Source: Chlorokybus atmophyticus (taxonomy: Eukaryota; Plantae; Mesostigma and Chlorokybus algae). Taken from it: 64,000 bases of DNA. The notes under the pieces are model-generated. The model was not told the origin of the DNA. It saw only the letters and a program-made list of their open reading frames with translations, and did not search any database. The first letter of the stretch is position 1, and each line of letters opens with the position of its first letter. The position numbers were made by a program, and so were the translations under genes. The stretch lies in contig RHPI01003369.1 of NCBI GenBank assembly GCA_009103225.1, positions 17,896 through 81,895 on the forward strand, given 5' to 3'. This document shows positions 1 to 64,000 of the stretch, one piece after another.

Positions 1-273
1 TCAAGGTGCTTTGTGCCTGGAAGGTCACACTAGCAGACACTTGGAGAATCGAGGTGTAGCACCGTCATTGCCAGTGCTGTTTTTGCGTAATGGTGGTCTT
101 GAACGCTGCAGGCACACTGCCTTCAAGTTGGGAGCTTGCGGCGACGAAGCTCAGTCCACGGCAGCGCCGCTGGCGAGCTTGCACCAGCGATGTTGGAACT
201 GTGAGACTTTCGCTGCAGCCGGTCGGTGCGGTGTCTGCAGGCCCTCTAACTTGCCAAATCACCATCCGGCAGC

Positions 274-3200
274 TCAAGACTCCAAGAGGTCCAGAGTACC
301 CAGAGCGGCTAGCTCCCTGAAAATGTTTGGCAGCGCCTCTACTGGCAAGCTGCTGCAGGTTTGCAAGTGGAGCGTCTGCAGAGCCGTGAGCTTGTCGAAG
401 GACTGCGGCAGCGAAGCCAAGCTCTTGCACCACGACATGTAAAGCATACGCAGAGCTTCTAGTTTGCCAAAGGACTCTGGCAGGGCAGCCAATTCTCTGC
501 AACCTGACATGTTCAACGTCTGCAAAGCGGAAAGTTCGCCAAAAGGCTCCGGCAGGAAGGCCGCATTGCAAGTGCTCATGTCCAGCCTCTGCAAAGCCTT
601 AAGTTTGCCAAAGGACTCCGGCAGGAAGGCCAATTCACTGCAACCTGACATGTTCAACGTTTGCAAAGCTTCAAGTTTGCCAAAGGATTCTGGCAGGGTA
701 GCCAATGCACTGCAATGTGACATGATCAGCGTCTGCAAAGCTGCTAGTTGGCCAAACAACTTCGGCAGGGCAGCCAATCTGCTACAAGCTGACATGTGCA
801 GCATCTGCAAAGCCACAAGTTCGACAAAGGAGTCCGGCAAAGCAGCCAATCTCATGCAAAAAGACATTTGTAATGTCTGCAAACTCGCAAGTTCGCCAAA
901 GAACTCCGGCAGGCTAGCCAAGTTGTAGCAAGACGACATGTTTAACGTCTGCAGCAGTTTAAGCTTGCCAAAGGACTCCGGTAGGGCAGCCAATTCGTCG
1001 CAACCCCACAGGTCCAGCGTCTGCAAAGCCGCAAGTTTGCCAAAGGACTCCGGCAGGGCAGCCAAATGTCTGCAACGTGACAGGTTCAACGTCTGCAGCA
1101 GTTTAAGCTCGCCTATAGATTGAGGCAGCTTCTGTATATCCTCACAAGCCAATATCAACGTTTGCAACACTTGGAGTCTCTCAATAGACTCTGGCAGCTG
1201 GACTTCGCGATGATCTGGTAACTCATTGCTGCTCAGAGCGCTAGCGATGTGAAGTACGGCAAGGTGTGTGCAGGTGACAAAGACAGTACTCAAAACACTG
1301 CTGAGCACTCTCCGCGGATAATGCCACTCCAGAAAGACAAGCTCATCAGCGTTTAAGTTGCCTTCGAGACCGCAAAATGTGCCATCCCAATCAGCACTGC
1401 CAAGGTCTAGCATGCGAAGCTGAGGCATGAAGGGTAAGCCAGAGATCTTCTGCCCTTTGTTGACGGCAGCTAAGGACACAGACTCAACAGTTCCCTGAAG
1501 TTTAAAAACCTGCAAACAGCAGCGGCAGGTCAATCATAAGCAACGTGGGCAATGGCCGGCGCCAAATATTTGCACTTACATTATGCAAGTTGACCATGCA
1601 AGCAAGCTTGCAAGGCAACAACGAAGTTGCAGCTAAGCTAGTTTGAAACATGTACATTGCCATCGCACCTTCTGCATTGCGTCCAATGCCCCAGGCATCC
1701 AAATGCGCTTGGGAGGTTTACATAAACCGGCAATGCTTCGTCCCATGTCGCGAAGTTGGTCATGTATTGTGAGCTTGGGTTCACAATCAACAAGGCTCAA
1801 GATATCAAACAAGTGCAAGTAATTTGGCTCAAATCCCACTGCTGAAGGCTGTCGCCATGCTTGAAGTTGGTCATTTACTTTAAGCGGGGGTTGCCAACAA
1901 ACGAGGGACAAATTTACCAGGTGTTCGATTGTGATTGCCGCAAACTGTCCCCATACTGGCAGCACACTGCAAGCATCCTTCCCCAACGCAAAGCAGCAGA
2001 TGTCGAGAAACATGTCCTTCTCTACCTCCCCAAGCTTGTCATAGCTGAGCCGAAGCGTGCTCCACAACTTGTCGTCTTTGGTTCCATATAGTGCCTCTGC
2101 CTTTTTCAAACGATCTAAGATATACTTCAAGTTAAGAGCTGAGGCCCCAGTAGTTCGAAGATAAGAGCCCACGACTTCGAGCGTGAGCGGCAAGCCCTGG
2201 CATGCCTGAATAATGCTGTTGATATCTGTTTCCAAGGCCGTTGGCACCAGCTGCGAAGCAAAGACCAAATTGCGAAAAAGTTTTGTAGCCGCCTCTGCAT
2301 TGAGCGGGCCCACTTCCTCCTCCACCACCACCATATGCTTGTCACACCCCCGTATGTTTAGTAAACGGCGGTTGCGCGATGTTACCAGCACATAACTGCC
2401 GCTGTCAAGCACAGAGCTGCTTGCTTCCTCCAACCTGACGAGAGGCCCAAGCAGGGCATCGGTTTGGGTATCACTCCAAACGTCATCGACAAGAAGCAGC
2501 ACTTTCCGCCCTTGCAAATACTTCTCATACAAGGCGCTTCCTTCAGCAATGGAGTTGGATGCGATGCAGATATCCTGACCTGTTATTTTCTTCAACACCT
2601 GCTGTTGCAGCTGCACCACCCTCGCTTCACCTTGATGGTCTCCAACCGTCATAAAGCAGCTGCTGCCAGCAAACTTGCCGTGCAACTTGTTGTAGATTGC
2701 TTTTGCAAGTGTCGTCTTTCCGATGCCGCCCATACCCCAAAGACCCAGCATAACGGCCTTGCCTGGCGCATCAGCCCTCTTCATCTCCAGCTTAACCATG
2801 ATGTCCTCGACACGCCGTTCGATGTCCACTGGAAAACTGGCAACGGGCAAGGCGCGGGGGCGGACAATTCCCACCACAGCTCTCACCACAATCTTTGCAA
2901 GCTCAGCTGTGTCACTAACAACAAAAGTGCCAAAATGAGACCAGCAACAAAGACATAATAATTGAGGTACATACCCGCTAGCTTGGTCAAGCCTCCAGCC
3001 CGTTATGCTGAAGACTTTATCCAGAGCATTGTAATACTCAGCTTCATGATTGACATAATACGTCCCACCACGTCGACAAGCACTGCAGACAGCAAACACG
3101 TTGGCCACGCTAGTGGAGAAGAGAAGTTTGGTTGGCTGTTGAACTGTGTCTCATTATAATGTTCATTACCTGCTGACTTTCTTCTGTAATGCGCCTTTCA

Positions 3201-4099
3201 ATGTCTCAAACTCGCCGCAGAAGATAGGCATGATCTTGCCTGGATCCGCCATCATGATGCGCAGCTCCTCAAGGCAGTAGCAGGAGTCCCCGTAGCCTTG
3301 AGATAGAACAGGCATCTTGATGCGAGCGGTTCTTACGTTGTCCAGAATAACGCCCCAAGCATCCGTCTCCCCGGGTTTCAGGCTAAACTCGTCCACAAAT
3401 GCGGTAACATTTAACTCTCTCAGATCGCTGTACAGAAAGCTGACGAAGTTTTTCTTGACTTCCGGCCCCCGATGGCTCAGGAAAACATCACAACCAGGGC
3501 GAGGTATGGATTTTGGGGGTCCCATTGGCTCATTTGCGCCTGCAGCAATCAAGTTAGGAACGTCAGTTGGGCAGGTGTTAGGTAGTAATCAGTGAGAACA
3601 AGTAAGAGCAGCAAGCCTGGCATCCTGCCTGGCCACCCGCACAAGTGCTCGTTACAGAGACGACACGCAAGTGCAAAACCTGAGTGCCCACAAGTTCTCA
3701 TAGTTTGTTACTGCGCAACCGAGCAAGACGCACTCGTACGATTTGGTCACACAATCACCTCTTCTGTAAAAGCATGTGCAACTGCACGACTAGGTAAAGT
3801 ATCTGACTTGCTGAGCCGTCGCTGCAATGGTCCTTCAGACATTACTACGCTGAACTAATAGCTAACTATTAGGTCACTATTATTGCCTAGCATCCACGAC
3901 ACATGCTGACAGCAAGTTCTATACTACAACAAGTTGAGTTGCATGTCAGGTGCCAACATAACGCTATTGAAGTGGGTGGGTGTGCATGCGCTATTGCACG
4001 GCAATAAGACGTGTGACCAAGCAGATGCACACTACCACCAGCTCGGGGCTTACCAGGAGACGGCTGGGGGTTCTCTCGATCACTCCGGGTCCTCCTCAT
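274..4099 (-). CDS. TIR-NB-ARC-LRR (TNL) immune-receptor-like protein, multi-exon
   Basis: TIR exon ~3170-3545 (DVFLSHRGPEVKKNFVSFLY...SCYCLEELRIM) plus a short exon ~3075-2975 (EYYNALDKVFSITGW). NB-ARC exon ~2905-1670 has P-loop GMGGIGKTTLAKAIYN, kinase-2 LLLVDDVW, RNBS-B VLVTSRN, GLPL, RNBS-D FLDICCF and an MHD-like IHDQLRDMGR. LRR exon ~1510-274 has ~13 24-aa repeats (LPESFGKLxALQTLxMSxCxxLAx). A putative first exon (ATG at 4099, MRRTRSDRENPQPSP, phase-1 GTAAGC donor) is phase-compatible with the acceptor at ~3542. Confidence 0.9.
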
Positions 4100-5257
4100 A
4101 GTCAATGTGCCAGCAATCTACACGTATACAGCCAACTCCAATCAACTGCTGGATGACGATTACACTCGAGTAGTGCAGTCAGCCAGCGATGAGCTCAAGT
4201 TGCTTAACGGTCCGGACATCGCGCCTGTTTGTGAGCGCCACCAGGCATTCATACATGCAGGAAAGACTGCGAATGCGAGCGAGGGAGCTGAGCGCTTTAC
4301 AGGTTCATTACGGTAGTATGCAACTAGGCAAGGATGACTGGTTCGTCAATGTCTCGCCCGCATGCGCACTGAAACATGCACGCATACGCATGCGCATGTT
4401 GCGATCAGTGCCCAATCACACAGCAAAATACACACACAGATGAACTGCTGTCTGCATGGGGGGAAACAAGCCCTAGAACTGTACCTGCTCCAAATTCTGA
4501 AACATATGCTGAGAGTCAGCTGGCACTGAGGTCGCCAGCAGCACTCCCATGCAGTCTCGGCAGCAAGCTTGCTGTAGCCAACTGCTCGCATAGACGGAGT
4601 GCCGAGCGGCATGCATGAGTGGCAATCGACATGGCTGAGTCAATCCTCACATGATGCACGTCACGCACATGCACGCACACACACACATACACCGCAACGC
4701 TCATAGTTGGATGTGCGTGACGTTGACAGCCCGAACAACAGCCAAAGAAGCTTTCACTGGAAACACAACTAGCTAGCTAGTCTAGCTGGCTATGCTCGTG
4801 CTTCCGCTCGACTCCAGCTAATGACAAAGCATTGGCAAGCACAAGCTTAGGCTACATAAAAGGGCAACGCACCTTTCCCACCACCCGCTGCGAACACGAT
4901 GGGGGGGGCTCCGGCTGCTTGTCCTTCCGTCGTCTACCGGAGGTGGCGGAAACCCGCTCTCCCTCCACCTGCTCGCCGCCAGTGGCGAGACCAAGAAAGC
5001 GGCGGCGGCAGCGGCGGCGGCCGGAGCTGGAGTGCCTTCGGCCAGCGTCACGACCCTCACAATCACACACACACACACTCCTACGCCGCCCCTTGCTCCC
5101 CGCCCCCTGGGAGAGACCACGACCTTCCTGCCACTGGAGGAGAGCCAAGCAATGCCGGGGCCGGCAGTACCTGCCGTACTGCTGGCGCGGGACCTAACAC
5201 TCCGCTCCAACCCCACATCCACATCCACATTCACACCCAGATCCAGATCCAGCTGCT

Positions 5258-7136
5258 CCTGGACTCGCCTGCGCTACAGGCACATGCCCTCGCGCGCACT
5301 CTGAAAGCGAGCCTGGAGATGCGTTGAAGTAGGTTTATGTGGCACAGATAATTAGCAGGCTTCACTGCATTGGTTCAGATGTTTTATGTTAGCTTGCATC
5401 CTTGTTTGTTAATTTGTATTGTTGAGGTGTTATGTTTTGCGGTAAGGCATTGCAAGCATCTAAAAGTGTTAAATATATATCTATGTAAGAATGTGCGGTA
5501 CTTACCAAGACATGAAATTAAATATGCAATGTATTTTATATGAACGCGCATGCATTTCATTAATGAAAACGCACATAAAATGGATGTACAAAACGCCACC
5601 GTCGCACATGAAACGGCAATATAACAAGTTCTGAACGTTGCCAATGCACAAAGCTTGCAAAATTAACAGAAAATAACATGAATACAAAATCAACCTTTTT
5701 ATGTAAACAGCTACCCAATCATAAACACTGGTCTTTAAAACAACGAGAGATAATTGCCTTCTCCATTGGAATCGATACGATGCTGCCATTTCATGCACTT
5801 ATAGTTAAAGAGATTTTTTAGATTGGTACGAAGGCATTTGTTGTCGAGTTTGTTCACTTTTTAATACACCTTAATACACATGAACTTTTATTGAGATGGA
5901 ATTGATAATATCATATTATCAACCTGCTTCTCCGCATAAAAGGCGGCAGTATCCCCTTTGTTAAGCGAGTTTATATAAAGCTACGGCAGAGCCGGGAGTA
6001 CTATTAACGGATACCCAACTTTGACTCGAGTGCACCTATTATATTGCATAAACTGACCTCTTATTTGAGTTGAAATAATGAGATTTAATAATGCCACATG
6101 AATTCAACTTTACATCTGAGTTTAGGAACAGATATCCACTTACAAACTCAATGTGATAATTATATACTTGGGAGCCAACAATCACTACTCAACCGTGGAG
6201 GTGGGGGGGTGATTGTTGGCTCCCAAGTATATAATTATCACATTGAGTTTGTAAGTGGATATCTGTTCCTAAACTCAGATGTAAAGTTGAATTCATGTGG
6301 CATTATTAAATCTCATTATTTCAACTCAAATAAGAGGTCAGTTTATGCAATATAATAGGTGCACTCGAGTCAAAGTTGGGTATCCGTTAATAGTACTCCC
6401 GGCTCTGCCGTAGCTTTATATAAACTCGCTTAACAAAGGGGATACTGCCGCCTTTTATGCGGAGAAGCAGGTTGATAATATGATATTATCAATTCCATCT
6501 CAATAAAAGTTCATGTGTATTAAGGTGTATTAAAAAGTGAACAAACTCGACAACAAATGCCTTCGTACCAATCTAAAAAATCTCTTTAACTATAAGTGCA
6601 TGAAATGGCAGCATCGTATCGATTCCAATGGAGAAGGCAATTATCTCTCGTTGTTTTAAAGACCAGTGTTTATGATTGGGTAGCTGTTTACATAAAAAGG
6701 TTGATTTTGTATTCATGTTATTTTCTGTTAATTTTGCAAGCTTTGTGCATTGGCAACGTTCAGAACTTGTTATATTGCCGTTTCATGTGCGACGGTGGCG
6801 TTTTGTACATCCATTTTATGTGCGTTTTCATTAATGAAATGCATGCGCGTTCATATAAAATACATTGCATATTTAATTTCATGTCTTGGTAAGTACCGCA
6901 CATTCTTACATAGATATATATTTAACACTTTTAGATGCTTGCAATGCCTTACCGCAAAACATAACACCTCAACAATACAAATTAACAAACAAGGATGCAA
7001 GCTAACATAAAACATCTGAACCAATGCAGTGAAGCCTGCTAATTATCTGTGCCACATAAACCTACTTCAACGCATCTCCAGGCTCGCTTTCAGAGTGCGC
7101 GCGAGGGCATGTGCCTGTAGCGCAGGCGAGTCCAGG
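5258..7136. repeat. Long inverted repeat: two 928-bp arms (5258-6185 / 6209-7136) with a 23-bp spacer
   Basis: Arms read as reverse complements wherever I compared them. The ORF track has identical mirror ORFs (5384..5644- = 6750..7010+; 5502..5798- = 6596..6892+), all summing to 12394. The right arm stops exactly at the N at 7137. Confidence 0.95.
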
Positions 7137-7226
7137 NGTCGCGCAGCAGATGTCGAGTTATTCTCATTGTCTTGTCAGCTTTAGATCCAATTGCTCAACT
7201 AATAATTGAATAGGTGACACCTCAGA

Positions 7227-7645
7227 TGTAACAGTCAAGGCCAAATTCTGTGATTTTCATGGCCGTTTTAGGCCTTATTTGTAAGGTACATGTTTTTAAT
7301 GACTTGTGGCGGATATCGGCGAGTTATGAGTCTGCCGCGGATATCGACCGGGGCCCCAAGACCAGTCCGGAAGGTGCCAGAAAACGGAGGGCCAGTCGAG
7401 AAGGGCTCGACCAGATTTCTGGAAGGGCCTGGCGCCAAGTAGTATAACTTGACCATATGAGCAGCAAATTAGGAGATCTTTGGTGCGTTGGAAAGGTCTA
7501 GAAGTGTACTACAAGATTCTGCAAGAATATCTTAGCTTCTAGTTCCGTCTAGCGCTAGAATCGTCTAGACAGTAGCATGTGCAGACTGGTAGGTATAAAA
7601 GTGACATTCTACAACTTGCAATACAACCTTTAGCTCCCTAGTTTC
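7227..7645 (+). repeat. 5' LTR (partial, 419 bp visible)
   Basis: Matches 11615-12033 with one difference seen by eye (7615 C vs 12003 T). Contains TATA-like GGTATAAAA at ~7592. The match ends 8 nt before the N at 7654. Confidence 0.93.
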
Positions 7646-7654
7646 GACGCGTTN

Positions 7655-8032
7655 TACTTCAAGTCCACCACAAGAAACACTGACTGGAGGCAAAGGCATG
7701 GTGATCAGCCCCGGGGAGGCTTTCAACATGCATGGAGACGAGGAGAACCAAGTTCAGCACTTGCCAATGGAGGTGCAGCTGACTCTGGGCCTGCACCAAT
7801 GGAGGTGGGTGCCATACACACACATGGAAATAAGGCGAAGCACGGCGGACATGGTGAAAGAGGTAAAAGTGTGCGCAAGTGTTATGCGTGTGGGTCGACG
7901 GAGCATTTGGCGTACGGATGCCCCAAACGAAGCACGCAAAGGCCAACACCGGATGGCAACCCTCGCCGTGATCGTCGCGTCAACACCATGGAGCAAAATG
8001 GCGTGGAGCAGGAAAACGACTTCCCCCAGTAG
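7655..8032 (+). CDS. gag: gag C-terminal fragment (nucleocapsid zinc knuckle)
   Basis: Frame is open from just after the N: ...GPAPMEVG motif typical of gypsy gag, CCHC knuckle CYACGSTEHLAYGC, stop TAG at 8030-8032. Confidence 0.9.
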   Translation, partial: YFKSTTRNTDWRQRHGDQPRGGFQHAWRRGEPSSALANGGAADSGPAPMEVGAIHTHGNKAKHGGHGERGKSVRKCYACGSTEHLAYGCPKRSTQRPTPDGNPRRDRRVNTMEQNGVEQENDFPQ

Positions 8033-8085
8033 GTGAGGAGGCTACTGCTGGGGATAGGAAGGAGCCTCATGCACGGACGGATGCT

Positions 8086-11000
8086 GTGACATTTCCATTA
8101 AAGAAGCAAGAGGAGATGGCTTTGAACGCGCCAATGGTGGTGAGTTATGCAAACGAGGAGACAACAAAGTACTTCGGGCTTCGAGCACACATTTGCGATG
8201 ACCAAGGACGATGGAGAGAGTGTAAGCTCATGATTGATAGCGGTGCCAACAGCAACTTCATGAGTATTGATATCGCGCGGCGTTACGGTTGGCTTTCGTC
8301 ATTACGAGGAGGTGAAGTGAAGCTCGCTGATGGAGAGCCACCCTCTGGAGGTGATGGCGCTGCGTTTATGACCAAAGAGTTGTGCGTTCGCATTGGGAAG
8401 ATGAAGGAGAGCATGCGGTTTTGCTGCATCACCCTACGGAACGGGTTTGATGGGATTTTGGGACTACCGTGGCTATGGCAACATAATCCAGCTATCAATT
8501 GGAGGAAGCGCGTGCTCACCATTGAGCGAAACGGTGGAGAGTCCATTCAAGCTGCATCGGACGTCATTGAGGCGCGGCACGCACAATTAGGTGGTACGAC
8601 AATTGCCCAGATCTCTTATGTGCAATTGATGAAGTTATTGTCTCCACGGAAGGCAAAGGCTGCATGGTTGTGCGTGGTGCGCGAAAACACTGCAAAGTCA
8701 GCACCGGAGCTGAGTGACGATGTTCAGACGGCTACTATGGACCCCGAGGTGTGTAAACTTGTTAAAGAATACCAAGATATCATGGTGGACGGACTTCCAT
8801 CTGGTCTACCACCTCCACGGAGCGTAGACCACCGTGTGGAGCTGATTGAGGGCGTGCACAAGCCACCGTATCGACCCGTATACAAGTTGTCACCTTTGGA
8901 ACTGGAAGAGGCCGAGAGGCAGGTGGCGGACTTGCTGGAAAGAGGCTACATCAGGCCTAGTAAGTCCCCCTATGGTGCACCTATTTTGTTTGTACGAAAG
9001 AAGAACGGGAGCTTGCGCATGTGCGTCGACTACCGAGCTCTCAACAACATCACGAAGAGGAATTGCTTTCCACTCCCACGTATCGACGAGTTGCTGGAGC
9101 AATTGCAAGGTGCGCAGTACTTCACAACACTTGATCTTGCTGGAGGTTATCACCAAATTCGCATCGCGCCCGAGGATGTGGAGAAAACAGCTTTTAACAC
9201 ACGTTATGGGCACTACGAGTGGTTGGTCATGTCCTTCGGACTTACGAACGCACCGGCAACATTTCAAACGCTTATGAACAGCGTTTTTGCTGACTTGATT
9301 GGTAAGGGAGTCCTCGTGTACCTCGACGACATTTTGGTGTACGCGACAACAAAGGAGGAGCACGTGGCACTTCTACGGCGCGTGTTGCAGCGTTTGCGCG
9401 AACACAAGTTGTACGCCCAGCTACAAAAGTGCAAATTCTTGCTTCGAGAGGTGGAGTACCTAGGCCACATTGTGTCGCATGAAGGCATCAAGCCGGACCC
9501 CAACAAAGTGCAGGTGGTGCGCGAGTGGGCTGCCCCGACCAATGTAAAGGAGGTGATGTCCTTTTTAGGCCTTGCGGGGTATTATCGCAAGTTTATCATG
9601 GGGTTTTCGCGCATAGCTGCTCCCTTGACTACCCTACTCAAGAAGGGAAAGCATTGGAGCTGGTCAGCAACAGAGGAACATGCATTTGCTGCGTTGAAGA
9701 AGGCGCTGACGGAGGCACCAGTCCTGGCTCACCCCAACATGGAAAAGACATTTATTTTGGCTTGCGACGCGTCCGACACAGCCGTAGGAGCTGTTTTGCA
9801 GCAAGACCATGGCAACGGCCTTCAACCAGTAGCATTCTTCAGCAAGAAGATGAGTGGTGCGGAGCTGAATTACCCCGTGCACGAGAAGGAACTTTTAGCG
9901 CAAGTCATGGCGCTACGACAATGGCGTTGTTTTCTGGAAGGCAAAAAGTTCGTGCTTGAGACGGATCACTCTCCACTGAGGTACTTACAAACACAACCTC
10001 ATCTGAGTCGCAGACAAGCTCGATGGCTTGAGTTCTTTCAACTTTTTGACTTCGATATCAAGTACAAGCCCGGTACGTCAAATGGTGTTGCTGACGCGCT
10101 GAGCCGGCTTAATGCAATTGAGGCACTCGCTCAAGTGCAGCCCGAGTGGACCGACCAGATTCGGCAAGTGCTTCGTGAAGACACGGAGGGTATGAAAGTG
10201 TTGCAAGAGCTGGAAAATACAGCTACGGACACAAGTGGGCACTGGTCAATGCGCGACGGGCTGCTGTGGCACCATGGGCGCTTGTACATCCCCAACGTCG
10301 CGCATATCCGTGTGAAGTTGCTGAAGGAAGCTCATGACGTGCCCATTGCTGGTCACCAAGGGTTGGAAAGGACTTTGGCAAGCTTAAAACAGCGTTTTTA
10401 CTGGCGAGAGATGCATCGCGATGTGCGCGACTACGTGGCGTTGTGCGACGCATGCCAAAGGGTGAAGGCAAGCAACCAAAAGCCAGGTGGGTTGCTGCAA
10501 CCTCTCCCTGTGCCATTGTCCAAGTGGGAGCAAGTTACCATGGACTTTATCACGGGGCTACCAAAGACAAAAGAAGGGTACGACGCTATACTTGTGTTCG
10601 TCGATAAAACCAGCAAAATGGTACGCTTGGCACCGTGTAGTGAGTCTTGCACGGCACCGGAGGCAGCACGCTTGTTCGTGAAGCATGTATTTCGTTCTCA
10701 TGGATTACCACGAAGCATTGTGAGTGATCGCGACCCGCGCTTTACAAGTAAGTTTTGGGAGGCGCTGCATAGTGCACTGGGTACCACACTGAAGTTTAGC
10801 ACGGCATTCCACCCGCAAACTGATGGGCAAACGGAGCGGGCCAACCGTGTGATCGAGGACATGCTGCGTTGCTACGTTAACGCGCGACAAGACAATTGGG
10901 AGGAGCTGCTTGAGTTGGTTGAGTTTGCGATCAACAACCACCACAATGCAAGCACAGGTGTCACTCCCTTCCTTATGAACTACGGGCAACATCCATTGAC

Positions 11001-11619
11001 ACCGTTGACGGCATGGACACCGCGACGACATGACGTGCGTGTGGAGGCAGCTAATGACTTCCTTACAAAGTGCGCGGACATTAACAAGGCAGCTAGGGAT
11101 GCGTTATTGGTGGCACAAAATCGGCAGAAGCAGTACGCGGACGCGCATCGCCGACACCTCACGTTTCAGGAAGGCGACATTGTGTTACTCTCCGCGAAGC
11201 ACGTCCAGGTGCGTACGGGAGTTCGCAAGCTGAATGAACGCTGGTTGGGACCATTTAAGGTCAGCAAAGTTATCTCGGACGTGGCGTACAAGTTGGAGCT
11301 ACCCGACACCATGCGTGTGCACCCCGTTTTTCACGTCTCCCTTCTGAAAGCATATCGAGGACAACCGCCAGAAAGGCCACCCCCCGAAGTTGGCACAGAC
11401 GGTGAACCCGAGTGGGAGGTAGAAGACATCCTTGGTGAGAAGTTTGTGCATGGCGTACGCAAGTTCTTAGTGAAATGGAAGGGCTATCCGTTGCATGAAG
11501 CATCCTGGGAGCCAGAGGCACACTTGACTAATGCTCAAGACGTTGTGCGTGCCTATCTTGCTCGACGACAACCTCGCGAGCTTCGAGGACGAAGCTCACC
11601 TGGGGGGGGAGGAGTGTAA
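8086..11619 (+). CDS. pol: pol polyprotein: aspartic protease, RT, RNase H, integrase with GPY/F, chromodomain
   Basis: Uninterrupted 1177-aa ORF: protease MIDSGANSNF, RT VYLDDILVY, RNase H LACDASDTAVGAVL, integrase H-H-C-C (HDVPIAGH...CDAC) and DFITGLP/SDRDPRF, WLGPFKV, chromodomain WEVEDIL...FLVKWKGY...SWEP. The frame is also open upstream across the gag stop. Confidence 0.97.
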   Translation: MTFPLKKQEEMALNAPMVVSYANEETTKYFGLRAHICDDQGRWRECKLMIDSGANSNFMSIDIARRYGWLSSLRGGEVKLADGEPPSGGDGAAFMTKELCVRIGKMKESMRFCCITLRNGFDGILGLPWLWQHNPAINWRKRVLTIERNGGESIQAASDVIEARHAQLGGTTIAQISYVQLMKLLSPRKAKAAWLCVVRENTAKSAPELSDDVQTATMDPEVCKLVKEYQDIMVDGLPSGLPPPRSVDHRVELIEGVHKPPYRPVYKLSPLELEEAERQVADLLERGYIRPSKSPYGAPILFVRKKNGSLRMCVDYRALNNITKRNCFPLPRIDELLEQLQGAQYFTTLDLAGGYHQIRIAPEDVEKTAFNTRYGHYEWLVMSFGLTNAPATFQTLMNSVFADLIGKGVLVYLDDILVYATTKEEHVALLRRVLQRLREHKLYAQLQKCKFLLREVEYLGHIVSHEGIKPDPNKVQVVREWAAPTNVKEVMSFLGLAGYYRKFIMGFSRIAAPLTTLLKKGKHWSWSATEEHAFAALKKALTEAPVLAHPNMEKTFILACDASDTAVGAVLQQDHGNGLQPVAFFSKKMSGAELNYPVHEKELLAQVMALRQWRCFLEGKKFVLETDHSPLRYLQTQPHLSRRQARWLEFFQLFDFDIKYKPGTSNGVADALSRLNAIEALAQVQPEWTDQIRQVLREDTEGMKVLQELENTATDTSGHWSMRDGLLWHHGRLYIPNVAHIRVKLLKEAHDVPIAGHQGLERTLASLKQRFYWREMHRDVRDYVALCDACQRVKASNQKPGGLLQPLPVPLSKWEQVTMDFITGLPKTKEGYDAILVFVDKTSKMVRLAPCSESCTAPEAARLFVKHVFRSHGLPRSIVSDRDPRFTSKFWEALHSALGTTLKFSTAFHPQTDGQTERANRVIEDMLRCYVNARQDNWEELLELVEFAINNHHNASTGVTPFLMNYGQHPLTPLTAWTPRRHDVRVEAANDFLTKCADINKAARDALLVAQNRQKQYADAHRRHLTFQEGDIVLLSAKHVQVRTGVRKLNERWLGPFKVSKVISDVAYKLELPDTMRVHPVFHVSLLKAYRGQPPERPPPEVGTDGEPEWEVEDILGEKFVHGVRKFLVKWKGYPLHEASWEPEAHLTNAQDVVRAYLARRQPRELRGRSSPGGGGV
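11602..11614 (+). other. Polypurine tract of the retrotransposon
   Basis: GGGGGGGGAGGAG directly abuts the TG start of the 3' LTR at 11615. Confidence 0.9.
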
Positions 11620-12286
11620 CAGTCAAGGCCAAATTCTGTGATTTTCATGGCCGTTTTAGGCCTTATTTGTAAGGTACATGTTTTTAATGACTTGTGGCGG
11701 ATATCGGCGAGTTATGAGTCTGCCGCGGATATCGACCGGGGCCCCAAGACCAGTCCGGAAGGTGCCAGAAAACGGAGGGCCAGTCGAGAAGGGCTCGACC
11801 AGATTTCTGGAAGGGCCTGGCGCCAAGTAGTATAACTTGACCATATGAGCAGCAAATTAGGAGATCTTTGGTGCGTTGGAAAGGTCTAGAAGTGTACTAC
11901 AAGATTCTGCAAGAATATCTTAGCTTCTAGTTCCGTCTAGCGCTAGAATCGTCTAGACAGTAGCATGTGCAGACTGGTAGGTATAAAAGTGACATTCTAC
12001 AATTTGCAATACAACCTTTAGCTCCCTAGTTTCTTGTGTGCAAGCTTGGTGGTGGTTAGCAGGGGTTGCTAGCGTGTGCCCACCGGTGTGTGCTTGCTTG
12101 TGTGACGATCCAAGGCGCTACACAAGTCGGTGTGTAGCTTCGAGCGCATGCGCGTGCGTACGCGAGTGGCGGGGCGCGCGTGTGTGCTTGGCAGAGGGGG
12201 CAAGGTTCCGGTGTGAATACTGTGTCTTGGTGAGAGGGTTGTGGATTGGACCAACTCACCGGTAACAAGGCACGAGCACCGTCACA
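11615..12286 (+). repeat. 3' LTR (672 bp)
   Basis: Starts TGTAAC after the PPT, ends GTCACA followed by the TSD TCAGA. Confidence 0.92.
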
Positions 12287-12688
12287 TCAGATGCACATAG
12301 GCAACTCAATATGCGCACGCGTGCACGTGCACACCACAATCATATAGTGACAACAATAACCACACCTTCGGCACTGAAAACAGTAAGTGATCTACACACA
12401 TCACAGCACTCGTACGGTATGATAGGTTCGTGTGAGGATGTGTTTCACAGTGCGACATAACGTGTGTGTGCTATGTGCAATTACATGCATCGGCTTTTTA
12501 GTGGTATGCAAGTGTGCTAGCTAGCATGCATGCGCACGTACTACTATGAATTGCACGTGTTACACGTGCAATCCACCCGCCAGATGCAATGTTCGTACAT
12601 GCCGAACGTGCGGCAGTCTCTGTCCACAACCTAAGGCCGCGCTCAGCATCCCGTGCGACTCCGCCGCCGCGCGAACTAAACGCCCTCA

Positions 12689-12988
12689 CAGGGTGGTCCC
12701 TGTATTTGCAATGCTTTGTCATCGTTTAAATACGCCTTGCAGCAATACTTTGCATTGCTAAGCTCCTGTAATGCTAGTGACAATCGTGCACATATGGACT
12801 TGTCGTAGGAATGTTGCAGAGCCAGCGCTGCGGGCTTCATTGATGTGCCGAATTGATGTGTTTGGCCCAAATGTTTGGTTCCAATGCACACAACCGTTGT
12901 GTATATAAGGGGTATGATACGGTGGCAGCATGCATGGTGTGGACAGTGCGAATGGCAGGCATCAGCACAAGCATACACACGCTTTACA
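12689..12988. repeat. 300-bp dispersed direct repeat, copy 1 (copy 2 at 18793-19092)
   Basis: Appears identical at offset 6104 (ORFs 12676..12978 and 18747..19082 share sequence). Both copies start CAGGGTGGTCCC. Confidence 0.9.
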
Positions 12989-13443
12989 CATCAAATTTCA
13001 CCACCGAGCTAGTTCTATGGCTGCTTGCTACACTATACCAATGCTAGCCCGCCCCGTTAGACATACAAGCATGTGCACGTACCAACATAGTGAACCACCT
13101 GTACTCCGTGTGGCCACAACAACGCTTTGTGCTGCATTTGCGACCGGATGCACGACAGTGGACTTCAAGTCTAATTCTATATTGCCCTGATATTAATCCA
13201 TCAAAAGCAGGCAAATGAGATATGCAGTTACCTTCAGGAGACAAGGCTTTACGAAAGTGTGAGCTGTCACACGGGTGCATACAACGCAGATTGCACAGTG
13301 CACATTTTAATGCTCACATGCAACATCCATGCTTGTCAAAAAGATGGCCGCAATCATCAACTCAAGGGAAACACCAGGAAGCAGTGTGAAGCCGTACCCC
13401 GATAGGTATATCTCTACTACTGGTATGTTTTGTATAACACAAT

Positions 13444-15638
13444 CTAAGCAGTTGCCTTCACTGGCTCCGCCAGGCGGGACTTGCCGGTCAGGTACTCCTC
13501 GAAGCGGATCACCTGCAGTAGAGCACATCGTCAGCCAATACACACATGACAGCCTCTTGTTGCTGAGCTCAACATTGCACACTTGAAAACGGCAGACAGG
13601 TGCGCACAAGCATAACTCTTGTGGGGGCACGTACGGTACATGACATACCTCTTTCTTTGAGCCATAGGCGACCTGAGTGCGGACCTCCGTGTGGTCGATG
13701 AGGATGTCCAGCACAGACTTGGTGCCGTCGCTGCTAAAGCCACCGGCATTTTCAATGAGGAGACCCAGGGGAGCGACCTCAAAGAGCACACGCAGCTTCG
13801 CCTTTGTCGAGGGAGATGTGGCATTGCAGAAGATGCCTTTCTCCTTGATGAGGATCTGCAAGCAATCCAGTGTGTCACTGGCTATCATGAAACACAGCTG
13901 AATGCTTTGTGCCCGTTTAATGTCGCTACAATGGAGCAAGTCTGAGTGCTGTGCAGAACACATCCCTTGTTGACCACCACGTTTGCCACCTACCTGGTTC
14001 ACATCAGGAACCATGCCTCCAGTGTAGCGCAGCGTGTACTTCTCACCAATCCAGTAAGAGATGAGCTTCTCGTAGGCAGGGTTGTCGAAGGTGGCGCGCA
14101 GGTTGCCGGGGGAGAAGAGCTTGCCCTCCTTGATCTCATAGGTCTCGTGCACATGCATCCACTTGCCTGATGGTAGTCTGGGTGTCAATTCCGATGGCAA
14201 GCAGCAATTGCGACCAAATGGCATGTTACTGTTACTGTTCCCAGCACATGTCGAGGTTGAACTACCTACCGTCATCCTGGAGCAAGAACTCGTGGGTGCC
14301 GGGGTGGCCCTTCACAGCCAGCATGTATGTGGTGCGGGGGCCGTACACGCCCATTCCTGAGGCTGCCTGTCGAGGCAGGTTGAAAGAAGTTAAACCATGT
14401 TGCTCATCAGGAGTGCATGCTGAGACTGCAACCTGAGGGAGACAACCACTAGCACATACCAGGTCGCTGCCCTTGATGCCAGTGAGCTGGGAGCCGGGCC
14501 AGACGCCGAAGATGGTGCCAACAGCGAAGTTGGTGTCCACAATGGAGCTGCCATCGAGGGGATCAAACGCCACGCTGAAGCCTGCCATGTAATGACCATT
14601 GGTCTCACAATGCACTCAACACGTTTTGCTGCCACCAACTGGTAATCTAGTAATACATGCATTCTTTAACTAACCAACGCCAAGCAAGTTACAGCGGATT
14701 AGTATAAGTGAGCTGCTTGTGCATTGCCTGCGCTTGACCCACTGAACTGGAATGCATGAAAATGGGCAGATCAACACGCCACTTACCCTCGCCACCCATG
14801 TCACGCACTTCGGGCACCTCCTCGCTGCAAGCTGAAGCGCAGACACCAGAGAAGCGAAGGGCCTGGCATACCAAGCAGACACAAATTGATATCAACAACT
14901 ATTTGGGCATTGCTCACAATGCCACTGCCATCTGGTGGCCTGATTTTAGGGTGCAGAAGTACAAGTTGCTGTTGCCCCAATGCACTCTCAACAATGTGGG
15001 TGTTGTGTGGAATGTGGTGGAGTGCTCATGCTTGCCTCAAAGAGAAGCTTGTCGGCGAGGACATCAACAGCGAGCTGCTCATCGCCGAAGGAGTTGAAGC
15101 ATGCGGTGGCGCCGCAAGAGGCGGTGCGGACCTTGTAGGCGATGGTGCGCAGGGCCTCGCCAAGGCTGAGCAGAACCTGGCGCAGCTTCTGGTCGGGGGT
15201 GGCCTTCAGCAGGAACTCCTCCAGGCTGTCGCCCAGCTCCGCCCTGGTCACCTGCCTGCTGCTGCTGCTGCTGCTGGCAGCGGCCCTGCGGCTCACAGCG
15301 GGAAGCTGGGCACCGACGAAGCTGGAGCTGCCCTGCATTCAGAGACAAAGCCAACACTTCAGCCACAGAGCATGCCTGAGCCTCAACAAGCCACGACATC
15401 ATCTCAACTAGCTGCATTGTCGAGCTGAGCAGTACATCAAGCCAGCCAGCGAAAGCAGCTCAACACACTTCCATTCCACAACCAGGTAGCTCACCAGGCT
15501 GGCCTGAGAGCAGGGCTTGGCTGCGGCGCTGCGCGGAGCGACGGCAGCCGCGGGGCTGCTGCGGCGGGCCTTGGCCACTGCCGGCCTGGTGGCCGCAACC
15601 TGGGACACCACCGCCTGCATGGTCGTCGCCGCCGCCAT
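13444..15638 (-). CDS. SBPASE: Sedoheptulose-1,7-bisphosphatase, chloroplast precursor, multi-exon
   Basis: Ala/Arg-rich transit peptide, redox motif [79 protein letters not shown]. Last exon VIRFEEYL...ATA ends in TAG at 13444-13446. Confidence 0.96.
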
Positions 15639-15797
15639 TGTGGGATGCCTAACACGTGGAATGCGTTGGCACAAGCTGAGCTGTGTGAGGTGTTCAATGC
15701 TTGGGCTTGTGGCTAAGGTATGGCCTTGCTAACTGTATATATTGTTTTGCTGCGCACCTGGTGTAGTCCTGGGGCGTCAGTCGCTGTCCGCCATTTA

Positions 15798-15870
15798 GCG
15801 GATTTAGCTCAGTTGGGAGAGCGTTAGACTGAAGATCTAAAGGTCATGTGTTCGATCCACATAATCCGCA
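15798..15870 (+). tRNA. tRNA-Phe (GAA), intronless, nuclear
   Basis: 73-nt cloverleaf: acceptor GCGGATT/AATCCGC, D arm GCTC..GAGC, anticodon stem TTAGA/TCTAA around CTGAAGA, T loop GTTCGATC, discriminator A. TTTT at 15897-15900 is a plausible Pol III terminator. Confidence 0.95.
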
Positions 15871-16223
15871 GCGAGGAATACCCTTACCAGGACTCCTTTT
15901 GCGCATTTGCACCCAATCTCTTGCCAAATCATTCTTTAGTGCAGACGCCCCATCCAACACTACGGGGTCTCAAATTACAAACTCCTTGTGCGCAAACCAA
16001 TTGCAGACGCCCCATCGAACATTAAGGGGTCTCAAGTTACAAAAAGTCCCAACGCAACAAGGACTCCTTTTGCGCAATGCAATTAGAGGTTGTTGGTTCC
16101 GCAGGCACAACCCTTAATTGCTATCCATGCGCTAATGCAGGGAGCCTAGTCGAACGCACAAATTGTGTGAATCCATTGATAAATAAACACCTCAATAAGC
16201 GCGTCTTTTGCGCCTCATTCGTT

Positions 16224-16566
16224 GACATGAATGGATTGTTAGCAACAGTTTCCATTTGCCAATATTAAACGCCACTTCAACGCACCAAAAGTCGTAACTT
16301 ATACATGAGATCGTTAGCCTTATAGTGACCCCTTTTAAGTCATGCATTGCATCGTTTGCCAATCCCTTTATGAATTGATCAGCTTATGCACAGCTTATGA
16401 CATGAATGGATTGTTAGCAACAGTTTCCATTTGCCAATATTAGACGCCACTTTAACGGACCAAAAGTCGTAACTTACAAATGAGATCGTTAGCCTTATAG
16501 TGACCCCTTTTAAGTCATGCATTACATCGTTTGCCAATCCCTTTATGAATTGATTTGCTTATGCAC
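16224..16566. repeat. Tandem duplication, 2 x ~168 bp (period 175)
   Basis: GACATGAATGGATTGTTAGC...TGAATTGAT..GCTTATGCAC at 16224-16391 and 16399-16566, with roughly ten substitutions. Confidence 0.92.
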
Positions 16567-17679
16567 GACGTGACATCAAAGCACGAAGGGTCTCAAGTTG
16601 CGATGAACAAGTATGACAGACTATGTTACAGGCTCATTGAGCACATGGTGCCAAGATCATCGTATACGATTTGAACTTTCATTAACGTCACTACCATAAG
16701 TATCACGCACATCTCGCGCTCATATTTATACACATATATCGCTATTGATATTGTTGTTATATTGTCATGTGCACAAAGACTGAGAATATGACAAATTCTG
16801 GTTATCAATGTCATGTACGCATGTGCTTTGCCAGGAGTATTACTATAACAAACACAAATGAACCATATGTGATAATAGCATCGTTCTATTGGTAATGGGC
16901 TACGAATCAGTTACACAATATGTGACATTAAAGATTGATACGAGTATCGAGTCAACATGCACAATCTCTACCCTATCCAAGTGCCTCGGTTACATGGATG
17001 CATGCAATGCTTGCCAAGCACATTTCTTTGAGAAATCAATAGATAAGTAAACATATCAAGCGTTGACGCAATGGCACAATTTGCTCGTCCCCTTCATGCA
17101 GCACTACAGCAATACCCCGATTCAGACCTCGCCTTGGTGCAAAGACCAGGCTGTAGCTTGTCAAGCAACACTGCCACAGTAGCAATGCGTTTGTTGGTTG
17201 TCTTAACAACTTTTGCTGTGCTGTTGCGCTGGTACTCCACACTGCCTGCGTATTTGTGCAGGCTGAATGAAGCATATCACTAGTTCTCAATTGCAGCATG
17301 ACCACCGCTTGATTCCGCAAGTGAAAACAAACATCTGCACGCCAACATCTGACGCACTCAACCCTCGACTCCATGCACATGGATGCACCAGCAGCTTGAT
17401 GGACTACTACAGAAGTTTTCCACTGCACTCAAACCCGACAGCTGAATCTCAGCCGAGTGTACTGCTGTGTGCAACTCTGCCAGGACATATTCACACAAGT
17501 GCGTGACACTGGTGACCCCATTGCTCCCTGCTTGTGAAACGATGCATACTCATGCTTGAACAACCTGTTGCATTTTGAGAAGGAAGAAACCCCATGATAC
17601 TGATATATCATATACGATACTGTGCTGCCTGGTTGTGATAGTCTGAACTGCACTGCAACTGAACTGGACTCAACTTGGT

Positions 17680-18135
17680 CTACTCTTCCTCAGTGAGTGC
17701 CTCCACCCGGAGTAGGATGAAGCCGAAGGCCAGGCCGATGAGTGTGATGCCGATCATGACGGGGACGATGGCGAGAGTCTCTTCGCCGACGCCGTTCTTC
17801 GTGACCAGGGCGCCGCCCCTTGCGCTCATGCCAGCTCGCACCTTGCGGGACAGCTCAGCGAAGCGCTCGTCGCAGCTAGTGGCCTGGAGGAGGAGGCGGC
17901 GGCGGCGACAAGCTCAGAGACGGACAAGACGGACCAGCATGACAATGTCGGCAATGACGGTAACTGCTAAGCTCACCTGGGCGAGGGCAGACACAGGGAT
18001 GTCCTTCCTGAGGCCAGCGTAGTTGCGCATGGGCTTGACGGCGGGGGCGGCGGTGCTGGCAACCATGCGGGAGGGCTGCCTGGCGGCGGGGGCCAGAGAC
18101 GGCAAGGCCAACGGGACGGCGGTGATGGTAGCCAT
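17680..18135 (-). CDS. PETM: Cytochrome b6f complex subunit 7 (PetM), 2 exons
   Basis: Exon 1 (18135-17977) is a transit peptide. Exon 2 (17883-17680) ends GEETLAIVPVMIGITLIGLAFGFILLRVEALTEEE*, matching the PetM single-TM signature (G.A.GF.LLR.E). Confidence 0.9.
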
Positions 18136-18792
18136 TGCTTAAGCTTGATCTACCGTTCCACAACCCGCGTCCTCGCCGCTCCCTTGACCACGGCGACGAT
18201 AGCAGCAATATCGGCAACAACAACACCGCTCACCACCACAAACACCCTAAACCTTGAGCCCTAAACCCTATCTGAGGTCTGGACACAATGTCCGCCGTAC
18301 GATCAAGGCTGCGCAACCCAAGCCACGCGATACGAATGAGCATTGTATAAGGAGGCATCGCGCCGTGGATATGAGTGCAGAGCTGGAAACATCACATCAT
18401 AACGACACAAGTAACCTGTTGGTCATGACGTAGACCATTGATACCAAGGTAAGCATTAATGATATCAAGGTAGGCATCAAGATGATTGAGAAGAAATAAT
18501 CATAACCACGTGTAAATGAAAGCTTCATGCGTAAGTTGAATCCTTGGGTTTTAGGCAGGCATGGATTTGATCCTCATTGGATATAATGATGCTTCGTGGT
18601 TATCGTTTTTACCACGAGACATTACTAGATATGCTGTATGCAGGTTGTCTGCTTCAATTGCATGATGCATTACATGCATTGCATCACTGACACGACATGT
18701 ATACATATTTATGTTGTTATCCATGAATTGTTGTTCGTGATGCTCATTACATTTGTGATTGTACAACCGTACTTGTCATAACAAGTAATACC

Positions 18793-19092
18793 CAGGGTGG
18801 TCCCTGTATTTGCAATGCTTTGTCATCGTTTAAATACGCCTTGCAGCAATACTTTGCATTGCTAAGCTCCTGTAATGCTAGTGACAATCGTGCACATATG
18901 GACTTGTCGTAGGAATGTTGCAGAGCCAGCGCTGCGGGCTTCATTGATGTGCCGAATTGATGTGTTTGGCCCAAATGTTTGGTTCCAATGCACACAACCG
19001 TTGTGTATATAAGGGGTATGATACGGTGGCAGCATGCATGGTGTGGACAGTGCGAATGGCAGGCATCAGCACAAGCATACACACGCTTTACA
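18793..19092. repeat. 300-bp dispersed direct repeat, copy 2
   Basis: Matches 12689-12988 and ends at the N at 19093. Confidence 0.88.
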
Positions 19093-19702
19093 NTCGGGCA
19101 TATTCAACAAAACAAATGTCAAATGTTCCCAAGCAAACACATGTGGTGTACATGCAATGCGGAACGGCAATGCACATGCATAGTGGCATGCACAGTCAGC
19201 AGCATGCAGAGTGACATAATGCATACCAACAACATCATTGTCATGTTGACCACCGGGTTCATTCACTACCTCACACGCTACACTACCCCTACCACCCCGT
19301 TAGCCATGTAAGCATGCACATGCATATGCGTTCACCTGCACAATGGCCAATTGTACCAATTAGGCATGTAGTCCTCCGCTTTTATGGACCCCGTCTTCGA
19401 GGCATGCAGCAAGGCGGAAGTGGCGGATGGAGGGGGTGGGGTGGGGGTGGGTATGTGCATGCGGGTATTTTTGGCACATGTGTGGTGCAACATTGACACA
19501 ATGACACATATGTGCCATCTTGTACTGTGTCTGATATGTAAGTGCTCTTATTGAACACACACATGTAAGTTCAAGCTGCAAGTTATCAGCTTTGTAGATA
19601 CTGTATTCGCGTGTGCTACTATCACTTTGTGCGTACGCAGTACTGTAAGCAAATATGCCATTGTGCAAGCTTTTATGCAACTCCAATAAGTGATCTGCCG
19701 CT

Positions 19703-22192
19703 TTATTGCGCAGGCTTGCTCTGCACCTGAGCAGCGTCCTCCAAAAGTGCAAAATCCTGCTCCGGCGCGTGCTTCCAGAACAAAGTGCAATACTCCAACC
19801 ACGCAGGCTTCACCACGTGCTTCCCATGCTTGCGTGCCCACTTCACCTGCAATGACAGCAACAATCTGAATGCCCCACACGCACTCATGCTCACACGCAC
19901 ACGCGCATGCACACCACCGTGATTGGCACAACATATCCACCTTCTCTGTGCCTTGGTCGACTGCCACCACGTGCGTGACTTCCTCCGATGCCTCCTCCAC
20001 GCATTTCGCCCCGAAGTCAATAGCGGACTGCCACAGCGGGTGCGTGACGGCGGCGCGCGTTGTGCGAGGGAAGATCCGGCTGAAGACGATGCAGCAGCCC
20101 TGGAGAACCCGCCGACGCGCCCGTTGCAGCACCTGTTGTTGAATCAGAGAAGTGTGTGTGCACTTGCGTGCATGTGTGCGTGTGTGTGGGGTGGGGGGGG
20201 TGGGGTGAGGGTGGGGGGGATTGTGTGTGCGGGCTGTCACAATGCCAGTGCATAGGCACACACACGCGTGCACATGCAATGCTCCTGCCATGTATCTCCA
20301 CGTCACTCAACCAACACTCACCTCTCGGACATCATGCTTCAGCAAGTCGAGCTCCGTGTCCTGTACAAAAGCCTTCAATGAGACACACTCTCACACTAGT
20401 TCTGTAAATCAACAGTCCAACACAAAGGAGAAAGCAAGATTCTGAATGTGCACCTGTTCTGACAAGGAGAAGAACTCCTGATGGACGTTGCACAGCACAT
20501 CCAGTATGCTGGCAAGCATCCCCTTGTGCGGGTCTTCATCGAGTCCCGACTCAAACATGGACGAGCCCTGCAAAGAGATAGCGGCTATCACAAACTCTGA
20601 TGCAATTGATGATTACAACAACTTTGATACATCGAGTCCACTGCACAACTCACCGGCAACCCGAACTGTCGTCGGCTACCCGGAAAGTAGTGGTAGCGCT
20701 CCAACACGACGAGGTTGGCTCTGTGTTTGGGCCACACCTGAGCAACAAACAGTTGTAAGCATGCGTGCGTTCATGCGTGAACGTAAGTGTGCATGCGCAC
20801 GTGCGTGTGGATATTGTGTGTCTTGCATAATATTCACACAGTACATGGACGGTGTCGTCGAGGATGAGTACGGCTGTATCCGCCCCCAGCACGATATCCA
20901 GATCCTTCTGCGTCCTGCTCGTGCTATCTGACGCCGATATCACCCTGGGTCCGAAGAACCTCCCGTCCGGATCCAACAACTTGGCCATCTCCGCCGCGTA
21001 CGCCCTCTCCCCCATCGTGTACACGTACATGAGGAACCTCTCCCCTGCCTTCTGCAAAAACTCCCTCACATAGGGCCTGAGTTTGGTCCACATGGCCAAG
21101 TGCTTGAGGTGGTGGAGTAGACCGGGTTGTTGTATCACTCCCCGCTTCTCGGCGTCCAACATGCTGTCCAACTTGGACGTGTCGGCCTGGGTCAAGTCGA
21201 TGTGGCGGGCGGAGTTGAGGAGGGTGTGGTCCAAGTCGAGGATGAGGAGGAGGCGCTTGGATTTGAGGACGGTTGTGACCTCGAGCTTGCGGAGACGCTC
21301 GGCCTCATGCTCGCTCAACTCGAGACCTGCAGAGAGATGGGTGTTGGGAAGAACAACGAGCACGCACTTCCACACAACACTGCAGATATGTAACGGTTTA
21401 TTGACGGATACCGCACATACGCGCTTACGCATGCACGTACGCGCACACGCGCGCACACACAAGCAGACATGCACGCGCAGTACTGCGCTGGCGCGCTCAC
21501 GGTAGTATATATGAAAGTTACTATCATCACCTGTAGTCAATCAACAACTCACCTGGGTGGACATAGTGGAGGTTCACGCCCCAATTTGCAGCCGCGCCGC
21601 CGTCGTCGGTTTCGGGGTCGACTTCGGTGCTTCTGTCCACGCCGCAGCGGATGCACACGCCGCGCATGAAGCCAGGGTGCGGAGGGCAAACTTTACTCTG
21701 ACCTGCGTGTTTACGTGTGAGCATGTGCACGTGTACAATCGCAATGGTGACATTACCAACAAACAGCACTCACTTGGGTCGATGGCAATGTTGACAACCG
21801 CTGTCACCTCTTCCGTGGTTCGCCGCTTCAACCGCCTCTCCGCGTGCAGATGATGCTCCTCGATGATAATGTCATCGTCCTCTCTCAGCCTGCAAACACA
21901 CATACATCCCCTTACCCACCAACAGCAGCGGTCATATGTTACGCACACACAATCTGTTGCAAGTAATCCCTGTCACGCACCGAGTTTGTTTGAACGTGGT
22001 CACCTCCAACTCGTCCACCTGATCCCCATCCTCATCCCTGTTGTTGTCCTCATCTCCGCTCAGCTCCGCTTCAAGCAAGGAAGCGAAGTCCCTGGCTGCA
22101 GCGGAGTTGTCGCTCTGAGACGGTGAACCGGCCTCACCATCGTCAACCTGGTGACTGGTGGGCCCAAACTCATCCTCCTCGTCGTGATACAT
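19703..22192 (-). CDS. CPL4: RNA polymerase II CTD phosphatase-like (FCP1 domain + BRCT), multi-exon
   Basis: Acidic N-terminus, CPPHPGFMRGVCIRCG, catalytic LLLILDLDHTLLNS (DxDxT), KLRPYVREFL...YTMGERAYA, C-terminal BRCT (GCCIVFSRIFP...VTHVVA...VVKPAWLE). Confidence 0.9.
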
Positions 22193-24682
22193 TCAGGATG
22201 ATGACAAGACAACCGATTGCATGGTGGCGTCCACGTGTTCAGGATAGGTCACATGGGCTGGTTGTTATTGTTCCTTCTGGTTTTCCATTGTTGTTGCTGT
22301 TGATTGTCTCATGTTAGCTTCAGAGTCGTCAGCAGGTCATCGTCAACAGCAGGGTGACGTCGAGAGAGAGTCGCAAGAGCGTTCCTCCCCCTGCACACAC
22401 ACATACACATGCAACAAGCAGTCGGCATGCTGTCTCTCGGATGCATCACAGCAAGCAACCCAACCAACCAACCAACCAACCAACCAACCAACACTACAGA
22501 TACGCACACGCCGAACCGGACTCAACGCTGACTAGACGCAAGACACACACACACACACCCATACACGACCTGTCCCGTCACGTCGTCAACTTCTGCGTCA
22601 CTGCGCATCTGTGCGTGGCAACTCAACCACCAGCACAACCACGACCACGACCACCAACACCAGCAGTGTCGGTCGCTCCACCTGTTGCACAATGACGGAC
22701 CTCCCTCCACGCTGCGATCTCTCTCTCCACTAAAAACCGCCAACTGTCAACGTCGCGTCAGCAACAGATCGTCCCGATGCGGCGGCGGCGTGGATGGGGA
22801 GCAGGAGGGCGTGAAGGAGGTGGAAGATGATGATGATGAGGAGGAGGAGGAGGAGGAAGTCGGCACCTTCCTGAGGCAAGTGCTTCAGCCACTTGCCTCT
22901 GGGAGGTGTTTCAGGTGCTCCCAATCTTTGTCGATCTCAAGAGTTGACTCGCTAGTGCTTTCTTATTTTCATGCACGCATGGACTGGCAGCAATAACCAC
23001 TGGTTTGTCTACTTGTGATACTTACCCTACCTCTCTGGCATGCTTTGCTTCATATCCCTTTGTCTGCCGCTGTTGCTGAGAGGCATCGCGATCTATTGCG
23101 TGTTGCTGCGGCAGCAACTCTGCATGTCATATGGTGCTGCTGATGTTCAGTATTGTGCTCCTTTACAGTGTACCACGGGTCTCTGACGTGTGCATCATGG
23201 CTTAGGTATCAACCAGTATCACTATCAGTGTCACATTCATGAGTGCACTGCCAATGCTTTACAAGCAACATCACTATCGATGCTGAAAATTTGAGTGAAG
23301 GCAAATAGCAGCTGGCATTCAACATGGCCCAATGCAAATTCTCTAGTAATCCAAGATGCTGTGCTGTGACAGATCTGGACATAAGCTCCTGCCAAGTTTG
23401 CTTTCTGTAGTTGGAGGGTAATTTCATGCCGTTGCTTGTACGATTAACCATACTCTTTCACACACGACAAATGTGCACTTGGCTGATAGGATCACGCGTG
23501 CAAGCGTGCGTGCATGAGAGTATGCGGGTGCGCACGCGTGCGTGTGGGAAGGGAGTGAATGTGGGTTTGTTAGCTTGTGGCTTGTAGGCTGTGTCTGAGT
23601 GTGGTCGCATGCTTGTGTGCGAGTGTGGTCGCATGCTTGTTCAAGTGTGTGTGTAAGGGTGCATGACTGTGTGTGCGGTTGCGTGCATGCATGCGCACTG
23701 GTGTGGGTGTGCTTCTGGTGCTTGGCTTGGATGGCACAAGCAGCTCGATGCCCCTAAAACTCAACCACTAGCTATTGGCACTGGTGTCACACCCACCGCA
23801 CTGGCTGATTAGCACACACGCAACTGTGCGTGCGCACGTGTGTCTGTTCTGTGTGAGTACTAGTGTTTACTAGCTTCTATCAAGTGCACTGCAGTCACAT
23901 TCCAGCCCACCATCGCAACCTGTGTCAACGATAATATTTCTGTTGACAGAGGTTGCAATGGTGGTTCCGGCAATGTGAGCCGCATTGCTTTGTCTATTGG
24001 CTTCGCTGTTGTCATGAGCGCCAGCGCTGTCGCCCATTCGTGTCTCATGATGACTTCGAGAGTGCGTAAACCGTGTCTTACTCTCATGGTTGTCAGCAGC
24101 AGCTTTTATTTGCAGACATTTGCGAGACATTCTGCTTTTTATGCGCGGTGACAGGCTCGTCAGGAACAATCTTCGCTGATGTTTGCAATTTAGGCATATG
24201 TACGCCACCTGCAGGTGGTGCGGCACCCCTGGTTGTTAGCAGTTTCAGCCTTCTTAGCTCTATCATGGTGGTCGTGCGTTGTTGATTGTGTGATCCACTC
24301 GTGTTGGCTTTCTGTACACTGAAGTTGGCGAAGCAGTGACAGCACTCTTAAGCAATGCCAAGTTGTTGAGGACGTTTGCGTGCAGACATAGGCCTATGCA
24401 TATGCACGACTGATGCACATGGTAAATCAAAGGGGCCAAGAATACGAGCAATCACAGAACATCACGAATACCAACAAGCAACCACACACAAATAAACTCA
24501 ACCACTCGGCATGCGTGCATAGCTTGCAATGGCGACCCGATGGCAAGTTAGAGCACCTGTCACACAACAATTGGTCGGTTAGACCTCAAACAGCTTCAAC
24601 ATAATGCACCTGCCAACCACATGTATTATTGGCAGCAGTGTTCTACAGCATGCATCAGCGGAGACTGCATGTCAGTTGTTCA

Positions 24683-25642
24683 ATGGCGGAAGCAGGTGGC
24701 GGTGGCGGTGGCGGCGTGGGCGGCGAGGGCGCTGCGGCGGTGAGGCGGCTGGTGGCGGCGGTGGGCGCGCTGCTCGTCCTACTGCGCCACGTCGCCTACA
24801 ACGGCGCCACCGCCGCCGGAGGAGGAGCCAACCCCGCCGCAGCCGCGGCCGCCTCCCAGCGCGCGCAGCTGCTCGTGCAACAGGTGCCTTGATGTTTATA
24901 ATGATGGTATTGGTGTTACTAATGCTAATGGTATGGGTGCATGAATGGGGAGTGCCGTGATGATATGTTCGACCATTGCAACAAACGTTATGCCAGTAGC
25001 GTGCATACGTGCACAATGCCTCCAAGGCATGGTAGAACGCACTCACTTTGTTTTGTTTTTGATTGTGTGTGTGTACTGTCAGCCACTCGCGTGACAGCCG
25101 GTTCTTATGCAGTCAATGCACCCCTATGCATGCATGATAAGGCAATTGCCATGCGCGTACACATGCGTGTGTGGCACTGAAGCGATAGCAATACACACGC
25201 TCTACTACAAATCTCGGCATGTGCATGCTAAAAGGTAGTATCCCTGTCAACCAACTGACTGATCGAACGCTGTGTTGGAATCTGTTGTCGTTGTGCAACG
25301 CAGATTGCAGAGTCGCTGGCCAAGACGCGCAGACTCCTCAAAGCCTTGAAGCAGGGAACAAACGAGCAGCAGCAGCAGCTACAACCACCACCACAGCCAC
25401 CACAGCCACCACAGCCTCAACAACAGCAGCAGCAACAAGTACAAACACAACCACAGCCACAACAACAACTGCCACAACAGCCACAACAGCAGCAGCAGCA
25501 GCAGCATGAGAGGCTGCGGGCATTGAGGGAGGAGTGCGAGCGCAAGAATGCCGCGCTGGGGGTGCTGATTGGCCGGCTGAGGGAGCTGCTGGCGGATGTC
25601 GCCACCATGCAACCGCTGCCGCCCCTCCCGGCAGACAGGTGA
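24683..25642 (+). CDS. MED30: Mediator subunit 30-like, 2 exons
   Basis: Exon 1 MAEAGGG...EGAAAVRRLVAAVGALL; exon 2 IAESLAKTRRLLKAL, polyQ/P, then LRALREECERKNAALGVLIGRLRELLADVATMQ, which resembles the plant MED30 C-terminus (KN...LID..R.LI.DI..WQ) as I recall it. Confidence 0.65.
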
Positions 25643-26268
25643 TATGTAAACCGTAGCACGCACGCGTGCAGCAGGCTGAGATGGAGGAGGCTCTGTCATC
25701 CAGAATGTAGCAGCCGAGTTCAACACAGGTATGGGCGTATGTGTGCGGGGTGCTCTATCATATATGCTGGCGCAAGCATTGTTGACATGCGCACTCTGCT
25801 GCTGCATTGTGTACATGCATGTGTGTGCAGTTGTGATGGAGTTTTCCGGTTGCTGCCATGAGATGATTGGATTTATGTCACAGAAGCAGGGGTCATGATG
25901 GGGCAATGTGTCCGAGCTACACCTGCTTTAGCCACAAGCACAGGAGATATTGAGTGAAGCCAAAAGATGGCCATCTTTGCTTTGATATGGCCTGTTGGCA
26001 TCCATCTTTGATGTGATCACCTTGTTGAGTTTGGGTTCTATAAGTATGCAGCAACTGTGCCCGCTTACTGAATATGACCGACATCAACACAACAAACAAG
26101 TTGCAGTCAATGCGTGTTAGTGCCTCAACTTTCACCACACGACATTGGCACGTACATCTGTAGTGTTTGCCGTACATCTATAGGTTGACTTCAACAGTAG
26201 CATATCAATATGACACAACGGCTGCAGCAGTCCAGCTACAGCTAGTAATAATGATAGTACAACAGACA

Positions 26269-29200
26269 TCAAACTGTTCTTGCTGTCTGCGTCAGCCAGC
26301 GACGCAGGCCGGCGGCCAGCTCGACCACATCACCATTTGTACCGCATGAGCAGCGCCACGGGCGAAGTGTGGTTGTCACCCTCTCCAGCCTATCTGTTAA
26401 CCGCACGCAGAGCCGAGTGGCCGACCCATCACTCGTCACAACCTGACAACTTGGATGTCAGCTCAACTCTGTTGTGAACATGAGCACACTGAGTGCAACC
26501 AATGCACACGGCCAAGCGAAGAACAACACACCAACTCTTCTGCATGCATGTGCGTGAGTTGACTGAGTACAGCCAATGAGCATGCCTTGTACAGAGTACG
26601 CTAAAGCAGCCAAATACCTGTACAGAGCACTGGTATGCGAGTCGGCAGAGCAGTGCAAGTGCTTCGGGTAGCAAGCATGTTGGCATGTATGCACCCTGCG
26701 GTAATTCCTCTGCGTACGTGTCATCATGAAACTGTATCTCCTGCTGCACGAGGCGCATGAGCAGCACCAAGACCCCACCCGCGCCCTCCTCCACGCCGGT
26801 GCCAGGCTCGCTCGGGTCGCACGACAGCAGCGCAGCCACACCTCCGTCGGGATACGCCGCGATGAAGTTGACAAGCCGCACGGCGGAGGTGTGAAGCTCC
26901 CGCGCATCACGATGTTCCCAACCACCCGTGTCAATGCATTGCAGCGTGCGTCTCAGCTTCAGCTCCCACACGCTGACAGCAGGTGGCTCTTTGCTCTTAC
27001 TCCTGTTGTCGCCCGCATTGATCGCGTTGATGCTCACAGAGTTGCTCACGTCACTTGAAGTTCGTTGCAGCTCAGGGAGCTCAGACGCAGGAGGAGCTGC
27101 AGCAGGAGCCTCAACGTCCGGTCTCAACCTCTGCAAAAAAGCCGAGAGCGCTGCCATGTCCTGCAACACCACATGCAACAGCCACACGGCTTCTTTGCGC
27201 ACTAGTAGCGGCTGAGAGGGCTGCAGGCAGTCTGCTATGAGCCCATTTTCCAGCAGCCCGAAAAGGAGCTCTGATCTGCCTCGTGACATTGCCTCAACGC
27301 CGACGATGTTGAAGAAAGACAGTCCTTGGAGCCTCACTTCAGACGCTTGTGAGCGCTGCAAGCGAGTTGTGACGGTTCCCAGCACGTCCGAGTACACGCC
27401 TTCATCACTCCCGTTTGCAGTCAAACAGCTCCTGAATCGGTCTTTCAGCTGCGCCGGCTCTCCTTGAATGTAAATCCGCGTTGATTGAAACACAGGATGC
27501 CGCTGCAGCTGCGATTGTGAGGTCTTGATATCCGCTGGTGCAGGGAGGCTATCAACAACAGTGCTGTTCGCATGCTTCAATCGATGTTCTCGCAGCAAGG
27601 CTGAGCTTGCAGTGGTTGCTCCTCGCAGGATGCATGCCATGGTGTCCCGGTCACGCGCTGCCAGCTGGCAAAGCACTTCCATCGCACCGCTGTGGCAACC
27701 ATCGCTGTGCCGGTCGCTTGCGATGACAGCACGAAGCGGACGCAACAGATCTGCCGGCTTGCATCGCCCGCTCGCTGCATCAACCATACATGAATACAGC
27801 TCTCGGCCTGATGTAGAGGCCACATCCGCTCCCTCTCCTCCTCCTTTGTCTTTCTCCTGATGGTCCTTTCTAACATCTTCCGTCAACAGCGAGTACAGAC
27901 CGCTTGAGCACGAAGACAGCAACCGCCGGACCAACTCGGCGCGCTTGCTGCTGCTGGCAGGCAACAGCACCACTTCATTGCCAGTGCTTGATGATGTAAT
28001 CGCCTGCGGCTGCATCCTCGCAGCAGCAAATGTGACATTGCTTTGCTGAGCCGATGGAGCCAATGGATTGGCTGCTAATGCACCCGCCCGGCCATGTGAA
28101 GCCGCATCCGAGTTGGCAGGAACTGTGTGTCCAGCCTCATTGCCATTCGCGTGCACTCCAGCGAGCCTCTCGGGCTGCCCCTGTGCTACACAAGGCCTAG
28201 TTGAGGGTTCCACTCCTGATGACGAAGAAGGTGCTAGCACCTGATGACCAACACGACAATTATAACCTCAGAGCGTGTATGTTCAAGTCTCAACTCTGTC
28301 TCATATGTGTCAACACACCTTCCTGTTGACGGGCAATGCGCCCGACTTGGTACTCGCGGCAGCTGCGGAAGCCTCTTCGGTTCGGCTGTTACTTGCGGCA
28401 ACATTCACGCGGTTCTCGTGATCCATCCTGCGACGCTTCTCCTCGGCCAACTCCTGGTCTTTGAACATCAGCTGCGACCGCAGCCGCTCCAAGTCGCGGG
28501 CTATATCTGCCTGCATGCCACCATGAACAAGCATGCCAAGCAACACAAACCGAAAGTATGTTGTAGGCCGTTGCATGTAACAACCATAAAGACGACACAA
28601 CAGCAGCAACAACAAGAACAGCCACAACTGACCTGGCTTTTGGCGTTGCGCTGGCTGGCTTGTGCGTCGGCGAGCTGCCGACGAAGGGAGAAAGCGTCTT
28701 GTTCCATTGCGGCCATGCGCGACCTCAGAATAGCCACCTCGCCCTCCTTTTCCGCCACTGTTCGGCGCAGCTGGAAGTTCTCTGTCTGAGCTCCATTGTT
28801 GGCATAACCACCTGCCAACAGACGGAACAGTAAGACTATAGTGTGATATGTACACGAATATAGCTGAACATGGACACATAAAAAATCACGGGGACTGCAG
28901 GAAAAAGATCACTGACGCAGGCAAGGAAGCGATCTGCAATTGCACTGTGGTACATCAATGGCAGTGCAAGCACAGCCAATAAAGTGCAGCTGTTCCAGAG
29001 CTTTCACAAGCTTGCAACGCGTGATGTGCTTGCATGGCGACATCCACTCAAGAAGCAACACCTGCCCAGCAATACCACAATTGCCACATTGACCATGCAA
29101 TACCAGAATTACCATTGTATGGTGCTGCCGAAGTTGTTGTTTGGTATGCTGAAGGAGCGGCAGCAGCAGTATGAGGAGGATGCTTATCAGGCGGCACGTA

Positions 29201-29434
29201 GGCTGGCTGCCTGTGGTCAAGCTGCTGCGGCACAAGAGAGGATCCAAAGCTGCCAGCCTGAAAAGGAGGAGCACTCGCAACCTGGTAAGCTGCCGATGCT
29301 TTGGTGGTTGGTAGTGGTTGTGGAGGTTGTGCGGCGGGTTGCGGCTGCGTGGACCCGCTCCGCCTGGCCGCCGCCAGCTCCTCAGCCTTCCTGATGGCCT
29401 CGTCGACGGCGTCCAGGTCCCAGTCGTCGTCCAT
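26269..29434 (-). CDS. ATR-interacting protein (ATRIP/SUV2)-like, multi-exon
   Basis: N-terminal acidic motif MDDDWDLDAVDE, coiled coil LRRTVAEKEGEVAILRSRM, and a long helical (ARM-like) C-terminal exon 28240-26690. The 3' end is approximate. Confidence 0.6.
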
Positions 29435-29675
29435 GCCACCATACGCCACCCCCGCCGCCGCCTCCACCACCGCGTCCAGCAGCAAGCTTCACACCTATTC
29501 TGTTACTGCAGCATGCAAGCGTTGCAGCAAGGCGGCAGGGCAGCGTAGCTGCTGCTGTGTGAGAGAGTGTTGCTGCTTGTGCAGCTTGCTTGTATAGCTA
29601 AGCTCTCTGTGTAGCATTGCTGGACGTTTGGTTGGAACTGTTAGCTTGACGGGCGCTGTGCATTGTTAGCCAGCC

Positions 29676-32501
29676 ATGAGCATGGGCGGAGAGGGCAACG
29701 ACGACGAGCCTGACTGGATGAAGGAGTTTCAGCCGGTAAGAGTCGCATGCTTGTAGGTGGTCAAGCCGTCAGCTGCGTGCTTGTTGCAAAAAGCTGTTGC
29801 AAAGGCATTTGTATATAATGCATGCAAGTGCATATTGGTTGTATGAAGCATTTGCCAACAGCATGCCTGGACACACAGAAAAAGCACACACATGAACAAA
29901 AGCAGAAAACCACACGTGCATGCGCGTACACATACGAAAAACATACAAGCCCAAACCCACACACTTGCATAGGCACGCTCGCACTCGCACTCTTTGTGCG
30001 TACGCACGCGCGCACAGAGAGGGAGGCAGAAGACATGAACACCAATTGGCAAATGAACTTGACCGCAACAAACATAGTGCAAACAAATCCAGCCTGAGTT
30101 GTAACACAATGGGTAGTGGCCAATGGCTATTGCTGCGTGTAGCCTCCATCCAGAGCCGTAATGCTGCTGCTCATACAACCTACTTTAGCTTGTGCTCCAT
30201 GTTGAAGGTGACCTCCACCGCTCCTAACCCTCCCACGCCATCAGATGATGATGAGAGCGTGCCTACGCCAAAGGCTTCAACTCCTCCCCAATCGGACAGC
30301 GACGGCGTCATTGACCTCTGCAACAGCACTGAGCCCAAACCAAGGCGTAAGCAGCTTAGTGCCAAGCTTGCTTCTACGCAAATGTGTAACACCATTTTGC
30401 TTGTTTCGTTGTTTGTCAATCGCTCGTTGGCTTGTTCGTTCGTTCGTTTGCTGGTCTGTCTGTCAGTTGGTTGGCTTGCTTGTTTGTCGTGGCTCATATG
30501 AAGTCAGTAGAGTACGAGTGCTAATGCAGTGTTATGTGTTATGACATAAGTTGAGTGATTGAAGCACCACGACTTGAAAATCTCAAACTCAATAAACTGA
30601 GTGAAGCGGTGCAGTGTTTGACTTGATGACTGAATGCAGGAATGAGGGAATGATTCATTCACAGTGGCTGTGGTCTAGCAGGTAAAAGTGACAGTAAAGC
30701 GAAACAGAAAGGTTTCAACACAAGTAAAGCTGCCAAAGGCGGAGAAACCGGCAAGCTCCGGGCGCTCTTTCACAAAGCAGCTGAGCGGGCCACGCTGCGT
30801 GCAAAGGAACGAAGTCCATTGAAGAAGAGTCCTCTGAAAAAGAGTCCATTGACAAAGAGGAAAACACTCAGCTTGTCGCCCAGCAAAGCGAATGTTGCAA
30901 GCACATCGAAGTCGGCGTTTTATGATTTGCCTGATGAAACCAAACCAGAAACATCGCCAAAGCGGCGACAGATTCATGAACAGGCTGCTTGCAATGATGA
31001 TGGCGGCTTTGTCGACCTTGCGAACAATGAGGATGAACATAAAGGTGCTGGAGCTGTTCCCGGAAAGGTGGGTCCAGAAGAAGACGACCACGACAACCAC
31101 AATGAGGAGAAGGCGCTTCCTGAAAAAGCAAGGCAGAAGGCAAGCCGTTGCGTGTGTGTGCTAGTATGCATGCGTGTATCTGATTCTGTACACATGCAAG
31201 CTCATACGTGCACATGTGGTTGAGGGTAGTTGCAGACAAATGACACCTAGAGGTTTGATATAACGCTGTTCTCTGTGTAACAGAGCTTGTCTTCAATGCC
31301 GCTATTCCTATCAGAGAAGCTCTCGCGGGCCAAAGTGCTTGTTGAGGTGGACGGTGACAGCGCTGCAGCTGATTTGAGCGGCGATGCGGGTGCTGTGGGG
31401 CGGTTGCGTGTGGGCAACGCGAGTGATCCAGACACACTCATCTTTGACTTGAAAGGTGTGTTCCTGACGTTGAAGTTGTTGTTAGGTAGTGCAAATTGGC
31501 CTTGTGTGTCGTTGAAGTCTCTCCTGTGAGCAGGTGTCATCTACAGAGGAGACATTGTGCCATCCATGGCGCTATGCGTGGTAACGTGATAGGGTGATGC
31601 GGGGATCTGTGACCTCAGAGACAGGCTGGCTGGTTGTGACAGTGAAACAACTATTTGTGCAGGTCAATATAGGTGCGGCGGAAGCCAAGGTGCGAGTGCG
31701 TGTGCGTGTGGCCATGCGCACGCGCAAATGGATATGTGCGTGCTACGCAAGGCTAGGCTGGTAGCGTATGCATTGCATGCTAGGTTAACAGCTTATGCTG
31801 CGTTGGTCATGTTACAGATTGAGTCTGTCACAACAGACTTCTTGAGGCTTACCGAGCAAGAGGGCTTGCAAGGAGGTGAAACTGTCGTGGAAGGTGAGGT
31901 TATGAGCACACTGACTGCGCTATCTCTCCAACAACACAACTGTGCCGGCAATGGGCACAATGCATAAAGTGTTGATTTGCCAACACTCCTTCGCAGGCAA
32001 CCTGGGCGCATTTGACCTTGCTGCGGGCGATGAGGAGACAGCTGGCGTGGCCCTCTCGCAGAAGAAGCGCAAAGCGGAAGAGAGCAATGCACGTGGCAGT
32101 GATGAAGGGAATGGTGACGAAGATGGCAAAAGAAAAAAGAAGATGAAGCTGGCGAAAGCGCCTGCTAAGCCAAAGCTTGGAGTAAGCAAACCTCTTGCAT
32201 CATTGTGTTGTTGAATTGTCTGCGTGCACGACTTCAACAGGTTATGGTCACTGCATCCGCGTGAAGCGGGTTACTCTGTTAGGCGCTTGGTGGCGCAACA
32301 AGGGTGAAACAAAAGACCAAAAAGGCTGGCAAGCCGCGTGCGAAAAAGGTAAGAGCAGAGAAGCGCAATGATTATGTATTAAGTAAAGGTTCGTGGCGTG
32401 CGCTGTCTCACCTCTGCTTGCTTTTCCATTAGGCACCCACTAAGCCGAGAGCAGCCAGCAAGGCCGCCAATGCGCGGCCGAAAAAGAAGGCGAAAGGGTG
32501 A
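29676..32501 (+). CDS. BIN4: DNA-binding protein BIN4/MIDGET (topoisomerase VI accessory subunit), multi-exon
   Basis: N-terminal EPDWMKEFQP; conserved core MPLFLSEKLSRAKVLVEVDGD...DLSGDAGAVGRL...LIFDLKG, then IESVTTDFLRL; Lys-rich tail ending KKKAKG*. Confidence 0.88.
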
Positions 32502-33793
32502 GATTATGTTTTCAGTCGTGTTGTGGGCAACATTGTGTGTAGCGTTGCACTACAGAACGATAGTCACATGCATATTCAGATGGTCAGCTGCAATCTACTG
32601 CCTGTCACAAGTCATGCCAAGGTTGCGGACCACGCTTGCGGTGGCTGCACAACTCTCTACCAGCAATGCCATTCGCTATTTTCTGTATCATTCATTACCG
32701 TGCATGACAAGTGCAACTCAAGGCTTCATCACGTCCCCAGGCACTCGGACTGATAGCATTTACTACAAGTCATAATGATAGCTCTAGCGGTTGTGCCTCT
32801 GCATGGTGATCACTGTAGCGGCGGCGATCTTTTGACTAAGATGGTCTTCCAGTACGCAACAGCGCCTCCCGCTTGCCCCCTCCTCTATTTTCTCTGATTG
32901 GAACGAAAGAAAATAACCCCGCGCCCACAATCCTGTGTTTGCGCACTGCCTGTCAGCTGCCCACACCGCGTTGGGCATGTTAGCCTATCCGTCAATGACA
33001 TTGGTACTGTAAGTAAAAATGCTGTTGCATGTCCGTGTGTTTGAGAGGGAGAGAGATAATGCAAACATACATCCAATGTACATGGTGTGTGATGTGTCGC
33101 ACAACCAATGGCCTGCTTGCACAACTGCTTTGCAGTAGGTCATGTGCAAAACAGTAAACACAGGAAACAGCCAATCTATCACGCTGTTGGTTTGTTTTCA
33201 CATGCCACCTCGAATGGCAATGCCATGGCATGGCGTGCTGTCGCATAGCACGCGCACAAACGCAATGAGATGAACCATGACATTTCTCAACAACACACTG
33301 TGAAATGCGACTACCCTACCTACCTTGTTTCAGCTCGATGCAGAACCCATCCAGCTACAGCAGCCTCCCAGCCGGTACGTGGCAGTCTCACCGCTGTTGT
33401 TGTGCACGCGCTACTCGTCAAGCTGCAGTGTCTCCTTCTGAACTGCTCAGAGGTTGCAGTGTGGCATGTCTTAATTCGAAGGGCACAGTGTGATGCTTGC
33501 GATTGAATGCTGTGCATTGGAGTCAGATTGCATCACAATGTTGTGGCATCAAGTGGTACATCCCTCAAGGGCATATCAGTGCACTCCTAGTCCGTGCGCC
33601 ACTCCCTCTGTCCTGGGCAGCGGCGGCGGTGGCGGTGGCGGTGGCGGCGGATCTGGAGGGGGAAGGGGGAGGATGTGGGCTCTGCCTGTTCTCTCTCCAG
33701 GTCGCGAGAAAGAGCGCTGCTGCTTAGCGCTGCCGCTCCGCCCTCGCCAGTCAGCCCCAAGCTCTAGTGTGTCAGTGCGGCCTCCAGGTAAGG

Positions 33794-33795
<2 letters not shown>

Positions 33796-33849
<54 letters not shown>
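33796..33849. repeat. (CT)n microsatellite
   Basis: Direct read of about 27 CT units. Confidence 0.95.
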
Positions 33850-33852
<3 letters not shown>

Positions 33853-35586
33853 TTTCCCTATCCTGTACTTGCAGAAAACAGACGCTCACATGTGCACTTG
33901 TTCGTGCTTGTTGCTGTTTTACATGAAACGCTTGGAATGCAACGCAGTGGTAGCATTTCTGAGCACCTTCATGTCTGTTGGCCATGTTGTACTTCAATCA
34001 GGCAGGAGGTCTATTTTTAGTTGCCTCGCTGTTGTTGTTGATGAATGTGTGATGTTGCAGGCATATGAGGTTTCAATGGGTGTGGCCCTGTGGTTGCTGA
34101 CGGGGGTAGTGAGACCTATTGATTAAAGGTGCGGTATGCCATGCAACTCTTAACACTTGGATGGTTACTGTACTATTTGAAGTACTTGTACTATAAAAAG
34201 TATTGAGAACCGGACTTTTTACGCTAACAAGTTGCAAACTCTATAGTATTAATCTATAGTCGTGCCATACATGGTTGGAAGCAAAAGTTGAAGGCATACA
34301 CGAGAGAATTAACGTTAAGACTTGTTGGTCTATGATGTAGCATCCTCTAGTTGTAAATTCATACGAAATCTGCAGCACAACATGACCCGGTGGGTTATTA
34401 TGAAACAACTTATGCTATATCCAGTACAACATGGTTACCAACCTTGCAATAGCATCAGTACATGCTAGCAAACACATGTATAGTCACTTGTGCACACATT
34501 ATCAAGTTTGGGATGTTGTTCAAGTGATAACACTATAGCACATTGCGCAGCCGCAAGCTGCATACTTATAAGCATGTTTAGAATTTTCACGCCATGCTCA
34601 AGTGCCGATCAGCCTAAGAAATTTTTCCATTAGTGTTTAAGTTATAAGGAATGCCTTCCCGAGAAGGTTGACTGAAGGTCTACATTTATTGTAGCATGTT
34701 ACCTAAATTGCATTTCAATCATAATCATTACAATACAGTTATCGGCCTCCCTAGCGTTAAAGTGTAATTATATAATAAACGCATCGCAATTAGCGTTGAT
34801 TTTGTAATAGTGTGCAACAACACCCCAGCATCAAAGCCGAAGATATCATCGCTGAAGTAAACATTTTTGCATTTGTAGTGTATTGCATGGATGGGGGAGC
34901 AAGGTTAAGCTGCCGTGGAATTGATAACGCGTTTTGTACATTAAAATCGGCAATGCGTACAACTTTAAGCGATGACAATGAGATTGAGGAGCTGTTCCGG
35001 CTCTTGCTTAATGAAGAGAAAAAGCATGGGCACCTAACTGTGTTGGTATGCTACTTCCATGGCAACGACAACGAGGTCATTGAGACATCGAGCAATTTCT
35101 TGCAATGGTGATGGCGTAATAATGCAGCTTTTATTTGTTTGTGCAGTTGTTACTCGCTCGAGTCTAATTTGCTATACATACGTGTTTTTAATTAATAAAG
35201 AATGCGGAACGCGCTGCAATAAAGTGGAGGAGCAAACTCGAATCGCTGACGCCTCATTTGCTCAGCAGCGCTGATTGCACTACCAAACGGATCACCCGCT
35301 TAAGTTGTTGGTACAAGCAAACAACCGCTAGCTACTTGCTGACTTCTTCTAAGGTACCGATGAAGACAAGCTGAGGATTGTCTGCCTGGCACCGGAAGTC
35401 CCCTTTTCTCCTGGTAACCCATACGTCTCTTCAATGATATCAATGCTGCTATAGCTGCTACCTGAGAGTGTTGTCATTCGTGTCTCACTCTTTTTCTGTG
35501 TGACCTATGATGTTGCTGCTGCTTGCGCAGAGTGTGTGGTTCGTTTAGCTGATCATGAACATTGACATAATTGTGCGTACACCGCT

Positions 35587-38542
35587 GTGCATGCGGCCAC
35601 TAATGAGCCACCTGCTGAGCGTGCATCAATGCCAACTTTATTGCTCCTGCTAGGTGGAGTGAAGAGAAAGGGAGCGCATGTTGTGACAGTCGCAACTTCT
35701 GCCGTCAGGCGTCTTCTTCAGCATGAACCACCTGCCAGCTTTTCTTGTTGGGCAAATCCAAGTCACAACAAGTACTCGCATACGCTGTGGGAGCAAGTTG
35801 TCGTGGATGTAGAGGACCTGAGCTTTGCTACTGAGGACGAGCTTATGCGCATGGGCATTGAATGCAAGTCGCATGCTAGGAAAATGTTTGCAACTGCGCA
35901 GGGCGATGTAGCTTACCGCAACCTTCAATTGATATCGGTAAGTCTATCCAAGTTGAATTTTACTTGTTAATGTGCAGCCTTGCTTGCATTCACGCAATTC
36001 CATGCTGAACGCTTTCGGTATCTAACATTCGTGCTAGGTATGCAATGTGCATGTGTTAAAATCACAGATTGCTACGTGAGTTGATAAGCTTGCACAACAA
36101 TTTCAGAGAGGAGCGATTGTCACGTCCACGCATACGATAAGTGGGTAACGGGGGCTTGTGAAAACGCATGTCAAGTTCCGTGATTGCGATGAGTTATTGG
36201 AGCTAAGCGAAGCTTTCTACCAAACTTGACATGAGCATTGTGTTCAATTGTATGCGCTTCCAGACCAAATACGATACGCTGATATGAAGACAGGTGATGG
36301 TTACCGCAGGCGTCCACGTATGTACAACAACATAGGTTGCCTCGTACAGGCCATTCTGGCAACTATGAGCGACGCCCACCCAACTGGAGACTTTGTGCAT
36401 TGCAAACAAAGAGGGATTGAAGGTCTTGCTTCAGACATCGCTTCGTGTGGTTTCAAGGATGAGGTATGAATGCATCGGCTGTAACTGTTGATGCTTTGCC
36501 AAAGCATTCAGTGGATGTAACGTGTTTCATGTCTTGTAGGCCGCAAACTCCAGGTTGTTGCACTGCATGTATGTTGTGACAAGCATGTATTACTGCGTAT
36601 TACTGCTTTCGTATGTTGTGACAAGCATGTATACTGTTGTGACAAGCATGTATTACACTTGATGAATTTGAGACCTGCAATTGCATAAGCATACCGGGTA
36701 TGGCATAGACCAGTTTTGTGGACGTTAGCTCATAGGCAGCACACAGATGTTAACCTTATGTCTCATGCAACGATGCCGTTCCTTGTATCATATTAAGGTT
36801 GGAGAAGCTGAGTGCGTGTGGTTGCGCTGCGAGAGACGAGTGCAAGCGCGAGTGCTTTCAATTACAATGCATGCATTGTACGGGATGGTCCGCATCTGCA
36901 AGCGGCCGTGTTTCAGCATCAGCTCGGTGCATCAGACGCGGCTTGGTTCATGCATGGTTGCTCACTTCAGTATGCCGCCACGGATGGGCTGTGTGAGATA
37001 GACACATTATCATCGGGATTTAATGTATAAATATCAGTATGATGCTTTGTCATGTCACACGGTCATTTGCATGTTCCACCAATTGCATGCAAGAATGAGG
37101 ATCCGTGGAATGTTGCTCTATTATAGTGGAGTGTTACTCTATCATGATAAGGTTTGCGGGAATTGGTATTCTGCTGCCACCTAGCCTTGCACTGTAAAAT
37201 TGAGGGCGCGGTTGAGGCGGTGATGGCCGTGCGCGTTATCACGCGGAGCGGGTACAAGTGCAACCTGATAGTGGACTACACACTTGTGAGGTGGTTACGG
37301 CGCTTGGCAGGGGCGTGTGTGCTATGCGAGGCGTTGCGCGGGCTAAACACTTTTAAAACATGGCAATACGTGCTGAAGGTTTGCCCGCGTGTCGATGATC
37401 TTCTTGCTGACAGGCGCATGCTCATTAAAACGAAAAATTAGAGTAAGGCACGTGCAACGCACGTACAATATGCAAAGAAGCAGTTGTAATGGGGAAAGAA
37501 GCTATTCCATTTTATGCAATGTAGCAACATCGAAAGTGCTGGGGTACTCTAGTCTTTAATAGAGATGTAGCAATTGTATAGCAACTCTTATGCAGTTATG
37601 CAGAGTATTGAATGTTATGTTTCAAGCATAGTTTCCTCATCAATGTAGAAACTATTGCCATGTGTGCACATGCATGCTAATAAAGCTTGGCTAGGGAAGC
37701 TATGTGCTTTACGTTTGGCCTCTTGAAGGTCAACACGATATCATTGTTTGCGGTATGTGAGTGGAACGAGAAGTCATAGTCCTCCTACATCTTGGCAAGC
37801 ACAGCCAAACCGGCTTGCCTACGCTACTTGCACATGGTGCCATTGCGCCATTGGGGTTACTAGGCGGCTCCAGCACTCGTGCAATGCTGGTTGAAGCAAG
37901 CATCATGCTGACACCATTGCTCGGGCGCCCTATGCATTGGAAAGGTGCAAGACTCCTTCCAGTCGTCGAACCATCTGCGCTCTTACAATGTCTGCCGATG
38001 TGCTTAAAAGCCTAAACTTCTGGCATGCCAATGGAGTTCTTCACAACGATGTGTGTCCCGACAACATCGGCGTCGTGGAGGGGCTATCATCGTGTTGCTG
38101 AGCGCACTATTTGTACGACATTAGCACTGCCAGCTGTGCAGCTTTGGGCTGAGAGCATGAAGAGATCTTACAAATGTATTCATCCACTGGATGAATACAT
38201 TTGCATGGCATGCAATGAATGTTACACGGCTCCAACCCAGCATTTAATGATGGAGACATTGCGAGCTCTCATGTACATTTGTATGGCACAATCTGGGCAC
38301 GAGCCTCTACCGTGAGCCGGCGCAATCAACCGTGACATCCTCCAGTATCATGACTTGCGCTTCAACTTATGCGACATCCGGAGAGCAACCCTGTGCTGCA
38401 AGCGTGGCCGCCAAATTTGCAGGAAGTTGCCAAAGAGGTGTTTGCGCGTGACAATGGTATCATCACACTGAAGTATGAAGCCGATGAGCCGGTGCCAACG
38501 GGCGAGTGGCTGCGCTTGCTGCGCAGCGGCATCCACACATAG
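35587..38542 (+). pseudogene. Decayed SAM-domain + protein kinase gene (Crinkler/CK1-like kinase remnants)
   Basis: SAM-like segment KYSHTLWEQVVVDVEDLSFATEDELMRMGIECKSHARKMF (~35770-35890). Kinase remnants across frameshifts: GYGA.GRV (~37293), YVLKV, GLPTLLAHG, ADVLKSLNFWHANGVLHNDVCPDNI (~38000-38068), YLYD, ETLRALMY and GHEPLP*. In-frame TGA at 38099, 38150 and 38313. Confidence 0.65.
36572..36653. repeat. Short imperfect tandem repeat, 3 x TGTTGTGACAAGCATGTAT
   Basis: Copies start at 36572, 36614 and 36635. Confidence 0.85.
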
Positions 38543-39284
38543 GTGGAGCCCACTCCCCCGCTAGAGCAGTAGAAGCTGGATGGGTTGACAAAGCTCATTG
38601 ACCTGCGTAACATTGTTCTCGATGTTCAATGAAACATGAGCTGAGCCGTTGGGTTTTATGCACACGCCTGCACCTGGGTGCCTTCTCATTTGATTTGAAA
38701 GTAGCGACAATCTCACCTTCCTTGTGCACACCAACTTTATTGCCTGCAACCTGTAGCATTGTATGCACACCATAAAATGCATGGTATGTTAACGACAAAA
38801 CATGCCAAGATTGGTTCATCTTACACACAATATGTGTACCCGAACGCAACGATGCACTGCATTGAAACTGTTAACAAGCAGTCCTATGCGCATGCCTGCT
38901 GGAATTCTGAAGCCGCCATGGCCAAAGCATACACCTCGCAGGCACGAACGGAGCACATGCACCCCAATGCAGCTCATTGCACCAAGCGCTTGCAGGGTGC
39001 CATGCACCCACATTCTATTGAACACACACATTTAAGCATTCAAAGCGCACGACAGCGTCTCAACAGTGCTCATAACGATATGTGTGGCTGCTTGAGCGTT
39101 GTGTAAGACATCATCGCGAGGTTACAGCTGTGCCAAGTTACTGCCACCTTGTGGCGTGCAAGGTGGTTGTGAATTCCGAGCAGCCAGCACAACCCGGCAC
39201 TGACCAGGACCACATGATGCATCAAGGCATGCCAAATCAATACTCGTTATACACGCAGATATGTAGAAGTAATGTACCCTAGTG

Positions 39285-42233
39285 CTAGTGCCAATCGCGT
39301 GAGCGCTCTCGCACAGGAGACGTGCGACGATAGTCTCTGTCTCTGTCCCTGTCCCGATCCCGGCCCCTTTCCCGCTCCTTATCTCTATCATAACCATAAT
39401 CCCTGCACGCCAGAGAACGGTTCATACCAGTAACTCTTATACCAAGTGTGTGTGTGTGTGCCATGCTGGTCGACACCATTCCCTTAAAAACAACAAATGT
39501 GCCAACTCTCTGTGTAACACAGCTTGTCATGCACGCAATAGGCAGTAGGCCAGCTTGAACTAACTTCAAGAAGAACAGCAGGACGCAGAAATACCCCTCT
39601 TACCTGTCGCGGTCACGACTGCGACTTCTGTCTCTCGAACGCGACCTCTTTCGCTCACGCTCTCGCCCCCCTTCCCGGTCTCTGTCCCTGTCCCTGTCCC
39701 TGTCCTGATCCCAATCCCGATCCCGATCAGAGTCGCGCGCTTGAGCTGCATCACGGTCATAATCATCCCGCGACACGTCTTTGCCACGGTAATCGCTGCT
39801 GGGAGGTTCGGACGCAGTATTGTTTGTGTGGTTATGGGTGTTCGTGGCGGCTGATTGCGATGGTGCCTGTTGTGCCTGCTGCAGCAGCTCCTCCTTGTGC
39901 TTCATGCGGTACTTCTTCTTGAGGTTGCCAAACTCGTCGTACAGCTCGCCATCATCCTGAAACCAGAACAAGACTTATAGGTCAGCAAACCAATAGCATG
40001 TCCTTCTTGCAATTTGTTGTAATCGTGTGCTTGCATGCCCAAATGACACAAACCTCTTCGCGCAATTTTCGCCGCCGTCGTGCTTCCTCCAGCTCCGCCT
40101 CGTCCAACTCTTTGAAGCCGCCGCCACGCCCTCCGCTGTTGCACACAAGAGGTATGTTGTCGCGCATGCATGCGTGGGTGCATGTGGGTGTGCCTTCGTG
40201 CATCTTGCGTACGTCTATGCAAGTGAGAAATATAATATGCTTCAATTCTTGCACGTACCGCTGCTCATTGATGCCGCCGGGTTTGGATGTGTTGCAGATG
40301 TTGCATTTGGCACGCTTCGCCCAGTTCATGTTGCTGCACCTGCAACACACAAGTATGACCAGAGAGCTTCGCAAAACTCAATCAACAAGGGTTTTTAGGG
40401 TGATGATGCACCATGACATGTGCGCTTACATTGGACACGCCCAGTCTCCAGGGCCAAACAGCGGCTTTCTCCCAAACTCAGGTCCTCCATCCCCTCTTTG
40501 CCCTGCACACATATGCACGTGACCACACGCGCACACACGCGCGCGCAAGTACACAGATACGAACATCACCACAGCAACACCCGACTGGACACCAAAACAA
40601 CCCCCAACAATCAAACAGGCAAAACCAAATCCGCACAAAACGACCACACGCACACAGCAACAGCACTGACCACACTACAACCTTTTGTTCTCACCTCTCC
40701 CCGCGCCGCGTCCCATGCCACCCGTTCCCCCTCCCCTCCCTCTCCCCGCCCCTCCCGCGCCGCCCGCCACGCCGCCGCCGCCACCGCTCGGGCGACCCGT
40801 GCCGCAGCGGTTGCATTGGCCGCGGAAGGCAAAGTTCACGTTGCCACAACTGCAAAGGACGCCAACATGAATGCTGCAAGTGTGCTGAGCACTAGATCTT
40901 GTGGTCATGTGGATGTTAGCACAATTGCTATGCAAGCTGCTTTGGGTATGTCATAGTGTACATTTGCCATTGCTCTTACCTTGGGTTAGGACACTGCCAG
41001 TCGCCATCTTTCTGCCATTCAGGCTTGGCCCCATCAGCTCCCATACCTGCTGCTGATATAACCGTGTCAAGAGCCCGAACCCACAATCACTGCAAGCACA
41101 ACCACACCTTCGAAGACTCACTCACCTGGTTGTTCTGAGTACTCCGGCTGTTGTGGTTGTTGTATTATGGGTGCAACGGGTGCTGGAGCCTCTCCTTTTC
41201 GCTGTGCAAGCGACACCTGTGCAAACATACACATGTGTGTGCGTACATGCGCGCGTGGATGCATGTGTGTATGTATGTGTGCGTGTTTGCGAGCTCGACA
41301 CTGCTGGTGCGCTTGAAGAAAATGCAATGTCTAAATGTCTGTCACTGTTTTGCATGCCCTGCTTCTGTATAACTAATGAAGCAGCACCTGGAGTACACTT
41401 CCAAGGAACTCCTTGTTGTTGAACCACTCCACTGCCGCGCCCGCTGCATACGGGTCCTGCATGTAGATGAACAGTTTTATGTCCATTCAACCAACAACAT
41501 CATGTAGGATAGGGCAACAATCACACACTGAGCTTGACAGGCGCCAGCGTGCATGCTCATCAGTTTGGAATGCTGATAACCAACCACTCACAACTACTTG
41601 GACAAAAGGGCAACACAAGCATTGCACACAGAACGCAAACAGCAGAAGCAACAACAATAAAGGAACGGCAACAACACTTGCCATGTAGCTGACAGTGCCG
41701 TCGCCCTTCAGTGCCCCTGTGGCCTTATCTCTGCAGCACACAATTGTACGTAATCAAACTACGCAACGTTGTTCGCAACGCCCTAGTTATCCACCATGCA
41801 GACAATGCTTGGATCTCACAAAGCCAAGAGCAAGTGCAAAAATGAGTCAGTTTGCCAGAATGATAGCATTTATCTGATTTAACGCAGGATGACATGTTGT
41901 GCACAGCCGTCCAAACTCGCAGCCACACATGGCACTTATACATGCAAATCACCTGTACAGCCATATCTTAGGCAGGTTGGTCCGCCTGTCCATCTGTTCA
42001 AACACATTGTACAATTCAATTCGGCACATGGCAGATAATTCATGCATACCGTCCAACAACGGAGAATGAAGCAGCCATCAGAAGCCAACAGGCAAGCGCA
42101 TAACATATTGCACTCGCACACGCACCTTGAGCATGCCTATGGTGGCGAACAGCTCCGCCAGGTCCTGTTCCCCCGCGTGCGGCGGAATGCCGGACACATA
42201 CACCGTGTCCGAGGGGGGCGGAGGCTCCTGCAT
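39285..42233 (-). CDS. TAF15: TAF15-like RNA-binding protein (RRM + 2 RanBP2 zinc fingers + RD/RS tail), multi-exon
   Basis: Exon 1 MQEPPPPSDTVYVSGIP...FATIGMLK; RDKATGALKGDGTVSY; DPYAAGAAVEWFNNKEF; NVNFAFRGQCNRCG; LFGPGDWACPM-CSNMNWAKRAKCNICNTSKP; DDGELYDEFGNLKKKYR. Collinear with Arabidopsis TAF15 as I recall it. Confidence 0.92.
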
Positions 42234-42964
42234 GGCGACCGACTGCTTCTACTCTTCCTCCACCGCCGCCGCCGCAGCAAGGCGGTAAAACGCCAACTGC
42301 TGTTAGGGCTGCAGTTAGTTAGCCTCGCGACCAGGTTGAAACCGGTTCCGCTAACCGCGTGGCCTAACGGAGGCAGTGCTTTCCGGCACGGCGGGCAATC
42401 GTTTATTCAATTTATGAAGTTTGTTAGCCTTCCCCGCAGTCGATAGCACATTTACTCATCACCATTTCATTTCATTAATGTGCTCGTAACCGCAACGCAT
42501 TGTCCATGGTAAAGCTTGCTTCAGCAGAAGTGGCCAGTAAGCATGCCACAAATTTCTGCCCTCTAGAGCTTTGTGCACGCATTGAGTCCGGCCATTCAAC
42601 ATGACTGCCGCTGTTAATATTGAAACCTGCCGAACCTGTCGCTACCTGCATGACATCAACAACACGTGTCTGCACATACAACTTTTTGTGTTGCTTCTGG
42701 CTGAAAACATGAGCGCACTTGCATACGTAACTCATGCATTTGCACCCACATGCAAGCCACATGAACTGGCTGGTTGTTGTGTACAGAGGCCTGAGGCCCC
42801 GCGTACTGCTGACCAGTCATGGCCGCAACACCGTGTTACATACGCACACAAGTGTACAACACCTCGGCACGTTGTACGCTTGGGTAAGCTAGCCACCTAC
42901 AAAAACAGAAACCGAACAATGCCTAACACATTGCCACAACAACGTAGTCTACAATATCTACAAC

Positions 42965-44754
42965 TCACGCATGCGTGCGCGGGGGAGGCAGCGGTATCCT
43001 CTGCCCTATGCGAAAATGCGCAACAAAACTCGCAATAGCATCAGCTGTGCGTGCCGGCTCATCTTCCTGGACTGCATGTCCAGCTTGTGGCAATACCACA
43101 AGTTGAAACTTGCCTTGCATCTGCGCTATGGTGAGCGGGCGATCGAGTCTATCCGTCCCCGCTAAGAGGAGTAGTTTTGGCGCTGAAACAGAAAGAAACA
43201 ATTCACTCATGCCCGCATACCAACCATGCCAGAAGGGTTCGCTCTTGGCTAAGTCTGTTCGCCACGTGTACTTAGTGTGGGTTCCTTGTTGTTGGGTGAG
43301 TTGGGACGGCATGGAGACGCGCGCGGCCTCGACGTTGCGGCAGTGGGCGGCGGAACCGCGGACGGCCCACTCGACGGCTTTGGGTAGAGAGGGGAAGGAG
43401 GAGGGACGGTTGGTGATGATGCCGCGCATCAAAGGAAGAGCGGCCATCGCCGTGCCCTGACATGTAATAAGGTGTGAGCATGTGTGTGTGTGCGCATGCG
43501 TGCATGCAAGCGCTGCATTGAAGGTGTACGTACGTGCGCATGTGTGTACATGTGCGCGTGAGTGTTTGTGCGTTCACAGCTACATGCGCCCACGCATGCA
43601 GGCATGTGCCTGAGCACGTGTGCGCATGCATGCGCGGGGTTCACATGATTGTGTGCATGAGTCAGCGTGTACATGTGCATGCGCGTTGGTGTGTGTAGGG
43701 AACACTTTCCACACATTGCAGCTTTCCGCACGTACAAGCCATGTACCTCGACGACATCTATGACGACCAGGGCCGCTACGGAAGGAAGATTGCGGGAGGC
43801 CGCAGCGCGCGTTGCAATGGCGCCACCGAGGCTGCATTCGAACGCGAGTATGAGTACATGCGTGCAGCTGAGGCTGCATAGCAATATGTACGCAAATGCA
43901 ACATAATTCCCCACCCCTGCAAGTGCAACATGCACACGTGCAAACACCTTATTAACCTCAAGACTTAACAGCCAAACAGATCTGCAAGCGTATGTGCATG
44001 CATCATCGTGCCACTTGCATGCATGCAAGTGACTTGATTGATGCATACAAAACTTGCACGAGCCAAACCACACCAGTACTGTATGCAGCGCTACAAGCAA
44101 CACAATGCATAGCAAACATGCGCAAACATGCACACGCACATGCACGTGCATGCACCTGTGGCCAACGAGGAGGATGGGCGGCGGAGGCTTGGCGTCCCCT
44201 ATGAGTACACGGATGACGTTGATAAGGTCGTCGGCGAGTCGGTCGGCACTTAGGTCGTCCTCGCTGGCGGTCTCGGTGGCGCCATGAGCTCGGAGGTCCG
44301 GAGCTGCGATGGCGAGGCGGCGGCCGTCCTGCTGGGCGCCGGCGGCGAGGGCTCGAGCCACAAGCGCCCACGTCAGCCCCGTGTAGCCGCCGCCGTGCAC
44401 AAGCACAACCAGCAGCTCCGGGGCCGCCGCCGCTGCTGTGGCCTGGTCATCCTGGCTAGCAGCAGGCGGGGTGTAGTACACCCTGAAGACGTCCTTGTGA
44501 TCGCCCTTCTCTTGCCCGTCTGGGGCAACCACAGGGACGTCCCTGGCCTCCTGGAAGTAGCTTTGCCAGGACAGGGGGCTGTAGTCACTGTTGCGCCTGG
44601 TGACGCCGCCTGTGGGAGAGGCGGGAGGAGGAGGAGGAAGCCCGCCCTCCGCAACGGCGCCGAGGGCGGCAGCGTTGTTCACCACGGCCCTGCGTAGCAA
44701 GCCCGCCCCGGGCGGCCCCTCCGCGCCCACGGCGGCGGGCGGCGGCGGCCGCAT
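42965..44754 (-). CDS. PPME1: Protein phosphatase methylesterase 1 (alpha/beta hydrolase), multi-exon
   Basis: LVVLVHGGGYTGLTWA, DLRAHG, LLVGH|SLGGAIA (nucleophile motif split by an intron), YTWRTDL..SEPFWHGWYAGMSELFL, LLLAGTDRLDRPLTIAQMQGKFQ, GHAVQEDEP. Confidence 0.95.
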
Positions 44755-44907
44755 GGAGAGCAGGCCACTGCCACGTGGCACTTCCACACACCTGGCCAAG
44801 CAGTAGGGTTAGGGTTGGGTCAAGTCACGTGATTGCTAAATTAGGCTTTACTGTGAGCAGAGTGTGCCACGTCGTCGTGTTGGCCCTGAGCAGCGGCGTC
44901 GGCGGCG

Positions 44908-45238
44908 ATGGCGGCGGCAGCGCCGGGTTCGCCGCCATCAATGTCGGAAGGCAAGCATCAGGGTGGTGGTGGGAGGAGTGGTCATGGTGGAGGAGGTGGA
45001 GGGTCTTCGCCTCCTGGGACCGCGACGGCTCCCTCCTGGTCGCCGACAACCACCAGGGGCGCCGCGTGGCGAGGACGGGCGGCAGCGGAGCGACTGCGAG
45101 CCGGAAATGCAGCACTCAAGGAAGAGGTAGCGTTGGAGAAGAGGTGGGGGGCACTTCCATCAAACCCATCCGCCACAGCACAGGTAGGCTGTGCGCGTCT
45201 GTGTTGCACGCTTGCATTCTGCAGCATTGGGTATGTGC

Positions 45239-45270
<32 letters not shown>

Positions 45271-47258
45271 GCTAAGGCACCTAAGTCATATCACCATATT
45301 TGACAAGCGAAACTTTCTTAGTTGTTGACAACCAGGACTACGACACTAATGTTACATACACTTGTGTGCAGGTTGTTCGTTTGCAGGAGCAGGCAGACGC
45401 CTTCACCCGCCGCATCGAGAGCGAGAAGCGGCGCGTCGCCGAACTCGACAAAGCCATCTCCGCCGTGCAGTCCCGCATCCTTGACCAGCGGAAGCGCATG
45501 GGCGGCGTCAACGCCGCCCGCGAGTCCAACGCCGCCATTGCCAAGCAGGTCAAACTCCTCGAGAACCGCCTCGACAAGGCTCTGACCAAGTACAACGAGT
45601 CGGTAGCTGCCAACCGACGCTTGCGCGAGAGCATCGACGGGTTGAGGAGAGAGAGACTTGTCTTTGATGGGATACACAAGAAGCTGGAGAAGGAGCTGGC
45701 GGATAGGAAGAGGGAGATGGCCGCTATCATAGAGACGAGTAACCTTGCGTATGAGGCCAGGGATGCGGCGCTGCAACAGATGGCGCAGCTCAAGGCGCAG
45801 GCGGAGAGAGAGCAGCAGGCGTTTGAAGCGGAGTGGAGAGAGTTGGGGAGACTCATTGATCATGATCATAGGATGGTCGTCGCCGGAGGAGGGAGCAACA
45901 ACAACAGCAACGTTGCCAACAACACCAACAGCCACAACAACGCCAACAGCCACAACAACAACACAACAACCATCAATAACAACAAGGGCGAGGACAGTGA
46001 GCACAAGCAGGAGGGTGCGAGCAATAATGGCAACGGCAACAACAACAGTGAGGAGGAGATGAGACTCAGGAAGAAGGTTATCAAGGGCAACTGGGCCATC
46101 GCCAAGGACAAGGCCGCCCAGGCTGTCTCTATGGAGAAGGTTCAGAGCTACGGCGAGGCCTTTGCTCGCATCCAAGCCGCCACAGGCATCGCTGAGATAG
46201 AAGAGTTAGTCGCCACATTCGTCGCAGCAGAAGACCAGAACTTCAGCCTATTCAACTACGTCAACGAGCTCAATGTTGAGGTGGAGAAGCTCGAGGAAGG
46301 CATCGCTGAGCTGAGAGCGGAGATAGACAAGTACAAGGGACAAGGCGTGTCCACGGACAACGCTCGCAAGAAGATATTGAAGGAGTTGGAGGAGAGGTTG
46401 GCCAGGACGGAGGCGAGAGCTGAGGCGTATGAAGCGAGGCATCAGGCGGCTTTGCGTACTGTGGCGGCACTGAAACAAGGCATAGCGCATCTGTTTCAGA
46501 GAATTGGATGTAACACGCCGCACGCGCATGATTTGTTGGGAGACTCGGGAGTAACAGACTCCAACCTGATGCAGTATCTGGGTATCATTGAACAGAGAAC
46601 GAATGAGATACTGCAGATGTACGCTTCGGCAGCCTTTGGCAATACCAACATCGATCCCAACAACAACAACAACACAACGATATCCTCCTCCAACAACAAC
46701 ATGTTGACCTCCATCTCTTCCTCCTCCAACAACAACCCAACATTTTCCCCCAATGCTGCAGCCCTCGTGTCTATCTTGGGTCAAGGCCCACACGTCCCCG
46801 CGGGTGCGCCTCCTATTACAATCAACCCACCGTCTACGACAAACACGGATGGCGAGGACATTGATGACAACGCCAGCGATGCCGGGATGGATGGCGACAA
46901 CAATGAGGACAATGAAGACAACAACAACAATGGTGGTAATCCTCGTGGGTATAATCGTCCTCTTACGCGTGAGGAGCTGAAGGCGAGAGCTTTGCGTGCG
47001 TTGGGGAGGCACGATGGCGTGGGTGGGAATAGTGGCAATGTGGGTGGGGGTGGGAGTGCGGGTGCGGGTGGAAGGAGTGGCAATGCTGGTGGTAATGGTA
47101 ACAACAATGGTAATAACAGCAACAATGGGCGGCGTGCACTTGATAGACGCAACACGCTCGCCAGTAATGCTGCCAACAACAATGCTATTGCGTATGCGCA
47201 AGGTGGGAACAGTAGGGCTCCAGCCGGCGTGCAGGCCGCACCTGCACGCACAAACTGA
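44908..47258 (+). CDS. ODA1: Outer dynein arm docking complex subunit DC2 (ODA1/CCDC114-like), 2 exons
   Basis: Exon 1 ends ALKEEVALEKRWGALPSNPSATAQ. Exon 2 coiled coil RMGGVNAARESNAAIAKQVKLLENRLDKALTKYNESVAANRRLRESIDGLRRER...FEAEWREL, NFSLFNYVNEL and MQYLGIIEQRTNEI match Chlamydomonas DC2 as I recall it. Asn-rich inserts. Confidence 0.92.
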
Positions 47259-47916
47259 AGAAGAGTTGTGTTGGTTTGCTAGTGTAATGTGCAATTGCTG
47301 TACTCGCTATATAAGAGTGACATTGTTGTCTAGTGTATGTATCTGTGTCCCATACTGCTCTCCAATGTGGTATGACGTTGTTAGAATCAGAGTGTGTTGT
47401 GATGCCTTGCGTGTGTACATGGCAGTGAAACAACCAATGAGGGGCACTACTAGTTTTACTGCATTGCAGTACTTGCTGTGCTCCATACACATTGGGTCTT
47501 CTTGTGTATGTTAAGCGTGGTATAGTTGCCTAGCATAGTCCGTGGTATTGGCTCCCGCTGGTACGCAGGCCGCACCTGCATGCGCTTGAGGAAAAGTTGT
47601 GTCAGCGTGCTAGTATAGTATGCAATGCTGCTTAGTCTTTATGCACAAGTAACATTGTTGTCTCATGTACGTATGTGCGTGACGTGCTGCTCTTTGTGCT
47701 AACATTGGAATGAGAATGTGTGATGTGATTCATTTTTTGGTGTCCACATATACGTATGCCAATGAAACATACAATCAATGAGTGGCACTTTTGCTGTCAT
47801 AATTGCAACGCAATCTGCTCTTTGTCACACATTGCACTGATTGTCTGCTAGGTTGTATACATGATTGGCTTTCTACCGCTGTCTAGCATAATCCCTGACA
47901 TCAACTGAGTACCATA

Positions 47917-49211
47917 CTACACATATTGCAAAGAGCGCTGCAGGGCTTCCACCTCCGCCGCCGACATCGCCGCCAGAGACCGCAGTATCGCATCCCCGCC
48001 GAGGTCAATATCGACTACGGCCTCCGCGCCATTCAAGGAGTCCGCCACCTGACGCCTGTAGCCGATTGACACAGCATAAGAACAAGCACACGTTGGAGTG
48101 GCTGTATGCAAACAAGATGAGTGTGACACACGCACCCGTGTGCACAGATACACGCACGCACGCACGCACGCCTACCTTTCCCTCTGCCTCATCGACTCCC
48201 CCCACTTCTCTCTCCCCGCGCTTCCTCTCACACTCATCCGACACGCATTGATGTTGCCGTTATCCTCTCCTTTCACCACACTCCCCACACTCCTCCTGGT
48301 CTGTTTGCTCCACCCCACGCCCTTCCCGCCCTCGCCCGCGCTCCCGCGGACGGCCTGGACGTGGAGCTCACCGTCGGGGAATACAGAGACCTGGTCAGAG
48401 AGATGGAGGTTGTTTACTACTATTGAGGTTGAGATTCGAGTGTTGTTTTGTCAAGTGTGTGTGAGAGTCTTGCCTTGTCTAGTGAGAGCCTGTCGATGGA
48501 GTACATCACTGTCGGGTCTGCCACGCCCTTGGCCAGCACCTAAGGGGAGAGTCTTGTTGGCAAGAAGTTATGCTTGACTATTGCAAGAAGACACACTTGC
48601 AAAGAGGGATTGCAGTTGGTGACCATGTGGTTTCCTGTGCTTACGTCCTGTTTCATGACCCTGGTGAGCGAGTTGAAGCTGGAGGCGCCTTTCACGAGCA
48701 GCTTGTTACGCTGCACGTGGTTCTGAACACACAACACAACACGACGTGATGTTGGTTACCTCAATCAACTCAAACCTTCTACAACAGCAGCAAACGACGA
48801 TGACGACGATGTTGTCGCTAAGGTCGCATCAGTGAACATATGCCCCACCACCACATAACAAACCAACTCCCTCTCACCCCGGCTAGCAGTTCCCTCTTCA
48901 ATCTATCCAGTTCGCCCTTCTGTTCCCGTTCCCTCTCCCTCCCCTCCACATGCTGCGTCCTCAGCGCCCTCAGCAGCCTCGTCAGCGAGTCCCGTTCCGT
49001 CTCGAGCGTCTTGCCCGCCGCCTGCAGCTCCGCCACCCGCGCCCGCGACCAGTCGCCGCTGTCGATGATGCGGGAGAGGCGGTCCAACTCGGAACGGAGA
49101 CGGGCGTTCTCGGACTCCAAGCGAGAGGCGCGCTCGGTTGTTGACATGGAATGCTCGTCGCGCTTGAGCTGGAGAAAGGAGCGTGGTTAGATGGAGGCAT
49201 GGTGGGGTAAC

Positions 49212-49242
<31 letters not shown>

Positions 49243-52147
49243 GTGTGTGCGCATGCATGTCAGAGTATGCATGGAGTAGGACGCTGCGTGCCTGCACGCG
49301 CGTATACGTATGTTGTGCTTGTATGCCTGTGATTGTGTGTGCTCGCATGCATGCGCGTGTGCGTACGTGCGTGCGTGGGTGTATGTGTGTGTGTTAAAGC
49401 TCACTTGTAGGTATGAGAGCCAAGCGTGCCAGGCTGAGGCAAGCTTGGCGTGAGTGATGCGAGTGAGGGCCTTCCTGAGCAGGGACTTGTGCGCGTGGGA
49501 GCGTACGCAGGACTCCCGCAGACCCCCGAACGCCGCCGCCAGCTTTAGGGACTGCATCCTCCGCACGGCCTTGCCCAGGACGTCTTTATCACGGACCCTG
49601 TGGAGAGAACAAAGAGCGTTGGGGACATATTCACATGCGTGCACGGTAGCATCAACACAAACACATGCACACACACGCGCGCCCGCACGCACACACACGC
49701 ACACCTCTTTTCCCGGAACGCCGTCCACCCCCTGAACGCTCTCGCCGCATGTACATGCCGTATCCTCATGACGCACTTCTCGAACCTTCCCCTCCGTTCC
49801 CTCTCCTCCCTCACGCTCTCCCTCCACGCCCCCATCGCGCGCGCGAGCCTGAACTTCCCCATCCTCGTTACGATGTGGCGAGCGCGTGAACGGAGGCGGG
49901 ATCCGGTGTGGGTGTAGGAGGACCAGGTGGTGAAGGCGCGAGAAAGGAGGCGATTGAGGATGTAGCTGGCGGCCCAACGGACGCGGTCGCGGCACGCACG
50001 CCTACCAGCCACACCCTGGCACAACAACAACAAGTAGTTTAAGTCAGCAAGAAGGTGCAATGTGTCGTAGATGCGGATGCATGCACTGTCTCGAGTGACA
50101 GTAGTAGAAGCACACTGGCAAAGGTGATGCAGTAGTACTGTCGTGACAGTTCTACTGGCAACGGTGTGTCCAGTGGAAGTGTTATGGCAGTACCAATGCT
50201 ACTGGCAAGGGCATTACCACTGGTTGTAAACTGGTAGTTGACCCGGTGCTTGACCTATAGACGCTGTGTGTCAATTGAATCAAACTAGCCGCAGTAACTC
50301 TAGAAAGGTAATAAACGCCACAAAGTGTTTACTTTTTGTACTTCTGCAGTACTGTAAAGATTCATCTGTACTACATCAGTGGGGCTTACAACTACGTGTG
50401 CCACCACAACCAGCACCCACACATGTGCGCACGCGCGCATGCGTGTGCATCTGTCGTAGTTGCCACACCCACTACACTATCCATACTGCACACAATCTCA
50501 CCTCTTTGAGCGCATAGAACGCTCTCGCCACTCTCCTCCTCCTCATAACATTCCCCGCCCTTCTCATCAACCCTTCCCTCCTCCTCTCCTCTTCATCCTT
50601 CACCGCCCTCTTCTCCCTCACCTCCCCTTCCCTCTCCCTCCTCTTCTCCCTCACCCCTTCCCTCCACACCACAAACACCTTCCTGACCACATCACGCCTG
50701 AGACGAGAACCGACGCGGGACCAGATGAGGGAGCGGTGTTGGGAGTGGGAGGTGGAGGAGCGCCAGGTGGAGAAGGAGAGCGAGAGGAGGCGGTGGTGGA
50801 GGCGGAGGAGGAGGCGACGGAGGAGGAGGCGACGGGAACGACGGCGGGAACAGGCAGAGAACCAGGCCTGGGAGGGGGAGAGGGTGGGAGTGGGTGGGTG
50901 GGTAGGCGGGTGGGGGTGGGTGGGTGTACTGTATTGATAGATTACGTGCACATTCTTGCTTACTTGGAATGCTTTGTGTGCGACGCGTAGGTCGAGTCGC
51001 CTGAGTTGGCGCAGGAACATTGCACGGTTGTTCTCGATCTCATCGTGCACGTGCTGCCCACAAGACATCTGTTACTCTCCCACACTCACAACATTACAAC
51101 AGACCCTACATCAATGTGTGACATGTGTCTACCTGTGCTTCCGCAGCAAGACGAGAAAGCCTTTCCGATGCCAGCTTCGCCGCGATGGAATCGGCGTTGT
51201 GTATGCCTGCCGCGTTTGTCATACTTGCCACAAGTGCACCCATGCTCTTCTCCCCCTCTTCACCCGCCTTTCTGACACTCTTACTGCCCTGACTACGCCT
51301 CCCTGAAGCCCTGCATTGACACAACACATGAGATAGTTTGTTGGTTCTTCCAACAACATGGACGACATGTTGGGAGGTTGTCTCACCTGGGCGTGTCATC
51401 GGTGTAGTCTGATGCGTAATCGTCATGCGCGTGAGACCCGCTTCGTGGGGTGGTTCTGTTGCTGCTTCTGTTGTTGATGTTATTATTGTTGTTGTTATTG
51501 TTGTGCTGTGGGTGTTGGGTGTGAGACTGACTGTGGCGCACACTAGACCTTGCGCTAACACTACTCCTGGCTGATGTTGAAGACGACGCCGAGAGCGATG
51601 AAGACACGCGCCTGGCCACATACACATTCAGTCATTCAGGTGTAATACAAGACACACCACTGTGTGACGCATGTTAAAACCCAACACATCAAGTGAGTTG
51701 TGCAGGCACCCACCTGTGGGATGTGGCATCCTGGGTCCGATGCTGCTGCTGCTGCTGTTGTTGGACACCCTCATCATACCCTTGCCTTTGTTGTTGTTGA
51801 TGTTGTTCATGATGTTGGCTATGTTGGTCATGTTGGTCATGTTGTCTAACCTTACCCCTACTATCACTACGGCTACTTGCATAGCTGACACTGCTCCTCC
51901 TGCTGCTACTCCTGCTGACATCATCACTCCTCTCACTAAAGCTTGTGTCATGGTGTTTCACACTGCTTCTCCTGCCTGAGGACAACAGCAGAGGCGGCGG
52001 CACAGGTGGCGGCACAGGCGGCGGCGACGGAGCCCAGGAGCCTAGACTGGCAGGACTTAAAGGAGGAGAAGTCTCTAGCACATGCTCCTCATTCTCCTCG
52101 TTGGCAGACGCCTCCTCGCCCCAGTCATCCTCGTCAGATGAAGCCAT
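47917..52147 (-). CDS. Sfi1-like centrin-binding repeat protein with C-terminal coiled coil, multi-exon
   Basis: At least nine L..AF..W-type motifs; in exon 50000-49725 the Trp residues are exactly 33 aa apart twice. Acidic/Pro-rich N-terminus from the ATG at 52147. Coiled coil RLESENARLRSELDRL near the end. Confidence 0.7.
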
Positions 52148-52773
52148 GTGATGCTGCTAGCGCGTGCGCTGCGCTCCAATAAGGACAAACTACACCAGGC
52201 CAGGATACAGCATACCGGACCAGGCCAGGCTAGACTAGGCCGGGCGGCGATCTCTGCGCATTTGCCGCGCCCGGTCACGTGATGCGTGGTGGGTGCGATA
52301 TAGTGCGGCCACGTAGGCCTGATGCGCGGGTCACGTGACTGCCACTGCGGCTATAACAGTCTGATCTACAGCGTGGGCTGGTCATGACTCATGAGACACC
52401 ACCTTCTGGGCAATCCATTAGCTCATTCAACTATTTCAGCTCTATGCAGGCCTTGTACTGCCGGTGTCTCACATAATTCAAATCATAAAAAAAAGAGGTT
52501 CAACCCACATGTAATACAGGCCATACAACACAACCAAGATAAGGTGACAATGAATGGACGCATGTGCAATTATGCTGTTGGTTATAAATGTTATTACTAT
52601 GGATATTTTGTTGCCTGCTTGCTGCCTTCAGTTTGGTGTACAACTACATCCGCATGGTACAACGTTGCACGGTTGATCAGATAGATGATGCGCATATGCT
52701 GATCACAAATATATAATTTACGACAAGGTTAAACAGTCACATAGCATAGACTCGATAGATTATGTGCAAATGC

Positions 52774-52952
52774 TAATACGATATTGGCGCTGTCAAACAA
52801 ACACAGCACCCAGCAACAAATCTATCAATCAATTTTGGGATGATATATGGGACAATGACATGTGTAGTCATCGTCCCATATATCATCCCAAAATTGATTG
52901 ATAGATTTGTTGCTGGGTGCTGTGTTTGTTTGACAGCGCCAATATCGTATTA
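52774..52952. repeat. Fold-back hairpin: 86-bp arms, 7-nt loop, one mismatch
   Basis: 52774-52859 pairs with 52867-52952. One A/C mismatch (52854/52872), which is G:U on the minus strand. Ends at the N at 52953. Confidence 0.92.
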
Positions 52953-54025
52953 NTTGAACAACCCGTGTTGTGCAAAAGGATAACCGTTATCCTTATTAAA
53001 TCTTCTGTGGCTATTATGAATTGATATGATACAGATTCATAATAATAATAATGATATTTGTAACGCTGCATTATAATTACAACATACGGACGGGCCTCAA
53101 GTTATGAGGTTGCACTTGTATGCCAGATATCTACCTCAATAATAATCACATTTAATTTGACACAACATTATTATGTGACAAAGTATCAACGTATGTCATA
53201 GCTGGTACAGGGGTCGCATAAATCAAGCGTCTCTTTGCAGCAATTGAAGCGGTCAATATCAATGCCGCTGTGACCTGCATTTGTTTTGGTGACAACGCCA
53301 CTCGACGATGGGTACATGGTGAAAAAGAGGGGCTTGGAATACAAGCACCGCTGGCATAAGTATGCGTGTTGCTTGTAAAGCTCTTTGATGGCCTCGTACT
53401 ATTGAGTAGTTGTGTGTGTGTGATGCAAAGTGGTATGCATATGTACAAATTAGAGTAAAACTCTGATGTTGTGCTATGCATGTGCACACTCATTGTGCAA
53501 AGTGTGCTTTGCGCAACTCATAAGTCCGTTCTGCGTGACGCACCATGAATCAAGCCTCAATGCCTCGTGAATTGATCACGCCACGTGTCCAACAAGTGAT
53601 AGCTGCAAATGATAGTTTATCAATATGTTCAAACAACGAACCTCTCGTAGCAATCATTTCGACGATATACAGATAGAGGCAGCGAGTGTCAATGTACATT
53701 ACAACTTACTTACTTGATTGTGCCCCAACATAATCGCATCGACAACATTGCACCATCTCGGTACCCACATACCTTGCCCACCCACATAGCATAGTGCGAC
53801 GGTTCTTGTGTTGTTTTGTCTCGTGTTCGGTTGTATGCCTTGTCTTGGTGCTTGTAAGTATTGGATTTAAGTGCTTGGCCCCTCGGAAATTACCATGCAC
53901 GTTCTAACTTGCGAATAAAAGCAGGAATGGGGATTGTACACATAGCATCATTCGCACGAGTGACTTCATGAAGGTAGGTGCTTTGCTCGGAAGAGACGGA
54001 CAAGTGCGCTTGCATGCTCACAGAC

Positions 54026-54029
<4 letters not shown>

Positions 54030-54082
<53 letters not shown>
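54030..54082. repeat. (AG)n microsatellite
   Basis: Direct read. Confidence 0.95.
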
Positions 54083-54085
<3 letters not shown>

Positions 54086-54447
54086 ATTTGCAGCACGTGC
54101 ATGTTCTCACATTTCAAAGGGATTAGTTGATAACAGCCAGTCCGCAAGGTGTCATATACCAACACCAAACCTGACGTGGCATTCAAGTTGGTGACTGCAT
54201 GGTTTGATGCCATGCCGGCATGAAGCTGTCAACACAACGTCAAGTGAGCGCATATGGAGCCGAGCAAGCAATTGACTGCAGCAAGACCCATGTTGAACGC
54301 AGGCAACAGCACATGTACAAATACAATGGGACAAACACTTAGTAATATATAATAACTATTCGCAACAATTGCAACAAATAGGTTTCATGCATCTGAGCTC
54401 AGTGGCGTGGCACACAAACCAGTGAAGCGAGTGCGCAAAACAGTACG

Positions 54448-55293
54448 TTACAAGTCATCGTCCAGGACAGTGTCTTCCAACACTTGAACAAGAAACTGTA
54501 GCACCAAAAAACCAATGATGGGAGTAAAGTCAATCTGCCCGGCCACAGGCGGGATCATGTTCCGGAAGACATTGAGGTAAGGGTCAGTCACCTGCAGAGA
54601 AGCACACACAAGTGTAAGTACCAACTGACCAAAAAAGTTGTTCAACACTTTCTCACGACATCAATGTGCAAGTCTTGACAATCGGGTACACAGGATGGAT
54701 ATACAAGCAATGTGAGCATGTATTGGCAAACTTCTGCTAACCTGTCTGAGAGTAACCCATGGTGAAGCGTCCCACTCAATTGTTGGGAACCATGTGAGCA
54801 GCACGCGCAGGAAGAGGAGCAGCAGGTACATCTTGATGAAGGAGGCAACAGCGCCGCCAATGACAGGCACGGTGGAGGCCAGCCCAGCGGAGAACGTCAG
54901 CGACGAGACGCCCCCGCCCGCCGCCGCTGCCGCAAGCTTCCATACCTTCGCCACCTTTCTCGCCATGCGCACGGCCACCCTCCATGCAGGCAGCGGCTCC
55001 CCATGCTGCCGCCGCCGCACCGCCTCTACCACCGTCTGCGCCCATGCAGGCAGAGTGACCCTTGCACGCTCGTTGTCCGCATAGACATTGCCAGCGTCTG
55101 CAGCGGCGGAGGAGGCCTGCGCACGCAGCACAAGCTGCGGCCTCTTCCTGTGCACCCGCAAACACGCCGCCGCAGGCAGCAGTGGCCTTAAACTTTGCCT
55201 CCTGTGCAAGTGGCAGCCGCCAAATAAAGAACGCGGCAATGAGACCAGCGACGTAGTCGCAGACGACGACGATGCGACCGCCGCAGCCGCCAT
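54448..55293 (-). CDS. YLMG: YGGT-family (YlmG homolog) chloroplast membrane protein, 2 exons
   Basis: Transit peptide, then FIKMYLLLLFLRVLLTWFP...PWVTLRQ|VTDPYLNVFRNMIPPVAGQIDFTPIIGFLVLQFL, a YGGT signature. Confidence 0.92.
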
Positions 55294-55567
55294 CCCGCCG
55301 CCAACCACCACGCCAACGCCGCCGCCGAAGATCCCAGCAACCTTACCCGCAAGTGAATAAAACCCTAACTCCAATCCCAAACTCGGATGAGTGTCGTTTG
55401 TGTTAGTATCGTAACGGGGGATTGTTTGGAAGGTACGCAGCGTAACCAAGCTGGCTTACGCGGTCCAATCAGATGAGCTCTTGCTTTGGTTGAGTGTATC
55501 TAAGTGTATCTTAAAGTGGCGTTGGGGGGCTGTTGAGGCGGCGGCGGTGGAGGTGGCGGCCTTTACG

Positions 55568-58015
55568 ATGGCGGCGGCGGCGGTTGGGGTGCCGGTGGGG
55601 GTTTGGAGGTGCGCCGGGTCGTTGAGGTCGCCCGCAGCTGCTGGGGTGCCGGTTGTCAGGAGACCGCTGCGCCATGGGGTCCTAGCGCTGCCACAGCGAC
55701 GGCTGACTCAGAGACGGCGGGTGGCCACGTCCGCCTCCCTCGTCCCGCAGCATGTCACAGACGTCCTCTACCAGCTTGCGGCACTTCCTGAGGCTGCCGC
55801 CGACGCTGCCGGGCAAGCTGCCGCCACAGCCACGGATGCTACCGCTGGCGCCGCAGCAGCTGCCGCCGCTAACAGTGGTAAGCCTGCATACTTCCTTTGA
55901 TGAACAGTACGTTGAATTATGCTCCAGTCGCATGCAACTGTTCAGTTGTGTGCTGTACCCAGTTTTAGTACTTCACTTGCCGTGGCATACTGTGTGTTCG
56001 AGGCCTGCTGAGCTGGTCGTTGCGTAAGGTCGACTGTTAGCAGTGTCAAGTAGATTGGCTTAAGTAACTTGTGCCTGCTTGTTGTTTTCCCTGCACGTTT
56101 GAACAACTGTTAGCAGTTGCATGATGATTGGTTGGAGTATGTCGTGCCTTCTTGTAGTTCTCCCTGCACAGGTTGTTATCTTGAAGTTACACTGGTTTAC
56201 AGCGTTTTGCGAACCGGTATTGCGCTTGTTTCGCATGTGAGTATATGTGCCGGAAAGGGGCAGCGTACATTTGATGAGTGCCGTTGTAACTTGCGTGAAT
56301 GCTGCTATGAGTTTCATGTTATTGAGGCTGTGCTGACAGCTATTGCACATGCACATTATGATGGAAGTCATGGTGGCTATTCAGGAGGTTTCTGGAGCTT
56401 TATCTCAGAGCCTCTGGAGGTGTTCCTGAAGGTGCTGGAGAGCGGTCTGGAGAAAGTGGGCGTGCCGTACTCATATGGTTTCTCCATCATCCTGTTGACC
56501 ATTCTGGTCAAGGCCATCACGTTCCCTCTCTCACAGAAACAGATCGAGTCCACTCAGAAGGTGCAGGCTTTGCAGCCACAAATCAAGGCTCTGCAAGCCC
56601 GCTACAAGGACGATCAAGAGCGCCTGCAGGTAATGTAGTCAAAACCATCCCTGACTGCAGCTCACATATTGGCGTGCTTGCATACTGCTGAAATGCAGGT
56701 TTTTGAACTCAATCTTGGTGTTTCACAATGCTGGCATGCTGGCATGTCATCGCGCTTGCCAATTCAGTTGCACTGTGTATGTTGAGGGTGCACTTTTCTG
56801 CAGGTTGAGACGGCCCGGTTGTACAGAACAGCAGAAGTCAATCCACTTGCAGGGTGTCTACCGACATTGGTCACGCTTCCTCTTTGGATTGGCCTTTACC
56901 GCGCGCTGACAAACGCCGCTAATGAGGGTGTGCTTGATGCCGGCTTCTTCTGGATCCCTTCGCTGGCAGGTATTGTGTTACACACTTGTCTGTTCGCATC
57001 TTACTCCTGGCAAGAGAATGTATTCACGCTGTTGCAGGTTGACATAGTGCTACTTGCTAGTGCTGTTGCACAAAGGGCAGCTATAACACTTATGTGCACA
57101 GGTCCAACCACACTGGCTGATCGCACAGCTGGGCTTGGAAACAAATGGCTGTTTCCATTTATCGATGGCGCGCCTCCCATTGGCTGGCAGGATGCCATAG
57201 CGTACCTTGTCCTGCCGGTTGTGTTGGTCATTTCCACCTACGTCAGTCAGAAGTTTGTGTCCCCAACGCCTACCAACGACTCCAAAGATGCAGGTGCTCA
57301 GACAAGCGCGGCGCTGCTCAAGTTCATCCCTTTGATGGTTGGTTACTTCTCCCTGAACGTCCCTGCTGGCCTCACGCTGTACTGGGTGACCAACAATGTG
57401 CTCACCACCGCCCAAACATTGTACTTCAAGAAGAAGTTGCCTGCACCCGCTGCCGCTGAAACAACTACCTTGCCTGGTGGGGAGCTTGTACCACTGCGAA
57501 GCTGTCTCTACATGTGCATCATGCAGTGGTGTGGTATCTAACTTGTGGATGTTGGCAGGGACTGCCAAGCGGGGTGGTTTGCCAGCAGCCAGCAGTGGGA
57601 ATGGTGCAGGTGTGGGCGCAAGCGCTCGTGAGAGCGCTGCTGCCACAGCAAGAGGACAGAGGTTTGCGGAGCAGAAGCGTCTTGAAGAGGAGCGCAAGCG
57701 CAAGCGCAAAGAGGCCGAGGAGGAGAAGAAGAGGCTCGCTGAGGAGGCTGCTACACGGGCTGCAGATGAGTCCTCATCCGTTGAGGTGGGCACTCTTGAG
57801 ACATGCAAGTGGATGGGGAGTAGTGGGATTGATGTGGTTGATATGCGTTGGGTGTTTTGCAGAAGGAGTTGCATATGCCAGACGTTGGTGTGGATAGCGT
57901 TCCCGATGCGCCTCCAGCAAAGGATCCCATGCCTGTCGCGTCCAGTGCATCGCCGTCCCCTTCATTAGCAAGGCGCAGCAAGCGAAAGAAGGCCACAGCA
58001 AAGAAGTCCTCTTAG
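55568..58015 (+). CDS. ALB3: Thylakoid membrane insertase ALB3 (YidC/Oxa1 family), multi-exon
   Basis: VPYSYGFSIILLTILVKAITFPL, VNPLAGCLPTL...IGLYRAL, GFFWIPSLAG, LSLNVP-like FSLNVPAGLTLYWVTNN, and basic C-terminal motifs (QRFAEQKRLEEE; RRSKRKK) typical of ALB3 rather than ALB4. Confidence 0.95.
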
Positions 58016-61000
58016 GTTGTAGTGGTGTTCTAGTGTAGTTGTCACTGAGGTCAATCTCTATGCCGGAGCGTTTTGTAATAGTGAATAGCTTTCATATGTA
58101 TTATGTGGAGTCAATCAGTGCTGCTACATGGGTCTGCTCGTGCGCTGCGTCACTTGTCTCGTACTGCTCCCCTTTGCATCTTTTGTACCCCATGACACCT
58201 TGCATGCTTTTAATGTTGCATACTAAGTTTTACACCAACTCGGTTGGTGCATGTGCTTGCCAAGCATTTTTCACATCCCTCCGCGCCTACTTGTATTGCA
58301 CCGTATATCGGGCACTACTTTGTATAGATCTGAAGTTCGTGATATTGCATGTAGGCGACACTTACCACGCATAATCCTGCCATTGGGAAACGCAGGCGCT
58401 TCATTGATGAGCATGGAATATGCCACCTTCAGCATTTCCCACATTGCATACTTGGTACACAATTGCGGTGCTTTTCGTGTGGAGTGCAATGCACACTTGT
58501 GACCTTTTCCAGTGTAGCTGCTGCAGGCCGACTCGCCTGATGCCTTGCTTGCGTTGTTGTGTTGTACACACTGCTGTTGTTAAGAGGCTTGGACCAGACC
58601 TTCACACTTTGCATTATTGCAAAGTGTATGTTGTGAGAAAGGTACATGCTTGTATGAGTCTGCACTACCAATTGGCTCTATTTCTTATGCATATGTCATG
58701 CAATATCGATAGTGATATTCAAGCTACTATTATTTATTGCTATTATATATGGCAAGCTGCTTGCAGTATAGCTTGCAGTATAGGGATACTAAATGGTGGT
58801 GCAAGTACCTTTTCACCCGTTTACAATGCCCCTTCAACAAGTCCAATTAAGACGCCCCCCTCATGGTTATCGGGCAATAATACCAATGATAGGGGCTTTT
58901 TTATTTTTAAAGGCAAGCGTATTCAAGTAGACTACATTATTCCATCGTCATAGTAATGTGGCATTATTATCAATGTGTGATTGCACATTCACAAAAAAGT
59001 TCTTTGAGATGCGGGCATGAACTCATGCTCTTCCGTGCAATACACTTAATCGCATACAACATATGCGTGATAATCAGCAGAAGCCGATTGGTGGAACATG
59101 GCAGCTTGCGTTCGAATCACGAAAACGTGCACAAGATATATGAAGTGTGATAAAATGACTGCAAGCATCAGACACAGCACACCCAATGCAATAGCCTCGT
59201 AGCGATGTTGCTAAAGCCAACCATATAGGGATTCTGGTGGGCAAGCCACTGTCTATTGCAATGACCAAGCCGCCTAGAAGTGGCCCACATCATGCACACC
59301 AAGCAATATCCCCGTTTATGTTCGACTTTTATATAAAGCTTATGTAATATGGTGGCACAATAGTGTAACATGCAAGGAGTTGAACCATAATTGGAGCAGA
59401 ATGGGGGTAATTACGGTAAGCACCTATCACATACACTCTACTCTGATACACACCAGTTACATGCATACATGTGTGCATGCTCGTGCAATCTTCAATGCCT
59501 TGCCTACACACGCACAAAGTTGTAATTCCTTTATGTAAAGCTATCACTAAAACTTTTTATAATATCCAAGCGGTGAGCATCACGCTTCGGTTGGCGCACA
59601 ATCAGCACATACCGTACTGCCACGACCCATTCATGCTAACATAAATGATACAAATGGTAAAACGGACATAAAACATAGGATACATATCATACATGATTGC
59701 GACTTTAAGTACATGAAACCAAAACCGAATAACCTAACGCGATCGTCGCGCGAACACTTCATGTACAGTATTAAGGAATGGTACAATATAATGTCGATAT
59801 GATATAGGCGATAAGTGCATATCTTATAAGTGCGTTTAACGCGATTGTGCACTTATAAGATATAAGATATGCACTTAACGCATAAATATGGACGTCACCG
59901 ACGTCTTTAGGGAACACCTGTGCGTCATAAGTATATGCGTTTATCAATCAATGCATGCTATAAGATGCCACGCCTTTTAGTTGTCTATGCGCTTATCAAT
60001 GTGGACTACACAAAAAGACTGGTATGTAAAAGTCTTTCAATTACATTCGTCAATGTATCACAATCAAATCAAGTAACTTCAGCTTAGGGTAACTAAAATA
60101 AGTGCATGTATTATGCATTTATGCCAAATTTACGTGCATAATTTGCACTTAACGCGGGTACATAAGTTACGCATCCGACGAGTGTGCATAAATGCAACAA
60201 GTGCACGTTCCTGATGGTATGCACTTATCCAGGTTAGGCTAACCATCTGAGCATCTGGCAATCCGACAGGATGCATTGACGCATGCTGTGACGCAAACAT
60301 AAAGTGACGTTATGGTCGGGCGTTACTACTCTGTGTGTGGGTTCCGAAGCTCCTGACAGGTTTGAAAAGTTTTCCAGTCGCAGGCTGCAAGCTTTGGTAT
60401 AAAGGACAGGCTAGGCCTACATTGCATGCAGCGTCGAGTCAGTCAACAAGTTTATGGACGCCGCGTCCGGTCATTGTCGACACGGCGTGAGCTTTCTACC
60501 ACCGGACACGGTCTGACCGGCAGTCGCCGTCGACAGCCGTCTAACGAGCGACGACGACCCGAACACACTCACACGCATGCATGCGCAAGTCGACGGCGAT
60601 GGCAACGTCGTTAGGCAACCTACTCGCCGGCAGTCGACGCCGACTGACCAGCAATACCGGTCACTGTGCTGCCGACAGCAATCGCGAATAAACTAGCAGA
60701 GAAAGGCCCCCCCGGGCGGTCCGACTGGCTAGGCATGCGGCCAGCATGCCTAGCCCGTGTCCCGCATGATGCGAGACACCCAGGCGGCGCGCGGCGTGCC
60801 ACACGCCGAAAATCTTTCCTCGTCGCGGGCTGCAAGTTTTGGTGTGTGCCATGAGTTAGCCTTTGGGTGAGGAGGGGGGTAATATCGCGTGTTGAACGTC
60901 GTGGCGCAGGGAGGAGGTGTGGAACTGTTAGGGTGAAAGTGTGTGTCATGGCATGCAACTCAAGGCGATGTTGACAGGTGGTCATAGTTGAAACTGACTC

Positions 61001-61045
61001 CTGTCCAGCAGATCAACTTGAAGCAGCAGTGGCAGATTGGCAGCA

Positions 61046-63696
61046 ATGGCAATGCAGGCACAGGTGTGCTGTGTTTGTCCGTGTGTTCAAGTGTCGTGTG
61101 CTTGCGTATGGTGTATTGTGCATGCAGCAGCACCTTACATTGCATGTGCCCGTAAGTTGGGGCTGACAATGCGTTGGGTTTGAGAGTCTGCCCATTCCTC
61201 ATCATCTCAAACACTCTCTGCGCAGTTTGTGTACCCGACCAATGTTGACCGGCGGTACAGACTGTGGGCTTGGGTCTTTTGGCTTCTCCTTGTGGCCGCC
61301 TTTTTGGCTTACACCATCTACCTCGTTGTTAAGGTTGGCATTGTCAATGGTGTTGTCGCTGCCAAAGGGGGGGCACCACAATTATCGCAACTGACTAATT
61401 GTTGTTGTGTTGTGACATTGTTGATGCTGTTTCCCAGCTTGTGGATGCTTATGAAAATCCCTCAGTCACTGTCTCGTACAACTCGCCTCGAGCCGAGCCA
61501 ATAGCACTGCCATCCATCCTAATGTGCTCCTATGGCAAGGTTAGGACACCAGTAGTAATTGCAACAATAACAACACCTACTACTACTACTACATATGTGA
61601 GTGGTGCTGAATCCCGACCCATGCGCTCAGGTCACTATTGATGTGGACACCTTTCTGCCGCGCTTCTTCCCTCGCAACACCAGCAATCTTGCAGTAGACC
61701 GCGGCACGTGCGGGCCAAAGCAATACTATCATTCCAACTTCTTCATGCCCAACAACAGCGTGGTGCTGGTGCGTGTGTGTGTGTGTGTGTGTACATGTTG
61801 TGTCAAAAGCCAATGTGCATGTGTATGCACACAGTTCTTGTAGACACACATGACTGACTGGTATGGTTGAACAGCAAACATGTGGAGGTGTGGTATCGAC
61901 TCAAGCTGGCTCGGGGTTGCCGCCATCGGATGGTTCTGTAGCAGTGCCGGCTGCGGGTCTCTCCCTTGACTACACGTTGGTATATAGGGAGAATGTAGCC
62001 GGGCCCAACGATTGGTGTGTTGGCTTCACTGCAACCAACGCACCGCCAATGGACCCACAGGTGCGTCATGCATCAGTGCACACGTGCGTGCATGTGCATG
62101 CGCAAGCGAACACATGTGCATGCTTGCGTTCAAGTGTACAATGCAAACATGCACACATGTCTGTTCACGTGCGGGCGGGTAGGGNNNNNNNNNNNNNNNN
62201 NNNNNNNNNNNNNNNNNNNNNNNNNNNNNNNNNNNNNNNNNNNNNNNNNNNNNNNNNNNNNNNNNNNNNNNNNNNNNNNNNNNNNNNNNNNNNNNNNNNN
62301 NNNNNNNNNNNNNNNNNNNNNNNNNNNNNNNNNNNNNNNNNNNNNNNNNNNNNNNNNNNNNNNNNNNNNNNNNNNNNNNNNNNNNNNNNNNNNNNNNNNN
62401 NNNNNNNNNNNNNNNNNNNNNNNNNNNNNNNNNNNNNNNNNNNNNNNNNNNNNNNNNNNNNNNNNNNNNNNNNNNNNNNNNNNNNNNNNNNNNNNNNNNN
62501 NNNNNNNNNNNNNNNNNNNNNNNNNNNNNNNNNNNNNNNNNNNNNNNNNNNNNNGGGGGGGGCGGGGGGCAAGAACATGCATGTGCTGCCACATGATGGG
62601 TCATACTTCTGAGCATAAATGAAATGCACATCCGCAGACTGGCTTTGGGTTTCACTTGTGGTTCAACGGGACGTTTGTGGACTTTATGGGCGCGGACCTC
62701 CTCATTGCCATTGCCGACACGCTGCCAGACTTTGCCAACACTGCTCTCAACCGCAAGTAGGCCTTGCGCGCATTTGTGTTGTTTGGGCAGCTAACACAAG
62801 TGGTTGGGACAAACAACGCTTATATTGGCACAACCAACTCAATTGCATATTCTTGTCCACAGGGACAGGTGGTTTTATGACATCCAAACCGATGTCCAGG
62901 GCTTCACTTACCTGCCAATAAACAAAGTGAACCGCGTGACTGCGGCAAAGACAGTGCGCACAAGAATCACAAGTGCAACCAGCACTGGCGACCCGGTAAG
63001 TACATGTTGTACATGTCACACGCTTGCATTGCACAACATCAATGGCATCTTGAGTAAGATGTCTCCCTTTTCTTCTGCAGGAGACATCTTACGCTGCACA
63101 GAGTGTTTCATCCTCAGATGTGCAGTTCACAAACACGCAGAAGCAAGGCGCGTATCAGCCACCCGGAGAGACATACTCACAAACCCTCATCTTGTGGTTT
63201 TACGCGTCTTATGATGGGACACTGCACATAGACGAGAACTTGCCTCTTTTCGGGCTCATTGGCAGTATTGGCGGCGCGTGGCAACTTGTCACGCTGCTCT
63301 TCTTTGTTGTGTTTGCTGTTCAAGGCGACATCCTCCTTGTCGTGAATGAGGACTTGGGGAAATGTTGGCGCAAGGTGCGAAGCTGCTGGAACAAGTTGTG
63401 TTGCGGGTCCCCGTTGAACACGCGTAATATACTGAAAGATGATAAAAGTCACAACTCCATCAATAATGTTGGCGCGGGTGAGTGTGATCTGTTCAACAAG
63501 AACTAGATGTGCATGTTTTGTCCATTGGCCGCACGTATGCATTGTAGTCTTGTGTACCTTGGGTAAGAGGACCGCCTTGTTGACCCTCATGTGAGTTGCA
63601 GTGAGATAACGTTGCTTGTTGGATGCAGATGTGTCATTAAGGTCGGCGTCTGAGATCAGTTCGGAGAGGCCCGTTGAGCTGAGGGCAATTCCTTGA
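61046..63696 (+). CDS. Two-TM membrane protein with large ectodomain; DEG/ENaC/ASIC- or PAC-like ion channel candidate (~422 aa, 9 exons)
   Basis: Phase-consistent GT-AG exons: 61046-61063, 61226-61333, 61438-61539, 61631-61768, 61875-62060, 62638-62756, 62863-62995, 63081-63477, 63629-63696. TM1 RYRLWAWVFWLLLVAAFLAYTIYLVV, post-TM1 YENPSVTVSY...LPSILMCS, TM2 region LFGLIGSIGGAWQLVTLLFFVVF. Gene model confidence is high; the family call is moderate. Confidence 0.7.
62185..62554. other. Assembly gap (370 N) inside an intron of the last gene
   Basis: Run of N. Both flanking exon junctions are phase 0, so no hidden exon is required, though one cannot be excluded. Confidence 0.98.
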
Positions 63697-64000
63697 AGCT
63701 GTGTAAAGCAAATTTTGTTTGACTTTGCGTATGATGCGGTGATAGCATGGGTGATCACAGGCATGACAGTCTGCACTTGCGACCGGTCGATGCTTGCTGC
63801 GGTGTGTTGTGTTTTGTGTTGGTTGGTTTGCGATATACAACTCGTCGTGTCACTTTTGCAACATGGCAGTGGTGCTGCCGGGGTTTGTGCGTTGTTACCT
63901 GATAGGAGATCTGAGTTATCAGGTGGTGTTTTATATATTGAGAGCTGTGAAGCGCAGCAGGCAGCTGCTGCACCCTCAACATGCGATCCCTTCCCCCCCC

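Follow-up and report, generated by a model that had tools for sequence, protein, structure and literature searches.

The gene for Chrsp4S06273 in the green alga Chlorokybus atmophyticus is a real, spliced and transcribed gene, and the N-terminal part of its predicted two-pass membrane protein is probably homologous to the DEG/ENaC channels. On balance, with a probability of roughly 0.55, we read Chrsp4S06273 as a very divergent, Chlorokybus-specific protein of the DEG/ENaC superfamily, probably forming a trimeric channel. This putative membership rests on about 85 of the 455 positions of the Pfam ASC profile (PF00858). Because several of the features that define DEG/ENaC proteins are missing, we do not file Chrsp4S06273 as a bona fide member of the family; at best, it would be a reduced branch of the ASIC/ENaC family that is specific to its lineage. 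The coding region occupies positions 61046–63696 on the + strand of the window, which is the whole stretch of 64,000 nucleotides that was analysed.

Scripted splicing of the window joined nine exons into an open reading frame of 1269 nt, encoding 422 amino acids and a stop codon, with GT donors and AG acceptors throughout the introns of the gene. The spliced translation was identical, residue for residue, to Chrsp4S06273 (EukProt jgi/Chlat1/5811/Chrsp4S06273, P0002, Chlorokybus atmophyticus); the gene model is therefore already in public annotation. The nine phase-compatible exons, with a product of about 422 amino acids, that a sequence-only reading of this DNA had proposed were thereby reproduced, and transcript contigs backed all eight exon junctions, seven of them by direct joints and that of exons 4 and 5 by indirect evidence. 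The transcript data were the contigs of four public runs (X1–X4) from one organism and two studies, aligned to positions 60800–64000, and the fraction of sampled words of the gene stretch present in these runs was close to its exonic fraction. The joints seen directly, all of the GT..AG type, were 61063|61226 (in X1–X4), 61333|61438, 61539|61631, 62060|62638, 62756|62863, 62995|63081 and 63477|63629, and the junction-bearing contigs of X1 and X2 aligned to the window without mismatch. The donor of exon 4 adjoins a (GT)12 run (61769–61792), and the evidence for the exon 4/5 joint beside this run is indirect, in that record 4 of X2 carries the expected 10 or so letters between 61757 and 61874.

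The 5′ untranslated region extends at least over 60895–61045, as contigs start at 60895 (record 6 of X3) and 60941 (record 3 of X2). The coding part of exon 1 (61046–61063) specifies residues 1–6 (MAMQAQ). Its ATG at 61046 is located within the transcribed 5′ exon; no other in-frame ATG lies between it and an in-frame TGA at 61019, and this stop upstream of the start indicates that the N-terminus of Chrsp4S06273 is truly short. Exon 2 (61226–61333) encodes residues 7–42, namely, the remainder of the short cytosolic N-terminus (VDRRYR) and the first transmembrane helix, TM1 (residues 19–42; 61262–61333), as assigned from hydropathy, charges and the exon junctions. Splicing of the window and the transcript contigs likewise defined exon 3 (61438–61539; residues 43–76), which carries the post-TM1 sequences YENPSVTVSY and LPSILMCS, and exon 5 (61875–62060; residues 123–184), while exon 4 (61631–61768; residues 77–122) holds the sequons at N92 (61676–61684) and N117 (61751–61759). 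Exon 6 (62638–62756; residues 185–224) contains the invariant block TGFGFHLWFNGTFVD and the sequon at N194 (62665–62673), and exon 7 (62863–62995; residues 224–268) contains the invariant block DRWFYDIQTDVQG and KVNRVT; both were supported by contigs and by the alignment with the paralog described below. Exon 8 (63081–63477; residues 269–401), for which hydropathy and contigs agree, encodes a Ser/Thr-rich linker, the pre-TM2 strand region, the second transmembrane helix, TM2 (residues 326–348; 63252–63320), and a Cys-rich cytosolic juxtamembrane tail. Exon 9 (63629–63696), based on splicing and contigs, completes residues 401–422 and the TGA stop, and is followed by a 3′ untranslated region of at least 63697–63961 (record 2 of X1 extends to 63961 and record 5 of X2 to 63956).

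An assembly gap of Ns lies at 62185–62554, within intron 5 (62061–62637 as assembled). Contigs of X1, X2 and X3 joined 62060 to 62638 across this gap, skipping 577 bases with GT..AG borders and without mismatch. These joints indicate that the gap is intronic and that it hides no exon of the transcript seen. The paralog, Chrsp14S00780, has the same unbroken sequence, PPMDPQTGFGFHLWFNG, over the gap-spanning joint.

Purifying selection acts on the protein. A copy of the gene that was several per cent divergent, with an unchanged exon structure, occurred in runs X3 and X4. Among the 40 differences listed for this copy (91 in all), 31 were synonymous and 31 were at third codon positions; a 1-base insertion was offset by a 1-base deletion three bases on, so that the frame was kept. 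This second form may be the ortholog of another strain or cryptic species, which is our preferred reading, or else a recent paralog, as X2 and X3 each also contained the other form as trace-depth contigs.

We also scanned the surroundings of the gene. No tandem copy was found within the window by tblastn with both paralogs as queries, and no Rfam match was found at 54000–64000. The upstream neighbour, at 56117–57541 on the + strand, is a gene for a YidC/Oxa1/Alb3-type insertase, which fits a native algal context.

Chrsp4S06273 was read as a predicted 422-residue type-III membrane glycoprotein, with both ends cytosolic, two membrane helices and an outer domain of 283 residues. Hydropathy analysis gave two hydrophobic segments, TM1 and TM2, and the charges obeyed the positive-inside rule for an N-in/C-in orientation, with K/R-rich flanks on the side of the termini and acidic flanks on the side of the loop. 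Thus, the topology expected of a DEG/ENaC protein, i.e. two transmembrane helices, a large outer loop and cytosolic termini, was found. The cytosolic N-terminus consists of residues 1–18, including three K/R. The ectodomain (residues 43–325) contains four Cys (C72, C103, C125 and C170) and three sequons, N92 (NTS), N117 (NNS) and N194 (NGT), and the cytosolic tail carries four Cys near the membrane (363, 370, 375 and 376). Residues 259–300 are Ser/Thr-rich and without predicted secondary structure, and TM2 opens with GLIGSIGGAW. This anatomy agrees with the earlier description of a very short N-terminus, TM1, a Cys-poor ectodomain of about 280 residues with NTS, NNS and NGT sequons, TM2 and a cytosolic tail. 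The four motifs on which that description relied were also present, RLWAWVF at residue 18, YENPSVTVSY at 47, LPSILMCS at 66 and GLIGSIGG at 326, and its observation that HG and GAS are lacking held for the entire protein, the loop of which has only the four Cys.

The link to DEG/ENaC proteins came from a profile search. Against full-length Chrsp4S06273, the Pfam ASC profile (PF00858) scored 29.1 bits (E 7e-7), above its gathering score of 23.6 bits, with residues 16–99 aligned to profile positions 16–100 of 455; on the genome, these residues are encoded within 61253–61699, a span comprising exons 2–4 with their introns. The precomputed annotation of the database likewise lists PF00858 for Chrsp4S06273, and the E-values for ASC ranged from 7e-7 to 4e-8. 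To test for an artefact of a hydrophobic helix, truncated fragments of Chrsp4S06273 were scanned. The ASC score rose from 9.3 bits for residues 1–45 to 20.0 bits for 1–60, 30.3 bits for 1–80 and 33.1 bits for 1–110, and was 27.6 bits for 25–110, 16.8 bits for 33–110 and 12.2 bits for 38–110, a fragment with almost no TM1. The register was unchanged across all truncations, and ASC was the top or joint-top family; for fragment 1–110, the next-best families scored about 12–13 bits, leaving a 20-bit gap. These scores indicate that more than half of the ASC score comes from the stretch after TM1, which includes YENPSVTVSY and LPSILMCS, and not from TM1 itself. Against ASC, the entire paralog Chrsp14S00780 scored 20 bits and its residues 1–100 scored 23.8 bits, covering profile positions 4–72. 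The earlier proposal of a divergent member of the DEG/ENaC superfamily, for which a HMMER search against PF00858 had been suggested, is thus upheld in part: TM1 and the post-TM1 segment (residues 16–99) match ASC above the cut-off, while the ectodomain and TM2 match none of the ASC, TMEM206/PAC and P2X profiles.

This single stretch was the only part of Chrsp4S06273 matched by ASC, and no profile similarity was found over the palm, beta-ball, thumb or TM2. The ectodomain (43–325) and the TM2/tail region (300–422) of Chrsp4S06273, and the equivalent fragments of Chrsp14S00780, gave no ASC, TMEM206 or P2X match at E values up to 10. The likeness of GLIGSIGG to TM2 of ASIC1 that the sequence-only reading had proposed found no backing in any search. 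The resemblance of YENPSVTVSY to PAC/TMEM206 fared no better, as the TMEM206 profile (PF15122) gave no match at E up to 10 with whole proteins or fragments. The HG gating motif is absent from Chrsp4S06273, with its 18-residue N-terminus, and from Chrsp14S00780. TM2 has no G/S-x-S filter; the sole G.S of Chrsp4S06273 is in the loop, at residue 150, and Chrsp14S00780 has none. The Cys-rich ectodomain with a disulfide ladder in thumb and finger is missing as well, three of the four loop Cys being common to the paralog.

Further sequence searches were equally negative. Among PDB sequences, phmmer and profile searches with exon 8, both paralogs and a two-sequence profile returned no ASIC, ENaC, PAC or P2X chain; matches to antibody and Pierce1 entries (E 0.18 to 1.2) were attributed to chance. 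An exon-by-exon Pfam scan gave nothing, the exons being too short, and NCBIfam returned only noise. The inward rectifier profile Kir (PF01007 IRK) reached 8.4–12.6 bits over TM2, short of its cut-off of 22.7 bits, and was treated as noise, as were the sub-threshold PufX and holin matches, which arose from the transmembrane helices. Two AlphaFold2 runs with the two-sequence alignment yielded unusable models (pLDDT 37.5 and 35.9). Foldseek on the former gave TM-scores of at most 0.17 and no ASIC, PAC or P2X chain, a result that is uninformative on such a model. The nearest clusters in a protein language-model comparison, taken as leads only, were unnamed transmembrane proteins of Mucoromycota (0.96), Y80K_N proteins of ciliates (0.91) and, at rank 29, a single cluster of PAC proteins (0.85), with ASC absent from the top 30 neighbours.

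When exon 8 was searched exhaustively with HMMER against 1.84 billion representatives, Chrsp14S00780 (P0001, Chlorokybus atmophyticus) was the sole match. Word-indexed searches of 5.8 billion proteins, with Chrsp14S00780, the alignment and residues 8–110 of Chrsp4S06273 as queries, returned only the two Chlorokybus paralogs, and no relative was detected when contigs of metagenomes, viruses and prokaryote genomes were scanned by pattern. Neither the word-indexed searches nor the exon 8 search yielded a bridge to canonical DEG/ENaC proteins, including any of Chlorokybus. The survey of homologues advised at the outset therefore produced one relative, Chrsp14S00780, and none outside Chlorokybus in the databases searched. 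The two proteins are 50% identical over their full length and have a common architecture. Identity was 71% over residues 166–258, the best-conserved block of the ectodomain (encoded within 62004–62965), compared with 50% overall, and 64% over the pre-TM2 segment (residues 301–325). Invariant blocks include PPMDPQTGFGFHLWFNGTFVD, DRWFYDIQTDVQG and GTLHID..PLFG.IG..GGAW, and the N194 sequon is also invariant. Unlike Chrsp4S06273, Chrsp14S00780 has a longer N-terminus, of which residues 13 onward align to ASC positions 4 onward; this stretch contains GG at residues 17–18 and no His-Gly. It also lacks the Cys-rich tail and C72 of Chrsp4S06273.

These results leave room for several other readings. 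As the main rival, Chrsp4S06273 might belong to a new family of Chlorokybus-specific two-pass membrane glycoproteins unrelated to DEG/ENaC, with a role as a receptor, in adhesion or wall-sensing, or as a different kind of channel, and with a Pfam match that arose by chance or was aided by composition. The occurrence of two members only in the databases searched, the roughly 80% of the protein that matches nothing, the missing DEG/ENaC hallmarks and a closest language-model neighbourhood made up of unnamed transmembrane proteins of fungi and ciliates, not of ASC, all point in this direction. We nevertheless consider it unlikely, if worth keeping in mind, given that the ASC match, with E-values of 7e-7 to 4e-8, lies above the curated cut-off and is reproduced in the paralog, and that it holds a constant register in truncations and is separated by 20 bits from any other family. 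In addition, the ASC match ends near residue 99, in exon 4, HG and G/S-x-S are both missing, and the Ser/Thr-rich linker at residues 259–300, ahead of TM2, is probably unstructured. A chimera, in which a DEG/ENaC-type module (exons 2–4) became attached to an unrelated ectodomain, or a decayed and non-conducting former channel subunit with a regulatory or structural role, would account for this pattern. However, the two paralogs are built alike throughout and are 50% identical, conservation peaks in the core of the ectodomain and in the pre-TM2 segment, and the protein is under purifying selection. Taken together, these observations argue for one co-evolving functional unit and make a chimera or decay improbable.

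Least probable of all is affiliation with another family of trimeric two-TM channels, either the proton-activated chloride channel PAC/TMEM206 or P2X. The topology is alike, the size of the ectodomain is near that of PAC and a PAC cluster occurs among the language-model neighbours, as a lead only; yet PF15122 and PF00864 gave no match at E up to 10 with whole proteins or fragments, TM2 is without lysine, the loop has four Cys, and ASC was the sole significant profile match. We retain a very divergent DEG/ENaC-superfamily protein as the preferred reading.

Under the DEG/ENaC reading, Chrsp4S06273 would have retained TM1 and the post-TM1 segment of the family, whereas three other features would have been lost or never present: the HG gating motif ahead of TM1, the Cys-rich regions of finger and thumb, and the G/S-x-S filter. 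The protein may assemble as a trimer, either homomeric or with its paralog Chrsp14S00780. The pore would then be lined by TM2, where G326, G329, S330 and G333 form a small-residue face and W335 is invariant, and the ectodomain block at residues 166–258, together with the pre-TM2 segment, may tie opening to an outside stimulus, whether a ligand, pH or membrane stretch. The role as a trimeric channel and the sensing of pH or mechanical force, as envisaged earlier, are putative, and the ion selectivity cannot be inferred. A bolder proposal, which we regard as doubtful, is that the earliest-branching streptophyte algae have a native, minimal channel of the DEG/ENaC superfamily, which, despite having no HG, Cys-rich thumb or G/S-x-S and a new ectodomain, might still form a trimeric gated pore and, in structure, might stand between DEG/ENaC and PAC-type channels.

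The DEG/ENaC family is regarded as essentially animal, and Chlorokybus is an early-branching green alga. Outside animals, one study reports homologues only from Filasterea and Heterokonta (bioRxiv 10.1101/2022.06.28.497943, published as PMC10507113), and a plant-focused survey recorded no DEG/ENaC in land plants (PMC12806904). Other than this survey, we found no publication in the literature searched that pairs DEG/ENaC with Chlorokybus or with streptophytes. An expressed and selected gene of the plant lineage with only the TM1-proximal DEG/ENaC signature would broaden the sequence space of the family, and Chrsp4S06273 would offer a natural test of which motifs gating and selectivity require. 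If the minimal-channel proposal were true, the core of the superfamily would be older than animals and would work without the textbook motifs. If the ASC match were spurious, the two paralogs would represent an orphan family of two-pass glycoproteins restricted to Chlorokybus, of much narrower interest.

Compared with the known channel families, Chrsp4S06273 shares with DEG/ENaC proteins the two transmembrane helices, the large and predicted-glycosylated outer loop and the cytosolic ends, and TM1 with about 55 post-TM1 residues matches the profile above the cut-off in a fixed register. It differs from them in an ectodomain without detectable similarity, in a loop with 4 Cys rather than many, in the lack of a pre-TM1 HG in an N-terminus of 18 residues and of a G/S-x-S in TM2, and in the absence of pairwise similarity to any DEG/ENaC protein in the searches run. 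Its ectodomain is also about 100 residues shorter than is typical of DEG/ENaC proteins. With PAC/TMEM206 (PF15122), it has in common the two-TM topology, a putatively beta-rich, Cys-poor ectodomain and a comparable size, together with a weak language-model neighbourhood, but PF15122 gave no match at E up to 10 and TM2 is without lysine. Some green algae are known to have P2X receptors. The P2X family (PF00864) resembles Chrsp4S06273 in its two-TM, large-loop architecture, but gave no PF00864 match and has ten conserved Cys in the loop, in contrast to the four of Chrsp4S06273.

Transcript contigs assembled from the public RNA runs X2–X4 revealed a second form of the focal gene (61046–63696, plus strand), which is several per cent divergent and spans 61223–63716. 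This divergent form predominated in X3 and X4, and X2 carried it at trace depth; the window's own form was detected at trace depth in X3. The co-occurrence of the two forms could reflect sample-to-sample carry-over within one study, or else the presence of a close paralog. On the opposite strand, a 199-aa ORF (63177–63776, minus strand) lies antisense to exons 8–9 of the focal gene; this ORF is unsupported, given that all spliced contigs carried GT..AG on the plus strand. When the contigs were placed on the window, the (GT)12 run at 61769–61792, the exact start of which is the intron-4 donor, was passed over. The assembly gap in intron 5 (62185–62554) is bordered on its right side by a G-rich run (62555–62569), which perhaps caused it.

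Directly upstream of the focal gene and on the same strand, two ORF pieces at 56117–57541 matched the Pfam profile 60KD_IMP (YidC/Oxa1/Alb3-type membrane insertase), covering profile positions 1–52 and 58–163, and these look like a single gene interrupted by an intron. A further ORF of 262 aa (54661–55449, minus strand) contains runs rich in Ala/Gly and a hydrophobic C-terminal part. It gave no match in a Pfam scan at E 0.001, and may represent one exon of a different gene for a membrane protein.

The language-model clusters nearest to the whole focal protein, P0002, were unnamed Mucoromycota transmembrane proteins, with a score of 0.96 and a length of approximately 417 aa, along with ciliate proteins that contain Pfam Y80K_N. 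Together with these neighbours, P0002 may belong to a wider, unrecognized two-pass family. The Chlorokybus paralog P0001 (Chrsp14S00780), which lies outside the window, has a longer N-terminus, of which residues 13–30 align with the DEG/ENaC family profile (ASC) from position 4 onward. No His-Gly was found in P0001. This region contains SSIGG, with GG at residues 17–18, and it is roughly here that the HG motif of the DEG/ENaC family sits; the SSIGG/GG of P0001 may thus represent a degenerate HG.
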